In this document: piece after piece, positions 1 to 64,000 of the stretch
Layout: every line of letters begins with the position of its first letter
How positions within the stretch are numbered: position 1 is the stretch's first letter
Assembly: GCA_965216875.1 (NCBI GenBank)
Contig: OZ244207.1
Coordinates: 4,992,001-5,056,000 of the forward strand
DNA: 64,000 bases
Direction: 5' to 3'
Source of the DNA: Rubripirellula sp.
Lineage (GTDB): Bacteria > Planctomycetota > Planctomycetia > Pirellulales > Pirellulaceae
The notes under the pieces: model-generated
Told to the model about the DNA's origin: nothing
The model's input: only the letters and a program-made list of their open reading frames with translations
Database searches by the model: none
Made by a program: the position numbers and the translations under genes

Positions 1-714
1 GGCGAAGGTGGCGATCCGCTGTTTGGTGGCCCCAAAAACATTCCCATGATGATGCAGCATTGGTACGGAGTTCCACGAGAGAAAAACTTCCGCGAAAAAG
101 CGTACCTGGCATCCTATCGCCGCGCTTATGAAGAATGGTCGCGTGTGTTGCATCCCAACATACGCGAGCAAATTGATCCCCAGCGCGACTTGGAAGCGAT
201 TCTTCAACCCTACTTCGAAACCGACGCGCTGAATTCGTTTCTCAACAAACTGATGGCGATCAACATTCGTTTGAAAGGGGCGCACTTGATACAGCCAAAA
301 GTCGAACGAATGCTCGCCGCATCAGGCCTGGTCCCACTCGCACCGTTGTTTGACGAGGATTTGATTGAACTCAGTTTTCAGATGCCGCCCACGATGAAAC
401 TGCGCCAGGGGATTGAAAAGTGGGCTCTCAAACGTGCCTACGATGATGCCTTACCGAGCGGAATCATCGAGCGTCCCAAGAGCGGCATGCGAGTGCCGGT
501 GCATTACTGGTTCCAGCGTGAAATGCGTCGCGTTGCCAAGAAAACGTTGTCTCGTCGCCGTCTCAAGTCCGCCGAACTGTTCGATCCCGCACGCGTCCGC
601 CAACTGCTGGCCTACGATGTCGAAGAATCGTCCGGCCGTTATGGCATGCGGCTTTGGATGTTGATGACCTTCGAGCTTTGGCGAGAGCAACTGGTCGAAC
701 GATCAGCCGCTTAG
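1..714 (+). CDS. Asparagine synthase (glutamine-hydrolysing) family protein, C-terminal part; 5' end lies before the window
   Basis: Frame is open from base 1: GEGGDPLFGG (cf. GEGADELFGG), then ...APLFDEDLIE...EKWALKRA...IIERPKSGMRVP, typical of the Asn synthase C-domain. Confidence 0.85.
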   Translation, partial: GEGGDPLFGGPKNIPMMMQHWYGVPREKNFREKAYLASYRRAYEEWSRVLHPNIREQIDPQRDLEAILQPYFETDALNSFLNKLMAINIRLKGAHLIQPKVERMLAASGLVPLAPLFDEDLIELSFQMPPTMKLRQGIEKWALKRAYDDALPSGIIERPKSGMRVPVHYWFQREMRRVAKKTLSRRRLKSAELFDPARVRQLLAYDVEESSGRYGMRLWMLMTFELWREQLVERSAA

Positions 715-760
715 GTGCAGGACTTTTCCGCGATCCGCGCATCCAACCCTCGCGTACGGT

Positions 761-828
761 CTCTTCATAGTCGGGGCCTCTTCATAGTCGGGGCCTCTTC
801 ATGGTCGGGGCCTCTTCATAGTCGGGGC
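761..828. repeat. 17-bp tandem repeat x4 (CTCTTCATRGTCGGGGC)
   Basis: Units start at 761, 778, 795 and 812; one A/G variant. Confidence 0.95.
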
Positions 829-874
829 AACGAGACGCCTGTTCGTTTGAAAGTCATTCACTGCGAGAGCCACG

Positions 875-1108
875 ATGAGCTACGGCGCTGGGCCGCTTTT
901 CGGCTTCTTTCTGTTTTGGTTCTGCATCTTTGTTGTGCCGCCAATTGTGATCATTGGCCTTCACAGCCCAATCAAGAACGGGCACCTCGTTCCCTCTGAG
1001 AACAGGCTACTGATCCGCTTCCTCACGATCGTGGGCACGCTCTTGGTTTCATTGACCGCGGTCTTCATGCTCTTCTTTATTCGACACGTGGCGGCAATTG
1101 CCGGATAA
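875..1108 (+). CDS. Small two-TM membrane protein, hypothetical
   Basis: 77 aa with two hydrophobic segments; fills an intergenic gap. Confidence 0.5.
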   Translation: MSYGAGPLFGFFLFWFCIFVVPPIVIIGLHSPIKNGHLVPSENRLLIRFLTIVGTLLVSLTAVFMLFFIRHVAAIAG

Positions 1109-1169
1109 GACGACGTTCAAACTTGGGCCCCGCGTCGCCTCGTACTCTCATCGAGTGTGATTGGTTGAA

Positions 1170-1235
1170 TGCCGCCTTTCGCTCCGCGATAGCTGCATCC
1201 GCTAACGCAAGTCTTGCTGAGCAAAAGGCGACTTT
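1170..1235. repeat. Palindromic REPIN-like element, family G (GYCGCCTTTYGCTCCGC...GCRAAAGGCGAC)
   Basis: Imperfect inverted repeat; related copy at 27148-27225. Confidence 0.75.
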
Positions 1236-1374
1236 TTTGAGACTCGCTCCCAAATGATCGCGGCCTCGCAGAGACCACTGCATCACAGACGCTGGTCAAG
1301 TATCTTGAATACAGTCCATTGCCTATTGGCTGGACCGATGACATGCCGGTTTCCCCCTCCGCTCAACCTTCCGC

Positions 1375-3939
1375 ATGAAACCTCTCTACGCTTGGACCAT
1401 CCTCTTGGTCCTCATAACGCACAACGTTCACGCAGACTTTCAGGTTGCTGCCGGATTGTCGCTTCGCAAAGTCGCGGGTGATGATCTTGTTCCCGACTGC
1501 ACTTGCATCACCGTCACACCCGACAATCGTGTCGTTGCGTCCGGGCCGGGCTACATTCGGATTTTGGAAGACGTCGATGGTGATGGAGGATTCGATCGAT
1601 TTCGAACGATTGTGGACCGTCCAAGCCGCGGCGCGCACGGTCTATTCGTCGACGAAGAACAACTCCTCTTTGTCGGCGACGGTGGTGTCTGGAAAATCGA
1701 TGATGTGGACTCAAACGGCACCTTCAAGGGCGAGCCATCCCAAGTCCTGAGAATCAAGACGGGCGGCGAGCATGATGCGCATGCGATTCGCAAAGGCTTT
1801 GACAACCATTGGTATTTGATCTGCGGAAACGGAGTTCCCGATCCGGCCCAGCTTCAAAACCGCCTCCAGCCCCTCATCGAGCGTCCGCGGGCTGGAGTGA
1901 TCTGGCGAATCACAGCCGATTGGTCACGTAGGGAAGTGTTTGCCCACGGTTTCCGAAACGCCTATGACTTCGACTTTGGACCTGGCAAAACAATCGACAC
2001 CTTTGACAGCGATGGCGAGAGAGACGTTTCGCTGCCGTGGTACCGCCCAACACGCGTCTTTCGAGTGCGTCACGGAGACGACGCCGGCTGGATCTCGCGA
2101 AGCTGGAAGCGTCCCAACACCGATCCGCAGATGCCGCAGGTGCTTGCAGAATTTGGCCGCGGTTCGCCAACGGGAGTGGCACGTTATCGGCATGGCCGGT
2201 TTCCCGATCGGTTTCATCATGGCGTTTTCGTTGCCGATTGGACATTTGGACGCCTGCTTTTTGTCGGTGACGATGGCCGTCGCGAAGTCATCGTCGAGCC
2301 TGATGGCACCACCGGCTTTGCCATCACTGACGTCGAATGCACTCAAGATGGAAAGCTCGCCATCAGCGTTGGCGGGCGAGGCTCGCAGGGAGCCCTTTAT
2401 TTGCTCGATGCGAAACGACCACGAGCCGGCGCGCCGCAACCACATCCCTGGTCGACCGCGTTTCAAACGCGAGGCCCCTCCGAAGCGGCGGCGCGAGTCG
2501 TCGCACTTCGGTCCGCTCAGCCAATCAATGGCGACGTCGATGCCGCCAACCAAGCCATCGTGATCCTCCGCAATGGTCGATCAGCATTGCGACAGACTGG
2601 TCGAGACAGCGCAAATGAAGATCTCTTTGAAGCTTGCGCCCTGTTGATTGAAAGTGTTGGCAGCCTCGGCCCCGGGGATCCCAAAGACGCAAGAGGAAAG
2701 GAACAAGCCGCTGCTGTCTTTGACGGTTATCGTGGACCGTCGCGTCCCAAGCTGCCCAAGCTCGTGCACCAAGCGGCAACGGACGCTTTGGTGAATCTCA
2801 TTACATCAAACCAGCCGCGTTTGGTTCGAGATGAAGCGGTTCGCGCCCTTGCCGTACTCGAGCCTGAGTCCGGCACAGCGTTGGCCGCGCTGATCGATGA
2901 TATTGCACGCGTCAAAAGCCCAACGGCAAAGCTTCATCGATTGATCGCGAGCGCTCGATTGCCGGTCCGTCACAACGACATCACCACGGAACAGATCGTG
3001 GAGGCCATGATCGAGATTCCGATCCTCGTTGACTCCAGCGGGTTCAACATCGACCGCAATTGGGCACCACGTCTGGCCGAATTGCATGACGCACTTCAAC
3101 GCAACGATTCGTTGTTGACGAGTCGCTTAGTCACCAATCCCAAATTTGGTCATCCTTCGCACCTCGTTTGGACGCTCCGGATGGATCCCGAGAACCTCGA
3201 GCGGTTCCGCGTTCGCTTGCTTGGCGATCCTAAACGACGCCGTGACCCGAAACTCGCGAGATTCATCGCCGAGGGCAACGACGCTATCCGTCGTAGCGTG
3301 ATCAAAGATTGGTTGGAGAATGCTGAAACACGGCCCGCCGCTTGGCTCGCGATCGCGAATCATCCCAACGCCAATGACGTCGCGACTCTAACCACAGCCT
3401 ATCGGTCACTCGACCCCGCCATACACGCTGCCGCGGCTCAGGCGTTGCAAAAGCTCGGTGTCGATCCGCCGCAACCGAGAGAAGCTGCCGAATCCGTGAA
3501 AAACTGGCTTGCGCGTGGCGAGGCGATCTTTGCCCTCTCACCGAACCGCGAAAAAGGCAAGCAGCTCTATATCGAAAAGTCTTGCGCAACCTGCCATCAA
3601 GGTACCAAGACGCTTGGACCACGACTCGAAGGGGTTTCCAAACGGTTCAGCCAAAGCGACGTGCTGCGTGCAACGGTTGACCCGAATCATCACATTCCCG
3701 ATCGTTTCCGGGCGAAACAAGTTTTGACAAGCGATGGACAGGTCGTCGTCGGCATGAAAATCTATGAGAGCGTCGACGGCTTGACCCTGATGACCGCCGA
3801 GGGCAAAACCGTCCGCATCAACGCACCTGAGATCGAAGAGTCTCGGCCGGCTGCAAAGTCGCTGATGCCAGAAGGTTTGCTCGAAGGAATGAGCAACCAA
3901 CAGGCCGCTGATCTGATCGACTACGTCCGCTCGATGTAG
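1375..3939 (+). CDS. PVC-type membrane-bound dehydrogenase-like beta-propeller / HEAT / cytochrome c protein
   Basis: Signal peptide; GFRNAYDFDF and GRGSPTG propeller motifs; C-terminal CATCH heme motif and SLMPEGL. Confidence 0.85.
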   Translation: MKPLYAWTILLVLITHNVHADFQVAAGLSLRKVAGDDLVPDCTCITVTPDNRVVASGPGYIRILEDVDGDGGFDRFRTIVDRPSRGAHGLFVDEEQLLFVGDGGVWKIDDVDSNGTFKGEPSQVLRIKTGGEHDAHAIRKGFDNHWYLICGNGVPDPAQLQNRLQPLIERPRAGVIWRITADWSRREVFAHGFRNAYDFDFGPGKTIDTFDSDGERDVSLPWYRPTRVFRVRHGDDAGWISRSWKRPNTDPQMPQVLAEFGRGSPTGVARYRHGRFPDRFHHGVFVADWTFGRLLFVGDDGRREVIVEPDGTTGFAITDVECTQDGKLAISVGGRGSQGALYLLDAKRPRAGAPQPHPWSTAFQTRGPSEAAARVVALRSAQPINGDVDAANQAIVILRNGRSALRQTGRDSANEDLFEACALLIESVGSLGPGDPKDARGKEQAAAVFDGYRGPSRPKLPKLVHQAATDALVNLITSNQPRLVRDEAVRALAVLEPESGTALAALIDDIARVKSPTAKLHRLIASARLPVRHNDITTEQIVEAMIEIPILVDSSGFNIDRNWAPRLAELHDALQRNDSLLTSRLVTNPKFGHPSHLVWTLRMDPENLERFRVRLLGDPKRRRDPKLARFIAEGNDAIRRSVIKDWLENAETRPAAWLAIANHPNANDVATLTTAYRSLDPAIHAAAAQALQKLGVDPPQPREAAESVKNWLARGEAIFALSPNREKGKQLYIEKSCATCHQGTKTLGPRLEGVSKRFSQSDVLRATVDPNHHIPDRFRAKQVLTSDGQVVVGMKIYESVDGLTLMTAEGKTVRINAPEIEESRPAAKSLMPEGLLEGMSNQQAADLIDYVRSM

Positions 3940-4076
3940 AAGTCCTCAACACTGGACGGGCAAGTTGCTGCCGGGTTTCTACACGGATTTGGCGTCAACA
4001 TGCAAGACAACCGGCAGCCACTCGACCATGATGTCGGGGTCATCTTGTCCTTGAAGTCCAAATGTCTGAAGTCCAC

Positions 4077-4847
4077 ATGTTTTATCGCAGCCTCCTCTTT
4101 GCCGCGTCGTTGGTTGGCCTCGTTGCCGGCCCCGTCGCGAACTCGGCCGAAACCGACCATCCAATCGTGATCGTTCACGGTGCGTGGGGCGGCTCGCACC
4201 ATTGGAAGGCCGTCGCCGACGAGTTGACTCAAAAACACGGGCACACCGTCCGTCGTGTTTCATTGACGGGACTCGGTCCCAAACAACATTTGGCAACGCC
4301 AGACGTCGATCTCGACACACACATTCAAGATGTTGTCAATGCGATCGAATTTGATGAACTGAAGGACGTGATCGTGATCGCGCACAGTTATGGTGGTGTC
4401 GTCGCGTCGGGTGTTGCCCACAAGATCCCAGCGCGTCTTGCGCACGTTTACTATTTGGATTCGCACCTGCTTGAAGACGGCGAGTGCTACTTAACGCATC
4501 ATGCTGACGCGCGAGAGCAACTCACCAAACGAGCCGCTGAAGCGGGCGACGGCTGGCTGATTCCAGTCGATTGGCCCAATCACGTTCGCGACGTACCACA
4601 TCCGCTGGCGACGTTGACCCAAGCGCTCAAGCTTGATCACTCCGACGGTGCATCGGTCGCGGCATCCTATTGGCTGTTTGCTGACGGTAGGCCGGCCGAG
4701 CAAGATAGCCGCCATCGGTATCTCGAACGAGCCAAAACGCGTGGCTACACAACCCGAGTTCTGGATTGGAATCACAACCCACAACGGGAACGCCCAACGG
4801 ACGTGGCAACGGCCATCGACAAAGCGATCGACACACTTCAACACTGA
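4077..4847 (+). CDS. Secreted alpha/beta hydrolase (salicylate-esterase-like)
   Basis: Signal peptide; IVHGAWGG oxyanion motif and AHSYGG nucleophile elbow; alternative start at 4062. Confidence 0.85.
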   Translation: MFYRSLLFAASLVGLVAGPVANSAETDHPIVIVHGAWGGSHHWKAVADELTQKHGHTVRRVSLTGLGPKQHLATPDVDLDTHIQDVVNAIEFDELKDVIVIAHSYGGVVASGVAHKIPARLAHVYYLDSHLLEDGECYLTHHADAREQLTKRAAEAGDGWLIPVDWPNHVRDVPHPLATLTQALKLDHSDGASVAASYWLFADGRPAEQDSRHRYLERAKTRGYTTRVLDWNHNPQRERPTDVATAIDKAIDTLQH

Positions 4848-4853
4848 GCGCCT

Positions 4854-5158
4854 GTGATATCGGCGGCTAGCGTTTGTTCGTAGTACCGAGCTTTAGCCGG
4901 AATCTTTAGGCTCTGCCGCCTGAAGGCGGGACGACGAACAAGAAGCGTCCGAGCGACTGTGATTCTCCGTGAGCCGAACGCGCTAGCGTCGGGCCTTGCA
5001 ACATCGGCCTTGCTTGGTGCGTTGTGATACCGGCGGCTAGCGTTTGTTCGTAGTACCGAGCTTTAGCCGGAATCTTCAGGCTCTGCCGCCTGAAGGCGGG
5101 ACGACGGACAAGAGGCATTCGAACGACTGAGGTTTTCCGTGAGCCGAACGCGCCAGCG
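4854..5158. repeat. Composite REP cluster, a 170-bp-period direct duplication containing family B and family F palindromes
   Basis: Sequence from 4861 recurs at 5031; contains GTTCGTAGTACCGAGCTTTAGCCGGAATC...CCGCCTGAAGGCGGGACGAC and GTGAGCCGAACGCGCTAGCG. Confidence 0.9.
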
Positions 5159-5319
5159 CGTACGGCTCATCGATGAGTGGCAAGGCGACCTACAAACCCG
5201 TGCACAAGTTTTTTGTTCCCGATCTGTTAAGCACTCCAAGCTTCTACGGTTAGAGACGCTGTTTCGAGGCGGCGACACTCGCTCGTCTCGATCATCGAAC
5301 GTGTTTCGAGTGCGCCAAA

Positions 5320-6792
5320 ATGACTGATCAACAAACGCCAAGCGGCACTGCGCCGCTTTCTTGGTTCTGTGTCTCTGCGCCCGTAGGGCAGCGAAGCTAT
5401 GCCTTGGTCGGAATCTCGCTAGGGGCCTTCAAGTACATCGTTGAAGGCACGTTCGTGTTCCTGATGACGGGCGATTGGTACACACCGATCGATTTTGTGA
5501 ACCCCTGGCTAAGCAGTCGCGCCCCGTTTCTGGCCGACATTCCGGCCGCCGCAACCGTTTGGCTGATCTTTACGATTCCGTTCGTTTGGATCGCGATCGC
5601 CATGAGCGTTCGCCGCGCCGCTGACATCGGCATCTCGCCGTGGTGGGGCCTGTTGATGCTCATTCCGCTCTTGAACCTGCTCATCATGCTCATGCTCGCG
5701 GTGCTTCCGAGCGGCTTGTTGAAATTGACTCCCGATGAAGTCAAAGCGTCCCAGCGTCGCCGTAGTGAAATGGCAGCCGCTTTTGGACCGCCAGCCGACG
5801 AGGAGGAGACGCCGCGATCGCGGCCCTTGCCCCGCGATGATTCTCCACTGGCGGCCGCCTTAGCCGCCATGACCGTCGGAGCGGTCACTCAGGTTGGCAT
5901 TGGCATGTTCAGCGTCTGGGCCTTTCAACTTTACGGGCTCATCCTCTTTTTCGCGGCGCCCGTGATCGCGGGTGCCGCATCGGGGTTTGTCTTCAATCAA
6001 CACCATCAACGTGGTGGCTTCACAACGATTGGAATCGTCACCGGAATGAATGTCGCTTCGATGTTCGCAATGTTGGGCGTCGGTCTTGATGGAGCGATCT
6101 GCTTGATGATGGCCTACCCGCTTCTCTTTCCGCTGACCATCATTGGCGCGCTCGTTGGCCGATCGATCGCATTGTCAGGCTTGCGGCCAGGCATGAATGA
6201 AAAGAAAGGGATGATCGGAACCATCATCATGCTGCCGCTTTGCCTGGCACTTGAATCGCTTGATGATCGCAGCCCCGTTCATGCGGTGACCACGTCGGTT
6301 GAAATCGACGCACCCCCTTCGGTGGTTTGGAACAACGTCATCAGCTTCCCCGACATCGAATCGGACATGGCATGGTATTTCCGCGCTGGCATCGCCGCTC
6401 CTCTGCGCGCACGCATCGATGGCGAAGGGGTTGGTGCGGTGCGGCACTGCGAATTCACAACCGGAACCTTCGTCGAGCCGATCACCGTCTGGAACGAACC
6501 AGAGCACCTTGCTTTTGACGTTGCCTCGCAACCGAAGCCGATGACCGAGTGGACGCCGTTTGCGCACCTGCATCCGCCGCACCTCGACACCGGCTTCGTC
6601 AGTCACCGCGGTGAATTCCGACTCGAAGCTCTGCCGGACGGAAGAACACGTCTGCATGGCACGACTTGGTATTCACTTGATGTACGCCCGCGTCTTTACT
6701 GGAAAGGTTTGGCTGACCCGATGCTGCACTCGATTCACTACCGCGTACTTGAACACATCGCTACCCAAGCGGAACGCGATTCACAAAGTTGA
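5320..6792 (+). CDS. DUF805 membrane domain fused to SRPBCC/polyketide-cyclase-like domain
   Basis: SVRRAADIGISPWWGLLMLIP (DUF805-like); many TM helices; VTTSVEIDAPPSVVW (SRPBCC start). Confidence 0.75.
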   Translation: MTDQQTPSGTAPLSWFCVSAPVGQRSYALVGISLGAFKYIVEGTFVFLMTGDWYTPIDFVNPWLSSRAPFLADIPAAATVWLIFTIPFVWIAIAMSVRRAADIGISPWWGLLMLIPLLNLLIMLMLAVLPSGLLKLTPDEVKASQRRRSEMAAAFGPPADEEETPRSRPLPRDDSPLAAALAAMTVGAVTQVGIGMFSVWAFQLYGLILFFAAPVIAGAASGFVFNQHHQRGGFTTIGIVTGMNVASMFAMLGVGLDGAICLMMAYPLLFPLTIIGALVGRSIALSGLRPGMNEKKGMIGTIIMLPLCLALESLDDRSPVHAVTTSVEIDAPPSVVWNNVISFPDIESDMAWYFRAGIAAPLRARIDGEGVGAVRHCEFTTGTFVEPITVWNEPEHLAFDVASQPKPMTEWTPFAHLHPPHLDTGFVSHRGEFRLEALPDGRTRLHGTTWYSLDVRPRLYWKGLADPMLHSIHYRVLEHIATQAERDSQS

Positions 6793-6814
6793 TTAGGCAC
6801 TGCGCACGTGAGTT

Positions 6815-6854
6815 GTAGGCCGGATCAAGGAGCGACAGCGAAACAGATCCGGGA
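6815..6854 (+). repeat. REP family A (GTAGGCCGGATCAAGGAGCGACAGCG...AGATCCGG)
   Basis: One of 7 copies in the window. Confidence 0.9.
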
Positions 6855-6963
6855 TGTTTCGATGAGCGTCCCCATCCGCCTACACAAACTCAACAATAAC
6901 ATCGAGCGAACACGCTTTAGCCAACCCCTAACACACGTTAGGAACATTGTTCGCACGCAAACG

Positions 6964-6991
6964 TTGACAAGGCCTCGGTTTGCCCCATACT
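6964..6991 (+). promoter_or_regulatory. Sigma70-like promoter
   Basis: TTGACA-16 nt-CATACT. Confidence 0.55.
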
Positions 6992-6994
6992 CGT

Positions 6995-7050
6995 CCTACC
7001 AAATGGCCGGTACCACATGGTTCGTACCACATGTCTGGTACCACATGGTG
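6995..7050. repeat. 14-bp-period imperfect tandem repeat x4 (core TACCAMATG)
   Basis: cctaccaaatggcc / ggtaccacatggtt / cgtaccacatgtct / ggtaccacatggtg. Confidence 0.85.
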
Positions 7051-7250
7051 CGGGGCGATCCCGTTGAAAGCAGCCACCACAAACGGCTCGCCCCGTTTCA
7101 CCATTCATCCGACACCCTCTTTCTCTTTCGAATAGCAACTTTCGTTTCGCGCCGCTTTGCGTGAAGCGACAACCGAATAGGACGCGCAGCGTGACGTGCG
7201 TCCTTCGCCGCGAACCTTGTGGTGAGAGCCCTCGCCACAAGGTTCTTTTT
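7045..7250 (+). ncRNA. Candidate structured RNA or attenuator leader (unassigned)
   Basis: Four successive hairpins, the last followed by a U-tract, downstream of a promoter-like motif. Confidence 0.35.
7212..7250 (+). terminator. Intrinsic terminator
   Basis: GAACCTTGTGGTGAG-AGCC-CTCGCCACAAGGTTC followed by TTTTT. Confidence 0.75.
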
Positions 7251-7388
7251 GATCCTGCGGCGTTCTTTTTGATCCTGCGGCGCAATGTCCCCTTCGAGCC
7301 TGGAACGTATTCGGGCCAGCGAAACGTGCTGGTAATACGCTAGACTGTCGCCTTTGACCAGAATCAGAATCTGTCTTCAGGGCGCGGC

Positions 7389-8876
7389 ATGGACGCAGCA
7401 AACTCACCGCACATCGTGATCGTCGGCGCCGGTATGAGTGGGCTTTGCTTGGCGATTCAGTTGAAGCGTGCCGGCTTTCACAACATCACTCTGTTGGAAG
7501 CCTCCAGCGAAGTTGGCGGCACATGGAACAAGAACACGTACCCCAACGCGGGTTGCGACGTTCCTTCGTACCTCTATTCCTATTCGTTTGCGTCGAATCA
7601 TTGCTGGTCGATGAAGTACGCGCGCCAGCCCGAGATCCTTGACTATTTCCGGCAATGCGCCGAGCGATTCGATGTCCGGCGATCTATAAGATTCGAGACG
7701 ATGGTCGAATCGGCGACCTTTGATGAAGCGACGGGACGTTGGAAAGTACGGACCGATGCAGGCGACGAAATTGTGGCTGACGTCTTCGTGAGTGCCGTTG
7801 GCCAACTCAACCGTCCCGCGATTCCGTCGTTTCAATCGGCAGACGTGTTTGAGGGCGAAGCGTGGCACAGTGCCCAATGGAATCACGACTACGAGCTTGC
7901 AGGCAAGAACGTTGCCGTGGTCGGAAACGGTGCCAGCGCCATTCAATTCATGCCAATCATCGCCGAGCAATGCAAGAAAGTGGTGTTGTTTCAACGCACC
8001 GCAAGCTGGATCCATCCACTCCACAACTACCGTTACCCCAAGTGGGCGCAGCGATGTATGCGGTGGATACCCTTTGCGGCCAAATTACACCGACTCTCTA
8101 TCTTCCTGAGTTGCGAGTGGCGAATCGTTGCGTTCCGCGAAGGGAGCAAATTGAACAAGGAATACGCGCGTTGGTTGCGCCGCCAAATGCGAAGACGACT
8201 GCCCAATGAAGATTGGGAAAAACTGATTCCCACCTATGCACCAGGGTGCAAACGCATCCTCTTGTCGAGCGACTACCTCGAAACACTTTCTCGCGACGAT
8301 GTCGAAGTCGTCCTCGATCCGATTACCGGTTTCACCAAAGACCAGATTGTGACCGGTGAATCGAGTTACGATGTCGATGCGGTGATCTACGCAACAGGAT
8401 TTCGCGCGACCGAATTCTTGCAACCCATGACCATCCGCGGCCGCGGCGGCAAAACACTCGAGCAAGAATGGAAAGCCCGGCCCAAGGCATACCTCGGTCT
8501 TGCTGTGCCGGAGTTCCCGAACCTGTTCATGTTGTACGGTCCCAACACGAACCTCGGGCACAACTCGATCATCTATATGGTCGAGCAACAAGTCAACTTC
8601 ATCATCAAGTGCCTCAAACGCATGCGAAACCGATCGGCCAACACGATCGAAGTTCGCCGCGAAGCACTTGATCAATACGATGCTCAGGTGCAGTCGGAAC
8701 TTGCCTCATCGGTTTGGGCCGGCGACTGCACGAACTGGTACAAGTCAGCCGATGGAACGATCCCCAATAACTGGTGGGGATCGGCGATGGCCTATCGCCG
8801 CCGACTCAAGCGTCCTCGGTTCGATAACTTCAAGTTTGGAACAGCAAAGGACGCTGCCGCCAGCGGCGAGGGTTAG
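7389..8876 (+). CDS. Baeyer-Villiger / flavin-containing monooxygenase
   Basis: GAGMSG, GGTWNKNTYP, the type I BVMO fingerprint FEGEAWHSAQW, GNGASA and ATGF. Confidence 0.92.
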   Translation: MDAANSPHIVIVGAGMSGLCLAIQLKRAGFHNITLLEASSEVGGTWNKNTYPNAGCDVPSYLYSYSFASNHCWSMKYARQPEILDYFRQCAERFDVRRSIRFETMVESATFDEATGRWKVRTDAGDEIVADVFVSAVGQLNRPAIPSFQSADVFEGEAWHSAQWNHDYELAGKNVAVVGNGASAIQFMPIIAEQCKKVVLFQRTASWIHPLHNYRYPKWAQRCMRWIPFAAKLHRLSIFLSCEWRIVAFREGSKLNKEYARWLRRQMRRRLPNEDWEKLIPTYAPGCKRILLSSDYLETLSRDDVEVVLDPITGFTKDQIVTGESSYDVDAVIYATGFRATEFLQPMTIRGRGGKTLEQEWKARPKAYLGLAVPEFPNLFMLYGPNTNLGHNSIIYMVEQQVNFIIKCLKRMRNRSANTIEVRREALDQYDAQVQSELASSVWAGDCTNWYKSADGTIPNNWWGSAMAYRRRLKRPRFDNFKFGTAKDAAASGEG

Positions 8877-8900
8877 GGCAGTAGGAACCTTATCGGCGAG

Positions 8901-10766
8901 TCACTTGATCTCAACCGTCTGGCGAAGCTGAGCTGGGGGCAAACAAAAGGTGTCACGACACACTTCGTAGTCGACCAAGACACGCAACCTCGTTGTCGCG
9001 GCAACGTCATCAACCCGGACTTTCCGACTGAATTGCGCGATCGCTTGGTAGATCTTTTCTTGTGGATTTTGCCTCGAAGGCTGGCCCTTTGAACGGGTCC
9101 ACTTTCCCAGCGGTGCGACACCGCCTGGCAAGTCGAACTTCAGTCGCACTGGAACATGGGCGCCGCCTTCAGGAACTTCCGAGTAAAGGTGCCATCCCGG
9201 TTTGATGGAGATCGTCACCTTCACGTCGTAGACGCCCGGCTGATCCTCAACCGGATCGGCGACCGTCACCATGCTTAACTGGTCCGTCGAAACCTTGTCG
9301 TCAGTCTCGAAGGTGTCCACCTTTTCTTCAGGCTTGACGTCTTTCTCAGGCTTTGCGTCCGGTGATTCTGCCGCTGAGCCCGCGGACGAAACCGCGTGCT
9401 TGGGCGCATCTGGATTCCGTCGGAAGTACCAAACTTGACTGATACGAGATTCCTTTTCGATGAACTCTTTGTTCCGCTCGCTCAGCTTTTCGAACCTACC
9501 TTGAAATGGCTTCATCGCCTCTTCGAAGGCCTCTTGATCGTAGTCCCCGGCCTCAAACTTCTTGGCAAACTCTTTTTGTACCGCTTGGCTTTCCGCCGTC
9601 AGGGCTTCAATCGCCTGCCGCACTTCTTCCTGGGCGACTTTTTCTTCGTCGGTCATCTCGCGCAGGTGATAGACGTCTGAGTAGTCGCCAACGATCAAGT
9701 CGAGCCAACCATCGTTGTCATAGTCAACAACGCAGATCTGGCTTCGAACGCCCAGTGCCGCTTCGTCGTCCTTGCCAAGGTATTGCATCTTGAACTTTGA
9801 TTCCGAACCAGCTGCGATCAGTGGTCGGTACGCTTCGAACTTTGGCTCACCTGTTGAACCTTGCGTCACGTTGCGATACCAGCCAACTGCGCCGTCACCC
9901 GAACCGACGACCAAGTCCCATTTGCCGTCGTTGTCCCAATCAGCAGCAACGGGCGCAGCGTGCATGTTGACGTGCAAGGGTTCCTCACCAACGTTCACTT
10001 GGATCGCGTCGACCGAGTACTTCGGTGTTTCGCGCGTGCCGATGTTCGTGCGCAAAAACAAGTCGCCCGAGAACGAACCTATCAAAACGTCGAGATCGCC
10101 GTCGCCATCCCAATCGACGGTCGTCGGCCAGCTTCCAAAGGTCGCGACTCGCAACGTGATTGAATCGGTATCACCAGAGTTCTGCTTCTCTTCGTCAAGC
10201 TCATTCCACTTGGCAAGCTCGACCGGATGGTGGACCAGTTCGATTCCTGACTCGTCACGAATCTTTTCGACTTCGGCATACTTGCCATCACCCAAACCGC
10301 GAAACAGATAGATGTCGCCGGGGTCGTACGAACCGCTGATCATGTCGAGCGTGCCGTCGTTGTCGTAGTCCACAAACTGTGGACTTGACGCGATGCATCA
10401 GTAAACCGGTGTCTTGGCATCGACACCACCTGCTTGAAGTTTGCCTTTGGACGTGTACTCAGGCTTTTCGTCGTTGGCCGTGTTTTCGAAGAACCAAAAG
10501 AAGCCTGGAAAATCCCCCACCAACAGATCGCGGTCACCATCACCATCGACGTCCGCCACGCAGGGTCCAGCGTGAGCAATGTTTGACAATTGACCGATGT
10601 CGATCGGCTTGCCGTCCGCTTGGATGCGAACTCCTTTGTCTAGATCGCCGACCACTCGATCTTTCGTCAAGTCCTGCTCGCCGGCGATCGCCGTTGGAAG
10701 CGCCAGCAGCCCCATCAACAGCGTGCATGAACCACGCCCCACCTTCCTCAATAACCGACAACACAT
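8901..10766 (-). CDS. Candidate selenoprotein: secreted FG-GAP/VCBS-repeat protein with U123-C124 and a C-terminal DsbD-alpha-like domain (621 aa with TGA readthrough at 10398-10400)
   Basis: ORFs 10398..10766 and 8901..10373 are in one frame and join as KTPVY-TGA-CIASSPQFVDYDNDG; repeated DxDxDGxxDLxxG motifs lie on both sides; C-terminus has IKPGWHLYS and YEVCRDTFCLPP; SECIS-like hairpin follows the TGA. Confidence 0.75.
10362..10400 (-). promoter_or_regulatory. Bacterial SECIS-like element
   Basis: UGA, a 12-nt spacer, then AGUCCACA-GUU-UGUGGACU (perfect 8-bp stem, loop starting GU), extended by GUC/GAC. Confidence 0.7.
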
Positions 10767-10854
10767 TTAGGTCATCTCCCACGTGCGTGTTGCAAGAAAC
10801 GGAATTCCCACCAGAAGAAATTGTACCGGGCGCACGGCCAGCACGCTCGAATCG

Positions 10855-11757
10855 CTAGGAGCGACCCACTCCGATCTCGAGTACGCGGTTTTCGGAGGCC
10901 GAGGTCTCGATCAGCGCGGCGACTTGGGTCGCCAAATGGACATCGCCCCAGGTGATGGGGAAGGGTGTTCCGGCGAGGATTGCTTTGGCAAATTCGTGCA
11001 AAAGAGAATCCTCGGCATGCTCATCGTCGCCATTCGATGCGGCGAGCTCAGGTCCCGTCTTGCCCGGAACGTTTTGCCCCTGAACCTTTTGACCCTGTCC
11101 TTTTTCATCAAAGAGTTGGAAACGACGTTGGCTATCGACTTGAGCCGTAGCCTGAGTGCCCACCAGCGTGAGCGAATTGCATGCTTCGCCCGGAAACTTT
11201 GTGCAGGTGTCGATCAATGCCGTCGCCCCCGATGCAAAATCGAGATGTGCCTGAGCCAACCCATCTCGCAAAACGCCATAGACGCTCGAGGGTACAGAGC
11301 CGATCAACCACATCACCAAATCGAGTTGCTCAGCCAACCCTTGTTTCGGAGATTGTTGAGTGTTCGCCCATGCGTGAATCCGGATCAAGCGAGGTTCGCC
11401 GAGCTCGCCCATAAGGAGTGCCTTTTTGAGCTGAACCATCGCCGGCTCAAACCGCAACATCATCGCCGGCATCGAACGACCACTCGAGCCCATCACGGAG
11501 ATCATGTCTGGCTCAACCAGAAAGGGATCGATTGTCAATTGATGCCCGCCTCGTTGAATCATTCCCAAGTGTTCCAGCGGCGATTCCGTGACAACCGCTC
11601 GAGCCGAATCGAGATCGGTCTGAGCAGCGATCAAGCGATTCGTTGCCGCGGCCTTTTGGAGTCGTTCGCCACGATCATCTTGAACGCCAACCCAGATCGC
11701 AACTTGGCGAGTTGGATTCGAAGCGTGTTGCATTTCCCTGGGATCCATCTCGCTCAA
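10855..11757 (-). CDS. Divergent Gfo/Idh/MocA-family oxidoreductase-like protein
   Basis: LRFEPAMVQLKKALLMGELGEPRLIRI and LDLVMWLIG resemble the GFO C-domain; no clear GxGxxG. Confidence 0.6.
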   Translation of the reverse strand: MSEMDPREMQHASNPTRQVAIWVGVQDDRGERLQKAAATNRLIAAQTDLDSARAVVTESPLEHLGMIQRGGHQLTIDPFLVEPDMISVMGSSGRSMPAMMLRFEPAMVQLKKALLMGELGEPRLIRIHAWANTQQSPKQGLAEQLDLVMWLIGSVPSSVYGVLRDGLAQAHLDFASGATALIDTCTKFPGEACNSLTLVGTQATAQVDSQRRFQLFDEKGQGQKVQGQNVPGKTGPELAASNGDDEHAEDSLLHEFAKAILAGTPFPITWGDVHLATQVAALIETSASENRVLEIGVGRS

Positions 11758-11806
11758 TGGTGCTCGCGAAAAGTGAAGGCGACCGCTTGATGAATGCGGC
11801 GGGAGC

Positions 11807-14200
11807 TTATCTTACTTCAAGGTAGGGATTGATGGTTTGCGCCTTTTCGACGCCCTTGGACGTGACCTGATACCGCCCCACTTGGATGGAAACATAGCGC
11901 AGGCTCGCACACTTCGCGAGCTCGAACAAACCTTCGTCCGTGACGTTGGGCGATTCGATAATGAGGGTCTCAAGTTTTGGGGATTGGCCGAGGTGCTTGA
12001 GCCCTTCGTCACTCACCGCCACTTTGCCCAGGTAGAGTGAGGTCAGCGAGGGAATCCTGGACAAATGCAAACACGCTTGATCACCGAGTGATGGCGTATT
12101 GCGTATTTTGAGTTCTTTGAGTTCGGGCAGTTTCTGCAGGTGGATGAGGTATCGCCCCTTGATCGCTTCGGAGATCAACTCCACTTCTTTCAGCTCGGGG
12201 CAATGGGCCAGGTAAGGCAACCCCGAGCCGGTCATCAATTCCGATTGAAAATTGAGTCGCTGTAAATTCGGCAAGGCTTCAAACGCTTGCATGCCGTGAT
12301 CCGTAATCGTTGACTTTCGTGTCAGCAGGTACTCGAGTTGTGGGAACTGATTCAGTTTTTGAAATTGTCGATCGTCAAGTGACGCTGAGACAGATTCGAA
12401 TGCCGTGACATTCGGCAGCGGCTCATCAAGTTTCCAGATCGGAGCGTGGGCGACCTTGCCACGAACGGAGATGCTTTTCAACTTGGTGAGTGCTTGCAGA
12501 GGCGTCAGGTCCAAGGTGCGCTGAATCGCTTCAATCTGAACGGTTTCCAGTTGAGGCATCGACAGCATGTCGGTGATCGACCCTTGCCCCGAAAAGGGCG
12601 TTTGCCAGCGAGTGTCATTGTCAAACAGGCTGCCATGACCGTTGACGCGCATCGAAACGCCGGGATAGCGAGCCTGCAGTTGGGCAAGACCACCGCGAGT
12701 CACGGGGCAGGGCGTGATGACCAAACGCCTGAAACCCGCCGGCAACTTGAGGCCAACAAGCTCATCATCAGACAATTTCGGATCATCGACAATGAGCTCT
12801 TTCAATCCGCTCAACTCTGCAATGCGACCAAGCTGATGCGGTGCGATACGTTCGAGCCACAAGCCTTCGATTCCGCGGAGCGCGGCGACTTCGTCCAAAT
12901 CCCACGACACCTTTCCTGACGATTCAAGCTCAGGCATCACCGACGGTGGACCAGCGGTGTGCAGGTCGTACATTCGACCACGCGTGCCCAACGGTGTGAG
13001 ATGAAGGTCCGCGATCTGACCTGGCCAATGAAGCACGGGTCTGAGTCGATTGGAAAAAAACGGTCGAAGGAAAAGAAGGGGCACGACGGACAAGTTCCGA
13101 AGCTTGGCAGCTTCGATCGCCTGGGCTTGAGTTGGCGACAACTCGGTGCGAATCGTCAACTCCAAGTCAGGACGTGCCTTCGCCAAACGCTCAATCGCCT
13201 CTTTGCTAAACCGACCCGATAGCTCAACGCGTCTTAGCGGCTGCTTTGCATTGCCCACAACTTCGAGCGAGCGATCCGTCAAATTACCACTTAGCGTGAT
13301 CGATTCGATCGAGTTCATTTGCGTCAGCGACTGCGTCGCTTGATCCGAAATTCCCGAACCAATCAGATTGACCTCTTGTAACTTTCGACATCGGGCAATG
13401 CTTTCAGCGTCCTCATCACTCGCGCCAACAAATCGCGAAGCAAACAACTCGAGGTTTGGTAGAGTCGGCAGCACATCCACGAGACGCGAGGGCAAGTCGT
13501 CGGCATAGGTCAACTTTGAAACCGGACATCCATCCAGACGATGAAACTGGTCGTAGTACACGCCGGACCGAGACAAGTCGAGCTGTTGGAGGTTGGGGAG
13601 TTTCGAAACGTCACCTAGCCCCGGACCGAGCACCCCCGAACCGAGCGTCAATTCACGCAGCGAAGGTATCTTCAACAGGTGTGCAAGTCCGGCATCCGAA
13701 ACACCTGTCTCATGAATATCCAATGCCACCAGTTGTTTGCAGTTGGCAAGCGGAACGAGCCCATCGTCGGTAAGGTGCGTTCGCCAAAGTGATAAGCGTT
13801 CAAGTTGTTCCAAACGAGCGATGTACTTCATCCCCTCGTCGCCAAGATGGGAACGATTGAAGTAGGCGCGTTTCAAGTTTGACAGGTGAGTGATCGGCGC
13901 AATCGAATCGTCATTGAGCATTGGCGATCCGGCGCGAATCTGAACGGCCAAGACGAATCGCTCGGGATCGAGCTTGGCAATCCAACTTGGTCGGACGCCG
14001 ATCGTTTGAATCTCGGCACCCTTTTCGGCCAGCTGTAGACTCGCCTCATGCTGGCGATAGTAGAAGACGTAGAAGTGAAGCCAGACCGCCAGCAGGATGG
14101 CTAGAAAGGTAACCATCACCAGCAGCGTACGTAGCCGCCAGCGCAGCCCCCACTTTTTCGAGTTTGCCTTGATGTCGTGCCCCGGCACCTGCTCACTCAC
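11807..14200 (-). CDS. Membrane-anchored leucine-rich repeat protein (planctomycete type)
   Basis: RWRLRTLL + TM leader; many LxxLxxLxLxxTxVTDxGL repeats. Confidence 0.9.
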   Translation of the reverse strand: MSEQVPGHDIKANSKKWGLRWRLRTLLVMVTFLAILLAVWLHFYVFYYRQHEASLQLAEKGAEIQTIGVRPSWIAKLDPERFVLAVQIRAGSPMLNDDSIAPITHLSNLKRAYFNRSHLGDEGMKYIARLEQLERLSLWRTHLTDDGLVPLANCKQLVALDIHETGVSDAGLAHLLKIPSLRELTLGSGVLGPGLGDVSKLPNLQQLDLSRSGVYYDQFHRLDGCPVSKLTYADDLPSRLVDVLPTLPNLELFASRFVGASDEDAESIARCRKLQEVNLIGSGISDQATQSLTQMNSIESITLSGNLTDRSLEVVGNAKQPLRRVELSGRFSKEAIERLAKARPDLELTIRTELSPTQAQAIEAAKLRNLSVVPLLFLRPFFSNRLRPVLHWPGQIADLHLTPLGTRGRMYDLHTAGPPSVMPELESSGKVSWDLDEVAALRGIEGLWLERIAPHQLGRIAELSGLKELIVDDPKLSDDELVGLKLPAGFRRLVITPCPVTRGGLAQLQARYPGVSMRVNGHGSLFDNDTRWQTPFSGQGSITDMLSMPQLETVQIEAIQRTLDLTPLQALTKLKSISVRGKVAHAPIWKLDEPLPNVTAFESVSASLDDRQFQKLNQFPQLEYLLTRKSTITDHGMQAFEALPNLQRLNFQSELMTGSGLPYLAHCPELKEVELISEAIKGRYLIHLQKLPELKELKIRNTPSLGDQACLHLSRIPSLTSLYLGKVAVSDEGLKHLGQSPKLETLIIESPNVTDEGLFELAKCASLRYVSIQVGRYQVTSKGVEKAQTINPYLEVR

Positions 14201-14583
14201 GTTGTCTGTTCATCCCTCGATGCGAGATCGCGCATCAATCACACCACCTTTATACTCCGGCGAGAACGACGATGCGCTGTCACTACCTTCGGCCAGACAG
14301 CGGGGCCTCGCCCATGTCCCCAGCCGGTCAACGTCCCGACGGGGTCACCCGTCCCTGACTTTGAAATGCCGTCCGATGCCGCAAATCAGTGGCGGAAGGA
14401 CTGCCAAACAGGCGATTTGTCATTGAAGTGACGGCTGTCCCGTTCGGCCGCCGACCGCGGGTGAAGTGTAAGCTCGTCCACGTGATGAGGCTATTTCACC
14501 TACGCAATGGGTGGTCGCCGGGCTAACCTGTCACCAGTCAACGTTAGTTATCCTTCCTCTTAACACGCGAGGAGTTTCATTCA

Positions 14584-14946
14584 ATGAAACGATCGTCTTT
14601 ACTGCTGCCCATCGCGATGCTGGTCGCGATCGGCTGTTCGGCCGAACCTGAGGCAACGGTTGATTCCAATGCCACAGAGTCGACCCAAACCGTACAAACT
14701 CCAGCTGGAACCGATTCCGAGGCTGTCACCTTTGTCAGTCTCAAAGTTCCCAACATGGTCTGAGGAGGCTGTGCCGCTTCGGTCCGAAGCGATCTGTCCA
14801 AAATCGCAGGTGTCAGCGATATCAAAACCGACATCCCCAACAAGACCTGTTCGTTCAAGATCTCTGATCCTAACGTTGACTACGAGGCGGAACTGAAGAA
14901 GTACGCCGAAACGAACACGCACTTGGCTGAATACACCATTCAGTAG
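14584..14946 (+). CDS. Candidate selenoprotein: heavy-metal-associated (HMA/CopZ/MerP-like) lipoprotein with M-V-U-G-G-C (120 aa, TGA at 14761-14763); absent from the ORF track
   Basis: GAGGAG RBS; MKRSSLLLPIAMLVAIGC lipobox; VSLKVPNMV-U-GGCAASVRSDLSKIAGVSDI matches the HMA MxCxxC fold; frame stays open to TAG 14944-14946; terminator follows; SECIS-like hairpin present. Confidence 0.85.
14761..14791 (+). promoter_or_regulatory. Bacterial SECIS-like element
   Basis: UGA, an 11-nt spacer, then CGCUUCG-GUC-CGAAGCG; GGUC apex as in the E. coli fdhF SECIS. Confidence 0.75.
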
Positions 14947-14970
14947 TCCATCCAACCGAATTGCGAAGTG

Positions 14971-15008
14971 AAACGGGCCCGTGAAACTCTCACGGGCCCG
15001 TTTTTTAT
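14971..15008 (+). terminator. Intrinsic terminator after the HMA gene
   Basis: AAACGGGCCCGTGA-aactc-TCACGGGCCCGTTTTTT. Confidence 0.85.
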
Positions 15009-15136
15009 TGATCGAAAAGAAAACGGAGATTTCTTTCCCCGCGGTGTAATCCTGGAGGCCGTTGTGCCCTTTGTCTAATGTCAACACGAGACAAACGAAC
15101 AAAACACAAGGCAAACCAACTCAAGGAGCCAGGACA

Positions 15137-15559
15137 ATGAAAACCTCATGGAAGTCAATCGTAGCAGCAGGAACGGTCGTCGCCGCTTTGGGACTTTGCG
15201 TTCCGCAAACGGCAAGTGCACAGGGCACCGTGTACGTTTCGACCCCAACCGTCGTCAACGCAACTGTGGGCTACACCGTCGAACAACGCGGATTGCTCGG
15301 ACGACGAACGGTTGTCCGCCCCGTGGTCGCCCCAGTGGTGACAAACACCGTGGTCGCCCGACCTGTCATCACAACGCCTGTGGTGACAACCCCCGTGGTC
15401 CCAGCACCTGTCGTTCAAACCCGCGTGGTCACGCCAGTCGTCACTCCACCAGCACCTGTCACGGTGGCTCGCCCTGTTTACACCGCAGCCCCCACAACCG
15501 TCGTGCAACCCGTCGCTCCGGTGACCTACTACACGCCCCCTGTGCTGACGGCATGGTGA
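15137..15559 (+). CDS. Secreted Pro/Val/Thr-rich low-complexity protein
   Basis: AAGGAG RBS; signal peptide ending ASA-Q; VGYTVEQRGLLGRRTVVRPVV; paralogue at 20783-21220. Confidence 0.8.
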   Translation: MKTSWKSIVAAGTVVAALGLCVPQTASAQGTVYVSTPTVVNATVGYTVEQRGLLGRRTVVRPVVAPVVTNTVVARPVITTPVVTTPVVPAPVVQTRVVTPVVTPPAPVTVARPVYTAAPTTVVQPVAPVTYYTPPVLTAW

Positions 15560-15580
15560 AAACACGCTGAAAAGCGCAAC

Positions 15581-15619
15581 AAAAAACCTCGGCTTCCTTA
15601 AGGAATCCGAGGTTTTTTT
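15581..15619. terminator. Bidirectional terminator
   Basis: AAAAAACCTCGG...CCGAGGTTTTTTT between convergent genes. Confidence 0.85.
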
Positions 15620-15650
15620 ATTGTTCTCTAGTTTGCGTGCGAGCCGCTCA

Positions 15651-16004
15651 TTAGCGAACGATGGTGCGACCAAACTTGGTGATCACGACTTCGACGCTGT
15701 GGTCGCAGCCTGGGAACTTGTAGGTCAGGACCTTGCGACCGAAGAAACCAGATCGGCATCCGCAGTACACAGGAGGAACTTCTGCACAGCAGGCTGGCAC
15801 GCATGCCGACACTTCATAGGTGCAGCATGGGTTGCATGGATCTGCAACGCACCATGAAACCTTCACCGGTGGTGGAGGGCATGGGGTGCAGCAAACAGGT
15901 GCTGGCTTGCAGCATGGATCAAGGCAACCAGCGTCGGCCGGCGCTGCCATTGCAACCAAAGCGGCTACCATGCACCCGGCGATCAAACCACGTAAACGAA
16001 ACAT
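15651..16004 (-). CDS. Small secreted Cys/Pro-rich protein (planctomycete-type)
   Basis: Signal peptide ending ADA-G; CC pairs; RSGFFGRKVLTY. Confidence 0.8.
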   Translation of the reverse strand: MFRLRGLIAGCMVAALVAMAAPADAGCLDPCCKPAPVCCTPCPPPPVKVSWCVADPCNPCCTYEVSACVPACCAEVPPVYCGCRSGFFGRKVLTYKFPGCDHSVEVVITKFGRTIVR

Positions 16005-16230
16005 CTCTTCTCTCTCTTGTTGAAGTTCGTGGGAAATCGAGGCGTTTCCCTAGTCTTGTTGTTCAACGCAAACTGAGCAAGCGACAAGGTTGCCCCTGTC
16101 CTCGCATTCAACGCAGGCGTGCCAGTATAGCCGATGTAATCAGATCAACCACGCCCCCTCGAGTGTGTCGTCTGCGTGGTCGCGCAATCGGGTGGTGCGC
16201 AATGACGCTCCCCAATCCTGCCCGCCGCCC

Positions 16231-16295
16231 GTTTGCTGTACCGAGCTTTCGCCGGAATCTTCATGCTCTTCCGCCCAAAAGGCGGGACGACAAAC
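16231..16295. repeat. REPIN family B copy
   Basis: GTTTGCTGTACCGAGCTTTCGCCGGAATC...CCGCCCAAAAGGCGGGACGACAAAC. Confidence 0.85.
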
Positions 16296-16376
16296 TGAGC
16301 AAGTCGCCGAAACCTCGCTAAAATGTGAGTCACGAGCTCGTTTTCGCCGCAAACCCGTACATTCTTCGCCCCATCA

Positions 16377-16964
16377 ATGACCAACGAAACGCAACTCAGC
16401 CTCCTCGGACGGGTCCAGCAAACGCAGGTCGGCAACTCCTGGCTCGAGTTTTCCGACATGTACGACCGTATGATCCAGGGCTGGCTCTTTCGACAGGGCG
16501 TTCAGGCCCAGGATGCGGATGATATTCGCCAGGAGGTGATGACCATCGTCCTGCGTGAAATCGGCAAGTTCGAGCACAATGGGCGGACAGGGGCCTTTCG
16601 GGCTTGGCTCAAGGCGATCACGAGCAATTGCCTGCGTGACTTTTGGCGGCGCAGCAAACGGCGAGCGGCCTCTGGAAGCCCCGATTTGGCCGAAATGGCT
16701 GCCCAGCTCGAGGACGAAAGCAGTCGTCAGAGCATGATGTGGAACGCCGAGCACGACCGATATGTAATCGACCATCTGCTCGAAAAGATCGGCGAGCGAC
16801 TCTCGCCCAAGAGCGTCAGCGTGTTTCGCCGGATCGTGATCGACCAGGAAGAGGCCGAGTCGGTCGCCGAAGACCTGGGCATGACCCTAGGAGCCGCCCG
16901 AGTTGCCCAACATCGCGTCCTGAAGGCTCTCAAAGAGTCGGGAATGGGTCTGGTCGATTGTTGA
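16377..16964 (+). CDS. ECF RNA polymerase sigma factor
   Basis: SWLEFSDMY, DADDIRQEV, GAFRAWLKAIT (region 2); VAEDLGMTLGAARVAQHRVLK (region 4). Confidence 0.9.
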   Translation: MTNETQLSLLGRVQQTQVGNSWLEFSDMYDRMIQGWLFRQGVQAQDADDIRQEVMTIVLREIGKFEHNGRTGAFRAWLKAITSNCLRDFWRRSKRRAASGSPDLAEMAAQLEDESSRQSMMWNAEHDRYVIDHLLEKIGERLSPKSVSVFRRIVIDQEEAESVAEDLGMTLGAARVAQHRVLKALKESGMGLVDC

Positions 16965-16970
16965 TCCGCC

Positions 16971-17192
16971 CATCAGCCAAAACGCAATGGCGTGCAGTTC
17001 TTCCGGCATCGGTCGCGCAGGAACCGCGAGCTATCGCTCTGCGGCTGATGCCTTGTTGATTTCACTCATCAGCCGCAACGCGATAGCGTGCGGTTCGCAT
17101 GGCATTGATTTGCGCAGGAACAGCGAGCTATCGCTCTGCGTCTGATGCCTCGTTGATTTCACTCATCAGCCGCAACGCGATAGCGTGCGGTT
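16971..17192. repeat. Tandem array of ~97-bp palindromic units (family F-related), about 2.3 copies
   Basis: CATCAGCCGCAACGCGATAGCGTGCGGTT...AACCGCGAGCTATCGCTCTGCGGCTGATG; starts at 16971, 17067 and 17164. Confidence 0.9.
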
Positions 17193-17212
17193 CCCATACC
17201 ATCGGCGCGCAC

Positions 17213-17241
17213 AAAAAAACGCGGCCGATTGGCCGCGTTTT
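17213..17241. terminator. Bidirectional terminator
   Basis: AAAAAAACGCGGCC-gatt-GGCCGCGTTTT. Confidence 0.8.
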
Positions 17242-17262
17242 GCATGGTTTTGGCGATGATCG

Positions 17263-17886
17263 TTAGGCGTCGCTCTTGGCGATACGTCGGGCTTCGCTGG
17301 CGATCGCGATTCGGGCAACACCCGTGGTCAGCATGTGAACGCCGGCCAAAATTCCGATCGCCCACAACGAGCTGGTTGGCAATCCGGCGAGGATGATCAT
17401 GCCGCAGGCGAGTGTTGCAATCCCGCCAGCCATAATCCATCCCCATCCCGATTCTCTCCTCGCACCCGCCGACAGCGCGATTCGGGTCACACCGTCGATC
17501 ATCAACAGGACTGCCAGGAGGACCGTCAGCGAGACCATGCTGCCAACAGGGTAGAACGCGATGACTGCGGCAAGCAGGACCTGCATCACCCCGACGCAGA
17601 ACGATTCCAATTTGAGCCCGCGAGGTGCGAAGAAGGCTCCAGCCAGGTTGAAGGCTCCAACCACAACCAGCGTGACGGCAATCACCATTGCGACTGCGGC
17701 GGTGGCGAGTACGGGTGCCATGATCGCCAACATCCCCGCGATGACCGACACGATGCCGGCTGCCATCAACCAGCCCCAATCCTTGGCGAGGGCTTTCACT
17801 GCTGCGGCAGGATTGAATCCGATGGTGACTTGGTCGATCTGGTGAAGATTGTTGTTGGTTTGGTTGGTAGGGGTTGCGGTCGACAT
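17263..17886 (-). CDS. HdeD/DUF308 family membrane protein
   Basis: WGWLMAAGIVSVIAG..., GWGWIMAGG, LPTSSLWAIGILAG; six TM helices; AAGGAG RBS. Confidence 0.88.
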   Translation of the reverse strand: MSTATPTNQTNNNLHQIDQVTIGFNPAAAVKALAKDWGWLMAAGIVSVIAGMLAIMAPVLATAAVAMVIAVTLVVVGAFNLAGAFFAPRGLKLESFCVGVMQVLLAAVIAFYPVGSMVSLTVLLAVLLMIDGVTRIALSAGARRESGWGWIMAGGIATLACGMIILAGLPTSSLWAIGILAGVHMLTTGVARIAIASEARRIAKSDA

Positions 17887-18105
17887 GACGGGCTCCTTCG
17901 AGATTTGCCTTTTTGAGTTTTTGATTGCGTTTGCGTTTGATTTCGCTCTTTGCCTGGTGAATGGCACGAGGTGACCGCGAGATTTCACCTGACGGAGTTT
18001 TTTTTCCGAAAAACCTTCCGCCATCGCCACAGCCGCCCGGTTTCGCACAACCGGCCAAACGGCATTCGGCCGATCCTGGACCGCCCCATCGCCCGATGAA
18101 AGAAG

Positions 18106-19953
18106 GTGACGCAGTGCATCGAGGCACGGTCAAACCAACTCCGATGGCATGGATGTCCTCACACGCGCATATGGTCTGTCCATCCATCCGTCGTGACGTC
18201 ACGTCCAGCTAGCTTCCGCCCACTCTCCTTTGCCGTCGCGATGGTCGCGTTGACGTGCAGCGGTTGCTTAGTGACCCGAGTGAAATGGCACGAGCCGGTC
18301 TTTGCCAAACCGGCCAACGTGGACGCGTCCGATCCTTCGGCGATTGCACAGAGCGAACGCAGCTACGCCCGAGCGGTGGAACTGGAAGAGCAGGGGAGTG
18401 CGGCTTGCGTTGACCACTATTTTCAAGTGGCGGTCGCAACCGAAAAGCACGATCACTGCGGACATGACGATTGCCGAGCATGCGAGCTGCACAAGAGCGC
18501 GCTGATGAAGGTCGTCACAACCGGTCAACGATTCGGGCGGCTTGATCGAAACGTCGGTTTGACCATCAAGCTTGACGGGATCTGTCATGTCATCCCGATC
18601 GATCATCGCGGATTCGTTTGGAAGCCTGATGACTTTCGCAAACTCATCCCGGTCGGGCACTACCGCACCAACGCCATGTCACGCGAGCACCAATGTGATG
18701 GCGTTGGCATCCCGCTTGTCGTGCGCACGTGCCATCCCTGCGACAACGATTTCATTCCCGATCATGTTCATTTCGCTGCCACACTGCGGCTCAATGTTTG
18801 CGCCTGTGCCGATCCCTCGAGTGAAGACAACGCCCAAGAATTCTCCGGCGAATCGATTAGCGCCAAACGTTGTCAACTTCAACTCTATGATCCCTTGCGA
18901 GTCTGTTGTGCGACCGTCGATGGGATCCAACGCCCACTCGCGAAAGACACGTCGGCCCCGTTGGTCTATGCGTTGCGAAACAACCCGCGAACTTACCTGA
19001 CAGGATTCCTTACTCCCGATTCATCCAACGAAAACGATGGCGAGCTCTACATGCTCGAGCCCTACCAACCGGGCAAAATTCCGGTGGTGCTGATCCACGG
19101 CCTCCTTTCCGATCCCTACACGTGGCTTGAATTCGTCAACGAGATGCGAGCCTGCCGAGGGTTTGTCGAACACTTCCAACTTTGGGTCTTTGAATACTCA
19201 ACCGGCGAAGTTTTTCTCTCGAGCGCCACGGAATTGCGGCAGCAACTCAAGAGCATTCGCAACAAGTTCGATTCGCTCCATCACGACCCACAACTTTCCA
19301 ACATGGTGTTGGTGGGTCACAGCATGGGCGGGTTGATTGCAAAGCTGCAGGTCACTCAAAGTGGTGATGACCTCTGGAATTCGGTCTCGTTTCGGCCCTT
19401 CCATCAGATTCGAATGCGGAGCGAGCTGCGTCAGGAAATTGCCGCGTCATTCTTCTTTGAACCCACCAACGATGTCTCGCGTGTGATCTTCATCGGCACA
19501 CCCCACAAGGGCTCCAATTATTCGCGGCGGATTGCGGGACGCTTGGGATCGGCACTTGTGCGTCGTCCGGAACAGCAGCGGCAAGAACACGAACAACTCA
19601 TGCGGGCCAACCCCGACGCGTTCTCGCCCGAGGTCCGCAAGCGGATTCCAACCAGCATTGACTTGCTGGACACCGAAAGCTGCCTGCTCAAAGCCATCGA
19701 CCGCATTCCGATACGACAAGACGTTTGTCTGCATTCAATCATCGGCGACCATTTCGGAGGGGTGATTCACGAGCGAACCGACGGCGTGGTCCCGGTCTAC
19801 AGCGCTCGGCATCCGCAAGCGATCTCGGAAAAGCTCGTGCCCACCAACCACGCCAATCTGAACAAGCATCGCACGGCGATCGAGGAAACCGTTCGCATCC
19901 TCAACGAACATCTTCGTCAGCACCAGCCCTCTTTTGTGAGGCCGGCAATCTAG
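18106..19953 (+). CDS. Lipase-like alpha/beta hydrolase (possible lipoprotein)
   Basis: PVVLIHGL, VGHSMGG, FIGTPHKGS, DGVVP; start uncertain and may lie further downstream. Confidence 0.85.
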   Translation: MTQCIEARSNQLRWHGCPHTRIWSVHPSVVTSRPASFRPLSFAVAMVALTCSGCLVTRVKWHEPVFAKPANVDASDPSAIAQSERSYARAVELEEQGSAACVDHYFQVAVATEKHDHCGHDDCRACELHKSALMKVVTTGQRFGRLDRNVGLTIKLDGICHVIPIDHRGFVWKPDDFRKLIPVGHYRTNAMSREHQCDGVGIPLVVRTCHPCDNDFIPDHVHFAATLRLNVCACADPSSEDNAQEFSGESISAKRCQLQLYDPLRVCCATVDGIQRPLAKDTSAPLVYALRNNPRTYLTGFLTPDSSNENDGELYMLEPYQPGKIPVVLIHGLLSDPYTWLEFVNEMRACRGFVEHFQLWVFEYSTGEVFLSSATELRQQLKSIRNKFDSLHHDPQLSNMVLVGHSMGGLIAKLQVTQSGDDLWNSVSFRPFHQIRMRSELRQEIAASFFFEPTNDVSRVIFIGTPHKGSNYSRRIAGRLGSALVRRPEQQRQEHEQLMRANPDAFSPEVRKRIPTSIDLLDTESCLLKAIDRIPIRQDVCLHSIIGDHFGGVIHERTDGVVPVYSARHPQAISEKLVPTNHANLNKHRTAIEETVRILNEHLRQHQPSFVRPAI

Positions 19954-20075
19954 GTGGTGATTAGACTGTGGGGAACTAGGCTGTAGGGGTTTAGCAAAGA
20001 GGTCAGCAACCGTTCTCGGGCTACCTCAATCCCGATACCCTCTGCACCAACCGCCCCTCCCTCAGCGAAAGCCCG

Positions 20076-20504
20076 ATGGATTCTGAACTCAAACCGATGA
20101 GCACCAAAGAGCTCACACAAGCCGTCGCAACGCTGCTCGAGCGAGAGGAACGCCGCGAACAGCTTCGGGAGAAGCGACGCAAAAAGAAAGTCGTCGAGGA
20201 AAGACAACGGTTGCAGGCGAGCGTCGATCAGTTGGCTGCCTCTGTCAATGTGATCAAGTGGTGCGTGGTCGGAATCGCGTCGGTGATGGCCGTCGCGTTG
20301 TTGGTCCTGATCCTGGTGATCGTCGAAGTCGAGCGAGAAGTGGAACGCGTCAAACTCGAAGCCGAAAAGATCGTTGGTCGCGTCCACGAAATTGAAGCGG
20401 AAGCCGAAAAGATCCGCGAGAAGATTCGCCACCCACTCGAAACTCTCGGCGGCAGCCTCGGACGTAGTCTCGAATCAAAGATTTTCGATGCGCTCACCGA
20501 ATAG
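20076..20504 (+). CDS. Hypothetical single-TM coiled-coil protein
   Basis: Charged helix - TM - coiled coil. Confidence 0.7.
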   Translation: MDSELKPMSTKELTQAVATLLEREERREQLREKRRKKKVVEERQRLQASVDQLAASVNVIKWCVVGIASVMAVALLVLILVIVEVEREVERVKLEAEKIVGRVHEIEAEAEKIREKIRHPLETLGGSLGRSLESKIFDALTE

Positions 20505-20782
20505 GCTCAGCCACCTTTGAGCTGCCGGCATTGACATAACGATTGCCGAGCCGGGAAGAGACAACCACCGATGACACGAATAACACGGATAGTTGACCGG
20601 CTTTGGCGCTGTTTTCCAACAGAACGAGTCAAAGCCCAATCACCTCAACTGAGCCGTGATCGCGTAAGCGGCCGGGCCTTACACCCATGGTGCATGGGGC
20701 CGGCTGAGGCCTCAAAGCCAACGGCACACAGACACTGCGGCATTACTCACGACGTGCCATCCGTCTAGAAGCCGCCATCCGT

Positions 20783-21220
20783 TTAGAAGCCATTGATAAG
20801 AGGCACGACAGGAGGAGCGTAGTAGGCTCGAACCGGTGCCACGACAACCGGTCTGGCCACGGTCACCGGTGCAACAACCGGTCGGGCGACCACGACGGGG
20901 GCCGCCACAACGGGAGTCGTCAAAACGGGGCGGGCCACCGTGACCACCGGAGCCGAAACGACGGGCCGCGCGACGCTCACCACGGGTGCCGCTGGCGCGA
21001 CGGGAGCGACGGGGACAACCGGCGCGGCCACAGGTGCAACGACCGGACGGTAAACGACTCGGCGACGGAACAGACCACGACGCTCGGCCGTGTAACCGAC
21101 CACTGCTGGGACAACCGGTTGCACCGCTACGGGATATTGAGCCTGGGCATCGCTGCTGCAAGCCAATACGGCAATCGTCGCAACGATCGCAACTGAAAGG
21201 GTTCGGCGAAGGGTCAGCAC
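20783..21220 (-). CDS. Secreted Pro/Val/Ala-rich low-complexity protein
   Basis: AGGAG RBS; signal peptide ending AQA-Q; VVGYTAERRGLFRRRVVYRPVV; VARPVV repeats. Confidence 0.8.
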   Translation of the reverse strand: MLTLRRTLSVAIVATIAVLACSSDAQAQYPVAVQPVVPAVVGYTAERRGLFRRRVVYRPVVAPVAAPVVPVAPVAPAAPVVSVARPVVSAPVVTVARPVLTTPVVAAPVVVARPVVAPVTVARPVVVAPVRAYYAPPVVPLINGF

Positions 21221-21381
21221 GGGTCAACTCCTAGGGTTTTGTCCGCTTTAGATTCCTGGTGAATCGAGTTTGGCGTATCTGCCAAGCGAGCGGAATTTGT
21301 TTTGAGCGGGATGCCGAACAGGCAACGGCGGTTTCGGTCCCCCTTACGATAGTCATTCGTCGATCTCCGTGGGTCGAAAAT

Positions 21382-21399
21382 GGGCATTTGAATTGCCAA
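21382..21399. promoter_or_regulatory. Overlapping divergent sigma54-like -24/-12 motifs
   Basis: + GGCATTTGAATTGC and - TTGGCAATTCAAATGC both fit GG-N10-GC. Confidence 0.4.
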
Positions 21400-21681
21400 T
21401 TCGCCTGACGCTTCTCGCCGTGAAACTCGTAAATCGTGGTCCAGTTCGACGTCGAGGCAGTCGACGGCAAAATGCCTGCCCCTACCGGACACTTCGGGCG
21501 CCGCAACAAACCGGATCACTCGGTCGCCCGCTCGCGCGTGCTCGCCTGGCCGCAAAAAGATTCGCGAAAAAACCGCGCAGCTGTAATCATGACGTGGTGG
21601 CGCCCCTTTTACTTGTGAAGCCGCAAGAAATTGCGTCCTTCACAAGGCTAAACTGACTCACATCAAAACGAGGCAAGAACG

Positions 21682-21963
21682 ATGTCCACAACGAGCACTC
21701 ACCTGGAAAACTTGATTTCGACACTCAAGCAAGAACGTGACGAACTGAAACTCAGGATGCATCTGGCCAGCATGGAGGCCCAGCAAGAGTACGAAAAAGT
21801 CTCCGAGCAGCTCGACAAGCTCTCGGATGAGTGTGAACCGGTCACGTCGGCTGTTGGTGAAACAGCCGACAACGTTCTCTCGGCACTGGGGCTGGCTGCC
21901 GAAGAGCTGCGCGACGGCCTGACGCGTGTCCGCGATGCGGTGATTGAAAAGGTTGATTCCTAG
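21682..21963 (+). CDS. Small helical hypothetical protein
   Basis: LKQERDELKLRMHLASMEAQQEY helical hairpin; GAGG RBS. Confidence 0.75.
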   Translation: MSTTSTHLENLISTLKQERDELKLRMHLASMEAQQEYEKVSEQLDKLSDECEPVTSAVGETADNVLSALGLAAEELRDGLTRVRDAVIEKVDS

Positions 21964-22011
21964 CCTTACGTTTCCTGCTTCCACTTCCCACCTTGAAAGA
22001 GCTCCACTGTT

Positions 22012-23664
22012 TTGGAAGTCAGCGACCTACCACGATTGATGCGCAATGCGAGCCGGTTCCACGAAGTGGTCGGCGTGCTCATGAAATACGGATTGGCTCC
22101 GTGGCTTGGCGGTGTTCAAGCCGAGTGGGTGCAAAAGCACCTGCGGAGCCACGATGGGCAACAGATCTCGCAACTCCCCGATGATGTTCGCACCCGAAAC
22201 GCGCTCACCGAACTTGGAACGACCTTTATCAAGCTCGGTCAAATCCTGAGCACGCGTGCCGATTTGGTCGGCCCGGAACTCGCCGCCGAATTGTCCGAAT
22301 TGCAATCGAGCACGCCGGCTGATGATCCGGAACAAGTCATCGAGACGATCACCAATGAACTCGGAGATCATCCCGACAAGCTCTTTAAGGCATTCGATTC
22401 GCAAGCCATCGCATCGGCTTCCATTGGCCAAGTTCACCGAGCAACGCTGCATGACGGAACCGACGTGGTCGTCAAAGTGCAACATGCCGGGATCGAAGAT
22501 CGGGTCAAGAACGACATCGAAATCCTGATCGAAATCGCCAAACTCGCCGAAACCTATTCAAACGAAATCGCTCAGTACAATCCCGTGGCCACCGCTCGGG
22601 AATTCCAAAAGACCCTGCTGGATGAGTTGGACTTTACGCGCGAACAACGAAACCTAGCGCGATTCTCGGCAAACTTTCGCGAAGACCCCAAGATTCGATT
22701 CCCCGAGCCTCACGCTGAATTCTGTAGCCGTCGTGTTCTGACGATGGACGCTCTGGATGGAATCAGCGTGTCGGATCGCGATGCATTGGTCGACTCGGGA
22801 TATGACTTGACCGATGTTGCCCGCCGCGGCGCCAACATGTTTCTGAAGATGGTCTTTCGGGACGGCTTCTACCACGCCGACCCCCATCCCGGAAACCTCA
22901 TGGTCCTTGCCGACGAAGCAATCGGCGTTCTCGACTGTGGGATGGTCGGTCGAGTCGACGAAGACTTGCGCGAACAGGTCGAAGATCTGTTGATGTCGGC
23001 CGTCGACCGGGACGCCAATCGTTTGCTCGACGCCGTCGTGTTGCTGGGCGAAGTCCCCGCCGACTTTGACCGCGGCCAACTCAAGGGCGATCTTGTCGAA
23101 TTCATCGACGAATACGGTTCGCAAGCGATTGACCAGTTTGACCTCAGTGGTGCGCTCAACCGAATGACCGACATCATTCGTCGGCACCATATCCTTTTGC
23201 CGTCTCGCGTCAGCCTGTTGATCAAAATGTTGGTGATGCTCGAAGGCACGGCCCAGCAACTCAATCCAGCCTTCAACATTGTCGAACTGCTTGAACCTTA
23301 CCGGCACGAGGCGATCAAACGCAGGCTTTCACCCGAGCGAATGTGGCGCAAGCTTCAAAACACTCATCGCGATTGGAGCCGTCTGGTCGAATCCTTGCCT
23401 GCTGACATTTCGGATATTGTCAATCGAGTGCGACGCGGCAGCTTTGATGTCCATCTCGAACATCGACGACTCGACTCGATCGTCAACCGTATGGTGATGG
23501 GGCTCCTTGCGTCGGCGCTGTTCGTTGGATCGGCGTCGATGCTCAGCAACCAAGTTCGTCCGCTGCTCTTTGACACCTCGGTGCCAGGCGCGGTCGGGTG
23601 TTTGGTTGCCATGTTCTACGCGTTCACTTTGATGCGCGCCATCAGGCGATCTGGCAATATCTGA
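22012..23664 (+). CDS. ABC1/UbiB/AarF atypical kinase family protein
   Basis: FIKLGQILSTRADL, ASASIGQVHRA, VVVKVQ, YHADPHPGN, DCG; C-terminal TM helices. Confidence 0.93.
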   Translation: MEVSDLPRLMRNASRFHEVVGVLMKYGLAPWLGGVQAEWVQKHLRSHDGQQISQLPDDVRTRNALTELGTTFIKLGQILSTRADLVGPELAAELSELQSSTPADDPEQVIETITNELGDHPDKLFKAFDSQAIASASIGQVHRATLHDGTDVVVKVQHAGIEDRVKNDIEILIEIAKLAETYSNEIAQYNPVATAREFQKTLLDELDFTREQRNLARFSANFREDPKIRFPEPHAEFCSRRVLTMDALDGISVSDRDALVDSGYDLTDVARRGANMFLKMVFRDGFYHADPHPGNLMVLADEAIGVLDCGMVGRVDEDLREQVEDLLMSAVDRDANRLLDAVVLLGEVPADFDRGQLKGDLVEFIDEYGSQAIDQFDLSGALNRMTDIIRRHHILLPSRVSLLIKMLVMLEGTAQQLNPAFNIVELLEPYRHEAIKRRLSPERMWRKLQNTHRDWSRLVESLPADISDIVNRVRRGSFDVHLEHRRLDSIVNRMVMGLLASALFVGSASMLSNQVRPLLFDTSVPGAVGCLVAMFYAFTLMRAIRRSGNI

Positions 23665-24363
23665 TCACTGGTTTTCACGAATCAGCTTGATCGCTTCGTT
23701 GGCCAAACGCAGGCCGAAGGTCTTGTAGCCCTCGGCCGAATAGTGCAAGTCGTCTTTGATCTCTTTGCCTTTGCGGTTGAGGCCGTCGTTGAGGTCATCG
23801 GTGTCGACCCACCCGCCGCGAGGATGTTTCTCTGCAACCGCGACTTGCACTTCACGAATCTTGGTCCAATGCGGATAGCGTTTGTTGGCCATATCGAAAT
23901 CGCTCAAACGCCCAATCACCAAATTCACATCGTCCCGTTTCAAATCATTCGAAAGCTGTTTGTGGAGTCCCAACAAACTGTCGCCGTAGACGTCACCATG
24001 CTTTTCGCGGGCATCACGTTCACCTTGCATCCAAAGAAAGGTGACTGAAGCAATCTCTTTGCCTTTGATCGCGGGCGAAACTTTTCCCATCAATCGATCA
24101 TAGAGGTCACCAGTCTCAGCAGGCTTTTTGCCGTCGCCCGACTTCCAATCGCGATACCAACGTCGAATCGGTTGGCCACCGTGGGCGTCGAAAACAACGA
24201 TCACGTTTTCTTTTCCAAAGGCTTCTTGGACGGTTGGCACAAACGACTCACTGGGCCTCAGTCCGGCCATATTCGATTGCCCCGAAAGCACGAACAGATG
24301 CTGGTCCGCAAAGGCGTTGCCATGAATCAACAACGCGCCGAGTAGCAAGAAGGCAAACCGCAT
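23665..24363 (-). CDS. Secreted SGNH-type sialate O-acetylesterase / acetylxylan esterase
   Basis: LSGQSNM, WMQGERD, DDLHY; signal peptide. Confidence 0.88.
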   Translation of the reverse strand: MRFAFLLLGALLIHGNAFADQHLFVLSGQSNMAGLRPSESFVPTVQEAFGKENVIVVFDAHGGQPIRRWYRDWKSGDGKKPAETGDLYDRLMGKVSPAIKGKEIASVTFLWMQGERDAREKHGDVYGDSLLGLHKQLSNDLKRDDVNLVIGRLSDFDMANKRYPHWTKIREVQVAVAEKHPRGGWVDTDDLNDGLNRKGKEIKDDLHYSAEGYKTFGLRLANEAIKLIRENQ

Positions 24364-24463
24364 GACGGGAATCCTCGTGGTGGGTAGGTAGGCAAACAAG
24401 CAGGCGGGAATTGATTCTACTGTAGCTACCGTCACACGGCGGTGGGAGCATCCAACCAAATCT

Positions 24464-24503
24464 GTAGGCCGGATCAAGAAGCGACAGCGACGCAGATCCG
24501 GCA
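24464..24503 (+). repeat. REP family A copy
   Basis: GTAGGCCGGATCAAGAAGCGACAGCGACGCAGATCCGGCA. Confidence 0.9.
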
Positions 24504-24623
24504 TGACGATGGTATCGAGGCGATCCAGACAGTAAGCCTAACGTGCCAGAGCCAGACCCCAAGGAAACAGACGCCCAACCAATCCCAGCCTCTTGCATAG
24601 AGAACGGCGATCGAGCTGTGAGT

Positions 24624-24644
24624 GTCATGCACAGCATGACCTAC
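24624..24644 (-). repeat. REP family C (GTAGGTCATGCTGTGCATGAC)
   Basis: Identical to 59899-59919. Confidence 0.85.
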
Positions 24645-24649
24645 GTGTG

Positions 24650-24997
24650 CTAGATCGCTTCGTTGCCGCGTTCGCCCGTTCGAATCCGGATGCAATCGTC
24701 CATCGGCAGAACAAAAATCTTGCCGTCGCCAATTTCACCCGAATCGCCAGAGCGACCGCCTTCAAGGATCGCATCGACCGTCGGTTGCACGAATTCTTCG
24801 TTGACGGCGATTTGAAGCTGAACCTTACGCAATAGGTTCACACTGAATTCGTGCCCGCGGTAGACTCCCGTTTGCCCTTTCTGTCGACCGAATCCCTGAC
24901 AATCCATCACCGTCAATCGAAAGACTTCAACCTTGGTTAAAGCTTCTTTGACCGCTTCCAATTTGGCGGGCTGGATGATGGCGATGATCAGCTTCAC
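24650..24997 (-). CDS. glnK: Nitrogen regulatory protein P-II
   Basis: GFGRQKG, YRG, GEIGDGKIFV, IRIRTGE; adjacent to amt. Confidence 0.93.
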   Translation of the reverse strand: MKLIIAIIQPAKLEAVKEALTKVEVFRLTVMDCQGFGRQKGQTGVYRGHEFSVNLLRKVQLQIAVNEEFVQPTVDAILEGGRSGDSGEIGDGKIFVLPMDDCIRIRTGERGNEAI

Positions 24998-25073
24998 GGG
25001 ACGCACAACGGAATCGGGGAACGAAATACGAGAGTACTACGTTAGCGAATCCTGGCGTCAGGAAAAGATGCCC

Positions 25074-25110
25074 AAAAAAGAGAAGCCGGCCTCGCGATGA
25101 GACCGGCTCC
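25074..25110 (-). terminator. Intrinsic terminator between amt and PII
   Basis: GGAGCCGGTCTC-atcgc-GAGGCCGGCTTC followed by TCTTTTTT. Confidence 0.7.
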
Positions 25111-25337
25111 TGCAAAACAAACTCGATTCCTACCTGGTTCAAAAGACCCTGCCCCCAACAAGCGAGGCGGACACCTGTTGGGGATCAGGGCGTCTTCTGG
25201 CCCAGGCAAGAGCCGAGAAGCTCGATGTAGAAAGGAGATCGCATCCCGCCGGTTGCTCCGCCATCGGCCGTGGACAGCCGACGACGGAGCTGCGGTGGGT
25301 AGATCATTGATGAATGCTCTCGAAAGACGGCTTCCTT

Positions 25338-25391
25338 GCGTGCTTGATTTCTAGCGTGCTTGATTTCTAGCGAGCTTCATTCCTAGCGTGC
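25338..25391. repeat. 16-bp tandem repeat x3 overlapping the amt stop codon
   Basis: GCGTGCTTGATTTCTA x2 plus GCGAGCTTCATTCCTA. Confidence 0.85.
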
Positions 25392-26780
25392 GGGCATCCT
25401 TGTCAGATCAGCTGGATAAGCGTGCATTCCGTGTTCGGAGACGTCCAAACCTGCCTGCTCCTCTTGAGGAGAAACGCGAAGCAAGCCTGCGAACTTGAGC
25501 CCCACAAAGACGACCGTCATCATTGCGAATGCCCAGCCACAAATGGCGGCCGTTCCGATCAGCTGAGTCATGAAGCTTGTCGCCCCCGACGCCAAATGTG
25601 TGTTCGGCAAAATCCCGATCGCCATGCATCCCCAAACACCGCAGAGACCGTGAACGGGCCAAGCACCGACGGGATCATCAATTTTCAGTTTGTCGAGCAA
25701 CAAGATTCCGGCGATCACAAGAATGCCGGCGACGCCGCCAACGGCGATCGCCCAAACATTGCTGAAACAGTCACAGCAGGCCGTGATCCCCACCAGTCCG
25801 CCAAGCGCACCGTTGAGGCTCATCGAAAGATCTGGTTTCGAAAACAGCCCCCAACTGACCAGGGTTGCCGTCACCACTCCAGCCGCTGCGGCAAGTGTCG
25901 TGTTGACTGCGATCAAGACAAAGGCGTCGATGTCGCCGGTCCCTTGAAACGCAAGTTGGCTGCCGGGGTTAAAGCCGTACCAACCGACCCAAAGGATGAA
26001 GACTCCAAGGGCGGCAAAGGTGATGTTGTGCCCCGGCATCGGAATCGACTTACCATCGGAAGTGAAGCGTCCAAGTCTCGGTCCGAGAATGAGTGCACCG
26101 GCGAGGCCAGCGAATCCGCCTACGCCGTGGACAACCGCCGAACCGGCAAAGTCCTGAAAGCCCATGTCAGCGAGCCAACCGCCGCCCCACTTCCAGTACC
26201 CGCTGATCGGATAAATCAAACCAGTCAGTAGCGCGCTGTAGATCAGGTAAGCTGAAAACTTCATGCGACCAGCAACGGCACCGGAGACAATGGTCGCGGC
26301 TGTCGCGGCAAACACCGCCTGAAAAAACCAATCCGCTTGTGGAGAAAACGTTCGGTCGGCACCTGCTTCGTAGATGCCGGTGCCCCCGAACGCGATGTAC
26401 TGGTTAGCCGCCTCGGCTTCGGCTTCGGACATGTAGTTGCCCGGGTACATCAACCCGAAACCGATGATGAAGAACAACAATGCACCCACCGAAAGGTCCA
26501 TCACGTTCTTGTAGAGAATGTTGACGGTGTTCTTGGCCGAATTGAGTCCTGTTTCAACCATCGCAAACCCGGCTTGCATGAACAACACAAGCACGGCGCA
26601 GATAAACAGCACAGCGTTGTCAAAGGCATAGCCGACACCCAGGTCTTCCGAGACAGATTCGGCAGCAACCTCTTCGGTTTGCGCCAAACATTCGGGGGCC
26701 ACGCACACGCTCGCCAGCGCGAAAAGACCAAACAGCAACGGTACCCGCAGCAGCGGGACACGCAGGGAAAGTTGATTCAT
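25383..26780 (-). CDS. amtB: Ammonium transporter
   Basis: FMQAGFAMVE, DFAGSAVVH, WVGWYGFNPGS, DDPVGAWPVH (twin His); alternative start at 26807. Confidence 0.96.
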   Translation of the reverse strand: MNQLSLRVPLLRVPLLFGLFALASVCVAPECLAQTEEVAAESVSEDLGVGYAFDNAVLFICAVLVLFMQAGFAMVETGLNSAKNTVNILYKNVMDLSVGALLFFIIGFGLMYPGNYMSEAEAEAANQYIAFGGTGIYEAGADRTFSPQADWFFQAVFAATAATIVSGAVAGRMKFSAYLIYSALLTGLIYPISGYWKWGGGWLADMGFQDFAGSAVVHGVGGFAGLAGALILGPRLGRFTSDGKSIPMPGHNITFAALGVFILWVGWYGFNPGSQLAFQGTGDIDAFVLIAVNTTLAAAAGVVTATLVSWGLFSKPDLSMSLNGALGGLVGITACCDCFSNVWAIAVGGVAGILVIAGILLLDKLKIDDPVGAWPVHGLCGVWGCMAIGILPNTHLASGATSFMTQLIGTAAICGWAFAMMTVVFVGLKFAGLLRVSPQEEQAGLDVSEHGMHAYPADLTRMPAR

Positions 26781-26932
26781 TGGAATTGGGGCCTTCTCGG
26801 TAGCCACAACGTGTTAGGGAGGATTCGATGATGGAGGCGACAATGCGACTTTCCATCCACTCATGCCCGGGCCATCAAGCTTCGCTCGAAAGGTGATGAA
26901 AAAGGAAGCGTTCGCTCAGAGGATCAGCACGA

Positions 26933-26949
26933 TGCAACCGCCGGGCCAA
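26933..26949 (-). promoter_or_regulatory. Sigma54 promoter upstream of amt
   Basis: TTGGCCCGGCGGTTGCA (GG-N10-GC), fitting nitrogen control. Confidence 0.7.
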
Positions 26950-27090
26950 AACGCTTTCAATTCCGCATCGGCGTGAAGAGAACGCAGCGATTTGCGGCAC
27001 GAATTTTTTTTATCCCCATCGAGGCGGCCTGGCGTGCCCGAAAAGCTTGCACGCCGCAGAGGCATCGACGCCTAATCAACGTGCAAGCGT

Positions 27091-27225
27091 GCAGGCCGAA
27101 TCAAGGAGCGACAGCGACACGAATCCGGCATGGTCAAGCCTCAACGTCGTCGCCTTTTGCTCCGCAAGAGTTGCGTTGCGGACGCTGAGTTTCCGGGCGC
27201 TACTTTCGCGGAGCGAAAGGCGACA
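27091..27225. repeat. REP family A variant (27091-27130) plus family G palindrome (27148-27225)
   Basis: GCAGGCCGAATCAAGGAGCGACAGCGACACGAATCCGGCA; GTCGCCTTTTGCTCCGC...GCGGAGCGAAAGGCGAC. Confidence 0.85.
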
Positions 27226-27235
27226 ATTCCAGCGC

Positions 27236-27268
27236 AAAAAAAAGCCGGGCTCGTGTTGAGCCCGGCTT
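27236..27268 (-). terminator. Intrinsic terminator of porin 1
   Basis: AAGCCGGGCTC...GAGCCCGGCTT followed by a T-run on the minus strand. Confidence 0.85.
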
Positions 27269-27299
27269 GATGAATTGCCAATCGTGTCCAACTCGTTTC

Positions 27300-28661
27300 C
27301 TAGTAAAGGAAGATCGTGTCGATACCGAAGGTCGTTTGACGCTCTTCGTTGCCTTCAAGCAGGGTGATGTCGGCGATCGCCAAGTTGGTGTTGCTTCCGT
27401 CAACCCAGTCCCAACGAATTTCGGGACGGATCATGACGTTTGCGTGAGGCTTGTAGTTCAAGCCGAGGGTCAACGCAAAGATGTCGTAGTCGCCCGTTGC
27501 GGTGTTGACCAATCCCGGAGGCGCTGCGGGGCCATAGTAGCCTTGGCTTCTCGCATCGAGGTTCCAGTATTCGAAGCGAGCACCCAGAGCCCAGCAGTCG
27601 TTGATGGTGTGCAACAAGTATTGGTTGATACCAAACGTCTCACGCCAGGTTTGTCCGGTTGCATCTTCGGTGTCGAGGATGTCGTTTTGGAAGATGTAGG
27701 TCAGCTTGTCGGTCAACGAAACATCGAACAACAAGGTGTGCATCCAACCACGCTCGTTGCCACCGGCGTTGTCGGCAAAGCGACCTGCAACGAGAGTCGA
27801 TACCATGGTGATGTCTTCGCACAAGTCGATCGAAGCACCGCCAAGATAGGCATCGCCATTGTCTTCAAAGCCGCTGTCCCAACCGAGGACCCAACCGCCG
27901 TAGACGTCCATATGGTCAGCGACTGCCAGCGTTCCCAGAGCACCGGTGTGCGTGAAGGGCTCGCTGTTGTACATCGTGTACGCGTGGCTGTAGAAGAAGT
28001 TGTCGGGGGCGGTCACGACTTCGTAGCCGATGATCGTGAAGAACTTACCGACCTTGAAAGTCAGTTCGCCGTAACCCGCTTCGAGGTAAGCCTGTGGGAT
28101 GGCGTGACCATAGTCTGGACCATGATCCCATGGGTTGTCCCAGTGATGGTTATCAATCCCGAAGGCTTGAGTGTCTTGTGCGTCGGTACCGTAGACATAG
28201 TCAACTCGGCCGCCGATGTCGAAACCGCATGAGGTGTCGATCGCTTGTTCGGCGTAAACCCAAGCTTGGTGAAGTTGGTACTCGTATTTGCGGCTGTTGA
28301 ACAAAGGCAGGTTGGCGCTGTGGTAGCCCAATTGAGCCCAACCGCCGATTGAGAAGCCACAGTGTTCACCGAACAGCGACAGTGGGTCGCCCAAGCAGCA
28401 TTCGCCACCGAGGCTGCCGTCGAAGATACCGCCGAAGCCGTTTGCCGTTCCGCAGCCGCCACAGTCGTTGCAGCCGCTGTCGCAGCCATCACAACTGATG
28501 TCGCAGCCCGTGTCACAGGTCACGTCATCGCAGCAGGAAACTTGCGCGATTTGCCCACGATCCAAATCGCCTGCGTAATATGCGGCGTTTTCAACGCCCT
28601 GAGCCGAGACCATCGCTCCGACTCCGAGCGAGGCCATTAGTGCCAATCCCAAACGATACAT
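27300..28661 (-). CDS. Outer-membrane beta-barrel porin (BBP2-like) with Cys-rich N-terminus, copy 1
   Basis: Signal peptide; GKFFTIIGYEVVTAPDNFFYSH; C-terminal aromatic residue (IFLY). Confidence 0.85.
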   Translation of the reverse strand: MYRLGLALMASLGVGAMVSAQGVENAAYYAGDLDRGQIAQVSCCDDVTCDTGCDISCDGCDSGCNDCGGCGTANGFGGIFDGSLGGECCLGDPLSLFGEHCGFSIGGWAQLGYHSANLPLFNSRKYEYQLHQAWVYAEQAIDTSCGFDIGGRVDYVYGTDAQDTQAFGIDNHHWDNPWDHGPDYGHAIPQAYLEAGYGELTFKVGKFFTIIGYEVVTAPDNFFYSHAYTMYNSEPFTHTGALGTLAVADHMDVYGGWVLGWDSGFEDNGDAYLGGASIDLCEDITMVSTLVAGRFADNAGGNERGWMHTLLFDVSLTDKLTYIFQNDILDTEDATGQTWRETFGINQYLLHTINDCWALGARFEYWNLDARSQGYYGPAAPPGLVNTATGDYDIFALTLGLNYKPHANVMIRPEIRWDWVDGSNTNLAIADITLLEGNEERQTTFGIDTIFLY

Positions 28662-28983
28662 TTGCTGGACTCCATGCCTGATGTGCGGCCATCCCTGATG
28701 CGTGGCCAACGCCGATTGATTTTTTCTTGCGACAGTTCTTGTCGAGTCTGGTCGCACCGCAAGCATCCGATGAGGCGCGTCAGGTTCGTTGAAACCATGA
28801 GTTCCGTTAGCGACAGTTCAATTGCCTGCTTTTGCGTATCGGATACGACCGGCACCAGAATCCAGCTTGACCGCATTGTCGAAGACACCGCAAACCGCCC
28901 ATCTTTACACCGGCTGTTAAACTTTGCGGCCTGCGCAAGAATCGCCTGAAATCGGGCCTGAAACGGGTCGCCGCTGGCGCATG

Positions 28984-29018
28984 AAAAAACCTGGCGTCTC
29001 CTACGAGACGCCAGGTTT
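28984..29018 (-). terminator. Intrinsic terminator of porin 2
   Basis: AAAAAACCTGGCGTCTC-ctac-GAGACGCCAGGTTT. Confidence 0.85.
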
Positions 29019-29060
29019 CACGTTGTTTTTCAGACCGACCTCGGTCGAGACGAGCACCTC

Positions 29061-30368
29061 TTAGAAGGTAAAGATCGTGTCGATGCCGAAGGTGGTTTGG
29101 TCGTCGCCGTTTTCAACGACTTGGTTACCGGCAGCCAGAACGGCGGTGTTGTTCTCAACCCAGTCGAAGCGAACTTCGGGGCGAACGATCACGTTGGCGT
29201 GTGGCTTGTAGTTCAAGCCCAAGGTCAGCTGGTAGATGTCAGCTTCTTGCCCAACGTTGGTGTACACACCTTCGTTTTGGTACCACTCAAAGCGGCTACC
29301 AACGGCCCAGCAATCATTGATCGTGTAGATCAAGTAGTTGTTGATACCGATGGTGTCACGAAACGTAGTGTTCGTGTTGTCTTCGGTGTCGAGGTAATCG
29401 CTTTGGAAGATGTACTGCAAGTTGTCGGTCAGAGCGACATCGGCAACGATCGAGTGCATGTAACCCTTTTCAACACCGTTGAAACGAGCTTCGCCGAAGC
29501 GACCGAAAACGGTTGCGTAGGTCAGCGTGATGTCGCAGGTCAGTGCTGCAGAGAAACCACCGAGGAACGAGTCCCCGTTGTCATCAAAGCCGCTGTCCCA
29601 ACCGAGGGTGTATCCGCCGAAGACGTCGATGTCATCCGACAGATCGTAGGTCGCCAAGAAACCGGTGTGGGTAAATGGCTCACTGTTGTACATCGTGTAC
29701 GCGTGGCTGTAGAAGAAGTTGTCCGGAGCGGTCACCACTTCCCATCCGATGATGGTGTAGAAATGACCGACTTTTACGGACAAATCGCCGTATCCAGCTT
29801 CCAGGTAAACCTGTGGCAACGCGTGACCGTAGTCCGCACCGTGGTCCCAGCTGTTGTCCCAACCACGAGGGTCGGTGCCAAAGGCTTGGGTATCGGGAGC
29901 GTCGGTACCGTAGACGTAATCGATACGTCCACCGATGTCGAAGCCACAGCTGGTGTCGATGGCCTTTTCGGCCCACAACCAAGCTTGGTGAAGTTGGAAG
30001 TTATCGCGACGGCTGTTGAACAAAGAGTTAGCTTTGTTGTGGTAGCCGAGTTGGACCCAACCGCCGGCCGAGTAGCCGCATGCTTCGCCAAACAAGGCAA
30101 AGGGGTCGCCCAGATCACAATCCAAACATCCTTCCAGTGGGCAACCGGCGTCACAGCAACCCGAGTCGCAGCAACCCGAGTCACATCCTGAATCGCAACT
30201 GGTATCGCAGCAGTCAGCCACTGGCTCACAACCGCAGACGGCTTCACCACAATCGCAGTACCCAACCTGGGCAACTTCTCCCGGGTAGGTAGGGGTCTCT
30301 GCTTGAACGGCAACCGCCATTCCCAAGCAGCATAAAGAGGCCAAAATGGCCGACTTTGAAAGTCTCAT
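29061..30368 (-). CDS. Outer-membrane beta-barrel porin (BBP2-like), copy 2
   Basis: Same motifs; CCDSGCCD N-terminus; ends IFTF. Confidence 0.85.
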   Translation of the reverse strand: MRLSKSAILASLCCLGMAVAVQAETPTYPGEVAQVGYCDCGEAVCGCEPVADCCDTSCDSGCDSGCCDSGCCDAGCPLEGCLDCDLGDPFALFGEACGYSAGGWVQLGYHNKANSLFNSRRDNFQLHQAWLWAEKAIDTSCGFDIGGRIDYVYGTDAPDTQAFGTDPRGWDNSWDHGADYGHALPQVYLEAGYGDLSVKVGHFYTIIGWEVVTAPDNFFYSHAYTMYNSEPFTHTGFLATYDLSDDIDVFGGYTLGWDSGFDDNGDSFLGGFSAALTCDITLTYATVFGRFGEARFNGVEKGYMHSIVADVALTDNLQYIFQSDYLDTEDNTNTTFRDTIGINNYLIYTINDCWAVGSRFEWYQNEGVYTNVGQEADIYQLTLGLNYKPHANVIVRPEVRFDWVENNTAVLAAGNQVVENGDDQTTFGIDTIFTF

Positions 30369-30645
30369 TTTCCTGAACTCCGGAAGATCGCTACTTAATG
30401 CAAGCGTGTGTTTCGGACGGGTCAATCGTGCAGCGTTGGAGTCAAAGGGCTACGGACCGCCGTATGTAGATCCCAAATAACCCGCGCACTTTATGTGTTC
30501 TGCAACATCGGTTTCACGAGCGGTCCGATTGACCAGCAGAACGCCAAAAACCGTCTCAAATTGCTAGGACGACACTCCATTTGGCAAGCTTTGGCGATTA
30601 GCTCGACTTCTCCGCGCTTCGGCGGCTCCGTTGCCCCCACAACAG

Positions 30646-30682
30646 AAAAAAGCCCAGCCACCTCATTAGAGGTGGCTGGGCT
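30646..30682 (-). terminator. Intrinsic terminator of porin 3
   Basis: AAAAAAGCCCAGCCACCTC-atta-GAGGTGGCTGGGCT. Confidence 0.85.
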
Positions 30683-30752
30683 CAAATGCTTTCAATTGCT
30701 TTGTTCGCCTCGATCCGTGGGAACCGAGGCGAGAACTCAGCTCGAAATCACC

Positions 30753-32081
30753 TTAGAAGGTGAAGATCGTGTCGATACCGAAGGTGGTTTGGTCGTTGCC
30801 GTTTTCGACAACTTGGTTACCAGCGGCCAAGACAGCTGCGTTGTTGTCAACCCAGTCGAAGCGAACTTCGGGGCGAACAACGACGTTGGCGTGTGGGCGG
30901 TAGTTCAAGCCCAAAGTCAACGCGTAGATGTCAGCTTCTTGTCCAATGTTGGTGTAAACACCTTCATTGTTGTACCACTCGAAGCGACCGCCGAATGCCA
31001 AGCAATCGTTGACGGTGTAGATCAAGTAGTTGTTCAGACCGAAGGTATCGCGAACTTTGACGTTTGCGTTGTTTTCGGTGTCGAGGTAATCGCTCTGCAG
31101 GATGTACTGCAGGTTATCGGTCAACGCCATGTCAGCGACGATCGAGTGCATGTAACCCTTTTCAACGCCATTGAAGCGAGCTTCGCCGAAGCGGCCGAAG
31201 ACGGTAGCGTAAGTCAGGGTGATGTCTTCGGTCAGAGCAGCTGAGATACCACCGAGGAACGAGTCCCCGTTGTCATCAAATCCGCTGTCCCAACCCATGG
31301 TGTAACCACCGTAGACGTCAATGTCATCCGAAACGTCGTAGGTTGCCAAGAACCCGGTGTGGGTAAATGGCTCGCTGTTGTACATGGTGTACGCGTGGCT
31401 GTAGAAGAAGTTGTCGGGAGCGGCAACAACTTCGTACCCGATCAGGGTGAAGAAGTGACCTGCTTTGACCGTCAAATCGCCGTAGCCAGCTTCGACGTAA
31501 ACTTGTGGCAGTGCGTGACCGTAGTCTGCACCGTGATCCCAGCTGTTGTCCCAACCGCGTGGGTCAGTACCAAAAGCTTGGGTGTCAGGTCCGTCCGTAC
31601 CGTAGACGTAATCGATACGTCCACCGATGTCGAATCCACAAGTGGTGTCGATGGCTTTCTCAGCGAACAACCAAGCTTGGTGAAGTTGGACGTTGTCGCG
31701 TCGGCTGTTGAACAAAGAGTTTGCTTTGTTGTGGTAGCCGATTTGAACCCAACCGCCAGCCGAGTAGCCGCAGTGCTCACCAAAGAGGGTGAAGGGGTCG
31801 CCCAAGCAGCAGTCGCCCATCAGGCCACAGCTGGGGAGCGAGAATCCACATCCGCTGTCACAGCAAGAGTCGCAACCGGAGTCGCAACAATCAGTGTCAC
31901 AGCACTCTGTGTCGCATGCGTCGCCGCATGGTTCACATCCACATACTGGTTCGCCACAGTCGCAAGCAGCTGCTGCGCAGTGGGAAACCAAATTGATATC
32001 GTTCAGTTGATCGGCCGAAGCATCGCTTGCGTACGTTCCACAAGCAATCGCGGCGATCAGAGCTAATTTGCTAAGCTTCAT
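30753..32081 (-). CDS. Outer-membrane beta-barrel porin (BBP2-like), copy 3
   Basis: Barrel nearly identical to copy 2; GGAG RBS; ends IFTF. Confidence 0.85.
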   Translation of the reverse strand: MKLSKLALIAAIACGTYASDASADQLNDINLVSHCAAAACDCGEPVCGCEPCGDACDTECCDTDCCDSGCDSCCDSGCGFSLPSCGLMGDCCLGDPFTLFGEHCGYSAGGWVQIGYHNKANSLFNSRRDNVQLHQAWLFAEKAIDTTCGFDIGGRIDYVYGTDGPDTQAFGTDPRGWDNSWDHGADYGHALPQVYVEAGYGDLTVKAGHFFTLIGYEVVAAPDNFFYSHAYTMYNSEPFTHTGFLATYDVSDDIDVYGGYTMGWDSGFDDNGDSFLGGISAALTEDITLTYATVFGRFGEARFNGVEKGYMHSIVADMALTDNLQYILQSDYLDTENNANVKVRDTFGLNNYLIYTVNDCLAFGGRFEWYNNEGVYTNIGQEADIYALTLGLNYRPHANVVVRPEVRFDWVDNNAAVLAAGNQVVENGNDQTTFGIDTIFTF

Positions 32082-32648
32082 ATGCTTTATTAACTCCCAA
32101 GGTTCCATTCGGGTGATCTTGCAAGGCACCAGCGCGGATCCGAGCGACCGAAATAGTCGACGTCGGAATACGCGGACCAAAAATTAATCCACGGCCGGTC
32201 GCTCATGGCGTAGTCTGCCGCCAAACCCTGTGGGGAGTTGGCATGGCGACTTACCGTCCGCGCCCAGTCATCAGGGTCAGATATCGACCCGTGAATTGAG
32301 AAAAGAGCCTCGAAGCGGGGAAGAAGCGGACAATCACGGAGAATGCGCGCCGCAGATGTGCGTCGCGGAAACCCTTCGCATGACTCTGCTTGCATGCATT
32401 GCAACCATTCTTGCGGTTCTGACGGTTAGACCGGTCGTAACGATTGCCCGGCCTCACTGAAGCTCCTGGCGTTGATTTGCCCCCAAGCCGGCCACGACGC
32501 TTGCGATGCCAACCGAAGTTGGGGGGACCGCTATCGGCCGCCTATCGGGATTGCCGCTCTTGGTGCAAAATCTTGGTGTTCATCTCGCCCTCACCGGCAA
32601 ACCTTTCCAACCATTTCACCTCCACTCCTCCAAACCAAACTCACCACG

Positions 32649-33755
32649 ATGGCGTTTTGGCGCAAGAAACAACCTGCTCAACCAACCGAACCACCTGCAG
32701 AGACGCCCAGTGAGTCCGCGACAAGTGAATCCGCCTCGGTTGTCCAATCGGAAACGCCAGCCCCTGAGGGCGACGGCTCGGTAGCGCCAACACCAACGAC
32801 ACCTCCACCCGCAGCAAAGCCGCAACCTGAAGCGAAGCCCAAAGGTCTCTTTGCAAAAATGCGCGCCGGGTTGACCAAAACCCGCGAAACGCTCAACACC
32901 GACATCCGAGACCTGTTCAAGGCAGAAGGGCGGCTGGTTGATGACGAGTTCCTTGATGAACTGTTTGCACGACTGATCCGCACCGACATGGGTGTCGAAC
33001 CGGCCGAGACGATTCGTGACGACGTGGGCACGCGACTTCGCGCACGCCGCGTTCAATTCGAAGAAGTCCTGTCGACCATCACGACTCAAACTCAGTCGAT
33101 GCTCGAACAGGAATCGGCCGAGCTCAACGTGGCGGACTCTGGCCCAACGGTGATCCTGGTCGTTGGAGTCAACGGAAGTGGCAAAACAACTTCCATCGGT
33201 AAACTCGCCAACTACCTGACCAAGTCGGGCAAACGCGTCGTCCTCGGTGCCGGCGATACCTTTCGCGCCGCCGCCGTGGAGCAGCTGACTGTTTGGGCAG
33301 GACGCATCGGCTGCGAGATCGTCACGGGCAAACCGGAAGCCGATCCTGCCAGCGTTGCCTACCAGACGGTGGAAAAGGCCGTCGAGATCGGAGCCGATAT
33401 TGCCATCGTCGACACCGCTGGTCGGTTGCAGACTCAAGTCAACTTGATGCAACAGCTCGAGAAGATCCGCCGGGTCGTCGGCAAGAAAATCGAAGGCAGC
33501 CCGCACGAAGTGCTGTTGGTGCTCGACGCAACCGCCGGTCAGAACGCGATCAGCCAGGCTCGAGGTTTCAGCGACGCGGCAGGTTGCACCGGAATCGTGT
33601 TGGCCAAACTCGATGGCTCGGCCAAAGGTGGCGTGATCCTTCCCATCCGGCAACAGTTTCAACTGCCAGTGAAATATGTCGGGCTTGGCGAGGGGATCGA
33701 CGACCTTGCCCAATTCGATGCCGCGATGTTTGCCAAAGCGTTGTTTGCGGAATAG
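32649..33755 (+). CDS. ftsY: Signal recognition particle receptor FtsY
   Basis: [36 protein letters not shown]. Confidence 0.96.
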
Positions 33756-33776
33756 TACTCGTTTCCTTCCGACATC

Positions 33777-34358
33777 ATGCTCCACCTGCAATCCGAATCG
33801 ACCACCCGCTGGCTCAATCAAGTCGACCAATCACTCGATGAAGTCTTGATCGACCACGCTCATTGCGAACGCAAAGCGGCGTCGACCGCGATGAATTTGA
33901 TGAATGCCTACACCGACCACCGCGAGCTGTGTCGGGAAATGAAACGCATCATCGAAGAAGAACTGGAGCACTTTGAAATGGTGCTCGAGATCCTTGATCG
34001 CCGCGGTGTCGAATTCCGCCGACTCGCATCCGGCCCCTATGGCCGCGAACTCAATCGTCTGGTTTCGCAGAGCGAACCAGACCGAGCCGTCGACCGGCTG
34101 CTCGTCGCATCGCTGATCGAAGCGAGAAGCTGCGAGCGTTTCAGTTTGCTAGCCGAACACATCCGACCACGCGAACCCGAGCTGGCCGAATTCTACGCCA
34201 GCCTCTTTGAAAGCGAGGCGCGGCACCACACCACCTACGTCAAACTCGCGGAAACGTTTACCGACCGCGAGCAGGTCCGCATCCGCTTGGACCAACTGTC
34301 CGCCAAAGAAAGCGAGATCATCGCAGCTGGCAGCGAGCTGCCACGAATGCACAGCTAG
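33777..34358 (+). CDS. miaE: tRNA-(ms2io6A37) hydroxylase MiaE
   Basis: DHAHCERKAA, EELEHF, IEARSCERF, SEARH di-iron motifs. Confidence 0.93.
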   Translation: MLHLQSESTTRWLNQVDQSLDEVLIDHAHCERKAASTAMNLMNAYTDHRELCREMKRIIEEELEHFEMVLEILDRRGVEFRRLASGPYGRELNRLVSQSEPDRAVDRLLVASLIEARSCERFSLLAEHIRPREPELAEFYASLFESEARHHTTYVKLAETFTDREQVRIRLDQLSAKESEIIAAGSELPRMHS

Positions 34359-34387
34359 GCATGTTTCACAACGCGTGCCTTTGTTTT

Positions 34388-34515
34388 GTAGTGGACGAGG
34401 CCACAAGTCCCTCTGTGTCGTAGTGGACGAGGCTACGAGTCCCTCTCTTCTCGTACCCCATTCAATCACCTCTCGCACTCCCGCAGGAATAAGGACTCGT
34501 AGCCTCGTCCACTAC
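34388..34515. repeat. REPIN family D (GTAGTGGACGAGGCYACRAGTCC): two direct copies and one inverted copy
   Basis: 34388-34410, 34420-34442, and inverted 34493-34515. Confidence 0.9.
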
Positions 34516-34798
34516 AAAATTGCGCTCGTGTTTCACGATCGCATGGTCCGGCTGGTGGGTCCCTCTTGAGCGATCGTCACAATTGCTTCGACTCGACAAG
34601 TCGCTAACCTTCCGTTGTCGCGAGCAACGATGCGTTCACCCGCCGCTTGCGACTCCTTTCCATGACGGAACGGCAGGCTCACGCGAACTTCGCGTCGTGG
34701 GCAGACCGGAGGATCCGGGCGCGCCACCCATTCGGCGCATTTTGGTTGAGTCTTGGCATGCAGCCGAGATCTTCGTTTGTCAAAGGGGAGGACACATC

Positions 34799-35809
34799 AT
34801 GGCTACCATTCGTTCGTGCGCGGCATTCTTTCTACTTCTGCTTCCAGCTTCGACGGTCCTTGCTGACGGCCGCAGCGTCCACTTTGATCTTCCGCCAACC
34901 GCCCCCGCGAGTCTGTTGGAATCAGACGACCCGTCAACGGTCACCATCGAGCTCAAGCTTTCGTCACTGATCGTCGACCCCGAAATGCCTAAGGTCGATC
35001 AATGGCTTGTACAGTGCCAACCGCGTGACAAATCGGTGCGTGTGGTCGACTATTGGCCCCGTACGGAAGTTGCCAGTGACGTCGACGGGAACATCCAAGT
35101 CAAGAAAACCAACGAAGCCTCACGAGCGATGGGAGCCTCACTCGATGGCGCGTATGGACATTTCAGTCATTTGCACGCGGGATTTGACAAGGGCGAAAAG
35201 GAAATCGACAGTTTGCAAATGAACCGCTTGGCCCCCGTTCAAGCCGTCACGGCTTCGGGAACCATTCGACGCGGCCTCGGTGTCTACTTCAAACTGCGTT
35301 GGACAGCACGCCAAGTCCTTGAAGGTGAAAAGACTTTCCGGCTAACGCTTCAGGTCCCACCGGGCTGGCGTGGCGGTTTGATCGACGTGTCGGTCACGGC
35401 GCAGGGAGAAGAGAAGACGCTAGGTGGTTTCGACAGTGTGACCAAGACGCACGGCAGTGCAAACTTTGTGGTTGCAAGCTATCGGGCTGGCGACAGGGTC
35501 GCCGCGGCGCAAGCGCAACGTCTGGTCGAAGCGGAGTTCGCTCTGCGTGATCTTGCCAGCGACCATCAATCGCGTCCACGCCAAGCATCGTTGACCTCGA
35601 TGGTCCGATTGATCGCCTCGAAATTTGACAGCGACGAAAAGGGCGGCGGCATCGACTGGATCGATCGACTGTTGCTTTGTCAGGCCGACCCACACTTTGA
35701 CAAAGAGATTCGACGGCTGCCAATGCCCGTTCGAGTCGCGGTGATCGAATACGTCGACTGCCGCGACAACTTCTTGATGATGAACGAGCGTCGTCTCGTA
35801 GAAAACTAG
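34799..35809 (+). CDS. Secreted hypothetical protein
   Basis: GGAGGA RBS, signal peptide, long ORF. Confidence 0.75.
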   Translation: MATIRSCAAFFLLLLPASTVLADGRSVHFDLPPTAPASLLESDDPSTVTIELKLSSLIVDPEMPKVDQWLVQCQPRDKSVRVVDYWPRTEVASDVDGNIQVKKTNEASRAMGASLDGAYGHFSHLHAGFDKGEKEIDSLQMNRLAPVQAVTASGTIRRGLGVYFKLRWTARQVLEGEKTFRLTLQVPPGWRGGLIDVSVTAQGEEKTLGGFDSVTKTHGSANFVVASYRAGDRVAAAQAQRLVEAEFALRDLASDHQSRPRQASLTSMVRLIASKFDSDEKGGGIDWIDRLLLCQADPHFDKEIRRLPMPVRVAVIEYVDCRDNFLMMNERRLVEN

Positions 35810-35897
35810 TCGTCTGCAAACCGACGAAAGATCGTAGGGTGTGTGCTTGCACGCACCACGAATCGAAAGTCCTCGTCGGCGCCACGTTGCCAGTACG

Positions 35898-35960
35898 GTT
35901 TGTCGTCCCACCTTTTGGCGGAATCCGAGAAGATTCCGGCTAAAGCTCGGTACTACGAAC
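35898..35960. repeat. REPIN family B copy (reverse orientation)
   Basis: GTTTGTCGTCCCACC...AAGATTCCGGCTAAAGCTCGGTACTACGAAC. Confidence 0.9.
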
Positions 35961-36001
35961 AGCGTGTTCGACTCACACTCTCAGTCAATGAACAACGGTC
36001 G

Positions 36002-36310
36002 TCAGTTGTTGCTGAAGCCAAGTGCCAACATGGTGTCGCGGCCAAGCGGATTCTTTAAGAATTGGCGATGGCATTCGGGGCAAAGATCGTAACGTCCACG
36101 ATGACTCGACTCGTCAGGGTCACTTACCAAGTCTTCGTCGGCGATTCCTTCAAGGATCTGATGCAACTCAGTTAGCTGATCAATGTCGTCGTCCATCTCA
36201 ACGGCGGTCGGACATTCCGCGGCCGATTGGATTTCGATTTGAACGACGTAGCGTGTTTGATCAGAGGGGTCTATCTGTCGTTTACAGCGATCGCAGGTGT
36301 AGTGGATCAT
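36002..36310 (-). CDS. Small acidic putative zinc-binding protein (CDRC...CPEC)
   Basis: MIHYTCDRCK...YDLCPECH. Confidence 0.8.
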   Translation of the reverse strand: MIHYTCDRCKRQIDPSDQTRYVVQIEIQSAAECPTAVEMDDDIDQLTELHQILEGIADEDLVSDPDESSHRGRYDLCPECHRQFLKNPLGRDTMLALGFSNN

Positions 36311-36504
36311 CAATCAAGTGTCCAACTGCGAGAGGAAGGAGGTCTCTCGACGGCGACCGTGCACGAGCACGATCAGAAAAGGAATGAATAATGAAACATC
36401 GTGAGACAACTTTATGTTAGTGACGGTCCTCGGGCGCTCGCAAGGCAAATAACTGACACTTTTCTCACGAATCACAGCCTCTCTTGACAGCGCCGACAAA
36501 ACCG

Positions 36505-36520
36505 CGCATGCAACTTGCCA
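36505..36520 (-). promoter_or_regulatory. Possible sigma54 promoter
   Basis: TGGCAAGTTGCATGCG (GG-N10-GC). Confidence 0.4.
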
Positions 36521-36711
36521 CCCGTTTTTTGATCACGATCGAACAATCGAAACAGCCATGATGGCCTGCCGCGCGTTGACTCACTCAAAACGCTGACACC
36601 GATTGCGGATTGCCATTTGAACTTTCGGCAACTCACATCGACCACACGCTTGCGGTAAAGATTCTGCCTTCCAACCACACACGACGCCGAATCATTCGGC
36701 CATGCACCTGT

Positions 36712-37539
36712 CTACTCTTGGGCGGGCTCTTCTTGTGAATCTTCTTCTTTCGTTTCTTCGACCGACTTGAATTCGCCTCCTGACACGATGGTCTTGGTCA
36801 AAGGCGGGCGCAACTCGACCAACATCCCCGGCAAGAAATCGGTGTCCAACGCATCCAGATCTCGGTCATCCAAAACCTTGACCACGTAGTTCCGCTTTTC
36901 CGCTTCGCTGATCAATCGCTTGATGGCCGGCACATGCCCGTACGAGAGAAGACACCTGCCCCCAGGGTTAAGCCGCTCGGGTAACCCATCGAGGATCGAA
37001 TCCATCAGTGCAAAGTTCGGATCGTAAAAGGCATGATCAGCCGGCTTGGCAACGACACCATCTTCCCATGGCGGGTTAGAGATGACCAAATCAAACTTCT
37101 CGACTGGTGCCAACACCGAGAAGGCGCCCGGATCGTCTTGATCGACCAGACGCACGTCCAAGTCTTCGTGTTCGACCAACACAGCGCCGTTGTACCTTGC
37201 GTTGGCGACTGCGGCCGGGTTGATGTCGGTTGCAACGACTTTGGTCGCATCATTCTGTAAACACAGAATGGCAATCAGCCCTGTGCCCGTTCCGATCTCT
37301 AAAACGTCGCGCCCGTTGCAAATCGCATCTTCGACAATCAACTTGCGCAGCGACACGGTGTCATCAATTTGCCAAAAGACCGTTTCGAATTGAACGATCT
37401 CACCGAACTGCAAATCTTCAACGGGCCGCAACTCTTGCACGGCGTAGTTGTAGTCGAGTTCGTCGTGGTACTTTCGGCACCCATTGGCGACCGCGACCAC
37501 ACCGAAAAGAGAGAGTACGAAGACAAGGAATCGCGACAT
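36712..37539 (-). CDS. Class I SAM methyltransferase (HemK/PrmC-like) with an N-terminal signal or lipoprotein leader
   Basis: VLEIGTGTG, ATDINPAA, FDLVISNPPW; leader MSRFLVFVLSLFGVVAVANGC. Confidence 0.85.
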   Translation of the reverse strand: MSRFLVFVLSLFGVVAVANGCRKYHDELDYNYAVQELRPVEDLQFGEIVQFETVFWQIDDTVSLRKLIVEDAICNGRDVLEIGTGTGLIAILCLQNDATKVVATDINPAAVANARYNGAVLVEHEDLDVRLVDQDDPGAFSVLAPVEKFDLVISNPPWEDGVVAKPADHAFYDPNFALMDSILDGLPERLNPGGRCLLSYGHVPAIKRLISEAEKRNYVVKVLDDRDLDALDTDFLPGMLVELRPPLTKTIVSGGEFKSVEETKEEDSQEEPAQE

Positions 37540-37611
37540 GGAGACTTCAATCGTTCGCGCGGCGAATGTGCTGAAGGTCCTATTGTATCGCGAACGGGAG
37601 CGAGAGGCTTC

Positions 37612-37786
37612 GTCGGGAGGGTGAGGCTCCCGCCGAACTTCACGTGCGGCTCCGCAGGAGCGTCGCCCTCCCAAATGGTTGCAGGAGCGTCGCCCTCCCA
37701 AATGGTTGCAGGAGCGTCGCCGTCCCAAATTGTCGCCAGAGAATCATGCCGGATCGGTGTCGCTGTCGCTCCTTGATCCGGCCTAC
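37612..37786. repeat. Repeat cluster: GGGAGGG palindrome, 27-bp tandem x3 (37654-37730), REP family A (37747-37786, -)
   Basis: GCAGGAGCGTCGCCCTCCCAAATGGTT x3; TGCCGGATCGGTGTCGCTGTCGCTCCTTGATCCGGCCTAC. Confidence 0.9.
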
Positions 37787-37809
37787 GGCGGTTGGACCAA
37801 TCGGCAGCA

Positions 37810-39237
37810 CTAGCGTACTTTGCACTCGAACCGGATCGTGACGCTTTCGCCAACCTTCAACTCGTCAGTGAGCTTCCACTGGAGTTTGAGCGATTGACCC
37901 TCGTTCGGCGTCGCCGTGAATTCGGCGTTGCCGCCTTCGACCTTTTCGCTGCCTTGGACGTACTCCAATCGAGTCGTCAAGTTGTCAGCAACGACGACAT
38001 CGGTCACAGCAGAATCGCCGACGTTTTCGATCTTCAAAGCGAATGTCACGGTTTCGCCAGGCAGGGCGTCGCCGCGATCCGCAAGCTTGATGATCCTGAG
38101 CCGTCCCGCATCGGGGAATTCGTAGATCGTGAACGCCTCGAGCGTTTGATCCCGAGTCAGCGTTGGCGGTTTCAGGTCGGCAATCGCGACTTCAAGCGAC
38201 TCGTCGATTGTCCAAGGCACTGCTGCCTGAGCAAGGCGTTTGATCACCGCCAAATCGGCATCAATCAACTCGCCAAGGTCATACAGACGCAAGGCTGCCA
38301 AGGCGGCCATGACATCGGATGCTTGCTCGAGTTGCTGGACGGCATCGACTGGCACACCGCGATTGCGGTCTCGCATCGCATCGATACGACGAGCCACTTC
38401 GGCGTGTGCCAATTCGGTCGAATCAGCCACAACCAAACCAGGAAGTTCGTGATTGATACCCACTGGACCGACTGGCGTGTCCATGGCGTTGAGCGTCACG
38501 GCGCGGCCACCCGATTCGGCAGCCGTCATGTGACGGACCGAAGTAAAACGGGGCGCGTAGATGCAGGTTCGATTGCTCGATTGAAAATGAATGTTTCGGT
38601 CGCCCGTCGTGTAGTGGACGACCGTGTCTTCTAAACCGAGGTTACGAATCGAATCGTCTTTTCTCAACATCGCTTGTGGACTGCGGTCGCCACCGTCGCA
38701 CAAGAACTCTTGCGGGTCGATCCCGTAAGCATTCCAACCTTGTGGTGTGTGCATCACGTAACCCTGCGGTGCGCAGCATTCGCCACAGTTGCCGGATTGG
38801 CAACCACCGCATCCACCGGGTCCACAATTGCCAGCGCCACAACCGCCAGCGGTCGAACAGCCGCAGCTGGCCGGGTCGGCTTGGCCAAACGATTCATCCA
38901 GAATGGCCGGCGCGTAATGCACGGGCATCGCTTGGATTCCCGATACCTGCATGTGTTGCGGTTGCACCTGTTGGCCGACTTGATGCGCCGGGAACGCTGG
39001 TTGCGCGGTAGGCACCTGATAACTGACTTGCTCTGTCACAGGCGTTTGAGCGGCCATCGTTTGCGCAGGCAAAGTTTGAGCGGTTGAATCCGCTACGGTT
39101 TGTTGCGTTGCTGGCGTTGAGGCCAGTTTTGCCTTTGGCGGCATGTTGTACTGAGGCGTGATACACCCCGTCGCCCACAACAGGGTGGCCGACGCCAACG
39201 CAGTGGTGATCCCTTTACGATGCAATTCGATTCTCAT
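37810..39237 (-). CDS. DUF11-domain lipoprotein
   Basis: LWATGC lipobox; Cys/Gly-rich linker; C-terminal KLAD...PGETVTF...ENVGD...DNL..RLEYV.GS (DUF11). Confidence 0.8.
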   Translation of the reverse strand: MRIELHRKGITTALASATLLWATGCITPQYNMPPKAKLASTPATQQTVADSTAQTLPAQTMAAQTPVTEQVSYQVPTAQPAFPAHQVGQQVQPQHMQVSGIQAMPVHYAPAILDESFGQADPASCGCSTAGGCGAGNCGPGGCGGCQSGNCGECCAPQGYVMHTPQGWNAYGIDPQEFLCDGGDRSPQAMLRKDDSIRNLGLEDTVVHYTTGDRNIHFQSSNRTCIYAPRFTSVRHMTAAESGGRAVTLNAMDTPVGPVGINHELPGLVVADSTELAHAEVARRIDAMRDRNRGVPVDAVQQLEQASDVMAALAALRLYDLGELIDADLAVIKRLAQAAVPWTIDESLEVAIADLKPPTLTRDQTLEAFTIYEFPDAGRLRIIKLADRGDALPGETVTFALKIENVGDSAVTDVVVADNLTTRLEYVQGSEKVEGGNAEFTATPNEGQSLKLQWKLTDELKVGESVTIRFECKVR

Positions 39238-39261
39238 GGCTTTGCGGATGCGTCTTGAGGG

Positions 39262-40128
39262 TTAACCACCGACGAAGGTCGATTGTTGGACGGGAGTCGA
39301 TTGTGCTGGTGTCAGTTCTGCAGCAGTTTGCTGAATCGCGCTAGCGGACTGATTGGCGGGCTGATTGGCCGGTTCTTGAACGGGGACCCAGGAGGGGCTT
39401 CCGAAGAAGAACTGTGGCATCAATGCAGGTGCGGTCGGCGGCGAGACCGACCCGATCCGCACGATGGCGACGGGGCGGCCCAAACGATCGGCTGTTTCGA
39501 GTGCGTCTTGATGAGGCGCAATATCGATTGCGGTCGACGATGTTGTTTCTTGAGGCAGTGGTGATGCCGTTTGTGGATCTTCCAGCACGATCACGCGGGT
39601 GACCATCTTGCCCTCGAGTGCGGCTTCCAAGTCCTCGAGATCCAAATTGATCGGGATCGGGTACTTCGTTGCCAAGCCCGGCGGCGGGTAGGTACGGTCA
39701 ATCACTTCCACGGTCGGGAAGAGCTCGGCGCCTGGTGCGCGAGGAATGTTGGTGATTCGAAAACGGTAAACCGCTCCGACCAACATGCCTGCGGACAGAC
39801 GTTTTTCGTCGGGACCAAACGCGTTTCCAATGGGCAACGCGAAGCGAGTCTCTTCGGGGCCGCTAAAGGCAACCGGCTGCAAGTAGCCTGCGATGGGACC
39901 GCGGCCACGCAAACGTGCCTGACCGATGCTTCCTGGCGGCATGTAACCCTGAAAGAGTCGATGTTGCCCTTGGTTGCCCAAGTATTGTGCGGGCGATTGG
40001 GCACTCAACGAACTTGAAGAGGCAACCAAGCAGACCGCGGCGCCCAAGACGGCCAATGGAGTGCGTGCAGCCAATTGGACGATCGACGTTGGTAGGCGTC
40101 TGGCAATGACGATGAAAGAGCTCGACAC
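39262..40128 (-). CDS. Secreted hypothetical protein, paralogue of 40232-41563
   Basis: YRFRITNIP...ELFPTVE...VTRVIVLEDP. Confidence 0.8.
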   Translation of the reverse strand: MSSSFIVIARRLPTSIVQLAARTPLAVLGAAVCLVASSSSLSAQSPAQYLGNQGQHRLFQGYMPPGSIGQARLRGRGPIAGYLQPVAFSGPEETRFALPIGNAFGPDEKRLSAGMLVGAVYRFRITNIPRAPGAELFPTVEVIDRTYPPPGLATKYPIPINLDLEDLEAALEGKMVTRVIVLEDPQTASPLPQETTSSTAIDIAPHQDALETADRLGRPVAIVRIGSVSPPTAPALMPQFFFGSPSWVPVQEPANQPANQSASAIQQTAAELTPAQSTPVQQSTFVGG

Positions 40129-40158
40129 AGTACTACGCTCGATGTTGCTGAGTTGCCG

Positions 40159-40198
40159 AAAAAAGAAACGCGGTGAGAGAAAACCCGCACCGCGTTTC
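40159..40198 (-). terminator. Terminator inside the three-gene module
   Basis: GAAACGCGGTG...CACCGCGTTTC followed by TTTTTT on the minus strand. Confidence 0.7.
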
Positions 40199-40231
40199 GC
40201 TTACTCTCTATCTTGATTTCGAATCTTCGAA

Positions 40232-41563
40232 TCAGTTGCAGTTCGGATCAACCTGTTGGCTGTGCAAGCGATGCACGCCCGGTCCGAAAGGAACACCAGG
40301 ATGGATGTTCTGTTCGGTGATCTTCACGCGGCTGACAGGATTCGGATAGCTGAAGCCTGGGTTCATGCGAACGCCGATCTTCATCTTTTCCACAGGTCGT
40401 GGGATGTGCATCGGGGTGTGATTCTTGATCACGTGCTTCTTCAAGCTCGCCTGATGTCCCAGTGGAATGTGTGGCGGTCCTGGCAATCCGATCGGAGTTC
40501 CCGACATGGTCATTCCGTATTGCGGAGCGGTCACACCAGCGATCATGCCTGGCAGTGCCGGTGGCATTGCCGATCCGCTGCAGCCACAACCTTCGGTCAT
40601 CGCAGGAGCGAACGGAGCAGGCAATCCAGCAACCGGTGGAGCCATTCCAGCACCAGCTCCGCCAGCACCAGCCATTTCGATGTCTTTGTCACCCAAGCGA
40701 ATGATCGCAAGGATCGAACCACGACGGTCGGCTTCGACAATTGGGTCGATGCCTGGATCGAGGCGAGTGCTGACCAAAGTGTCGATACCTGCCAAAGCTG
40801 GACCCGAGAAGTCCGGATCTGGAAGGTAGATGACTTTGGTGACGAAGTTACCGGTCAAGACTTGGTCGAAGTCTTCTTCGGTGAACTGGATTGGCACCGA
40901 GTTGTGAGCCAAGTAGGCACCGGTGCGAGGATTGGCGTAGGCCAATTCGATGGTTGGGTAAAGTTCAACACCTTCGCGAGCGGGGATGTTGGTCAACTTG
41001 ACGCGATACAAACCACCTTGTGGGAAGTTTTGCTTCGCAGGCAAGATCAACGGCTCGCTGTCGAACATGCCCGATCCGGTCGAATCGTAGCGGACTTGCA
41101 TGCCTTCGGGTTGGCCGAACGTGACTTGCACGGTCGGCGGAACACCAGGAAGCATGTTCATGTTGTGTAGGACTCCGCCGCCGGCTGGGATCGTTGATCC
41201 TCCCGAGATGCAGCTTTGGCATCCGTTGTAGTTGACCAAGTCAACTCCGTTGCCATCAGTGCTTGCCACAGGAGCAACGGGTGCAGCAGGCGTTGGCATT
41301 GGGGCCGCACCGGGTCCCATTCCGCCAGCTCCCATCATTCCGCCAGCTCCCATCATTCCGCCCGCACCCATCATGGGCATTGCACCGCCCATTCCGGGAT
41401 GCATTGCAGGTGGAGCCAAAACACCGGGGCCGGGACCTCCGACGCCAGGACCTGGTTCCATTAAGCGTTGCTCTGGCGGCAGATTGTGGCGAACCGGTGC
41501 ACACCCGGTGGCGATTATCGCCGTGGCCGCCAGTAGCGACATATGAGTGACGATTCGTTTCAT
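40232..41563 (-). CDS. Gly/Pro/Met-rich hypothetical lipoprotein
   Basis: IIATGC lipobox; MMGAGG repeats; YRVKLTNIP...ELYPTIE...VTKVIYLPDP. Confidence 0.85.
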   Translation of the reverse strand: MKRIVTHMSLLAATAIIATGCAPVRHNLPPEQRLMEPGPGVGGPGPGVLAPPAMHPGMGGAMPMMGAGGMMGAGGMMGAGGMGPGAAPMPTPAAPVAPVASTDGNGVDLVNYNGCQSCISGGSTIPAGGGVLHNMNMLPGVPPTVQVTFGQPEGMQVRYDSTGSGMFDSEPLILPAKQNFPQGGLYRVKLTNIPAREGVELYPTIELAYANPRTGAYLAHNSVPIQFTEEDFDQVLTGNFVTKVIYLPDPDFSGPALAGIDTLVSTRLDPGIDPIVEADRRGSILAIIRLGDKDIEMAGAGGAGAGMAPPVAGLPAPFAPAMTEGCGCSGSAMPPALPGMIAGVTAPQYGMTMSGTPIGLPGPPHIPLGHQASLKKHVIKNHTPMHIPRPVEKMKIGVRMNPGFSYPNPVSRVKITEQNIHPGVPFGPGVHRLHSQQVDPNCN

Positions 41564-41881
41564 CTTTCCCCCCGTTCCTTCGGTTCTGGCCATCGGTGGC
41601 GGCCGATCGGGCGTCAGGCCCACTCTCACGGCTTACTGACGCCGTTCATCTAGGTCTGAACTATGTAGTGAAATGTTGCATTCGATCTGGGTGGACTCGC
41701 ACCGCCCTGGGACTCTACGATCCCGCGGGCAGCGATGGTCCGTTTGGCTTCGGCCGTCGGTCATCAATTCCTGTGACATCCGTTCACGGGAATCCATGCA
41801 CAAGCCGGGCCAGACCCTGTTCGTAGTTGGTCATCGGCACGTTACACGCGGTATCTTTGCAAAAACCGTCACAACCGGATC

Positions 41882-43000
41882 ATGAAGATCGATCGTCACA
41901 AGCCGGTCTGCGAAACAAAGGACGTGAAACTCACAGTCCTCGGGTGCCTCGTGTTGTTTCTGGCTTGCACTCTCGCCGGCTGTGGTAAGAGCTCGCAAGA
42001 CGTTGCGTCCCGCAATTCAGGTGGTCCCGAAGCCAAACGCAACCAGGTCAAAGCCCAACCAGTTTCACAAAAGACTGCTCTTGAGGTGACCGCTGCGAGT
42101 GCCGAGTTGCCGGCGGAAAAAAAATCTCCTGAAACGAACTCGCCGCGATCTGCCATAGCCTCGCCACGCTCGCAGCCTCAGGCCATCGCTCTGCTGCAAC
42201 AAGTCCTGCATCAATTTGCCAATGGCCCTGCGTTTGATGCCAAGATTCGCGAAACGGTTTGGACCAGCGGCCGTGAAGTCCGCGGTGTCGGTTCCTACAA
42301 ACAGGCGGGCGAAGGCAGCGGGCAATTCAATCTGCAAATGACGATGCATGACGGTCATGGCCAACACCGATTGCAACAAATCAGTGACGGCCGGTTGTTT
42401 TGGACGCGCAGCGAAGTGGCTGGCAAAGTCAAACTGCGTCGCGTCGACGTCAGCCGGCTCGAAGAGTGGGTTCGCAATAGCCTGACCGGTTCCGAGCTCT
42501 CACCCCGTCTGAAAATCGGCGGCTGGACCGAGATGCTCGACATGATCCAACGAGACCACACCCTGCGTGTCGATGCCGCAAGCTTGCAAGGCGAACCGGT
42601 TTGGGTGTTGACCGGAATGCTGAAACCATCGCGTCGGAAAGAGATTCTTAAAGAATCTGGCCGTTCCGAATGGCCGCAGCTCTATCCAACCAAGGTTTGC
42701 ATCGCGATTCGCTCGCAACCCGAGCCAGAGTCGGGGTTTGGTCGATTGCTACCGGCTCGGATCGAGTTTTGGAGCGATCCGGTGCAAGACGTTGCCTCGG
42801 ACGCCCCCCGCCAAGAGCGTGGGCGGCTGATCACTCTGATCGAGATTTACTCGGTCTACGCGATCAATCGGCCCGCCATCGAGCAGTTTCGATTCGAAAA
42901 CCTCGATGCCGAGGTCAACTTCACCAACGAGACCGAACGGTACGTCGAGCAATACGGTGTGGAAATCACCGATAGCCAACGCCGACTCTTGAGACGATAA
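41882..43000 (+). CDS. Hypothetical lipoprotein (possible LolA-like fold)
   Basis: TLAGC lipobox (likely GTG start near 41923); QQISDGRLFW. Confidence 0.7.
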   Translation: MKIDRHKPVCETKDVKLTVLGCLVLFLACTLAGCGKSSQDVASRNSGGPEAKRNQVKAQPVSQKTALEVTAASAELPAEKKSPETNSPRSAIASPRSQPQAIALLQQVLHQFANGPAFDAKIRETVWTSGREVRGVGSYKQAGEGSGQFNLQMTMHDGHGQHRLQQISDGRLFWTRSEVAGKVKLRRVDVSRLEEWVRNSLTGSELSPRLKIGGWTEMLDMIQRDHTLRVDAASLQGEPVWVLTGMLKPSRRKEILKESGRSEWPQLYPTKVCIAIRSQPEPESGFGRLLPARIEFWSDPVQDVASDAPRQERGRLITLIEIYSVYAINRPAIEQFRFENLDAEVNFTNETERYVEQYGVEITDSQRRLLRR

Positions 43001-43094
43001 GAGATTCACAGATCTCCAGACGATTCGGCATCTCTGTGCTAATCTAGGGCCGTCGTCTTTTCTCGCCCACCGTCAGATCTCTTCTTGCGAACCG

Positions 43095-44084
43095 TTGTCC
43101 AACTCTCCTGAAACGTCTCAACCAGACAGCTCCCAATCGAGCACGCTCTACGATTGGTGTCAGCTGATTCGATTGCCCAACGTCTTTACCATCTTGGCCG
43201 ATGTCAGCGCCGCGTTTCTGCTGACCGCTCAAGGTCCGCAGCCAATCGCAAGGTTCGCTTTGATCGTTGGTGCCGGCGTGGCGCTCTATTGGGCGGGCAT
43301 GGTCTTAAACGACGTGTTTGATATCAAGCGTGATCGCGAAGAACGTCCGAAGCGGCCGATCGCCTCGGGTGCCGTCCCGCTAAGTCATGCCAAGACCGCT
43401 GGGTGGGGCTTGCTGGTGATCGGTGTTGGTTTGGCAGCGGCCAGTGGTCAGGTAGCATCGTCGGATCAACATGCGGCGACGTGGATGCCGCTGGCTGTCG
43501 CCGTCATCCTTGCGATCATGATCGTTGCTTATGACGGACCACTGAAGCGAACCCCTCTAGCACCCGCGGCGATGGGCAGTTGTCGTTTCCTCAGTTTCTT
43601 GCTCGGCGCCTCTCCCTTGATCGTCAGTCAATGGAACGAAGGGTTGCCGATACCAACCCACTTGATTGCCATCGCACTTGGCTTTGGAATCTACATTACC
43701 GGGATCACCACCATGGCTCGCAACGAAGCCACCGGTGGCCGCAGCCCACTTTTGCAACAAGGCTTGATGTTGATCATCATCGGTTGCGCGGTGTTGGCAT
43801 TCGCACCACGAACCGCCGATCAGTTTGTGTGGCACATGGATCCACTGACAAAGTTCCCGATCATGATTGGCCTGGTCGCCTTTCCCGTCATCATGCGCGG
43901 TGTCCGAGCCGTCAGCGATCCAAGCCCTGTCAAAATACAAACGACCATTCGTGTGGGCATCTTGTCGATCATTCCCTTTTCAGCTGCTTATGCATTTCTC
44001 GGCGCCGGACCTGTCTGGGGTTTGGCAGTCTTTGCTCTGGCCGTTCCTTCGCTCGCGCTGGCGAGTCGATTTCGTGTGACTTGA
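43095..44084 (+). CDS. UbiA prenyltransferase family (EboC-like)
   Basis: RLPNVFTILAD; LNDVFDIKRDREERPKRPIASG Asp-rich motif. Confidence 0.9.
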   Translation: MSNSPETSQPDSSQSSTLYDWCQLIRLPNVFTILADVSAAFLLTAQGPQPIARFALIVGAGVALYWAGMVLNDVFDIKRDREERPKRPIASGAVPLSHAKTAGWGLLVIGVGLAAASGQVASSDQHAATWMPLAVAVILAIMIVAYDGPLKRTPLAPAAMGSCRFLSFLLGASPLIVSQWNEGLPIPTHLIAIALGFGIYITGITTMARNEATGGRSPLLQQGLMLIIIGCAVLAFAPRTADQFVWHMDPLTKFPIMIGLVAFPVIMRGVRAVSDPSPVKIQTTIRVGILSIIPFSAAYAFLGAGPVWGLAVFALAVPSLALASRFRVT

Positions 44085-44100
44085 GGGAACGGATAGCACC

Positions 44101-44919
44101 ATGAAGTTTGGCGGTCACCTCGGAAGCTTGCTACATCATGACCAAACCAGTGTCATCGGTGAGGTCGCCTCGATTGGTTACCAAGTGGTTGCCGTCCGCC
44201 CACGTCCGGCGCTGCTCGATCCGGCCAGTGATGCCTTCAGCAAGCAGATTCTTCAACTCGGCGAAGCAGCTCGGCAATCAGGTGTCGGCGTGGTCGTGGA
44301 CGCCGATGCGATGTTCATGCCCGACCCGCATCTGTGTGACAGCCGATCGCTTGCCGATCCATCCAAAGCGCGCCAGGCAATCGAATGGCTGAAGGTTTGG
44401 ATCAATGCAGCAGAAGATCTCAACGCCAAGTGGATTACGTTTCGCAGTGGCGTGTCCGAGGATGATGTGCACGCCGAGGAACATCTCGAGTTGCTCGCCA
44501 GTCACCTCAATGAGCTTGTCGCACATGCTCGTGGACGCGATGTCCATCTAGCGCTTCGACCACAGCATGGCGACGCGATTGCGACGGTTGCTCAATTTGA
44601 ACGGCTTGCACAATGGCTGATTGATCCGGACCCCATCCGTCTGGCCGCGGATATCGGTGAGATGTTGTTGGGACACGAAATCCCGTTGGGCGACCGTTTG
44701 GCACGGAACATCGACTCCCTTTCCTGTGTCTACCTGTGCGATCGAACGACAGGCGTGGCTTGCGATCAGCGTTTCGGCCAGGGACACGTCGCGATTTCGC
44801 GCATCGTGCAGACACTCCAGGAAAGTGGTTTTGACGGCCCCGCGATCGTGCGGGTCGATGGCCACAGCGAATGTGGCATCGATCTACTTCGCGAAGCCTG
44901 GGCGATCGTCAAGGTCTGA
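44101..44919 (+). CDS. Sugar phosphate isomerase/epimerase-like TIM barrel (degenerate metal ligands)
   Basis: LALRP (usually LALEP), LAADIGE, FGQGHV...GFDGPAIVR. Confidence 0.7.
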   Translation: MKFGGHLGSLLHHDQTSVIGEVASIGYQVVAVRPRPALLDPASDAFSKQILQLGEAARQSGVGVVVDADAMFMPDPHLCDSRSLADPSKARQAIEWLKVWINAAEDLNAKWITFRSGVSEDDVHAEEHLELLASHLNELVAHARGRDVHLALRPQHGDAIATVAQFERLAQWLIDPDPIRLAADIGEMLLGHEIPLGDRLARNIDSLSCVYLCDRTTGVACDQRFGQGHVAISRIVQTLQESGFDGPAIVRVDGHSECGIDLLREAWAIVKV

Positions 44920-45233
44920 GAGCGAGCCGGTTTCACGCGTGAAACCGGAAAAACCGTGATTTGCGTCTCTAAATTGCTGGACCGATCCAGGTGGACACGC
45001 CTATCATTCGGTTACCGCGGGGGCGGAAAGGACGAACCGCTTGTGAGTTCCAAAGGCGACCCCGCGTCTCACAGCGTGAAGGCGACACATTGCCTTGCCA
45101 ATGCCGGTGAGAATTCTCAGGGAAGAGTGGTGTGGTCAAGCATGACCGCAGGCATGCATGCCTAAAACCCGCGTCGTATTGATCGCGGAAAGTTTGACGA
45201 CCGACACCCCCATACCCAACCGATCAAGCGGTT

Positions 45234-45518
45234 ATGCCAGATCTCACATCCGCTCCTGTCCTGCAGACTGGCGCTTTGTTGCTGATCCTGTGCGTCTTGA
45301 TCGCTGTTGCGTTTTATCTTGTGTCAAGCTTTCGCGACTACGCCGCTCAAGACACGGAAGACGCCCAAGAGGCCCTCGCAAACTTGCAAGAAATGCACCG
45401 CAAAGGTGACATCAGCGACGAGGAATTCCGAACAATACAAGCGAACACCCATCGACAACCTGTTCGAGAGGTGGTCATCGACTCGGCACCTATGGGTGAC
45501 GAGTCACCAGAGTCCTGA
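45234..45518 (+). CDS. Small membrane protein with SHOCT-like domain
   Basis: TM helix plus LQEMHRKGDISDEEFRTI. Confidence 0.75.
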   Translation: MPDLTSAPVLQTGALLLILCVLIAVAFYLVSSFRDYAAQDTEDAQEALANLQEMHRKGDISDEEFRTIQANTHRQPVREVVIDSAPMGDESPES

Positions 45519-46093
45519 GTACGACCCGGAAAACGAAGGCAATCGTTTTCAGCGGTCTAGTCGTCACACGGCAACTAGGTTCGCAGCAAACGGTCTTCGA
45601 CTTGTGACGACAAACGTTGTGGCATCGTTGCTCACCCGGCAATGACTAGAACGGCCTGTCCAACTTGGTCGAGCTCAACTCCCCGGACAATGGTCGCGGA
45701 TGATCCATCGTTTTGACGCAGCAACCTTGGTGGGATAACCGTTCCGAGAACTTGCCCTCCCATATCCATGCGGGCATGCATTCGGAAACCATAAATCGTT
45801 TTTGAATTTGTTACCACGATCAGCTCGAGCTTCGAGGATACGGATGACCCTCCCGGTGATCCCGCCTCCTCAAATACCCATTTCGCCCTATTTTCGGGAC
45901 GAACGGGGTGGACGAGGCTTCGCCGGGAAATGCTTACGCATGGCGGGGATGTTCGAGTCGTGGCCCGAATCGTTTGAAAAGCGATGACTGAATCGACCTG
46001 GGTCGGTCTAAAATGGGTGGTGAGCCATACGGCTCGCAGCCACCCAAATTGGATCGCTCCGGCGCCCAGTCTTCGCAAGTCCAGGAGTCGTGT

Positions 46094-47374
46094 ATGCCCT
46101 CGAAGGATAACCCAAGCTCGCGTCGTGGAAGCTCGCCGAACAAGAAGAATGCCTTCTGTTCTTTTTGTCGCAAAAGCTACCGCGATGTCGGACCTCTGGT
46201 CGAAGGTCCCGGTGACGTCTACATCTGTGGAGAGTGTATTGAGCTTTGCCAATCCATTCTCGATCAGGAGCAGCGTAAACGTGGCCCGTCCAAGTCATTG
46301 TTCGAGGAGATTCCGTCTCCACGCAGCATTGTCGAACATCTCGATCAGTACGTGATCGGCCAATCAGCAGCCAAACGCGTTTTGGCGGTTGCCGTGCACA
46401 ATCACTACAAACGCCTTTCCAGTGAATGGGACGGCGGATCGGAAGTCGAAATCGAAAAGAGCAACATCTTGCTTGCTGGACCAACCGGCAGCGGCAAAAC
46501 TTTGTTGGCTCGATCTTTGGCTCGGATGTTGAACGTTCCGTTCGCGATCGGCGATGCAACCACGTTGACCGAAGCCGGCTATGTCGGTGAGGATGTTGAA
46601 AACCTGTTGCTCAAGCTGTTGCACGCAGCTGACTTTGACGTCGATGCCGCCCAACGGGGCATCCTCTACATCGACGAAGTCGACAAGATTGGCAAGACAA
46701 GTGCCAATGTGTCGATCACTCGTGACGTCTCTGGCGAAGGTGTGCAACAAAGCTTGCTGAAAATGCTCGAAGGGACCGTCGCGAACGTTCCACCGCAAGG
46801 TGGACGGAAGCATCCCGAACAGCAATACATCCAGATGGACACCAGCAACATTCTGTTCATCGTTGGCGGCACCTTTGTCGGCATCGAAGACATCATCCGA
46901 CAACGCCTCGGTCACAAGACTCTCGGGTTCGGCTCAGACGGTAATCAGCGTAACGAGCAATCGACAAGTGAACTGTTAACCCAGGTTCAAACCGAAGACA
47001 TTCTTCAATTCGGTTTGATCCCGGAACTGGTGGGACGTTTGCCGGTTGTCAGTTACCTGCAACCTTTGGACGAAGACGCTTTGGTACGCGTGATGAAAGA
47101 GCCCAAGAACGCTCTGACAAAGCAGTACAAAGCACTCTTCAACATGGAAAACTGTGATCTGGAATTCACTGACGACGCCTTGCACTATGTAGCCAACAAG
47201 GCTCTGGAAAAAGGTGTCGGTGCCCGCGGTCTGCGTGGCATTCTCGAAGAGATCATGCTCGACATCATGTACGACCTGCCGGAACAAGAAGAAGGCACGA
47301 TGTTCAAGATTGACGAAGAAGTGATCTCGGGATCGCAGAGTCTTTTCCAAATGCCTAAGTCCAAGAGCGCCTAG
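46094..47374 (+). CDS. clpX: ATP-dependent Clp protease ATP-binding subunit ClpX
   Basis: CSFC/CGEC zinc finger, [23 protein letters not shown] loop. Confidence 0.97.
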
Positions 47375-47403
47375 TCCGCTCCTTGCTCAGCTGATTTCTT
47401 GAT

Positions 47404-47437
47404 ACGCCGAGATCGCAAGTCGATCTCGGCGTTTTTT
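47404..47437 (+). terminator. Intrinsic terminator of clpX
   Basis: ACGCCGAGATCG-caagt-CGATCTCGGCGT followed by TTTTT. Confidence 0.88.
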
Positions 47438-47882
47438 CGTGAGCCGAACGCGCTAGCATCGGGCCCTACACCTAACGTCGCTACGCTCGCCAGAGCGAGG
47501 TGATCGCGGAAAGCGGCACCATGAAAACCACCTTCTGGCGAAGGGTGCTACGGGCGGTGGAGGGGACGCGGAGCGTCCGAAAAGTGCGTTACCACGCGGA
47601 GCGGAGGGAGGAGGAAGGTTCGTAGTACCGAGCTTTAGCCGGAATCTTCAGGCTCCTCCGTGAGCCGAACGCGCTAGCGTCGGGCCCTACACCTAACGTC
47701 GCTACGCTCGCCAAAGCGTCGTGATCGCGGAAAGCGGCACCATGTAAACCACCTTCTGGCGAAGGTAGCTACGGGCGGTGGAGGGGACGCGGAGCGTCCG
47801 AAGACTGCGTTACCACGCGGAGCGGGGTAACGAGGACGGGGGCGGGGTAACGAGGACGGGGCGGGGTAACGAGGGACGGGGT
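47438..47882. repeat. Mosaic REP cluster: ~221-bp-period duplication (families F, E, I, half of B) followed by a GGGGTAACGAGGACG tandem
   Basis: Sequence from 47438 recurs at 47659; GCGGGGTAACGAGG occurs three times. Confidence 0.9.
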
Positions 47883-47891
47883 AGGCACCAC

Positions 47892-48755
47892 CTACGACTC
47901 CATCCCAAAATCCTTCTTGGCCTTCTCGTAGAACTTCGTGATATCGACCCCGCCACGGCGTTCTTCTTCCATCAACTTGATGCGGGATTCCAAACGCTCG
48001 ACACGACGCGCCAATTGTGGGATCAGCTCGTGTGTTTCGTCGGGCGGAACAGGGCGGGGCACCTCAGGGTAACCAAGATGTCGCTGCATCCCACCGAATA
48101 GGAACAATGGTTCGCGACGGCGGTTGCCAAAGGCGATTCGGCCCACCTTTTCGTCGAACAGGAACGGCCCCTTGCCTTCGGGAGATTCCCCCGCTGCTTC
48201 AAGCCGTGTCTTGTACTCCACGCTCGAAAGGAAAAGCAGGTCGGCCAGATCGACAAGCCCCACTTGGGCGCGCAACATCAGGATCCACTTCTTCCATTGG
48301 GTGTCGTAATAGGGATCGTTGCTGATCGCCGTCAGCCCTTTGTCGTAGTTGAGCCGATTGCGACACAAGGCTTCGAACTGATAGAAAAACAAACCGGCTG
48401 GCGTCGTTTCTTCGGCCCGATATTTCGCCTCGCCCTCCATGATCAACAGGGCGATTTCCATTGTGAATCGCCCCGCTTCTCGTTCCGCCTGCTCGACAAG
48501 GTAGGCCTGAAAGGGAGTGAAGTAATGGGCCAGCTTGTACATCGCCGGGAACATTTGCCCTGAATGCTTCAGCTCGGTCAGCAGATACTCCACCGCCATC
48601 GGCAAGCGAGTCGTCGCGAGCAATTCGTACTGAATCTGCTCGAGCAACTCCTGCATCGGCATTTCCTGGTCCGTCCGTTCGCGCAGCAATTGGAACAGGT
48701 AACCCTGTTCAACGTATTCAGCGCGATCGAGCGAACCGGATGGTTGGGACGCCAT
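47892..48755 (-). CDS. Hypothetical protein downstream of fabF
   Basis: 287-aa ORF co-oriented with the fab genes. Confidence 0.8.
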   Translation of the reverse strand: MASQPSGSLDRAEYVEQGYLFQLLRERTDQEMPMQELLEQIQYELLATTRLPMAVEYLLTELKHSGQMFPAMYKLAHYFTPFQAYLVEQAEREAGRFTMEIALLIMEGEAKYRAEETTPAGLFFYQFEALCRNRLNYDKGLTAISNDPYYDTQWKKWILMLRAQVGLVDLADLLFLSSVEYKTRLEAAGESPEGKGPFLFDEKVGRIAFGNRRREPLFLFGGMQRHLGYPEVPRPVPPDETHELIPQLARRVERLESRIKLMEEERRGGVDITKFYEKAKKDFGMES

Positions 48756-48797
48756 CTCAGTCGCAGCTTTAAAGAGAAGTCAACAAGCGTGATTATC

Positions 48798-50048
48798 TCA
48801 GCGAAGTTTGCCGAGAACGATACATGCATTATGGCCGCCAAAGCCAAAGCTGTTGCTCATCGCGACGTTGACATCGGCAGTTTTTGCCGAATTCGGCGTA
48901 TAGTCCAAATCGCACTCTGGATCGGGCGTTTGGTAATTGATCGTTGGTGCGATCGTTCCGCTTTCGATTGTTTTGCAACAAATCACCGCTTCGATACCGC
49001 CACTGGCACCGAGCGAGTGCCCAAGTGCACTCTTGGTGCTGCTGATCGATACGTCTTTTGCATGTTCGCCAAAGACACGTTTGATCGCTTGCGTCTCGGC
49101 TTTGTCACCGAGTGGCGTGCTGGTGCCGTGGGCATTGATGTAGTCAACGTCCGCGGGTGTGACGCCGGCGTCATCAAGAGCCGCTTGCATCGCCGCCGAC
49201 GCGCCGGTGCCTTCGGGATCAGGTGCGGTGATGTGACCAGCGTCGCTTGTGGTTCCGTACCCAAGCACTTCCGAATAGATTCTTGCGCCGCGCGCCTGGG
49301 CATGCTCGAGTTCTTCGAAGACAAGCAAACCGGCACCTTCGCCGAGCACGAAGCCGTCGCGATCGGCGTCAAACGGCCGGCTCGCAGCAGGTGGGTCTTC
49401 GTTACGTGTCGAGAGTGCTTTCATGTTTTGGAACGCAGCCAATCCCATTCGGGTGATTGCCGCTTCTGTTCCGCCGGTGATCACCAAATCGGTTTCACCC
49501 ATCCGAATGCTACGCAGTGCATCGCCCATGGCATTGGTTGCGCTGGCACATGCCGTGGCGACGGCATAGTTGGGACCCTTGAGTCCGTATGCGATTGAGA
49601 GATTCCCGCCAGCCGCGTTGAGCATCATCTTCGGGACGGTAAAGGGGCTGACACGATCCGGGCCCTTGGTCAGCATCTTTTCAATCTGAGCTTCGATCTC
49701 CCAAAGACCGCCGATCCCCGAGCCGAGAATGACGCCGCCCTTGGTCTTGTCGACTGTATCAAAGTCGATGCTGGCGTCTTCGACAGCTTGGCCACCGGCA
49801 TGCACGGCAAACTGAGTGAAGCGATCGAGACGCTTGGCTTCACGCTTGTCGACATACTTGCTGACATCAAAGTCAGGGATGTCACCACCAAAGTGAACCT
49901 TGTATTGGGTCGTGTCGGGCTGAGAGAGTTGGTGGATGCCGCTTTCGCCAGCAATCAATTTTTCCCAGAACGTTGCTACTTCACAGGCCAAGGGTGTGAC
50001 GACACCAATTCCTGTAACCACAACTCGTCGTGAGGATCCCTGTTGCAT
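48798..50048 (-). CDS. fabF: Beta-ketoacyl-ACP synthase II
   Basis: RRVVVTG, TACAS, NAHGTST, SNSFGFGGHN. Confidence 0.97.
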   Translation of the reverse strand: MQQGSSRRVVVTGIGVVTPLACEVATFWEKLIAGESGIHQLSQPDTTQYKVHFGGDIPDFDVSKYVDKREAKRLDRFTQFAVHAGGQAVEDASIDFDTVDKTKGGVILGSGIGGLWEIEAQIEKMLTKGPDRVSPFTVPKMMLNAAGGNLSIAYGLKGPNYAVATACASATNAMGDALRSIRMGETDLVITGGTEAAITRMGLAAFQNMKALSTRNEDPPAASRPFDADRDGFVLGEGAGLLVFEELEHAQARGARIYSEVLGYGTTSDAGHITAPDPEGTGASAAMQAALDDAGVTPADVDYINAHGTSTPLGDKAETQAIKRVFGEHAKDVSISSTKSALGHSLGASGGIEAVICCKTIESGTIAPTINYQTPDPECDLDYTPNSAKTADVNVAMSNSFGFGGHNACIVLGKLR

Positions 50049-50242
50049 CAATACGCCTACGCTTCGACTTTGGGCGTGCTAGTTCGTTTGTCCAGAAAGA
50101 ACGGACAAATCTACCGATAAAACAAATGCCGCCCCATCAAACACCGAGTTCACCATAGAGAACTGCGGTTTTGCAAGGGCGGCAAAAAAAATGGATGGAC
50201 AGTGCGAGTGGTTTGGTCGCGATGGTTGCGGCCAAACAAGAC

Positions 50243-50488
50243 TCAGCTGTCGCCCCCTTTGGCTCGCTCGATAAAGTCGACCGCTTCGCCGACCTTTTGA
50301 ATCTTTTCAGCCGACTCATCGGGGATGCTGATATCGAATTCTTCTTCGAGCTCCATCACCAACTCTACGGTGTCCAACGAGTCGGCACCGAGGTCGTTTA
50401 CGAAGGAGGTTTCTCGAGTGATTTTGTCTTTGTCGACGCCGAGTTGTTCAGACACGATATCGATCACGCGTTCTTCGACGCTAGCCAT
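50243..50488 (-). CDS. acpP: Acyl carrier protein
   Basis: [14 protein letters not shown]. Confidence 0.97.
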
Positions 50489-50825
50489 GGGCTGTCTCCA
50501 AGTATTGTCAGCAAGCTAAGTGTGATTGAATTTTGATATTTGTTCGATGGGTGCTGTCGGCCAGAAAATGTGCCGATCCCAATGCTTTCAGCCGATCAAT
50601 TCGGCCAAAGCCAAGGGTTAGAGCCCGACAACTAGATCCGCTTTCGCCGAAAAGATAGGTGAAACAAGCAAAACACGTCAATACACCGATACCCATCGGG
50701 TTGTGCGAATCACGAACCAACAGGCAAGAAAATCACTCTCTTGCCCATGAAACTCTAATAATGCAGCCGTACACCACTGCCGGAGGGGTCGTCGCCGACT
50801 CCTCAAATGCCCCATTTTTCCGGCC

Positions 50826-51584
50826 CTAGCCGGTGATTCCACCATCCACGACGATGGTTTGGCCCGAAATGTATCCAGCATCTTTCGACGCCAAGTACAA
50901 CACAGCCGCGGCAACATCTTCGGGAGCTCCGAGGCGTTTGGCGGGAATCCGCTTTTTCGCTTCCTCGAGCACAACATCACCCATTTCTTTGGTCATGTCA
51001 CTCTCAATAAAGCCAGGGGCGACCGCGTTAACGGTCACGCCGCGATTGATCAGCTCTTTGCTGAGCGTACGAGTCAAACCGATCATCCCCGCCTTGCTGG
51101 CCGAGTAATTGGCTTGTCCGGGGTTGCCCATCAAACCTGAAATGCTGGCCATGTTAATGATCCGGCCATACTTTGCTCGACGCATGATCCCGGCGGCCGC
51201 ACGACAGCAGACGAAGCAGCTTGTGAGGTTCGTTGCGATCACCGAATCCCACTCCTCATCGGACATCCCACGCATCAACTTGTCGCGGGTGATCCCAGCA
51301 TTGTTGACCAGAATGTCGAGTCGGCCGTGGTTGTCTTTGGCACCGTTGATCGCCGCAGCCGCTGCCTCGCGGTCCGTGACGTCACAAACGACCGCTTCGG
51401 CAGTCCCGCCAGCGGCTTCGATCTCGGCCACCGTCGCCTGGATCTTCTCGGCGTTTCGAGCGACGCAGAGGACCTTGGCACCGTTGGCAGCGAGGGCCTG
51501 GGCGACGGCTTTGCCCAAACCTTGCGATGCGCCGGTGACGATCGCAACCTGATCTTTCAGATCAGCAGTAATGGAAAGTTGCAT
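50826..51584 (-). CDS. fabG: 3-oxoacyl-ACP reductase
   Basis: TGASQGLG, NNAGITRD, YSASK. Confidence 0.96.
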   Translation of the reverse strand: MQLSITADLKDQVAIVTGASQGLGKAVAQALAANGAKVLCVARNAEKIQATVAEIEAAGGTAEAVVCDVTDREAAAAAINGAKDNHGRLDILVNNAGITRDKLMRGMSDEEWDSVIATNLTSCFVCCRAAAGIMRRAKYGRIINMASISGLMGNPGQANYSASKAGMIGLTRTLSKELINRGVTVNAVAPGFIESDMTKEMGDVVLEEAKKRIPAKRLGAPEDVAAAVLYLASKDAGYISGQTIVVDGGITG

Positions 51585-51607
51585 GATGTTTCTCTTGTCT
51601 GGTTCGC

Positions 51608-52549
51608 TCAACCGTCACCGAAACCGTCGGCGGGTGTTTTGCGATTGATTCGTTTCAACGTGCCGCGTAGCACGCGTCCAGTACCCAATTCCAGAAAACC
51701 TTCGATCCCGTCGTCCATCATGTTGCGGATCGATGCTTCCCAAAGCACACGATTAACCACCTGCTTGCTAAGCAGGCTTTTGATTTCGGTCGCCGATTGA
51801 TGCGTCTTTGCATCGACGTTGCTGTACACAGGAATTCGCGTGTCAGCGATTGGCATTTCTTCGAGGGCAGCCGAAAGCTTCTCGACCGCTGGCGACATTA
51901 GCGACGTATGAAATGCCCCGGCGACGCTCAAGCGGACGACTTTCATCGCACCTTCTTCCAGCGCGATCGGCTCGAGACGACTCAGAGCCGAGAGGTGTCC
52001 CGAAACGGCAATGTTTCCAGGGCAGAGCAGGTTGGCTGGCTCAAGCACTTCGCCTTCTTCGCGAACCTGATCGCAGATTTCAGTCAATCGATCGAGATCC
52101 AAGCCAAGCACACTTGCCATGCCACTTTCGACCTGGTCGGCGGCAGCCTGCATTGCTTCGCCGCGACGACGGACCAGCTCGAGCCCGCTGGCGAAATCGA
52201 GACCACCCGCAAAACAAACCGCGGTGTACTCTCCAAGACTCAAACCTGCGACGGCTTTCACCGCAGCCATGTCGTCAGCGTTCTCTTCAGCCCAAACGGT
52301 CGCTGCGGCCATCCCCACCGTAAACAGGGCGGGCTGGCTGTATTGAGTCGCGTCGAGCTTTTCTTTGGGGCCTTCGAAACAGAGCTGGCTAAGGTCGTAA
52401 CCAAGCAGGTCGTTGGCTTGTTCAAAAAGCGCCTTCGCAGACGGATGGTTTTCGTACAACCATCGTCCCATGTTGACGTCTTGTGCACCCTGTCCGGGGA
52501 AGAGGATTCCAACCGAATCCACTCCGAGTGATTTCACGTTTCCCGACAC
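51608..52549 (-). CDS. fabD: Malonyl-CoA:ACP transacylase
   Basis: FPGQGAQ, GLSLGEY, VAGAFH. Confidence 0.96.
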   Translation of the reverse strand: MSGNVKSLGVDSVGILFPGQGAQDVNMGRWLYENHPSAKALFEQANDLLGYDLSQLCFEGPKEKLDATQYSQPALFTVGMAAATVWAEENADDMAAVKAVAGLSLGEYTAVCFAGGLDFASGLELVRRRGEAMQAAADQVESGMASVLGLDLDRLTEICDQVREEGEVLEPANLLCPGNIAVSGHLSALSRLEPIALEEGAMKVVRLSVAGAFHTSLMSPAVEKLSAALEEMPIADTRIPVYSNVDAKTHQSATEIKSLLSKQVVNRVLWEASIRNMMDDGIEGFLELGTGRVLRGTLKRINRKTPADGFGDG

Positions 52550-52690
52550 GATAATTCCTCGATTCGTCAGGCGCTCGATACGGCGAGCGCTGGGTCATGC
52601 AGGGGGAAGGTAGGCATCCAGAAGTCGCACCGGCGGCCACCAAGCAATCGGGCCGTCCAAAATCGGGTGCGAAAAGCCTACCCCAGAGAT

Positions 52691-52873
52691 CTACTCGTCG
52701 TTCTGCTCGACTACGATTCGGCCCTGGTAGTAGCCGCATTTCGGGCAAACAGCGTGAGTCGGAACGGGGGCACTGCATTGGGGGCAGTACGCGATTTGAC
52801 GCTTTTTCACGCGGTCGTGCGAGCGTCGTTTGCCAGTTCGGCTGTTGGAGTGTTTACGTTTTGGGACAGCCAT
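52691..52873 (-). CDS. rpmF: 50S ribosomal protein L32
   Basis: MAVPKRKHS...CPQC...CPKCGYY. Confidence 0.97.
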   Translation of the reverse strand: MAVPKRKHSNSRTGKRRSHDRVKKRQIAYCPQCSAPVPTHAVCPKCGYYQGRIVVEQNDE

Positions 52874-53041
52874 CGTCGGGGGTCCGTGTGGTATTTCAAA
52901 AAAATATTGGTTTGGCGAGCCGCGTATCCTAGGAACTAGCGCCCATTTTCGTCAACGCAGCCGGGGATGGTTTTTGCCAATTTTTCGATGCGGGCCCGGA
53001 TTTCTGACGCGACACACGTCTCCACTCCGGTTGGTAGATGG

Positions 53042-53144
53042 CACTCTCCCTTGGGAGAGTCGGGCTCTCAGGCCCGGAGAGGGTCTCCTCATAGACGCCC
53101 TCCCCGGGCCTTAGCGCCCGACCCTCCCGCAAGCGGGAGGGTGA
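53042..53144. repeat. Long palindromic element (CACTCTCCC...GGGAGGGTG), family H
   Basis: Nested inverted repeats. Confidence 0.75.
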
Positions 53145-53163
53145 ATTCGGTACAAGTGCATGG

Positions 53164-54153
53164 CTACCCCTTAACCCCCACGGCGATGCCCAAATTCAGG
53201 GGGGTCGCAGCCAAAAAGGCGAATTGAACCTGCTGGAGACCAAATTCCCGCAAAAGGGCCTGAGTCTCCTCGAGGTCTCGCATTCGCCCGCCCTCGGTTC
53301 CCAAATTGAGCCTCAACGCTTCGACCGCCTCCGATACCCCCGGCCGCGCGGGGCTGCGGAAGAGATCGATCACAACGACCTTGCCCCCCGGTTTCGCCGC
53401 AGCAATGGCCCGCTCCAGCAACTTCTTGCTGGCGTCATCGTCGAGTGAATGGAGACGCTGCGCCATCAGCACCAAGTCAAACTGGTCGGCCGGAAGCTCG
53501 ACCGAAAAGGGATCTCCCTCGATTGTCGACAGTCGCTCACCCAGTCCAATCGAGCTGGCCGTGTTCTCGGCAGCCGCCAGCGCGTTGGGGTAATCGACCA
53601 ACGTGAGCGTCGACTTGGGATCGCGATGCGCCATCGCACAGCTCCAGACCGCCGATCCACAGCCGATGTCCAGAATACTCACACCCTCGACTTCGCCCTC
53701 GCCGCCAACATCCAGGATCTCGGCAGCCTGCATCGCTGCCGGAGTATGAATCCACTCGGTTGCGGCAAGCTGGTCGTAGTGGTGTTGGTCTTCGAGCTGA
53801 TCGGGACGCCCACCACCCTTGGCATGTTCGACAACACGTTGCCAATGTTGGTCACCAAGATCGTGGTCGTATTGGCAAAGCAAACGAGCGGCCTGGCTGA
53901 TCGCAAAGTCATCGGCATATTGCTCGACGATTCCAATCGCAACCAAGGCATCCAACAACAACTCGGTGCGGCCTCGATCAAGTGACAAGGCTTCGCACAA
54001 TTGCTCGAGCGTTCGCTGGCCTTGTTCCAGTTCGCCATAGACGCCCAGCTCACGAGCGGCGCGGATCAGATGCGCAACCGCATTGATCTGCATCCACTGA
54101 TGGTACTGCTGGAGCGTTCGATCTTGGGCTGATTTAACGGAGTTTTCTGTCAT
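53164..54153 (-). CDS. O-methyltransferase (family 2, with dimerisation domain)
   Basis: N-terminal wHTH-like region; LDIGCGSA; DYP; EGD; KPGGKVVVID. Confidence 0.88.
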   Translation of the reverse strand: MTENSVKSAQDRTLQQYHQWMQINAVAHLIRAARELGVYGELEQGQRTLEQLCEALSLDRGRTELLLDALVAIGIVEQYADDFAISQAARLLCQYDHDLGDQHWQRVVEHAKGGGRPDQLEDQHHYDQLAATEWIHTPAAMQAAEILDVGGEGEVEGVSILDIGCGSAVWSCAMAHRDPKSTLTLVDYPNALAAAENTASSIGLGERLSTIEGDPFSVELPADQFDLVLMAQRLHSLDDDASKKLLERAIAAAKPGGKVVVIDLFRSPARPGVSEAVEALRLNLGTEGGRMRDLEETQALLREFGLQQVQFAFLAATPLNLGIAVGVKG

Positions 54154-54217
54154 CGGATCATCATTGCGTTGCAATCCCGAGCATCAATGGATGCTGAGCA
54201 TCACTGAACCCCGAGCA

Positions 54218-55231
54218 TCACTCGACACTGCGGACTGCTTCCAAAACGGCCTTACACCGACGCATGGTGTCGTTGAAATCATCGAACGTCAACGACTGGT
54301 ACCCATCGCTCATCGCCGAGCTTGGATCGGGGTGAACCTCAATGATCAATCCGTCTGCGCCAGCCGCGACCGAAGCGACCGACAGATCGGGCACCATGTA
54401 AGTGTGCCCCGTTCCGTGACTCGGATCGATGATCACCGGCAAGTGAGTTTTCTTGTGCAGGTAGGGGACACTTGCAAGCGGCAGTGTGAACCGCGTGTGA
54501 CCTTCGAAGGTGCGAATCCCCCGTTCGCACAACATCACGTTTTCGTTGCCTTCGTTAAGGATGTACTCGGCGGCAAGCAGGAACTCGTCCATCGTTGCCG
54601 AGGGACCTCGCTTGAGCAGCACGGGTAAACCCGACTTGCCGACCGCTTCGAGAAGGCGGTAGTTCTGCATGTTTCGTGCACCGACCTGCAACACGTCCGC
54701 ATATTTTGCGACCAGGTCGACGTCGGCCGTCCCCATCACCTCGGTGAAGATCGCCAAATTGGTTTCGTCCCGAGCAGCAGCCAAGAGCTTCAAGCCCTCT
54801 TCTTTGAGCCCCTGGAAACTGTAAGGACTCGTGCGTGGCTTGAACGCCCCACCGCGCAAGCCTGTCGCGCCAGCTGCTTTCACAGCGCGAGCGGTCTGCA
54901 GGATCTGATCTTCGTCTTCGACGCTGCATGGCCCCGCAATGATGCCGACCTTTCCCGCACCCGCTTCGAAATCGCGAACGCGAATACAACTCGGCTCTTC
55001 GCGCACCTCGCGGCTGGCCATCTTGTAGGGTGCCACGATCGGAACCACCGAGGAAACGCCGGCACCACTTTCGAGTGACTCCTTAAAGTGCTCGCGTTTG
55101 TCTCCGATCGCTGCGACGACGGTTCGTTCCGTTCCGACAATCACATTGGCCTTCAAACCAAGGCCCTCAACCCGTTTGACGGTCTCAGCAATCTGCTCGT
55201 CCGTCGCACTCGGTTCCATCACGACAATCAT
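54218..55231 (-). CDS. aroF: DAHP synthase (type I-beta with N-terminal regulatory domain)
   Basis: [36 protein letters not shown]. Confidence 0.95.
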
Positions 55232-55355
55232 GTTTGCACCAACAACGTGGGTGGATCAAAGAAAAAACGCGGGCTGGTATCCGGCGCTCACGCCGAATCA
55301 TCAGCCCGACAGACATTATTGAGCCCCACAGAGAGATTGAAAACGTGGGGCACGC

Positions 55356-55395
55356 GTAGGCCAGATCAAGAAGCGACAGCGACGCAGACCCGGCA
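55356..55395 (+). repeat. REP family A copy
   Basis: GTAGGCCAGATCAAGAAGCGACAGCGACGCAGACCCGGCA. Confidence 0.88.
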
Positions 55396-55516
55396 TGCCA
55401 AGTCCCGACCGCTTGCGCGAGATGCTGTGATTCCTTGAGCAGCCCGTACCAAGCGACTGCCAAAACCTTCCGCTCATCCGCCTAGAGGCGGGACGACAAA
55501 CGGTGTCCGAACCGTA

Positions 55517-57412
55517 TCAGCCGCCGCGGGCGTACTTGAGCCATTGGCCGACAAAGGCTTCGGCTGGCATCCTAAAGGATTGCATAAAGGCTTGGTCAAA
55601 CGGGGCGCCTTCCTGCAGACTGCGGAGCAACCCATCGAAGCTGCGACGGTAACTGCGATCGAGCATCGACGCGGCGATCGCTGTCGCCACCCGATCGCTC
55701 TGCTCGGGCGAGAGCTTGCCATCCAAGAACTGTTTGGCGTTGTTGACCGACGCGAGTGCCTCGGACAATTCGGCTTCCTGCCGAGCCTTTTCGTTGCGAT
55801 CGCGACTGTTGCCGCCTTGCCGAGCCGCAGTCACCCGACCAACTCCCTCGGCCAACCATCGCGGCAAACCTTGACCACGAGTGGCCACGGCCAAACTGAC
55901 CACCGGCGCAGAAAGACGCGCTGCGATCGCCTCCTCTTCATCGCGGTCGGAAGCGACCATCGCGATGTAGGCGTCGATTCCGTCAAATCCCCAGTGGCTG
56001 GTCCATGCACTTGGAATGCCTCGGCCTTCAACCATTTTGGCGAACTCGCTGTAGTCGTATCGCCGCGGCATCACAAAGATCGTCGCGCGACCTCGGTAAA
56101 AGCCTTCACCCGAATCGGTTCTCACCACACTTTCGGCAAGCTTCATGTTTGCTTCGGCTTCCTTCGCGACCAGATCGATCGTGCCTTGCGAAGCAGCTCC
56201 CATCACCAAGAAGTGATCGGTTTCTTTTGTCTTGACGTCTCCGCTTCCGCCGAGCACAAGCCGCATGTTTTTGCCAGCCAACTCTTTTCGGCGGCTACTC
56301 ATCTCTTCCGGCGTCGCGGCCGCAGCCCATGCGAGTTGGCTCATCACACGAAGCGGTTGATTCTCACTGGCACCATCAAGGGTGGCACCTTCGTCGATCC
56401 AAGTCGAAATCAACTTGATCGATTCTTCTGACAGCGCGGGACGTCCACCAGCTGGCATTCTTTGACCGACTTGGCCACGCAACTTTTGCACCAGCAAACT
56501 CTGTTCACCGCGGCCTGGAACGATCACATCGCCACTGTCGCCGCCACGCAGCATTTGAGCGAACGTGTCCATCCGCAATCCACCTCGTGTTTGCATCGCA
56601 TCGATATGACAACCGTTGCAGTTATCCACCAACAGCGGCGCGATGTCCGACGCAAAACTCACCGTTTCTTTGCCAGTCGAGCGCCGTACCATCGGACGCG
56701 TTCGATTTGGCGTCGCGGCGGGTGCAGCACCACCGCCGATGGGAGCCTTGGGATCTTCGCCGTCAAACTTGGCCCCCTGAATGATCCAGTCCTTGAGGAG
56801 TTTCAGTTCCGCTGGCGAGACACGGCCACCACCGCGAGGCATGTCGCCGGTTTCGATGGTTTCGATCAATCGACTGCCGACCGTATCGCCCGCGAAAATC
56901 ACAACACCTTCCGGTGGCCCTTTCATCAGCGATTCGAAGGTCGCCAGGTTAAAGCCGCCTCGCGATTGCGTCGTATGGCAGTTGCCACACTTGCCGGCCA
57001 AGATCGGCGCCACCTGTTTTGAAAAGCTGATCATGTTCGGATCCATCGGCGCATCGCCAGGCGTCGGCTTCGGATCAACTTTTGGTTCAGGTCGTTTTGG
57101 CGTGCGAAACGGTGGCAGCGAAACACCTTCAAACTCAAGCATCGTGTGTGCTTTTCCAATCCGCTGCATCGATGGCAAGAGCGCATCGTAGAGATCGGGC
57201 GATCCCGCACCGACGGCATTGTGGATGCGCCGCATCGCCTCGGAAATCGTCTTGCCCGACTCGTCGTACTTTCCTTCCTGAAAGCTACGGCCAGCCTTCG
57301 TGATCAATCCGTTGATGGATTTGATGATGGCGCGATCGCGCGACGTCAAATCGGCCGAAACGATACCGTTACTGGTCAGGCAAATCGCCAACAGGAGAGC
57401 CAGGATACGCAT
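55517..57412 (-). CDS. Planctomycete cytochrome c domain protein (two PSCyt1-like hemes)
   Basis: Signal peptide; ISFSKQVAPIL..CGNCH and VSFASDIAPLL..CNGCH; WIxxGA. Confidence 0.9.
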   Translation of the reverse strand: MRILALLLAICLTSNGIVSADLTSRDRAIIKSINGLITKAGRSFQEGKYDESGKTISEAMRRIHNAVGAGSPDLYDALLPSMQRIGKAHTMLEFEGVSLPPFRTPKRPEPKVDPKPTPGDAPMDPNMISFSKQVAPILAGKCGNCHTTQSRGGFNLATFESLMKGPPEGVVIFAGDTVGSRLIETIETGDMPRGGGRVSPAELKLLKDWIIQGAKFDGEDPKAPIGGGAAPAATPNRTRPMVRRSTGKETVSFASDIAPLLVDNCNGCHIDAMQTRGGLRMDTFAQMLRGGDSGDVIVPGRGEQSLLVQKLRGQVGQRMPAGGRPALSEESIKLISTWIDEGATLDGASENQPLRVMSQLAWAAAATPEEMSSRRKELAGKNMRLVLGGSGDVKTKETDHFLVMGAASQGTIDLVAKEAEANMKLAESVVRTDSGEGFYRGRATIFVMPRRYDYSEFAKMVEGRGIPSAWTSHWGFDGIDAYIAMVASDRDEEEAIAARLSAPVVSLAVATRGQGLPRWLAEGVGRVTAARQGGNSRDRNEKARQEAELSEALASVNNAKQFLDGKLSPEQSDRVATAIAASMLDRSYRRSFDGLLRSLQEGAPFDQAFMQSFRMPAEAFVGQWLKYARGG

Positions 57413-57628
57413 GGAGTTTCAATCAGTGAAAACGGGAGAAATCGGGCCCAGCGGTTGGCCCCACGACCGACGAGACGAGGCTTCTGTGCAGAAACCGAAC
57501 GCAACGAATCATTATAAAGTACCCATCCAATGTTGCTGCGGGCGACCGCCGTGGCCCCTGGGATTCCTGGCCTCGAGGTACGGTTAGACCGCCAATAACG
57601 GCGATAACGCACCAACCCGAAGACGGCC

Positions 57629-57670
57629 GTAGGCCGGCATCAAGGATGCGACAGCGACACAGATCCGGCA
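57629..57670 (+). repeat. REP family A copy
   Basis: GTAGGCCGGCATCAAGGATGCGACAGCGACACAGATCCGGCA. Confidence 0.88.
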
Positions 57671-57754
57671 TGGATCCCCTTTCTGCGCTCCCCATGCCCT
57701 GGCGAGCGTCGCTACGTTGAAATCGCAAGCTCGAGCGAGCTCGCTACCGATTCC

Positions 57755-58741
57755 TCACGAGGACGCGTACCCGTTGGGGTGCCCCTGGTGCCATTTCCAT
57801 GCGGTTTCGACGATCGATCGAACGTCGGTGTAAGCCGGAGTCCACCCCAAGATCTCTTTGGCCAATCTCGCGTCGGCGATCAACTTCGACGGGTCCCCGG
57901 CGCGTCGTTGCCCCATGACCTCAGGAATTGGATGGCCAGTCACTTCGCGGCAGGCTTCGATGATCTCGCGAACACTCGTGCCTTGCCCTGTGCCCAGGTT
58001 AACGCAAATCCCTTTGCCTTCTTCCAACCTTTCCATCGCACGCAGGTGAGCGTCGCCCAAGTCGTCGATGTGAATGTAGTCGCGCACGCACGTCCCGTCG
58101 GGCGTGTCGTAGTCGTCGCCGAAAACGGTGATCTTGTCGCGTTGCCCCAGTGCCACCTGCAACACGATTGGGATCAGGTGGGTTTCCGGATCGTGGTCTT
58201 CGCCGATCGACCCGTCGGGACGTGCACCAGCGGCATTGAAGTAACGAAGTGCTGCGTAGGCAAACCCATAGGCGGCCGCATAGTCGGCCAAAGCCTGTTC
58301 GATCACCAGCTTCGTAAAGCCGTAGGGGTTGATCGGTTGCTGCGGCGTGGTTTCAGGAATGGGCACAATGTCGGGTTCGCCATAGGTCGCCGTCGTACTG
58401 CTAAAGACGATGCGTTTGACGCCCGTCTCGCGCATGGCTTCGAGCAACTCGAGTGCCGCGATCACGTTGTTGTGATAGTAAAGCGAAGGATCGTTGACCG
58501 ATTCATTGACCAATGCGAAAGCGGCGAAATGCATCACCGCATCGATCTTCTTCTCACCCAACGTTTCGACCAGCCGGCGTCGATCGGTCAAATCGCCTTC
58601 GACCAGCGCGCCGTCAGGGACCGCCTGGCGATGCCCGCGCGAAAGGTTGTCATAGACCCAAACGGTGTGCCCAGCATCGGCAAGGATGCGTACCGCGTGA
58701 GATCCGATGTAGCCTGCGCCACCTACAACCAAGACATTCAT
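57755..58741 (-). CDS. galE: UDP-glucose 4-epimerase
   Basis: GGAGYIGSH, YGFTK, LRYFNAAGA, DGTCVRDYIH. Confidence 0.96.
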   Translation of the reverse strand: MNVLVVGGAGYIGSHAVRILADAGHTVWVYDNLSRGHRQAVPDGALVEGDLTDRRRLVETLGEKKIDAVMHFAAFALVNESVNDPSLYYHNNVIAALELLEAMRETGVKRIVFSSTTATYGEPDIVPIPETTPQQPINPYGFTKLVIEQALADYAAAYGFAYAALRYFNAAGARPDGSIGEDHDPETHLIPIVLQVALGQRDKITVFGDDYDTPDGTCVRDYIHIDDLGDAHLRAMERLEEGKGICVNLGTGQGTSVREIIEACREVTGHPIPEVMGQRRAGDPSKLIADARLAKEILGWTPAYTDVRSIVETAWKWHQGHPNGYASS

Positions 58742-58857
58742 AACACACCGGATTTCAGCAAGTTCTCGTTCGTTTTCAGAATTCCACACTGCAACTATCG
58801 GCAGTCGTCTCAAGTTTATCGCCTCAAATTGCCGATGTTCGAAGTAGATCAATCTCT

Positions 58858-59832
58858 TTGTATTCGCCCGACCCCGAGGAAAACTTGGCGCGGACAACGA
58901 AACTCCAACAGCTCCGCAAAGGCGGCTCGCCCGCAAAATCGGCTCCCGCGACCGATTCGGTTTTCAAAGACTTTCTTCAGTACCTGCGGAGTGAGTGCCA
59001 CTTGGCGGACAACACCGTCAGCGCCTACAGCCGCGACATGAAACGGTTTGTCGCATGGCTGGAAGGACGAAGTCTGCGAAAGCTGAAAATCGGCGACTTG
59101 GTTGACTATGTCGAATGCCTGTACCAAGAGGAGCTCGCGCCCGCGTCGATCTCGAGAAATGTCGTGGCCCTGCGGACGTTCTTCAAATACCTTCAACTCG
59201 AAGGCGTCGTGCGGGACAACCCGGCCGAATTGTTGGCGACACAAAAGATGTGGCAGCGTGTTCCAGGCACGCTCTCGCGCCGGCAAGTCGATGCGTTTTT
59301 AGCTGCACCAAAGAAGAGTGACCGCTACTGGCAACGTGACAAAGCAATTCTCGAAGTGCTGTACGCGACCGGCTGTCGCGCCTCTGAAGTCTGTTCGCTG
59401 AGACTCCAAGACGTCTCACTCGATCAACGCCAAATTCGTTGCGAAGGCAAGGGCGGCAAACAACGCATCGTTCCGCTCGGCGGCCAAGCGATCGTCGCCA
59501 TCAAACGCTACCTCAGCGAATTGCGTGGCGATCTCTTTGGCAAAGGCAGTGGGTCGGAACAACTTTTTCTTTCACGTTCAGGCAACCCGCTTGATCGAGT
59601 CCAGCTGTGGCGTCTGGTCAAGCAATACGCACTGAGAGCCGGAATCGACAAAGACATCAGTCCACATAGCCTGCGACACAGTTTCGCGACACACCTGCTT
59701 GCCGGCGGAGCTGATTTGAGACTTGTCCAAGAAATGCTCGGACATGCGAGTATTCAAACCACGCAAATCTACACCCACGTCGAGCACTCGCGGCTAAAGA
59801 AGATTCACAAGCAGTTTCATCCGCGCGCGTAG
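58858..59832 (+). CDS. xerD: Site-specific tyrosine recombinase XerD
   Basis: LYATGCRASE, GKGGKQR, SPHSLRHSFATHLL, LGHA, TTQIYTHV...HPRA; start may be 58885. Confidence 0.92.
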   Translation: MYSPDPEENLARTTKLQQLRKGGSPAKSAPATDSVFKDFLQYLRSECHLADNTVSAYSRDMKRFVAWLEGRSLRKLKIGDLVDYVECLYQEELAPASISRNVVALRTFFKYLQLEGVVRDNPAELLATQKMWQRVPGTLSRRQVDAFLAAPKKSDRYWQRDKAILEVLYATGCRASEVCSLRLQDVSLDQRQIRCEGKGGKQRIVPLGGQAIVAIKRYLSELRGDLFGKGSGSEQLFLSRSGNPLDRVQLWRLVKQYALRAGIDKDISPHSLRHSFATHLLAGGADLRLVQEMLGHASIQTTQIYTHVEHSRLKKIHKQFHPRA

Positions 59833-59919
59833 GTCATGCTCCGCATGACAAATCAAACACGAACGCGTAGGTGATGCTCCGCATGACAACTCAAACCAGT
59901 CATGCACAGCATGACCTAC
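59829..59919. repeat. REP family C triplet (two + copies, one - copy) between convergent genes
   Basis: 59829-59849, 59867-59887 and 59899-59919. Confidence 0.9.
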
Positions 59920-60581
59920 TCGGCGGGCCAATCGGGGTCGGCGATCTGGCGCGTCATCGTTGCCAAACGAGCTTGTGTGTCGAGCAGCCGTTGCCAGGCT
60001 GACAATTTTAAGATGACTTCCTGGTTGTTCTCTTCGGTCCGCGCCGATTCGATCAATCGGTGGAGCCGGTTTTGCAGGTAGTCGAGAATTTCGCAGAGCT
60101 GCGCTTTCTGGCCGGGCGAGAGGTCATCGGGAATCGATGGGACCTCGGGGATCTTCATCACCTCGGCCGGATAGGGTGACTTCGGTTCGTGGTTGAGTTC
60201 AACAACGATCGAACTTTCCGAAGAAGACATTTCCCGCGAGACAGTTGGGTTTTCGCCACCCATCGCCGCCAGTCGCGCTGCGATCTGCGACTCTGACCCA
60301 ACGAGCATCAAACTGCGTCCGACGGCAATCAGATCACCGTGACGCAAGATCTTGAGCTGGCATTCGATGCCGTTGACCTTGGTGCCATTGGTGCTGTCCA
60401 AATCGGTCAGGACGAGGCGATCGTTGTCCCGTTGAACTTTGAAATGACAGCGTGAGACACGCTCGTCGTTGAGCTGAATGTCGTTCCCTTCCTCACGACC
60501 AATCGTCAACGGTGGGTCAAGGTTCTCGTAAACCTTGCCACGATCAGCGCCGTGAAGAATCTTCAGGGTGACGCCCGACAT
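59916..60581 (-). CDS. FHA domain protein
   Basis: TIGRE, VSRCH, DLDSTNGTKVNG. Confidence 0.92.
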   Translation of the reverse strand: MSGVTLKILHGADRGKVYENLDPPLTIGREEGNDIQLNDERVSRCHFKVQRDNDRLVLTDLDSTNGTKVNGIECQLKILRHGDLIAVGRSLMLVGSESQIAARLAAMGGENPTVSREMSSSESSIVVELNHEPKSPYPAEVMKIPEVPSIPDDLSPGQKAQLCEILDYLQNRLHRLIESARTEENNQEVILKLSAWQRLLDTQARLATMTRQIADPDWPAE

Positions 60582-60778
60582 TGGGCACTCCAGATAAGTT
60601 CAGTTGCGGGATGCACATCCAGCGAGTGGACGAGAATAGTATAGACAAGTCGGCTGGACTCGTCATTGCTCCTTTTTTGTGGCCTCCCAAGCATTCGGCC
60701 CAGCGCTACCAAGCGATCGGCGGAGGGAGCGAAGTGTGCTCGAATTGGTAACGAAAAGAGGCCATGGGACGCTCCAGG

Positions 60779-61975
60779 CTACATCACCTGAGCTATCACG
60801 CACTTAAGGTAATCACTTTCCGGGCACGAAATGGCGACCGGGTGATCGGGAGCCGGCCCGCGATTCTCGAGCATCACCAAGTCCCGACGCCGACGACGAC
60901 CAACGTCAAGCAACATGTTCAGGAAGTCCGAACGCGAGACGCGGCCCGAACAGCTGCACGTTACCAACACCCCGCCAGGGGGAAGCAAGTCGACGGCCGA
61001 CGCATTGAGCCGGTGGTAGGCTCGAAGGGCCGAATCAATCTGGTGACGCGATCCAGCAAATCGCGGCGGGTCAAGCACGATAGCGTCGAAACTCTCGCCC
61101 GCTTCGCCGAGTCGCTTGAGTTCGTCAAAACAATCGGCCTGAGTGAAATCGACCGAGGTGAGTCCATTGGCCTGGGCCGTTTCTTTGGCCGCGTTTAGCG
61201 CCGCTTCGCTGCTGTCGATCGCTTGCACATGCGTCGCTCCCGCCTTGGCGGCCACCAATCCAAAGCCGCCGTTGTAGCAACACACATCGAGAATCCGCTT
61301 GCCCACCATGTACTTGGCGGCCGCCTCGTGATTGAGACGCTGGTCCAAGTAGCCACCCGTCTTTTGTCCGCCTTGAAGGTCAACCGTCCACTCGAGACCA
61401 TTTTGTTGGTACGCCACACGCCCCTCGACACCACCGACGTGCCAACGACTCTCAGGCTCGATCCCTTCGTGTTTTGCGACCTTTTGATCGATGCGAACAA
61501 TCACATGGTTGCACCCCGAGGATTGTTGCAATTGCTCCAGGATCGGCTGCTGCCACCGAAGCAGGCAAGCGGCGGTGAACTGCACGCTCAAGCAGTCGGC
61601 GTACCGATCGACAATCAGACCGCTGATCAAATCCGACTCGCTGAAGACCAGTCGTTCGGCCGATTGCAGGTCAGCGGGTTGGCTCAACCGCCGCCGCGCA
61701 ACGGACGCCTCGATGCGACTTCGAAACAGCGATTCGGAAACTTCAATCGATGAATCAAAAGCGTAGAGCCGAATTCGCAGCCGGCTGTTCGGATTGATCA
61801 CCCCGCGAGCGACGAAGTTGCCATCGTGATCATGCAGGTCAACGACTTGCCCAGGATCGAGGTCGCGCCCATCCTCGGCCAACGAATGGGCATGCACCCA
61901 GGGATGCCGGGCGAAAAACGGAAAGTGACGCTGCGGTTTGAGGCGAAGCGGGACGGGCTGGTCGGCAAATGTCAC
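60779..61975 (-). CDS. rlmI: 23S rRNA m5C1962 methyltransferase (RlmI family)
   Basis: HPWV PUA domain, SESDLISGLIVDRY, GQKTGGYLDQR, LDPP, CSCS, YLK; start uncertain. Confidence 0.9.
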   Translation of the reverse strand: MTFADQPVPLRLKPQRHFPFFARHPWVHAHSLAEDGRDLDPGQVVDLHDHDGNFVARGVINPNSRLRIRLYAFDSSIEVSESLFRSRIEASVARRRLSQPADLQSAERLVFSESDLISGLIVDRYADCLSVQFTAACLLRWQQPILEQLQQSSGCNHVIVRIDQKVAKHEGIEPESRWHVGGVEGRVAYQQNGLEWTVDLQGGQKTGGYLDQRLNHEAAAKYMVGKRILDVCCYNGGFGLVAAKAGATHVQAIDSSEAALNAAKETAQANGLTSVDFTQADCFDELKRLGEAGESFDAIVLDPPRFAGSRHQIDSALRAYHRLNASAVDLLPPGGVLVTCSCSGRVSRSDFLNMLLDVGRRRRRDLVMLENRGPAPDHPVAISCPESDYLKCVIAQVM

Positions 61976-62120
61976 AGGTCGATGCACAGGTCGGGAACTC
62001 GAAACTTGTCTCGGATCGCCTAGCGTAGCGGCCAAGCACAAAATACGGGAGGCAGTGGAGACATTGAGCCGCGATCGCGTAAGCGGCCGGGCATTGTTCC
62101 GGGATCCTCGTTTTGCAGCT

Positions 62121-62160
62121 TGCCGGATCTGCGTCGCTGTCGCTCCTTGATCCGGCCTAC
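62121..62160 (-). repeat. REP family A copy
   Basis: TGCCGGATCTGCGTCGCTGTCGCTCCTTGATCCGGCCTAC. Confidence 0.9.
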
Positions 62161-62460
62161 GACCGCGTGCGAGGCCCGCCGCTGTTGAAACTAAGAATCG
62201 TTCGCAACAAGCAGCTTAATAAAAGCCGGCTGGCCAACGAACTTTTCCGATCCACCGGCTGTCTTGGCTTACTGGACTTCCTGAGCCGTTCACTTTCACA
62301 ACCTCCGGCCGTGCGTTGGGCGGAAGTTGCGAATTCCGATTGCAGACGGACGGTTGTCCGACCGATATATTTATGGCAGAAATGGGGTCCGAGGTCCGCT
62401 TTTTGCGCTCACTGTAACGCCGGACCTTCGAGACTTAGTAAAGAAGAAAGGTTGACACCC

Positions 62461-62739
62461 ATGACTCACGTCGTTGCCGAACCGTGCAAAGGATGCAAAT
62501 ACACTGATTGCGTTGTCGTCTGCCCCGTCCAGTGTTTTTACGAGGGCGAAGACATGCTTTACATCCATCCCGAAGAATGCATCGACTGTGAAGCCTGCGT
62601 TCCCGAATGTCCCGTCGAAGCGATCTTCCACGAGGACAACCTGCCAGAAGAAATGCAGAGCTACTTGGAACTCAACGCCAAGATGTCGGAAGAGTGCGAA
62701 GTGATCACCGACAAGAAAGAGCCTCTCGCGGATCAGTAA
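62461..62739 (+). CDS. fdxA: 7Fe-type ferredoxin
   Basis: MTHVVAEPCKGCKYTDCVVVCPV...CIDCEACVPECPVEAI. Confidence 0.93.
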   Translation: MTHVVAEPCKGCKYTDCVVVCPVQCFYEGEDMLYIHPEECIDCEACVPECPVEAIFHEDNLPEEMQSYLELNAKMSEECEVITDKKEPLADQ

Positions 62740-62837
62740 GCCGCCGAGCGCTAAGGTTTCCAAGATCGGCAGAGGTTTCGTTTGTATCCTCGCCGTCGCG
62801 ATCGAACGCAACGAGACAACGACAACCGTCCAACAAG

Positions 62838-62876
62838 AACAGCCCAGTGAAGTGAACTTCACTGGGCTGTTTTTTT
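62838..62876. terminator. Terminator between convergent ferredoxin and HNH genes
   Basis: AACAGCCCAGTGAAG-tgaa-CTTCACTGGGCTGTTTTTTT. Confidence 0.88.
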
Positions 62877-62895
62877 GTAGATCAACAAAGGTTCA

Positions 62896-63501
62896 TTAAC
62901 CAGCTGCTGGCAAGAACGTCTTCCAGCATTCGTACCGCGGGTCCTGGACCGATTGAACCAGCAGCGGGTTGACGCGTGGCTTGGCTGGACGTGAGAGCAA
63001 CTTCATCCGTGCCTGCTTTGGCGTCCGTCCACCCTTGCGACTGTTGCAGCGCAAGCAGCAGCAAACGATGTTTTCCCACGTCGTTGGTCCACCATGTGAA
63101 CGTGGGATCACGTGGTCCAAGCTCAACTGGTGCGACGGCTCGTGTCGACCGCAGTACTGGCATCGGTGCTCGTCACGCGCGAACAGGTTCTTTCGATTGA
63201 AGCGAACCGATTGAACAGGCATGCGATCGAACCGCGTCAGACGAACGATACGAGGGACGCGCAGATCGAAACCGACCGCGCGAATGAACTCGTCATTGGG
63301 CTGCTTCTCCATCGAAGCCAACTGACTCAGCTCGCACCAACTTTCGAAGTCGTAGCTGACGTATTGATCGTTATCGTGATCGATCACTTCGGCGCACTCG
63401 CGGTACAACAGCGTGAACGCACGCCGAACATTGACGACACGTATCGCCATGTAAAAGCGGTTCAGCACAAGGACGTTTGTATCAAGCAAACTCTGTGACA
63501 T
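62896..63501 (-). CDS. HNH endonuclease family protein
   Basis: VLVLN, RDEHRCQYCG, LDHVIPRSHGG..WENIVCCCLRCNSRKG. Confidence 0.92.
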   Translation of the reverse strand: MSQSLLDTNVLVLNRFYMAIRVVNVRRAFTLLYRECAEVIDHDNDQYVSYDFESWCELSQLASMEKQPNDEFIRAVGFDLRVPRIVRLTRFDRMPVQSVRFNRKNLFARDEHRCQYCGRHEPSHQLSLDHVIPRSHGGPTTWENIVCCCLRCNSRKGGRTPKQARMKLLSRPAKPRVNPLLVQSVQDPRYECWKTFLPAAG

Positions 63502-63960
63502 TTTCTCTTTTGGTCCTTTCCGTCATCACTGAATGCGGAAGCACGGTCCACGAAATCGCCTAGGGAGCCTTGTTGCAAGTGACCAACTTATTCTAGTGGC
63601 GCGGGCCGAGGCTACCGAATTTCGCCTGACCCCTCAAAATTCCCACCTAACACCGTTGGGCACCCGTCAAGTCGATGATGAGGCCGCCTTGATGACTTTT
63701 GCCGGAAAATACGGTGCGAATCGGACACATGATCAGTTCTCAACTTTGCTGACACTTTGCCAGCGGTTGCCGAGATCCCGACACTTCTCCCTGTTTCCTT
63801 GCTGTCACCGACACGAATTTTGGCCGCTCAGGTTCGCGTTCGACGCTCCTTCGACATCAACCTGACCAGGTTTTTACCGACTCGATTTGCCGCCACCGGC
63901 CAAGATCACCAGCCCAAGTTCGAACAGTGTGCGCCAACAAGAGAGAGTCGCCGGTCGGCA

Positions 63961-63996
63961 AGCACTGGCTGGCAAACAGCACTGGCTGGCAAACAG
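63961..63996. repeat. 17-bp tandem repeat x2 (AGCACTGGCTGGCAAAC)
   Basis: Seen directly at the window end. Confidence 0.8.
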
Positions 63997-64000
63997 GCGA

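Follow-up and report, generated by a model that had tools for sequence, protein, structure and literature searches.

Positions 8901-10766 of the window, i.e., of the whole 64,000-nucleotide stretch of Rubripirellula sp. DNA that was analyzed, almost certainly hold a single gene of 621 codons on the minus strand (Table 1). The preliminary description had two open reading frames (ORFs) here, lying in the same frame and split only by the TGA at 10398-10400, and recomputation on the minus strand agrees. An upstream ORF of 122 codons (10766..10398, ATG start) and a downstream ORF of 490 codons (10373..8901, GTG start) share one frame, with the TGA at 10400..10398 as the sole separator. Reading through this codon yields a product of 621 residues, KTPVY-U-CIASSPQFVDYDNDG, in which selenocysteine (Sec) would be U123, so that the U123-C124 pair given earlier is reproduced by the read-through translation. 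The ribosome-binding site, signal peptide and first FG-GAP repeat had been placed in the upstream part and the downstream GTG in the middle of a repeat, and both placements hold. A GGGAG motif lies 9-13 nt upstream of the ATG, and the N-terminus, MCCRLLRKVGRGSCTLLMGLLALPTAIA/GE, resembles a signal peptide (the same region is disordered in the structure model; hydrophobic N-termini are found in homologues, too). The first D-x-D-x-D-G blade is encoded in the N-terminal part, upstream of the TGA, and the GTG falls within the second blade motif (QF-V-DYDNDG). Databases contain the downstream part alone (the 490-aa product is P0152), most database relatives cover ~79% of the query, and the split pieces are named "hypothetical", "VCBS repeat" or "DsbD domain-containing".

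Table 1. Features of the 621-codon gene and its predicted product; positions are those of the window.
Feature	Positions	Strand	Basis or remark
Predicted selenoprotein gene	8901..10766	-	621 codons plus true TGA stop at 8901-8903
Signal peptide, residues 1-29	10680..10766	-	basic n-region, hydrophobic core, AIA/GE; read from sequence
FG-GAP beta-propeller, residues 38-448	9423..10655	-	Pfam, pLDDT mostly >90, Foldseek, VIA-align
Five D-x-D-x-D-G calcium-type motifs, residues 72-80, 133-141, 218-226, 276-284, 348-356			within propeller
UGA predicted to be read as selenocysteine (U123)	10398..10400	-	TGA in 41/41 aligned loci, Cys-form homologues, Sec machinery
Cys124, vicinal partner of U123	10395..10397	-	TGC or TGT after TGA in 40/41 loci
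SECIS-like hairpin	10367..10385	-	8-bp stem, 10378-10385 with 10367-10374; GUU loop 10375-10377; 12 nt after UGA
Helical hairpin insert, helices 373-405 and 411-433	9468..9650	-	before last propeller strands; structure model
Propeller C-terminal strands, residues 436-448			motif VWYFRR; after helical insert
Disordered acidic/lysine-rich linker, residues 462-487	9306..9383	-	pLDDT <50
DsbD-alpha-like (DsbD_N) domain, residues 497-620	8907..9278	-	Pfam PF11412, profile match, high pLDDT
Cys pair C603-x4-C608 (CRDTFC), then LPP	8943..8960	-	kept in 35/35 fusion rows

The larger part of the product matches the FG-GAP profiles of Pfam, with 79.9 bits in 6 stretches for FG-GAP_3 (PF13517; cut-off 26.9) and 34.3 bits for FG-GAP (PF01839). 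A Foldseek search with the structure model (pLDDT 88.5) returned integrin-alpha and BBSome propellers, with E-values down to 5e-9. Counting blades by VIA-align together with the five calcium-type motifs, we consider the modeled propeller probably five-bladed, not seven-bladed. The U123-C124 dyad is proposed to sit in a long loop that leads from the last strand of blade 1 to the first strand of blade 2, and in the alignments no other conserved Cys or His was seen around it. The helical hairpin is kept across the family with variable length.

The C-terminal domain scores 36.7 bits against Pfam DsbD_N (PF11412; cut-off 25) over residues 514-614, and both of its Cys align with C-x5-C-Y-P-P of E. 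coli DsbD-alpha (alignments to 5nhi and 1l6p), in agreement with the DsbD-alpha assignment made earlier. A 4-sequence profile retrieved the nDsbD chains 1L6P, 1JPE, 3PFU, 5NHI and 1VRS at E ~1e-3; a PDB sequence search with the DsbD_N part alone gave 0 matches. The likeness to E. coli DsbD-alpha extends to G-W-H-L-Y of the window domain, which aligns with G-Y-Y-L-Y. Conversely, the Cys spacing is C-x4-C as opposed to C-x5-C, and the domain is C-terminal on a soluble exported propeller, whereas that of DsbD is N-terminal on a membrane protein. The fusion is found in only 4 of the 41 Sec loci, and the core family consists of just the propeller. All full-length fusions have a U-C or C-C dyad (12/12) and none of the single-Cys rows is fused (0/10); however, the fusions cluster on the tree and, therefore, do not count as independent events in this association. 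The partner of DsbD_N is presumably the propeller of the same chain. The genome has one DsbD_TM protein (914-aa frame near 2.62 Mb), and the DsbD_N domain of the window protein is the only additional one.

At homologous loci with a stop codon in the aligned column, this codon is TGA in 41 of 41 cases (8 from the genome search and 33 from the genome-contig search). These loci belong to several orders and are ~26-48% identical to the window product at the protein level (A4 identities). The next codon is TGC in 37, TGT in 3 and GAC in 1, the last being L050, the sole locus with Asp instead of Cys. Both halves of the gene are open, alignable and conserved among orthologues. At the DNA level, the homologues L025, L031, L051, L084 and L075 have Cys in the Sec column. 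Among 22 full-length library proteins, the residue in this column is Cys in 20 and Trp in 2; the 22 are those among the 150 matches listed in which one matched stretch covers most of the profile. The matches of this representative-library search were mostly long multi-repeat FG-GAP proteins. The Cys-form homologues have Cys-Cys or a single Cys at the site. The preliminary description had pointed to a conserved TGA-Cys or Cys-Cys in homologues as a sign of Sec, and TGA-Cys, Cys-Cys or Cys is what the column holds. A quick tree was built from 39 Sec rows and 20 Cys rows, and 6-8 switches between Sec and Cys are required on it; in this tree, U-C and C-C forms occur as sister rows and single-Cys forms as a whole clade. 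Absence of the TGA from raw reads or close relatives had been named as counter-evidence; the near-identical X5 contig, which is independent DNA from another study and spans the gene, retains it: there are 13 differences (8 synonymous and 5 nonsynonymous), with 0 in the TGA and 0 in the hairpin. The probable source run has the same TGA at a depth of ~900; this check rests on X5 and that run, as the X6 and X7 pieces do not bridge the TGA.

Downstream of the TGA, recomputation reproduced the 8-bp hairpin with its GUU loop and 12-nt spacer: the spacer is at 10397..10386, the first arm, AGTCCACA, at 10385..10378, the loop, GTT, at 10377..10375, and the second arm, TGTGGACT, at 10374..10367. The 48-nt segment that starts with the TGA has a folding energy of -16.6 kcal/mol (z = -2.36), which 4 of 200 dinucleotide shuffles equal. 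The comparative data, for their part, place the hairpin far beyond chance, which we regard as confirmed. In the stem, 80.5% of cells are paired, compared to 24-49% with partners slid; changes on both sides were found in 6 of 8 pairs, compared to a shuffled mean of 1.8, and 0 of 500 shuffles reach 6. For example, all 4 cases in which the Pro codon is CCG are cases in which Val is replaced by Ala (GCG), and L046 and L079 retain pairing despite amino-acid changes. It should be noted that the hairpin overlaps the conserved P-Q-F-V-D codons; therefore, part of its conservation is protein-derived. Constraint is seen at the hairpin's synonymous sites as well: the codon preceding Pro ends in T in 41/41 loci, compared to 16.6% elsewhere in the same genes, where CCA makes up 12% of Pro codons. 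Of the 41 Sec forms, 39 have the hairpin as their minimum free energy (MFE) structure (another structure is favored in L054 and L057), compared to none of the 5 Cys forms; the Cys form L051 encodes the same PQFVD, but through CCT...GTC and without the hairpin. The covarying hairpin that had been proposed as a check is thus present in homologues and specific to the Sec forms. The bSECIS model, as outlined in PMC13188914, has an apical loop of 3-9 nt with G in its two opening positions, an upper stem of 4-16 bp, a UGA-to-loop distance of 16-37 nt and an MFE <= -7.5 kcal/mol. The window hairpin agrees with every one of these constraints (3-nt GUU loop, 8 bp, 20 nt, -13.6 kcal/mol). The mean over the 41 loci is -10.7 kcal/mol, and 4 of them (L022, L064, L103 and L057) fall short of -7.5 kcal/mol in their local fold. 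An Rfam E-value scan of positions 10250-10500 gave 0 matches.

The genome contains the selA, selB, selC and selD functions that the preliminary description had named as prerequisites for decoding. The selB (343.5 bits), selA (507.5 bits) and selD (249.3 bits) genes each score above the curated cut-off, as does tRNA-Sec (71.5 bits), which ARAGORN reports as tRNA-SeC with anticodon tca (UCA). There is a second selenoprotein gene, FmdB (...SL-U-HGP; 492.5 bits, cut-off 327.8), in which the UGA is recoded at the known UHxP Sec site. Among carriers of the family, selB was found in 8 of 8 genomes, compared to 27 of 41 relatives overall. The window gene's own neighbors include no thiol-redox genes. 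Blastp clustering of the ORFs of at least 90 aa that lie within ~2.5 kb of the 41 Sec loci brought out neither a conserved neighbor nor a thiol-redox partner; the largest cluster covers 6 loci, and its exemplar, judged by eye, looks like a repeat protein whose start resembles that of a sigma factor.

These results suggest that the gene at 8901-10766 encodes a selenoprotein, to which we assign a probability of about 0.93; from the sequence, we infer that the protein contains selenium. SelB and tRNA-Sec, recruited by the SECIS-type hairpin 12 nt downstream, would insert selenocysteine at the UGA at 10398-10400. The mature exported protein would then comprise a calcium-type FG-GAP propeller bearing U123-C124, followed by a helical hairpin, a flexible linker and the DsbD-alpha-like domain that contains C603/C608. 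As for function, U123 may be a redox nucleophile that forms a selenenylsulfide with C124 and acts on a substrate in the cell envelope; it would be re-reduced by the tethered DsbD_N, with electrons supplied by the genome's single membrane DsbD. We place this redox relay slightly below even odds; the explanation as a whole, from the selenoprotein gene through its architecture to the relay, appears likely. A broader generalization is put forward with still more reserve: the family could be a new class of cell-envelope selenoenzymes, in which a five-bladed calcium-binding FG-GAP propeller bears a catalytic vicinal Sec-Cys on its functional face, which would close an eight-membered selenenylsulfide ring, and is wired to the DsbD pathway in cis (by a fused DsbD-alpha domain) or in trans. 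If true, this would be the first case of a thiol/selenol oxidoreductase with a beta-propeller instead of a thioredoxin-type fold as its scaffold, and a hitherto unseen branch of extracytoplasmic reductive chemistry in Planctomycetota and relatives.

Three other readings have to be compared with the one preferred here. One is that the TGA is a true stop, the locus then being two genes of 122 and 490 codons or a recently broken pseudogene, or that the TGA is an assembly error; gene callers and databases follow this reading. However, the same codon in one column of 41 divergent loci from several orders, two open and conserved halves, a downstream ORF that begins mid-blade without a signal peptide, the same TGA in the X5 contig and in the deeply covered probable source run, and constraint on synonymous sites of the hairpin make this reading hardly credible. 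Alternatively, a near-cognate tRNA (for Trp, Cys or Arg) might decode the UGA without Sec, the hairpin merely stimulating read-through. The Trp at the Sec column of 2 full-length library proteins would fit, but the hairpin has bacterial SECIS geometry with a G-U apical loop, the predominance of Cys at this column is the classical Sec/Cys pattern, selB accompanies the family in all 8 carrier genomes among the relatives, and the same genome recodes the FmdB UGA; hence, we consider such read-through very improbable.

The remaining reading accepts Sec and concerns what it does: U-C would bind a metal or metalloid (e.g., Hg, Cu, As or Se species) without redox cycling, and DsbD_N would either keep the site reduced or be an Ig-like binding module. 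Vicinal CU is found in the metal-named families SaoL (MerB-like), HgcA and MbdU (metal-binding double selenoprotein) (PMC13188914, Table 1), the propeller already bears five calcium-type loops, a conserved thiol-redox neighbor was not found, and most family members are without DsbD_N. Conversely, the Cys pair of the fused DsbD_N is invariant (35/35), as expected of an electron-transfer module, a single ligand, such as that of the whole single-Cys clade, makes a weak chelating site, and the alignments show no further conserved Cys or His beside the dyad. On balance, a metal site seems unlikely, and redox use of U-C is the function we prefer.

Known systems resemble the predicted selenoprotein in part. 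Mammalian thioredoxin reductase ends in G-C-U-G, a vicinal Cys-Sec redox center that is re-reduced by a second dithiol center. In both cases adjacent Sec and Cys would be able to close an eight-membered selenenylsulfide ring; however, C-U of the reductase is on a flexible C-terminal tail, whereas U-C of the window protein is internal, in a propeller loop, and the window protein is an unrelated, exported protein that lacks a flavin domain. PQQ methanol dehydrogenase carries a vicinal disulfide on an eight-bladed propeller and, hence, shares a redox-relevant adjacent-Cys pair on this type of scaffold, but it is unrelated in sequence and has neither Sec nor a DsbD-type domain. In the decoding signal, the window gene is like bacterial selenoprotein genes with an in-ORF SECIS, the prototype of which is E. 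coli fdhF (consensus bSECIS model in PMC13188914): UGA is followed by a coding-region stem-loop with a small loop opening with G and then U, the 20-nt spacing is within 16-37, Cys homologues exist, and selA, selB, selD and tRNA-Sec are present. The difference is that the 119 families listed include neither this protein family nor its fold nor its U-C motif. Because the window stem is written on calcium-loop codons (S/G/T-P-Q-F/L-V-D), protein and RNA constraints overlap.

The preliminary description did not recall this architecture among described selenoproteins, and this stands in part. Table 1 of PMC13188914 (2026; 119 selenoprotein families) has no FG-GAP, VCBS or propeller entry, NCBIfam release 20 gave no selenoprotein-model match (there was one spurious hit, E = 0.066), the main texts of deep-Sep and BSepDB contain none of the words FG-GAP, VCBS and propeller, and literature joining selenoproteins with FG-GAP yielded nothing relevant by title or abstract. 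However, Table S9 of PMC4807772 (2016) lists unverified "FG-Gap repeat" selenoprotein candidates. As described in the rows of this table, they are split-gene Planctomycetes FG-GAP proteins with an in-frame UGA and predicted SECIS in 3 of 4. The UGA splits an FG-GAP gene there as it does in the window, whereas the aligned residue in the closest hit is Gly, compared to Cys in homologues of the window protein; the passages of that paper on selenoproteins and selenocysteine and its supplementary file 14 do not mention these candidates. Thus, the window family is missing from current selenoprotein lists, with the comparison to the PMC4807772 candidates being one of table descriptions only. The ASPIC/UnbV (CRTAC1-like) FG-GAP family was considered as an identity for the window protein and rejected, given that PF07593 was not detected in it at E up to 0.1. 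The genome has 16 UnbV_ASPIC hits, all elsewhere than in the window gene, and the two shortest of these 16 frames (717 and 793 aa), inspected for a second TGA-split FG-GAP gene, are unsplit.

Most known selenoproteins have thioredoxin-like folds, as stated in PMC13188914, and an exported beta-propeller with a vicinal U-C would broaden the range of scaffolds known to carry selenocysteine. The recurrent DsbD-alpha fusion provides a specific hypothesis, open to testing, for an FG-GAP family that otherwise has no function assigned to it and that is also a tractable system for asking why Sec and Cys repeatedly swap at one site. Databases cut this common family into two genes, and therefore selenoproteome counts for these bacteria are too low; one new model could correct annotation pipelines. 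Two genomes of the same genus (84% and 97% complete) yielded no homologue. Among 301 evenly sampled Planctomycetota genomes, 51 (~1/6) carry a TGA-bearing homologue, some of them in 2-3 copies.

The minus-strand gene is, with a probability of about 0.93, a selenoprotein gene. Its two open reading frames lie in one frame and are separated solely by a TGA, as the preliminary description had claimed; when this TGA is read as a residue, translation continues over 621 codons (...KTPVY-U-CIASSPQFVDYDNDG...). The proposed ribosome-binding site, signal peptide and first repeat upstream, and a GTG start in mid-repeat downstream, were also found: a GGGAG motif precedes the ATG of the upstream part, which has a hydrophobic, signal-peptide-like N-terminus and the first blade, and the GTG of the downstream frame falls within the second blade motif. 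Pfam recovered both proposed domains in the read-through protein, FG-GAP_3 with 79.9 bits and the DsbD-alpha-like DsbD_N with 36.7 bits against a cut-off of 25. Neighbours in the window are a convergent FMO-like flavoprotein, a small GFO/IDH/MocA-like protein and an LRR protein.

Positions of features (window positions on the minus strand, unless residues, a locus or the genome are named)
Feature	Position	Remark
Upstream open reading frame	10766..10398	122 codons
Downstream open reading frame	10373..8901	490 codons
In-frame TGA	10400..10398	U123
SECIS-like hairpin	10385..10367	12 nt past the TGA
6-bp hairpin containing the UGA	10386-10400	UGAUGC/GCGUCA
Signal peptide	residues 1-31	disordered in AlphaFold2 model
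Beta-propeller	residues 38-448	AlphaFold2 model; five D-x-D-x-D-G motifs
Two long helices	residues 373-405, 411-433	AlphaFold2 model; inserted before closing strands
Disordered stretch	residues 462-487	AlphaFold2 model
Beta-sandwich domain	residues 497-620	AlphaFold2 model
DsbD_N match	residues 514-614	Pfam
Asp codon after TGA	L050 2741-2746	TGA GAC
Cys-form paralogue	G000:C1:7807125-7808021 (L031 1126-2223)	439-aa frame
selD-selA-selB cluster	325-331 kb of genome	
selD match	G000:C1:325282-326163 (L019)	
Formylmethanofuran dehydrogenase subunit B gene	G000:C1:332745-334082 (L122 1245-2582)	+ strand
In-frame TGA of subunit B gene	genome 333089	SL-U-HGP
Second tRNA-Sec model match	G000:C1:4264107-4264192 (L002)	

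An assembly error at the TGA was ruled out by the agreement of an independent-study contig (run X5) with run X1. The X5 contig spans the whole gene with 13 differences, eight synonymous and five not, none of them in the TGA or the hairpin; X1, the probable source run, agrees with the TGA at a depth of ~900, and in runs X6 and X7 no piece reaches across the site. The TGA is likewise kept in relatives. When 41 related genomes were searched in six frames and the loci then compared by tblastn, seven other genera proved to have TGA plus a following Cys codon at the aligned position; two homologues, one of them a paralogue in the window's own genome, have Cys in place of TGA. A contig scan with one genome per species matched 613 stretches, of which 166 were confirmed as relatives and 80 loci were kept; the stop is at the column in 32 and one alignment column off in another (L065), Cys is there in six, and the remainder, which belong to other FG-GAP proteins, have no alignment at this column. 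In the resulting 41 Sec loci, eight of them from the related genomes, the stop is always TGA, and the next codon is TGC (37), TGT (3) or GAC (1); the hairpin is intact in the single locus with Asp.

Whether homologues have Cys-Cys or TGA-Cys at this site had been posed as a check, and both occur. A Cys codon follows the TGA in 40 of the 41 Sec loci. In a profile search of 1.84 billion representatives, 22 single-stretch full-length matches were used among the 150 listed: 20 have Cys at the Sec column (eight Cys-Cys, four with the second Cys just before, eight single Cys) and two have Trp. At the DNA level, the Cys-form loci L051 and L084 read TGC TGC. A tree of 39 Sec and 20 Cys rows from a quick maximum-likelihood run requires eight Sec/Cys changes, at least six of them with good branch support; in several clades U-C and C-C forms are sister to each other, and the single-Cys forms make up one clade of seven rows, including the window genome's paralogue. 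This paralogue has G-C-L at the Sec column and no hairpin, and its read-on translation leads directly into an arylsulfatase-like frame with a C-S-P-T-R motif. An extra Cys lies five residues further upstream in two Sec forms (L029, L030) and one Cys form (L025), giving C-x4-U-C or C-x4-C; it might serve as an alternative resolving cysteine.

The description of the hairpin, eight perfectly paired bp (AGTCCACA / TGTGGACT) around a GTT loop, holds. A folding energy of -16.6 kcal/mol (z = -2.36) was computed for the 48 nt from the TGA onwards; 4 of 200 shuffled sequences gave folds just as stable. It should be noted that the stem spans the codons S/G/T-P-Q-F/L-V-D, so that a control against protein-driven conservation is needed. 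With the 41 Sec loci aligned over 48 nt without gaps, 80.5% of cells pair, compared to 24-49% after shifting the partners by 1-3 columns. The suggested covariation was detected: both sides have changed in six of the eight pairs (shuffled mean 1.8), a number reached by none of 500 shuffles. For example, Pro is encoded by CCG only where Val is replaced by Ala (GCG), in four of four cases, and pairing is kept via double changes in L046 (P-C-V-M-D) and L079 (L-Q-F-V-D with GTA). In all 41 loci, T is the third base of the codon preceding Pro, across five encoded amino acids, compared to 16.6% elsewhere in the same genes; CCA, 12% of Pro codons elsewhere in these genes, predominates at the hairpin Pro. 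Minimum-energy folding yields the hairpin for 39 of 41 Sec forms (mean -10.7 kcal/mol, four weaker than -7.5) and for none of five Cys forms; L051 encodes the same P-Q-F-V-D residues, but its CCT...GTC codons are unable to pair. Judging by these comparisons, the hairpin is an RNA signal and not a by-product of the protein. It agrees with all constraints of the bacterial SECIS model in section 5 and the Fig. 2 legend of PMC13188914 (3-nt loop opening with G-U, 8-bp stem, a UGA-to-loop distance of 20 nt, an energy below -7.5); Rfam gave no match to it. In the window, the UGA itself can pair in a further hairpin directly 5' of the SECIS stem, probably by chance, since the spacer is variable among the other 40 loci.

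The Sec machinery, for which a genome search had been proposed, is present above curated cut-offs: the 8.26-Mb genome has selA, selB and selD in one cluster and a tRNA-Sec of 71.5 bits (anticodon tca, ARAGORN). Among the 41 related genomes, selB occurs in 27, and in all eight with the Sec form. By its gene content the host decodes UGA as Sec, and the formylmethanofuran dehydrogenase subunit B gene, ~2 kb from the cluster, is by its sequence a second selenoprotein gene, reaching 492.5 bits on TIGR03129 (cut-off 327.8) when read through. Judged on energy alone, its local hairpin, with an AGUU loop 25 nt past the UGA, lacks significance (z = 0.10). The selD match lies within a 749-aa open frame that far exceeds the 311-position model; thus, SelD may be fused to another domain. 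The second tRNA-Sec match (48.3 bits, gathering score 47) is probably another long-arm tRNA.

The AlphaFold2 model, built from an 84-row alignment, has a mean pLDDT of 88.5 and a pTM of 0.79. The closing propeller strands bear the conserved VW-x-[YF]-R-R motif of the family. Foldseek matched integrin-alpha and BBSome propellers (E down to 5e-9). The top ranks of VIA-align against 48,161 representative chains were GH43, GH62 and GH32 glycosidases (Z 18.3-14.5, rmsd 3.4-5.4 A, 240-276 residues aligned, model residues 39-462), which we take to be five-bladed, so that the modelled FG-GAP propeller is probably five-bladed as well; this common fold shows no function. U123-C124 lies in a ~20-residue loop between strands 104-109 and 130-132, where confidence dips to 83. 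In propellers generally, the loop from a blade's fourth strand to the next blade's first is on the face that usually binds ligands.

A four-sequence profile of the C-terminal domain matches solved E. coli DsbD-alpha structures (5nhi, 1l6p, 3pfu, 1jpe; E 9e-4 to 2e-3), with weaker matches to 1jzd and 1vrs. G-W-H-L-Y aligns with G-Y-Y-L-Y of the E. coli domain, and C-x4-C-L-P-P with its C-x5-C-Y-P-P, whose cysteines are presumably the catalytic Cys103 and Cys109. Both cysteines of the proposed pair (CRDTFC) match, and all 35 of 35 fusion rows retain the pair. Only four of 41 Sec loci (L021, L022, L039, L048) have the fusion, a minority form; DsbD_N is also borne by many database entries that are cut just after the TGA. 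All 12 full-length fusions with a readable site have the dyad (four U-C, eight C-C), and none of 10 single-Cys rows is a fusion; since fusions cluster on the tree, this association is a hint and not a test. One of the 12, L051, has C-x6-C in its DsbD_N domain. The genome's only other DsbD_N domain is in its one membrane DsbD-type protein, a 914-aa frame.

These domains suggest a redox relay, which we put at slightly below an even chance. The protein would be exported, and U123 would be the reactive residue, because Sec and Cys are repeatedly exchanged at that one site, a pattern that is argued in PMC1794560 to be the usual mark of a redox-active residue. U123 would close a selenenylsulfide with C124, the tethered DsbD_N would re-reduce this bond, and the membrane DsbD would in turn feed DsbD_N. 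The main functional rival is that U-C is a metal- or metalloid-binding site; within ~2.5 kb either way of the 41 Sec loci, no conserved gene neighbour was found. Recoding signals, Sec/Cys exchange, Sec machinery and domain identities are established at the sequence level, and the DsbD-alpha fusion turns the redox relay into a testable, unproven functional hypothesis.

Among 301 evenly drawn genomes of the phylum, the window's own included, 57 gave matches with E-values of at most 1e-25. Each of the 65 rows spanning residue 123 (51 genomes, some with 2-3 copies) has at least one in-frame TGA, counted anywhere in the row, and the 10 stop-free match rows start at residue 213 or later; as the query was a Sec form, this sample is no measure of Cys-form frequency. 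No match came from the two genomes of the same genus that were searched, so the distribution of the gene is patchy. In the titled contigs of the species scan, Sec forms are mostly from Planctomycetota (including Gemmataceae, Phycisphaerales and Brocadiaceae), also from Verrucomicrobiota; a few MAGs with other labels may reflect binning.

The architecture had been considered undescribed, and neither NCBIfam release 20 nor Table 1 of PMC13188914 (a 2026 review, 119 families) holds it: the former has no model for this protein family, and the latter lists neither an FG-GAP, VCBS or propeller family nor a plain 'UC' motif, with a 'GxUC' CopZ-family entry coming closest. FG-GAP, VCBS, propeller, DsbD and Planctomyc- are absent from the main texts of deep-Sep (PMC12013277) and BSepDB (PMC13326102). 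Table S9 of PMC4807772 lists four unverified FG-Gap candidates, three in planctomycete P1 and one in P2; Gly is given as the residue aligned in the closest hit, and three of the four have a predicted SECIS. Compared by description only, these rows could belong to the present family. They are absent from 12 of the 13 places where that paper uses 'selenoprotein' or 'selenocysteine', and from its supplementary file 14. The recoding signals described above indicate a real Sec site in a widespread, predicted exported FG-GAP propeller family that these published catalogues lack; the mechanism is known, but the family and the fold in which it operates are new. Pfam finds no UnbV_ASPIC domain in the window's protein; the genome has 16 UnbV_ASPIC (CRTAC1-like) FG-GAP frames of ~1,000 aa, and the two short ones checked have no TGA split. 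In databases, relatives are named 'hypothetical', 'VCBS repeat-containing', 'FG-GAP-like repeat-containing' or 'DsbD domain-containing'.

Follow-up and report, generated by a model that had tools for sequence, protein, structure and literature searches.

Two genes that lie close together in a planctomycete genome are each interrupted by an in-frame TGA codon. Are these codons read as selenocysteine (Sec, U), as another residue or as stops, and do the two genes belong together? The organism is Rubripirellula sp. (assembly GCA_965216875.1, contig OZ244207.1), and the whole stretch of DNA that was analysed, called the window below, covers 64,000 nt (4,992,001-5,056,000, forward strand). Gene A (8901..10766, minus strand) has 621 codons with TGA read as U and ends at a true TGA stop (8901-8903, minus). 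Next to it are two genes outside the selenoprotein set. One is a GFO/IDH/MocA-like ORF (10855..11757, minus), in which a Pfam search found the C-terminal domain only (PF22725, 29.5 bits) and no N-terminal Rossmann match. The other encodes a leucine-rich-repeat (LRR) protein (11807..14200, minus), with LRR Pfam families and an N-terminal membrane segment, which is a mere neighbour. Gene B (14584..14946, plus) has 120 codons with TGA read as U and is divergent. This ORF map agrees with the layout given by an earlier, sequence-only reading: gene A, a degenerate GFO-like gene and an LRR gene on one strand, and a heavy-metal-associated (HMA) gene on the other.

The product of gene A is a multidomain protein with a predicted signal peptide at residues 1-29 (10680..10766, minus). 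This assignment is heuristic and uses hydropathy (KD12 maximum of 2.19 at residue 16) and an A-I-A motif; pLDDT in the AlphaFold model is below 50 across residues 1-30. An FG-GAP/VCBS beta-propeller with DxDxDG loops occupies approximately residues 40-370 (9657..10649, minus), as seen with Pfam, alignment A3 and the secondary structure of the model. FG-GAP_3 scored 79.9 bits, the repeat profiles PF13517 and PF01839 passed their cut-offs at 79.9 and 34.3 bits, and the D/G/W columns of the propeller are invariant in alignment A3. The model has a mean pLDDT of 85.8 and a pTM of 0.77, and its best Foldseek matches are the propellers of integrin-alpha, BBS and CRTAC1 proteins (E 1e-9 to 1e-6). After a helical hairpin, residues 514-614 (8925..9227, minus) form a DsbD-alpha-like domain (PF11412, DsbD_N, 36.7 bits against a cut-off of 25) with the redox pair Cys603-x4-Cys608; both cysteines are invariant in the 43 sequences of alignment A3. 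Gene A is not a full DsbD, as Pfam found neither DsbD_TM nor a C-terminal thioredoxin domain in it. The genome has one canonical DsbD, a separate 914-aa frame that combines DsbD_N, DsbD_TM and Thioredoxin_7 and holds the sole DsbD_TM of the genome (C1:2623950-2624594).

The sole internal TGA of gene A is codon 123 (10395..10397, minus), in the context Y-U-C, which would give a vicinal Sec123-Cys124 pair. TGA-TGY was found at the identical column in all 23 orthologous loci fetched. A phylum search (E<=1e-30) of 300 sampled Planctomycetota genomes returned 39 non-self matches in 34 of them; 38 of the 39 hold exactly one TGA, and the alignment of the remaining one does not reach across the site. 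In six near-full-length database homologues, C-C stands where gene A has U-C. The pair is not found everywhere, since a remoter clade (loci L020 and L026) has a single Cys in place of the pair, at the Sec position. Coding potential on the two sides of the TGA is 0.224 and 0.312. A SECIS-like hairpin (10365..10381, minus; stem GUCCAC, loop AGUUU, stem GUGGAC) follows; the hairpin filter drew it 15 nt past the TGA, with 8 bp in the stem and GUU as the loop. Across 24 sequences, 89.6% of cells were paired, compared to at most 51.4% in slid controls, and one pair shows a compensatory change from A-U to G-C in five sequences.

Gene B has an AGGAG 11 nt ahead of its ATG and a lipoprotein-type signal up to Cys18 (14584..14637, plus), again assigned heuristically from A-I-G-C at residues 15-18 and a KD12 maximum of 2.66. 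Both genes are thus predicted to encode exported proteins, as the sequence-only reading proposed, on signals recognised by eye and hydropathy. A single HMA domain (PF00403, 36.3 bits against 24.8) spans the TGA, which is codon 60 (14761..14763, plus) in the loop M-V-U-G-G-C, a motif of the form M-x-U-x-x-C. At 11 non-self loci, TGA was present at or adjoining this column in seven (same-genus G002 at 73% identity, G024, G009, G014, G017 and the remoter G004 and G022) and Cys in three (L034, L035 and L036; genomes G006, G023 and G035); one had no alignment spanning the site. Coding potential flanking the TGA is 0.125 and 0.165. The hairpin (14775..14791, plus; stem CGCUUCG, loop GUC, stem CGAAGCG) has a 7-bp stem 11 nt past the TGA, is present in all six closer orthologues and is missing in the three Cys forms. 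Two of its pairs show double changes, U-A to C-G and G-C to A-U, which go together with a Ser/Gly exchange and a synonymous change at Ala. Three family assignments were rejected: MerP (TIGR02052, 27.7 against a cut-off of 92.55; no mer operon nearby), CopZ (NF033795, 27.0 against 91; no cop operon nearby) and the U-x-x-U metal-binding (seleno)protein NF041115 (21.2 against 95; gene B has one Sec, in U-x-x-C). Among the genomes compared, gene B is confined to its own family plus a few related families. It is a narrow lineage feature because the phylum sample, in which its family was represented by only one further genome, gave no match at E<=1e-8.

The earlier proposal of SECIS-like stems after both TGAs was confirmed. 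Both stems are present, with G/U in the apical loop, and both covary. A hairpin alone is weak evidence, however, because the same filter also accepts 13 of 509 TGAs that are true stops and, among TGAs out of frame, 2094 of 61466, a background of 2.6-3.4%. Judged from sequence, it is the conservation of a hairpin, not its mere presence, that counts as evidence for a SECIS element. Together with the conserved TGAs and the Cys residues of homologues, the covarying hairpins bear out site-specific recoding at Cys-type positions in both genes.

How many such genes does the genome have? Scanning every in-frame TGA for coding potential before and after it yielded 200 candidates, 40 of which were examined with Pfam. 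At least 14 selenoprotein genes were found: gene A, gene B, nine further genes in which a Pfam domain spans the TGA, and three without any family (c195, c156 and c130) in which the TGA is conserved in relatives. For the genes without a family, the TGA is kept in 8/8, 7/10 and 7/7 site-spanning non-self matches (of 8, 11 and 8 matches listed). Three of the nine also match NCBIfam models; FmdB (492.5 bits) and an ArsC (seleno)protein family (143.4 bits) score over the cut-off, and a YciW-related (seleno)protein model scores under it (251.9 against 310). Five of the 14 genes fit no listed family. In genome searches by family, TGA-bearing members made up 3 of 24 for AhpC-TSA, 1 of 11 for Thioredoxin_7 and 1 of 2 for HMA, and none was additional to those of the scan.

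Fourteen is a lower bound, since the scan can miss a Sec near the end of a gene or in a weak coding signal. A relaxed motif scan, which asked for a Cys no more than 4 residues away from the TGA, added 24 candidates, none convincing. A within-genome paralogue test is too insensitive to size the selenoproteome because for just three plausible candidates does a paralogue carry Cys in place of the TGA. Two candidates lie outside the 14: c121 (C-G-G-G-G-U-G-G-G-S-C), a possible 15th gene, has one weak homologue, which lacks the TGA, and c36 is a TGA with a perfect hairpin in the spacer ahead of fmdB. Candidates c1, c25, c29, c53, c60, c61, c89, c104, c105, c115 and c143 were rejected as adjacent same-frame genes, with Pfam domains that stop before or begin past the TGA. 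The Pfam layout around the TGA is ambiguous in c192 and c137.

By hydropathy, a heuristic, 11 of the 14 genes carry a signal peptide or membrane anchor. The expectation that more UGA genes would exist genome-wide was thus borne out, and since the scan gave at least 14 genes, 11 of them envelope-type, the inference of an envelope selenoproteome is largely supported. The word "large" fits less well, and no single system emerged. A few selenoproteins are typical of bacteria, and record selenoproteomes of 57-63 are reported for anaerobes (PMC13188914); by these figures, the count is moderate, well over the bacterial norm and far under the anaerobe records.

Could genes A and B, together with the intervening LRR and GFO-like genes, be a single envelope module that depends on selenium? 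They are 4.4 kb apart, both have predicted export signals, and the LRR, HMA and Cys-rich genes are still neighbours in the same-genus genome G002. However, the orthologues of genes A and B lie on different contigs in four genomes (G009, G017, G024 and G014), and G002 retains gene B but gave no gene A orthologue with the gene A query. The neighbours of gene A have no gene in common over 22 loci, and those of gene B (in the window, LRR, V/P-rich, Cys-rich and ECF sigma genes) share nothing across five loci from five genera and differ in every other genus examined. The LRR gene adjoins the HMA gene only in G002 among the orthologue loci compared, and none of the 22 loci compared around orthologues of the two genes had a homologue of the GFO-like ORF. 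The 14 selenoprotein genes lie scattered, and with that number the probability of at least one pair falling within 4.4 kb is about 9%. A single module is unlikely, and the functional link between neighbours that the sequence-only reading had suggested, with synteny of the block as its check, found no support. From the available sequences, genes A and B appear to be neither an operon nor a conserved module. Gene context gives no clue to a substrate because the neighbours of both genes share nothing.

The sequence-only reading had also offered a SelB-dependent, Cys-inserting tRNA, in which case the products would be plain Cys proteins. UCA-anticodon tRNAs with Cys identity are reported from a few bacteria, both sites are Cys positions in homologues, and Sec and Cys at the ribosome are indistinguishable from sequence alone. 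The machinery of this genome argues against this idea. A search for UCA-anticodon tRNAs and the sel genes found selD, selA and selB adjacent to one another (C1:325282-330621), all above curated cut-offs and with selA and selD intact, and a canonical tRNA-Sec (RF01852, 71.5 bits; gathering score 47). This is the one UCA tRNA that the search found, and its discriminator is G, a serine-type identity. CysRS requires U73 in its tRNA, and cysS is present as a single copy with no paralogue. We therefore regard UGA-to-Cys decoding as very unlikely. Standard site-specific Sec decoding is the reading that the sequences of both TGAs, their homologues and this machinery point to.

Could the TGAs instead be nonsense mutations or gene splits, with pseudogene remnants or separate genes downstream? 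Gene callers do cut these genes: P0001 is a 490-aa product downstream of the gene A TGA, and P0026 and P0069 (aligned residue by residue) and the majority consensus of alignment A3 start directly past it. In addition, most of the 186 other scan candidates resemble adjacent same-frame genes, going by the 40 of 200 checked with Pfam. On the other hand, the gene A TGA keeps its column in all 23 loci over many sampled families and that of gene B is kept at seven loci, one HMA domain runs across the latter, coding potential is high on both sides of each TGA, and both hairpins covary. The earlier judgement that two nonsense mutations were improbable was correct, and on the sequence record this alternative, already refuted by TGA conservation, retains scarcely any probability. 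In the public protein sets, 41 of the best 50 matches to gene A cover just 77-79% of its length; most entries begin past the TGA, and such genes have been overlooked, as had been supposed. Genome-wide reassignment of UGA to Trp, Gly or another residue has nothing beyond two open frames in its favour and can be dismissed as already refuted on sequence grounds, because TGA is the terminal codon of gene A itself, of 509 among the genome's 1426 ORFs that reach 500 aa or more and of 12 among the 26 in the window that reach 300 aa or more, and the in-frame TGAs with support number only about 14, in line with the earlier remark that ordinary genes here stop at TGA and recoding is site-specific.

We consider it highly probable that both TGAs are decoded as Sec by ordinary machinery, and that genes A and B belong independently of each other to a selenoproteome with 14 or more genes; gene A would encode an exported relay end-station and gene B an HMA metallochaperone-like protein. 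SelD, SelA, SelB and tRNA-Sec, with a SECIS hairpin just 3' of each codon, would read both TGAs. In gene A, Sec123-Cys124 is predicted to lie on a flexible loop ahead of propeller blade 2. Membrane DsbD or a TlpA-like thioredoxin may pass electrons to the DsbD-alpha-like Ig domain, whose Cys-x4-Cys would reduce a Sec-Cys selenenylsulfide; the Sec-Cys pair could then act on a putative substrate, making gene A a periplasmic end-station. This proposed direction of electron flow draws on domain homology and one fusion orthologue. In that orthologue (L099, on a public MAG contig), gene A is part of a 924-codon fusion with a TlpA-like thioredoxin domain, which has a second TGA in the motif W-U-G-P-C. 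The two-Sec fusion suggests a selenol/thiol relay and serves as a Rosetta stone for it. Gene B is predicted to be a membrane-tethered periplasmic protein in which Sec replaces the first Cys of M-x-C-x-x-C, and this could make the ligand that meets Cu(I), Hg(II) or Ag(I) softer and more nucleophilic.

A wider reading is possible, though we hold it only tentatively. Gene A may found a phylum-wide, near-obligately Sec-dependent class of periplasmic enzymes in which a vicinal Sec-Cys pair on a propeller, in place of a thioredoxin fold, forms the catalytic end of a DsbD-type relay. With four further exported families that lack a listed counterpart, namely the HMA lipoprotein and c195, c156 and c130, it would be part of a dedicated Planctomycetota envelope system for redox and metal chemistry, dependent on selenium, that split annotation has missed.

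Sec decoding itself is textbook; the interest lies in what is decoded. About 1 in 9 sampled Planctomycetota genomes has the gene A family, nearly always in the Sec form. At least 14 selenoprotein genes, 11 of them envelope-facing, are an unusual profile for an apparent aerobic heterotroph, and the picture of selenoproteomes rich only in anaerobes shifts. Outside the cytoplasm, thiol chemistry meets oxidants and soft metals, and the genes, Sec sites and SECIS hairpins described here make a preference for selenium there testable. Gene calling in Planctomycetota needs to be aware of Sec.

Gene A represents a widespread, mis-annotated beta-propeller selenoprotein family that is absent from the recent inventories as far as these were compared. 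Table 1 of the 2026 list of 119 prokaryotic selenoprotein families (PMC13188914) has no FG-GAP, VCBS, PF13517, PF01839 or PF11412 entry; that table also stood for the families of Haft & Tolstoy 2025. The comparison covered this table and NCBIfam, of which no family matched gene A at E<=0.01. A topic search for FG-GAP or VCBS selenoproteins gave nothing related, nor did one for Planctomycetota selenoproteins, going by titles and the openings of abstracts. A close precedent is a report of FG-GAP repeat selenoprotein candidates in the Porphyra-associated planctomycetes P1 and P2 (Kim et al. 2016; PMC4807772, Table S9). Like gene A, these are planctomycete FG-GAP genes that annotation has split in two at an in-frame TGA; SECIS elements were predicted in three of four, they were called "ASPIC UnbV domain" proteins, and the nearest NCBI match has Gly at the site (PMC4807772). 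That report mentions neither a DsbD domain nor a Cys pairing, offers no mechanism and no distribution, and is set beside gene A by description only.

Gene A resembles the alpha domain of E. coli DsbD, the middle of a relay from DsbD gamma through alpha to DsbC, DsbG or CcmG, in its PF11412 match and in a C-x4-C ahead of a P-P motif. The gamma domain of DsbD pairs with the alpha domain in this thiol-disulfide relay, and L099 likewise fuses a thioredoxin-like domain behind the DsbD-alpha-like domain. Unlike E. coli DsbD, gene A lacks the transmembrane beta domain, and its partner is a Sec-Cys FG-GAP propeller instead of a thioredoxin-fold client. Animal thioredoxin reductase has a vicinal Cys-Sec (G-C-U-G) at the C-terminus of a flavoenzyme, on a flexible segment fed by another dithiol centre. 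By analogy, the adjacent Sec and Cys of gene A could form an eight-membered selenenylsulfide ring, but here the order is U-C and the pair is in a beta-propeller loop of an exported bacterial protein.

Gene B shares the HMA fold and the M-x-[C/U]-x-x-C metal-binding-type loop with MerP and CopZ. Sec at a metal-ligand Cys is known in other HMA-type proteins, such as the cation-transporting ATPase with U-x-x-C listed in Table 1 of PMC13188914, and NCBIfam names Sec-bearing metal-site models in NF041115 (U-x-x-U) and the MerT/CopZ fusion selenoprotein NF045683. In contrast to MerP, CopZ and both of these models, gene B is a stand-alone lipoprotein, and every NCBIfam score that it obtains falls far short of the cut-off, the best being the 27.7 against 92.55 for MerP.

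Two genes in the window contain an in-frame TGA codon. Gene A (8901..10766, minus strand) encodes an FG-GAP propeller with a DsbD-alpha-like domain. It is open over 621 codons if its single internal TGA (10395-10397) is read as selenocysteine (Sec, or U in motifs); this codon lies in the context Y-U-C, and the first D-x-D-x-D-G loop comes next. Gene B (14584..14946, plus strand) encodes an HMA lipoprotein and is open over 120 codons if the TGA at 14761-14763, within M-V-U-G-G-C, is read in the same way. Heuristic calls predict export of both products, from a basic stretch followed by a hydrophobic segment in gene A and a lipobox-like A-I-G-C in gene B. Between the two genes, on the minus strand, are an LRR protein gene of 797 codons and a GFO/IDH/MocA-like ORF (10855-11757, 300 codons) with the C-terminal domain only. 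ORF calling places the HMA gene divergent from these minus-strand neighbors, so the layout given in the earlier sequence-only reading was correct. In the GFO-like ORF a Rossmann domain was undetectable, and the space upstream is too small for one.

TGA also serves as an ordinary stop codon in this genome. It ends 509 of the 1426 genome-wide ORFs that reach 500 aa and 12 of the 26 window ORFs that reach 300 aa, gene A included (8901-8903), which agrees with the earlier claim that recoding is site-specific. On the main contig (C1) of the source genome, selD, selA, and selB lie side by side (C1:325282-330621) and all exceed curated cut-offs. The sequence-only reading had allowed that a Cys-inserting UCA tRNA reads these codons instead. 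This explanation does not hold, because the only UCA tRNA gene, present as a single copy (C1:7784436-7784530), scores 71.5 bits with the Rfam tRNA-Sec model (gathering score 47) and has discriminator G, the sel genes are intact and adjacent, and the genome has one copy of cysS. Together with the stop usage, these data favor Sec. Judged from sequence, the TGA reading in genes A and B is ordinary selenocysteine insertion, and the two UGA genes first noticed are real.

The selD gene (C1:325282-326163) sits within a 749-codon open frame, and the model covers only 311 positions; this frame may be a fusion. The genome has 99 tRNA genes, many of them duplicated. One tRNA gene outside the window (C1:3282034-3282109; minus strand of fetched locus L081, 201-276) has a CUA (amber-reading) anticodon and is called tRNA-Pyl by ARAGORN and a general tRNA at 60 bits by Rfam. 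It could be suppressor-like. ARAGORN further lists, at C1:3442059-3442132, a tRNA-like gene whose anticodon has four bases (tttc).

The Sec codon of gene A is strongly conserved. Among 40 relatives, seven genera have TGA at this column and two have Cys. A sample of 300 genomes drawn across Planctomycetota was searched at E<=1e-30, and 34 of these gave matches. Exactly one TGA is present in 38 of the 39 non-self matches, and the remaining match does not reach the site. At the 23 loci used for the column check (16 fetched phylum loci and seven relatives), TGA followed by a Cys codon was found at the same column every time. Six near-full-length database homologues have C-C at the U-C position. 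The SECIS-like stem proposed for this gene is kept (stem columns 17-22 x 28-33; loop of 5 nt, usually AGUUY), and 89.6% of its cells are paired, whereas sliding the partner gives 51.4% at most. One pair changes from A-U to G-C in five sequences, a synonymous Pro change being matched by a Val-to-Ala change, and this compensatory change also bears out the stem.

The TGA of gene B is kept in the same-genus genome G002 (73% identity), in G024, G009, G014, and G017, and also in the more distant G004 and G022; Cys stands at this position in G006, G023, and G035. The stem proposed here was confirmed as well. The hairpin CGCYUCG-GUC-CGARGCG is found in 6/6 closer orthologues with double changes of two kinds, one coupling a Ser/Gly replacement to a synonymous change in Ala, and it is absent from the Cys forms. 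The range of gene B is narrow: the phylum sample, in which its family has only one other genome, gave no match at E<=1e-8. Behind the lipoprotein-type signal, the HMA domain scores 36.3 bits (Pfam cut-off 24.8), and Sec replaces the first metal-ligand Cys. The genome has two HMA domains, this one and one in an 890-aa frame. Membership of gene B in MerP or CopZ was ruled out because all scores with NCBIfam metallochaperone models are far under their cut-offs (27.7 vs 92.55 for MerP).

To look beyond the window, a periodic Markov coding model was run over every in-frame TGA in the genome, with coding signal required on both sides. The scan gave 200 candidates, 40 of which were fetched and profile-scanned. 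Twelve genes stand besides A and B, so there are at least 14 selenoprotein genes. In nine, a known domain spans the TGA: FmdB (c37, NCBIfam 492.5 bits, adjoining the sel operon), an ArsC-family (seleno)protein (c81, NCBIfam 143.4 bits), YciW/AhpD-like (c38, C-x-x-U), two AhpC/TSA proteins (c113, F-T-G-G-U; c8, W-U-P-H-C), deiodinase/redoxin-like (c153, T-U-P-P-F), Thioredoxin_7 with SHD1 (c16, T-U-P-P-C), rhodanese (c167, U at the catalytic Cys), and DUF3179 (c172, W-U-H-L-C). Three have no family. TGA is present in 8/8 site-spanning non-self matches of c195, in 7/7 of c130 (an eighth match falls short of the site), and in 7/10 of c156, a protein of about 1100 aa with U-P-G-C; the other three are without a stop, and an eleventh match is short and does not reach the site. 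The no-family candidates at C1:3658044-3661349 (L070, G-L-U-P-G-C), C1:1385633-1386745 (L075, V-F-U-P-G-Y), and C1:3178756-3180531 (L065, G-F-T-U-N-N) encode membrane-anchored or exported proteins that matched no Pfam or NCBIfam family. Their TGA is conserved in relatives, and from sequence they are candidate new selenoprotein families. Separate whole-genome family searches recovered exactly the same TGA-bearing members. By a hydropathy heuristic, an N-terminal hydrophobic segment lies upstream of Sec in 11 of the 14 proteins, the exceptions being the FmdB, YciW-like, and ArsC-like proteins. The suggestion of many more envelope-facing UGA genes therefore stands in a moderated form, as at least 14 genes with 11 products predicted to be exported or anchored.

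Two other sites were seen in the scan. An in-frame TGA at C1:332624 (L015, frame of 10463-12085) is accompanied by a perfect 8-bp stem with a GUU loop; it sits in the spacer between an fhcD-like gene and fmdB, and between it and the probable fmdB start there is a third TGA. Candidate c183 (C1:3991783 region) is a member of a repeated element family and carries TGA at a position that is Trp in at least seven others; it is probably a pseudogene copy, not a recoding.

The proposed link between the neighbors A and B does not hold. The 14 genes are scattered, with only A and B (4.4 kb) and c37 and c38 (20 kb) as close pairs, and the chance of some pair within 4.4 kb is about 9% for 14 genes. In four genomes the orthologues of A and B are on separate contigs. 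The LRR-HMA-Cys-rich order survives in G002, where no gene A orthologue was found. In other genera the neighbors of gene B all differ (ZIP transporter, GNAT, hydrolase, BNR, GFO, HtrA, and ECF sigma factor), and those of the gene A family also differ across 22 loci. The Cys-rich gene (15651-16004, minus strand) encodes an exported protein of 117 codons that matched no Pfam or NCBIfam family and has some 20 Cys, arranged in CC and CxxC runs; it is 81% conserved and adjoins the HMA gene in G002, and its product may be a metal-binding partner. The ORF at 15062-15559 (plus strand) immediately follows the HMA gene and encodes a secreted-looking protein of 165 codons, largely V/P/T repeats, with no family match. 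Neither G002 nor other genera showed it next to HMA.

Gene A has FG-GAP/VCBS repeats and a DsbD_N domain by Pfam, and no NCBIfam family matched. Most public records of this gene are cut at the Sec codon, since query coverage is just 77-79% in 41 of the best 50 database matches and the majority consensus starts at M/V-D-Y-D directly after the TGA. They carry the names "VCBS repeat-containing" or "DsbD domain-containing". In an AlphaFold model that used 43 sequences (mean pLDDT 85.8, pTM 0.77), residues 40-370 or so form a propeller and 373-433 a long helical hairpin; a disordered linker (460-487) leads to an all-beta domain (497-620), in which a C-x4-C pair is invariant across the 43 sequences. 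Foldseek matched integrin-alpha, BBS, and CRTAC1 propellers, none of them an enzyme hinting at chemistry. In the model, the U123-C124 loop lies between the fourth strand of one blade and the first of the following one and is less confident than its surroundings (71 for the 121-130 block). Given this position and the topology of integrin propellers, the loop would be placed on the ligand-binding face.

In DsbD, a thioredoxin-like domain passes electrons to the alpha domain, which passes them to clients. A gene A orthologue on a public MAG contig (L099:2288-5062, plus strand) is a 924-codon frame with two in-frame TGAs, ordered as propeller with Y-U-C, DsbD_N, helical region, and a TlpA-like thioredoxin domain with W-U-G-P-C. 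Immediately upstream, the opposite strand encodes SelO. By analogy with DsbD, this fusion makes a relay plausible for the family. Electrons would come from a thioredoxin-like donor, which in this genome would act in trans, and would pass to the DsbD-alpha-like Cys pair of gene A, then to the Sec-Cys selenenylsulfide on the propeller, and finally to a substrate. One canonical DsbD is encoded in the genome, along with 24 AhpC/TSA-type domains, three with Sec; the best matches here to the fused thioredoxin domain are Cys-type TlpA-like proteins.

Literature searches on selenoproteins with FG-GAP, selenocysteine with VCBS, and Planctomycetota selenoproteins found nothing relevant. A 2026 review (PMC13188914) gives 119 families and record selenoproteomes of 57-63 genes, from anaerobes. 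Its list includes DUF3179, deiodinase-like, CMD/AhpD-like, ArsC-like, Prx-like, and rhodanese forms, and HMA-type metal sites in other architectures; it has no FG-GAP/VCBS or DsbD_N entry and no stand-alone HMA lipoprotein. The most useful result is the FG-GAP/DsbD-alpha Sec-Cys family, which occurs widely in the phylum, is nearly always in the Sec form, is halved in databases, and is absent from current inventories (the 2026 list and NCBIfam). Kim et al. 2016 (PMC4807772) describe selenoproteins in planctomycetes, with fmdB-Sec adjoining an unusual sel operon in a Rhodopirellula strain, and list four "FG-Gap repeat / ASPIC UnbV" candidates, in supplementary Table S9 only. The closest hit of those candidates has Gly at the site. 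Gene B most likely works like MerP/CopZ, as a tethered periplasmic soft-metal binder, but it lies outside both families by NCBIfam score. Gene A shares the alpha-type Cys pair with DsbD, and a thioredoxin-like domain is fused to it in the L099 orthologue.

Follow-up and report, generated by a model that had tools for sequence, protein, structure and literature searches.

The window analysed here, that is, the whole 64,000-nucleotide stretch of Rubripirellula sp. DNA (assembly GCA_965216875.1, contig OZ244207.1, positions 4,992,001 to 5,056,000 of the forward strand), carries on its plus strand a short gene that appears truncated but is complete when a single UGA is read through. Under translation table 11 the frame opening at 14584 closes after 59 residues at a TGA, the only one in a frame of 120 codons; 60 further codons lie open past this point and end at a TAG stop at 14944-14946 (Table 1). 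The sequence around the TGA is VSLKVPNMV-TGA-GGCAASVRSDLSKIAGV, in which the residues past the UGA begin GGCAASVR. The terminator that follows has a stem spanning 14970-15004 and folds at -28.3 kcal/mol (z = -5.65), which none of 200 shuffles equalled. GGAG-type motifs also precede the starts of most orthologues. A preliminary description of the locus had listed a GAGGAG ribosome-binding site, a lipobox, a Thr/Ser/Glu linker, the TGA, 60 codons leading to a TAG and a terminator, and all of these elements are in place. It had also supposed that standard gene callers would miss the gene, and the protein collection indeed contains a 59-residue stub, from one contig, that ends at the TGA. A word-index protein search found no match close to full length, a result that is silent on novelty because the Sec forms in the database are truncated.

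Table 1. Features of the selenoprotein locus, numbered from the first nucleotide of the window.
Feature	Position	Strand	Basis or remark
Shine-Dalgarno-like GAGGAG	14569..14574	+	Read directly; ATG at 14584 is 9 nt downstream
Complete selenoprotein CDS	14584..14946	+	120 residues + TAG; TGA codon 60 predicted to be read as Sec
Lipoprotein signal peptide, lipobox A-I-G-C18	14584..14637	+	Sequence; Cys18 is the predicted lipidated first mature residue
Thr/Ser/Glu/Pro low-complexity linker, residues 19-48	14638..14727	+	Predicted disordered
HMA domain, ferredoxin-like beta-alpha-beta-beta-alpha-beta, residues 49-120	14728..14943	+	Predicted model, Foldseek
UGA codon 60, predicted Sec, candidate first ligand of U-G-G-C metal loop	14761..14763	+	Aligned with Cys of homologues
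Cys63 codon (TGT), candidate second loop ligand	14770..14772	+	Cys63 kept in 23/23 members
SECIS core hairpin CGCUUCG-GUC-CGAAGCG	14775..14791	+	7-bp stem, 11 nt past UGA
Cys89 codon (TGT), candidate third ligand or resolving cysteine	14848..14850	+	Start of beta-3
Intrinsic terminator, 15-bp GC-rich stem, 5-nt loop, T run	14970..15010	+	Terminator scan

An independent metagenome contig (run X5) shows the same frame, including the TGA. A second run, X6, provided a 382-nt contig that covers 14569-14950, nearly the exact gene; that X6 represents RNA is a guess. None of the flanking genes in the window has a link to metals; among their products are a leucine-rich-repeat protein, an ECF-type sigma factor and an unassigned secreted protein. 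Two minus-strand frames over the locus, of 171 and 93 codons, were rejected as genes, as their similarity across loci merely mirrors the conserved plus-strand gene; the 171-codon frame also crosses the terminator, while the Pfam match belongs to the plus-strand frame.

The product opens with a lipoprotein signal peptide, MKRSSLLLPIAMLVAIG-C18, recognized by the general lipobox consensus. Gly17 and Cys18 are invariant in the 23 aligned members, and the genome encodes the lipoprotein enzymes LspA (85.2 bits) and Lgt (171.6 bits). Ordinary signal peptides with no lipobox are found in the orthologue L016 and the metagenome member L166. The earlier suggestion of a membrane-tethered Sec metallochaperone or redox protein is thus backed as far as the tether is concerned by the lipobox in 23 of 23 members and by lgt and lspA, and its choice of "metallochaperone or redox" is still an inference. 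The linker that follows the lipobox varies freely between orthologues in both length and sequence. In an AlphaFold model built with 23 family sequences as input, the first 48 residues were modelled as disordered (pLDDT 49-57 over residues 1-40).

With U entered as C, the readthrough product exceeds the gathering threshold of the Pfam HMA family PF00403 (36.3 against 24.8 bits, E 7.5e-9, residues 53-99), as the preliminary description had anticipated; a six-frame translation running through the stop scores 28.6 bits. The model assigns an HMA fold to this part of the protein, with pLDDT of 94-98 over residues 50-120 and the order beta-alpha-beta-beta-alpha-beta. Its strands include residues 49-54, 77-83 and 88-93 and its helices residues 61-71 and 100-110, so that residue 60 immediately precedes the first helix, in the loop between beta1 and alpha1. 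The top matches in a Foldseek comparison with the PDB were all HMA domains, the first being oxidised MerP, 1osd (E 1e-4, target-normalised TM 0.77, 26% identity). If the part of the frame past the TGA belongs to a functional protein, as had been proposed, it should be conserved, and across 10 pairs of sequences the 57 codons past the TGA gave dN/dS values of 0.068-0.205 at dS of about 1-1.9; we conclude from these values that the frame past the TGA is under strong purifying selection. The family also has a C-terminal signature, A-x-T-N-x-H-L-x-x-Y-x-I-Q. A third cysteine, Cys89, is found in 60 of 72 domain instances. Four of the 12 instances that lack it carry a cysteine just ahead of the Sec or Cys position (C-U-x-x-C or C-C-x-x-C), and as all four fall in one clade they represent one event. 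Judging by fold topology, Cys89 and the metal loop would share one end of the sheet, making a plausible case for either a three-ligand site or a resolving cysteine.

In 22 further genomes from the order, the gene has its in-frame TGA at exactly this codon. When 61 related genomes were searched in six frames, 30 gave matches, and the eight best of these (E <= 2.6e-22) each contain exactly one TGA, at this codon; the next-best match, from G006, has Cys. Among 401 genomes sampled from the order, 37 had a profile match at E <= 1e-8, and 16 of the 17 matches at E <= 4e-18 carry the TGA, with Cys in the remaining one (G395). The loci extracted for comparison comprise 23 Sec forms from 23 genomes, the window's own included, and two Cys forms. 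The Sec-form genomes fall in several families, and the UGA column of the 23-member alignment holds 21 Sec forms and two Cys. This agrees with the prior observation that the TGA falls on the first cysteine of the HMA motif, as it aligns with Cys in homologues. A scan of metagenome contigs for the pattern of a TGA followed by the hairpin returned 23 contigs, all of which encode full-length members (22 of the 23 with a lipobox by eye); having been selected for TGA and hairpin, these sequences speak to abundance and frame continuity and are not independent support for the hairpin.

Cys-containing relatives of the family are also evident. A HMMER search of 1.84 billion representative proteins returned 6757 matches at E <= 0.001, mainly generic HMA domains, and among them were single-domain lipoproteins of 108-156 residues with the family C-terminal signature and Cys at the Sec position. 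The nearest named Cys-form relatives, from Pirellulaceae and Anatilimnocola, came from a contig search with a Cys-based pattern, which gave only Cys forms and generic HMA domains because the pattern was built on Cys. When 72 domain instances were placed on a tree after masking of the Sec/Cys column, the Sec forms proved to be intermixed with the Cys forms, and the best tree has 13 changes between them, of which at least four are forced by well-supported branches. The TGA/Cys alternation across relatives that had been expected is therefore present in this family; the ratio of Sec to Cys forms is meaningless here, as TGA was the criterion for picking the metagenome rows and Sec forms are under-represented in those from the library.

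The hairpin CGCUUCG-GUC-CGAAGCG, which the preliminary description had identified after an 11-nt spacer, is present as described. Its loop is GUC, or an apex of GGUC counting the closing G, and the core folds at -9.7 kcal/mol. Support for this element is comparative, as the thermodynamics alone are not significant: z scores of folding energy against shuffles were -0.59 over 66 nt and 0.02 over 40 nt, and reached -2.17 only for the 29-nt core. Across the 23 aligned sequences, 96.3% of the 161 cells of the 7-bp helix are paired, against just 30-44% in slid registers, and changes on both sides occur at two of the seven pairs, in nine cells. The resulting covariation of 0.237 compares with a shuffled mean of 0.097 and was reached by none of 500 shuffles. 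Individual substitutions illustrate how the stem is maintained. Four sequences have AGC (Ser for Gly) on the 3' arm, and all four have the synonymous GCU for GCC on the 5' arm; in L010 one G-C pair becomes A-U, and L051 has two double changes with the stem intact. Of the 23 Sec forms, 22 share one register; the exception is L016, where a different stem, UCAGUGC-GGUCU-GCACUGA, is shifted by a few bases and retains the GGUC apex. The hairpin is absent from both Cys forms examined, where 0/7 and 1/7 of the corresponding positions pair. A competing 5-bp helix, UGAGG/CCUCG, uses the 5' arm of the SECIS, can pair in 93% of cells and is often preferred by RNAfold; we did not take it as a feature, because its covariation is not above that of shuffles (100 of 500 reach it). 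A scan of 14300-15200 against Rfam at E <= 10 matched no SECIS family and produced just chance matches around the terminator.

A comparison of this element with the SECIS of Escherichia coli fdhF (K-12 record) shows both clear similarities and some disparities. The fdhF element reads UGA, 11 nt, GGUUGCA-GGUC-UGCACC and the present one UGA, 11 nt, CGCUUC-GGUC-CGAAGCG; both lie inside the coding sequence just downstream of the UGA, with an equal 11-nt spacer and a GGUC apex. The likeness to fdhF claimed in the preliminary description is thus borne out for spacer and apex and is off by one base for the position of the GGUC, which starts at +18 here and at +19 in fdhF, one base further from the UGA. 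A perfect stem of 7 bp closes on a 3-nt loop in the present element (counted otherwise, 6 bp and a 5-nt loop); a bulged U interrupts the fdhF stem, whose loop is 4-6 nt long. Functional roles have been attributed to the bulge and to the loop G and U of the fdhF SECIS.

The genome, a single 8.26-Mb contig that is 99% complete, possesses the Sec machinery that decoding of the UGA would call for, and the selA, selB, selD and tRNA-Sec genes sought on the basis of the earlier proposal were all found. A cluster near 325-330 kb contains selA (412.9 bits), the SelB winged-helix domain and selD, and there is one tRNA-Sec with anticodon tca. SelA scores across related genomes are bimodal. They are at least 321 bits in 21 of the 22 other Sec-form genomes, a line set post hoc at the observed gap, and the one Sec-form genome without a SelA match, G079, has a completeness of 81%. 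Both Cys-form genomes score lower, at just 113 and 188 bits; of 10 genomes of the same family that lack the protein, one scores 468 bits, six score 119-277 bits and three have no match, where the weaker full-length matches possibly represent a paralogous family and the counts come from related genomes that are not independent samples.

Among characterized proteins, the family most resembles MerP (TIGR02052; PDB 1osd, 1afi), likewise a single exported HMA domain with its loop at the beta1-alpha1 junction. TIGR02052 is the NCBIfam model matched by all 23 members (best E 2e-9), but its score of 27.7 bits stands against a cut-off of 92.55, which none of the 23 reaches. MerP uses Cys as its first ligand, is soluble and is encoded in a mer operon; in contrast, the protein described here has Sec at that position, a lipobox and linker as its predicted anchor and no mer operon, and its family adds the conserved Cys89 and a distinct C-terminal signature. 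The CopZ/Atx1 proteins (NF033795, NF033794, TIGR00003) share the HMA fold and a loop of the M-x-C-x-x-C type, and soft-metal binding through two chalcogen ligands, as in those proteins, is likely by analogy. CopZ is cytosolic, lacks a signal peptide and lies in an operon with CopA, whereas the present protein is predicted to be exported, has a lipobox and Sec, and is encoded far from the CopA-type ATPase; the CopZ models score 27 bits against a cut-off of 91.

HMA domains with Sec are not without precedent. A "Mercuric transport protein MerP" selenoprotein, with two sequences, appears in Table 2 of the GOS survey, which also records a UxxC selenoprotein described as "Cation-transporting ATPase E1-E2" (PMC2398784); HMA-type selenoproteins are tabulated in a 2026 review as well (PMC13188914). 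NCBIfam includes a UxxU "Metal-binding protein" (NF041115) and a MerT/CopZ fusion selenoprotein (NF045683). The statement in the preliminary description that UxxC HMA-like selenoproteins had been predicted before is accordingly confirmed by these published lists and models, and for the same reason the novelty it implied was too high. As in the known HMA selenoproteins, Sec here replaces a metal-binding Cys of the loop and is predicted from the alignment of UGA with Cys together with a SECIS. The family differs from NF041115 in having one Sec (UxxC) in place of UxxU, with 21.2 bits against a cut-off of 95, and from NF045683 in being a stand-alone lipoprotein and not a MerT fusion, with 21.4 bits against a cut-off of 375; the best E values among the 23 members were 1.2e-6 and 1.4e-7, respectively. 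The UxxC selenoprotein listed in the GOS survey is an ATPase domain, again unlike a stand-alone lipoprotein, and the GOS "MerP" reads, compared here by their description, may belong to the present family. No NCBIfam model reached its cut-off on the 23 members or on seven sister-group members. Full-text literature searches for a selenocysteine HMA lipoprotein and for Pirellula-type selenoproteins found no description of the family, and the Planctomycetes selenoprotein list in supplementary Table S9 of PMC4807772 includes no metal-binding protein. HMA domains and metals are absent from the main texts of BSepDB and deep-Sep, whose supplements, like GOS Dataset S1, may hold members. What we describe is a new family, unmodelled in NCBIfam, inside an already predicted type of HMA selenoprotein, with a biochemical role that we infer.

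The surroundings of the gene are variable. No conserved neighbour was found within 1.5 kb on either side in 25 loci or within 8 kb on either side in 17 loci, and no neighbour recurs in more than five of those 17. The recurrent ones (a sulfatase, DUF1501, DUF7133/cytochrome c and an MFS-acyltransferase-AMP-ligase fusion) were judged to be common paralogous families and were set aside as functional partners. The only other HMA domain in the genome is that of a CopA-type P1B ATPase at 7.58 Mb, 2.6 Mb from the gene at 5.0 Mb. The genome has no match to MerT, and the best match to the MerA family, located elsewhere, scores 406.6 bits against a cut-off of 454.45, so a role in mercury handling is without contextual support. 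Given these results for neighbours, MerT and MerA, the assignment of function rests on homology.

Taken together, we hold with high confidence that the locus is an intact monocistronic selenoprotein gene, with UGA60 decoded as Sec, whose product is a predicted exported, lipid-anchored HMA protein that probably handles soft metals. SelB and Sec-tRNA(Sec) would decode the UGA under the direction of the hairpin 11 nt downstream within the coding sequence. The protein would then be exported, cleaved and lipidated at Cys18, and so be held on the periplasmic side of a membrane by a flexible linker of about 30 residues. Its single HMA domain would present the loop M-V-Sec60-G-G-Cys63 between beta1 and alpha1, and most likely, judging from related domains, binds a soft metal ion via Sec60 and Cys63. 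The selenolate and thiolate, probably together with Cys89, could accommodate Cu(I), Hg(II), Ag(I) or Cd(II), in the service of metal buffering or hand-over as in MerP, CopZ and Atx1. We somewhat favor such a buffer or chaperone role, by analogy, with Cu(I) as a first guess; the grounds for copper are this analogy and the genome's single CopA-type ATPase. Sec might be advantageous at this site, as its lower pKa would keep the ligand reactive under the oxidising conditions of the periplasm, and re-reduction would be easier for a Se-S bond than for a disulfide. We know of no HMA selenoprotein with experimental evidence of selenium incorporation or metal binding.

A more elaborate version of metal handling by this protein is conceivable, if rather unlikely. 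Sec60 and Cys63, with Cys89 or, in one clade, the cysteine that precedes the Sec, could form a Se/S/S site with three ligands that acts as a specialised periplasmic trap or relay within a Pirellulales-type radiation. Its substrate would be one to which ordinary HMA domains with two cysteines are poorly suited, the candidates being trigonal Hg(II) or methylmercury, As(III)/Sb(III), and selenium or sulfur species themselves. Were this so, Pirellulales-type bacteria would have radiated a set of UxxC, UxxxC, UxxxU and CUxxC lipoproteins hidden by annotation, which would handle trace elements as an outermost line.

The alternative that survives best accepts Sec at position 60 and takes U-x-x-C to be a periplasmic thiol/selenol redox centre instead of a metal carrier, with Cys89 as the resolving cysteine; such a protein might be a reductase, an isomerase or a handler of peroxides or chalcogens. 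In published tables, redox selenoproteins carry UxxC more often than any other motif (PMC2398784, PMC13188914). The frequency of the third cysteine is what a resolving residue would show, among solved structures the closest is MerP in its oxidised, disulfide state, and no metal-homeostasis neighbour is conserved. Against these points, the fold is that of HMA and not thioredoxin-like, the top family matches (MerP, CopZ and the UxxU metal-binding selenoprotein) are metal binders, and an M-x-[C/U]-x-x-C loop where beta1 meets alpha1 is the canonical metal site. We know of no HMA oxidoreductase, and on balance a redox centre appears unlikely.

It is very improbable that the UGA is recoded as an amino acid other than Sec (Trp, Cys or Gly), through a near-cognate or suppressor tRNA or a reassigned code. 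Trp does stand at this position in three library entries (P0003, in both its domains, P0105 and P0141), but these entries are what code-4 gene calling makes of a TGA. In the members examined, the position aligns with Cys only and never with a sense-coded Trp or Gly. Of the 24 stop-to-stop frames in the window that span 400 codons or more, 10 close with TGA, and TGA is the genuine stop of the orthologues L042, L047, L048 and L052, from which it follows that the code is not reassigned; the covarying hairpin at SECIS distance and the SelA carried by Sec-form genomes likewise speak against such recoding. That the UGA simply terminates translation, in a pseudogene, through a sequencing error or to yield a 59-residue lipopeptide with relic HMA similarity, is scarcely credible: automatic gene calling does give exactly that 59-residue product, but the same TGA recurs in 23 genomes of several families and in the independent metagenome contig, the downstream dN/dS is 0.07-0.2 at saturated dS, the frame closes at a proper stop before a strong terminator, and the truncated product would lack the HMA fold apart from strand 1.

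In conclusion, a gene that seems truncated almost certainly encodes a membrane-anchored metal-binding protein with Sec at its metal site. It does not represent a new kind of system, as HMA selenoproteins have been predicted since 2008. It does reveal a conserved family that gene callers systematically split or lose, and as no NCBIfam model reaches its cut-off on the 23 members, pipelines that rely on those models will go on missing it. The repeated alternation of Sec and Cys in one small, easily expressed domain provides a natural experiment on the two residues as metal ligands, and the family points to periplasmic metal handling that depends on selenium in Planctomycetota-like bacteria.

The window is likely to encode a second selenoprotein besides the HMA-domain lipoprotein, judging from the sequence of an FG-GAP-repeat protein gene. 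The predicted product is an exported protein of 621 residues with FG-GAP repeats and a C-terminal DsbD_N domain, and its frame is broken by a single TGA, at which the motif reads P-V-Y-U-C. An 8-bp hairpin, GUCCACAG-UUU-GUGGAC, lies approximately 13 nt 3' of this codon. A search of 30 relatives (E <= 1e-40) returned two homologues of the FG-GAP/DsbD_N protein, both of which also contain one TGA each. "FG-GAP repeat" selenoprotein candidates have been recorded for Planctomycetes (Table S9 of PMC4807772).

Features in the window, at the selD locus of the source genome and at sister-group loci in relatives' genomes
Feature	Location	Strand	Detail
FG-GAP-repeat protein gene with in-frame TGA	window 8904-10766	-	TGA at 10398-10400
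Alternative helix, UGA and next two bases with SECIS 5' arm	window 14761-14781	+	UGAGG with CUUCG/CCUCG
Candidate 117-codon frame	window 15651-16004	-	signal-peptide-like start
selD match	G000:C1:325282-326898, outside window		inside 749-residue open frame
UxxC motif, sister group	L022, L030, L031		
UxxxC motif, sister group	L020, L021, L024, L056		
UxxxU motif, sister group	L018, L027, L035		two Sec residues
Cys forms, sister group	L017, L019, L026		

In the HMA lipoprotein gene, the 5' arm of the SECIS stem has a potential alternative partner in the UGA and the two bases that follow it; the helix so formed is mutually exclusive with the SECIS hairpin. This alternative helix is pairable in 93% of cells (pair positions x sequences) and is favored over the hairpin by RNAfold in several orthologs; the aligned family members show no covariation in it beyond that of shuffled alignments. 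On the opposite strand, 700 nt downstream of this gene, is a candidate frame with a body very rich in Cys and Pro, including numerous CC and PC pairs, for which Pfam gave no match.

The selD match lies in a frame adjoining selA and selB that also matches the pyridine-nucleotide-disulfide oxidoreductase family (via the MerA model, 37 bits). Because both matches share one open frame, SelD seems, from its predicted translation, to be fused to an oxidoreductase-like domain.

Three library proteins of the HMA lipoprotein family (P0003, P0105, and P0141) have Trp at the Sec position, apparently as a product of gene calling under a code in which TGA is read as Trp. P0003 consists of two such HMA domains in tandem, implying two Sec residues. 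Relatives' genomes of the same order also contain a sister group of HMA lipoproteins with differing Sec motifs, its Sec loci being those listed by motif in the table together with the Cys forms; none of the seven members scanned reached the cut-off of any NCBIfam model. In the double-Sec genes of this sister group, the two UGA codons may share one hairpin, which lies 3' of the second.
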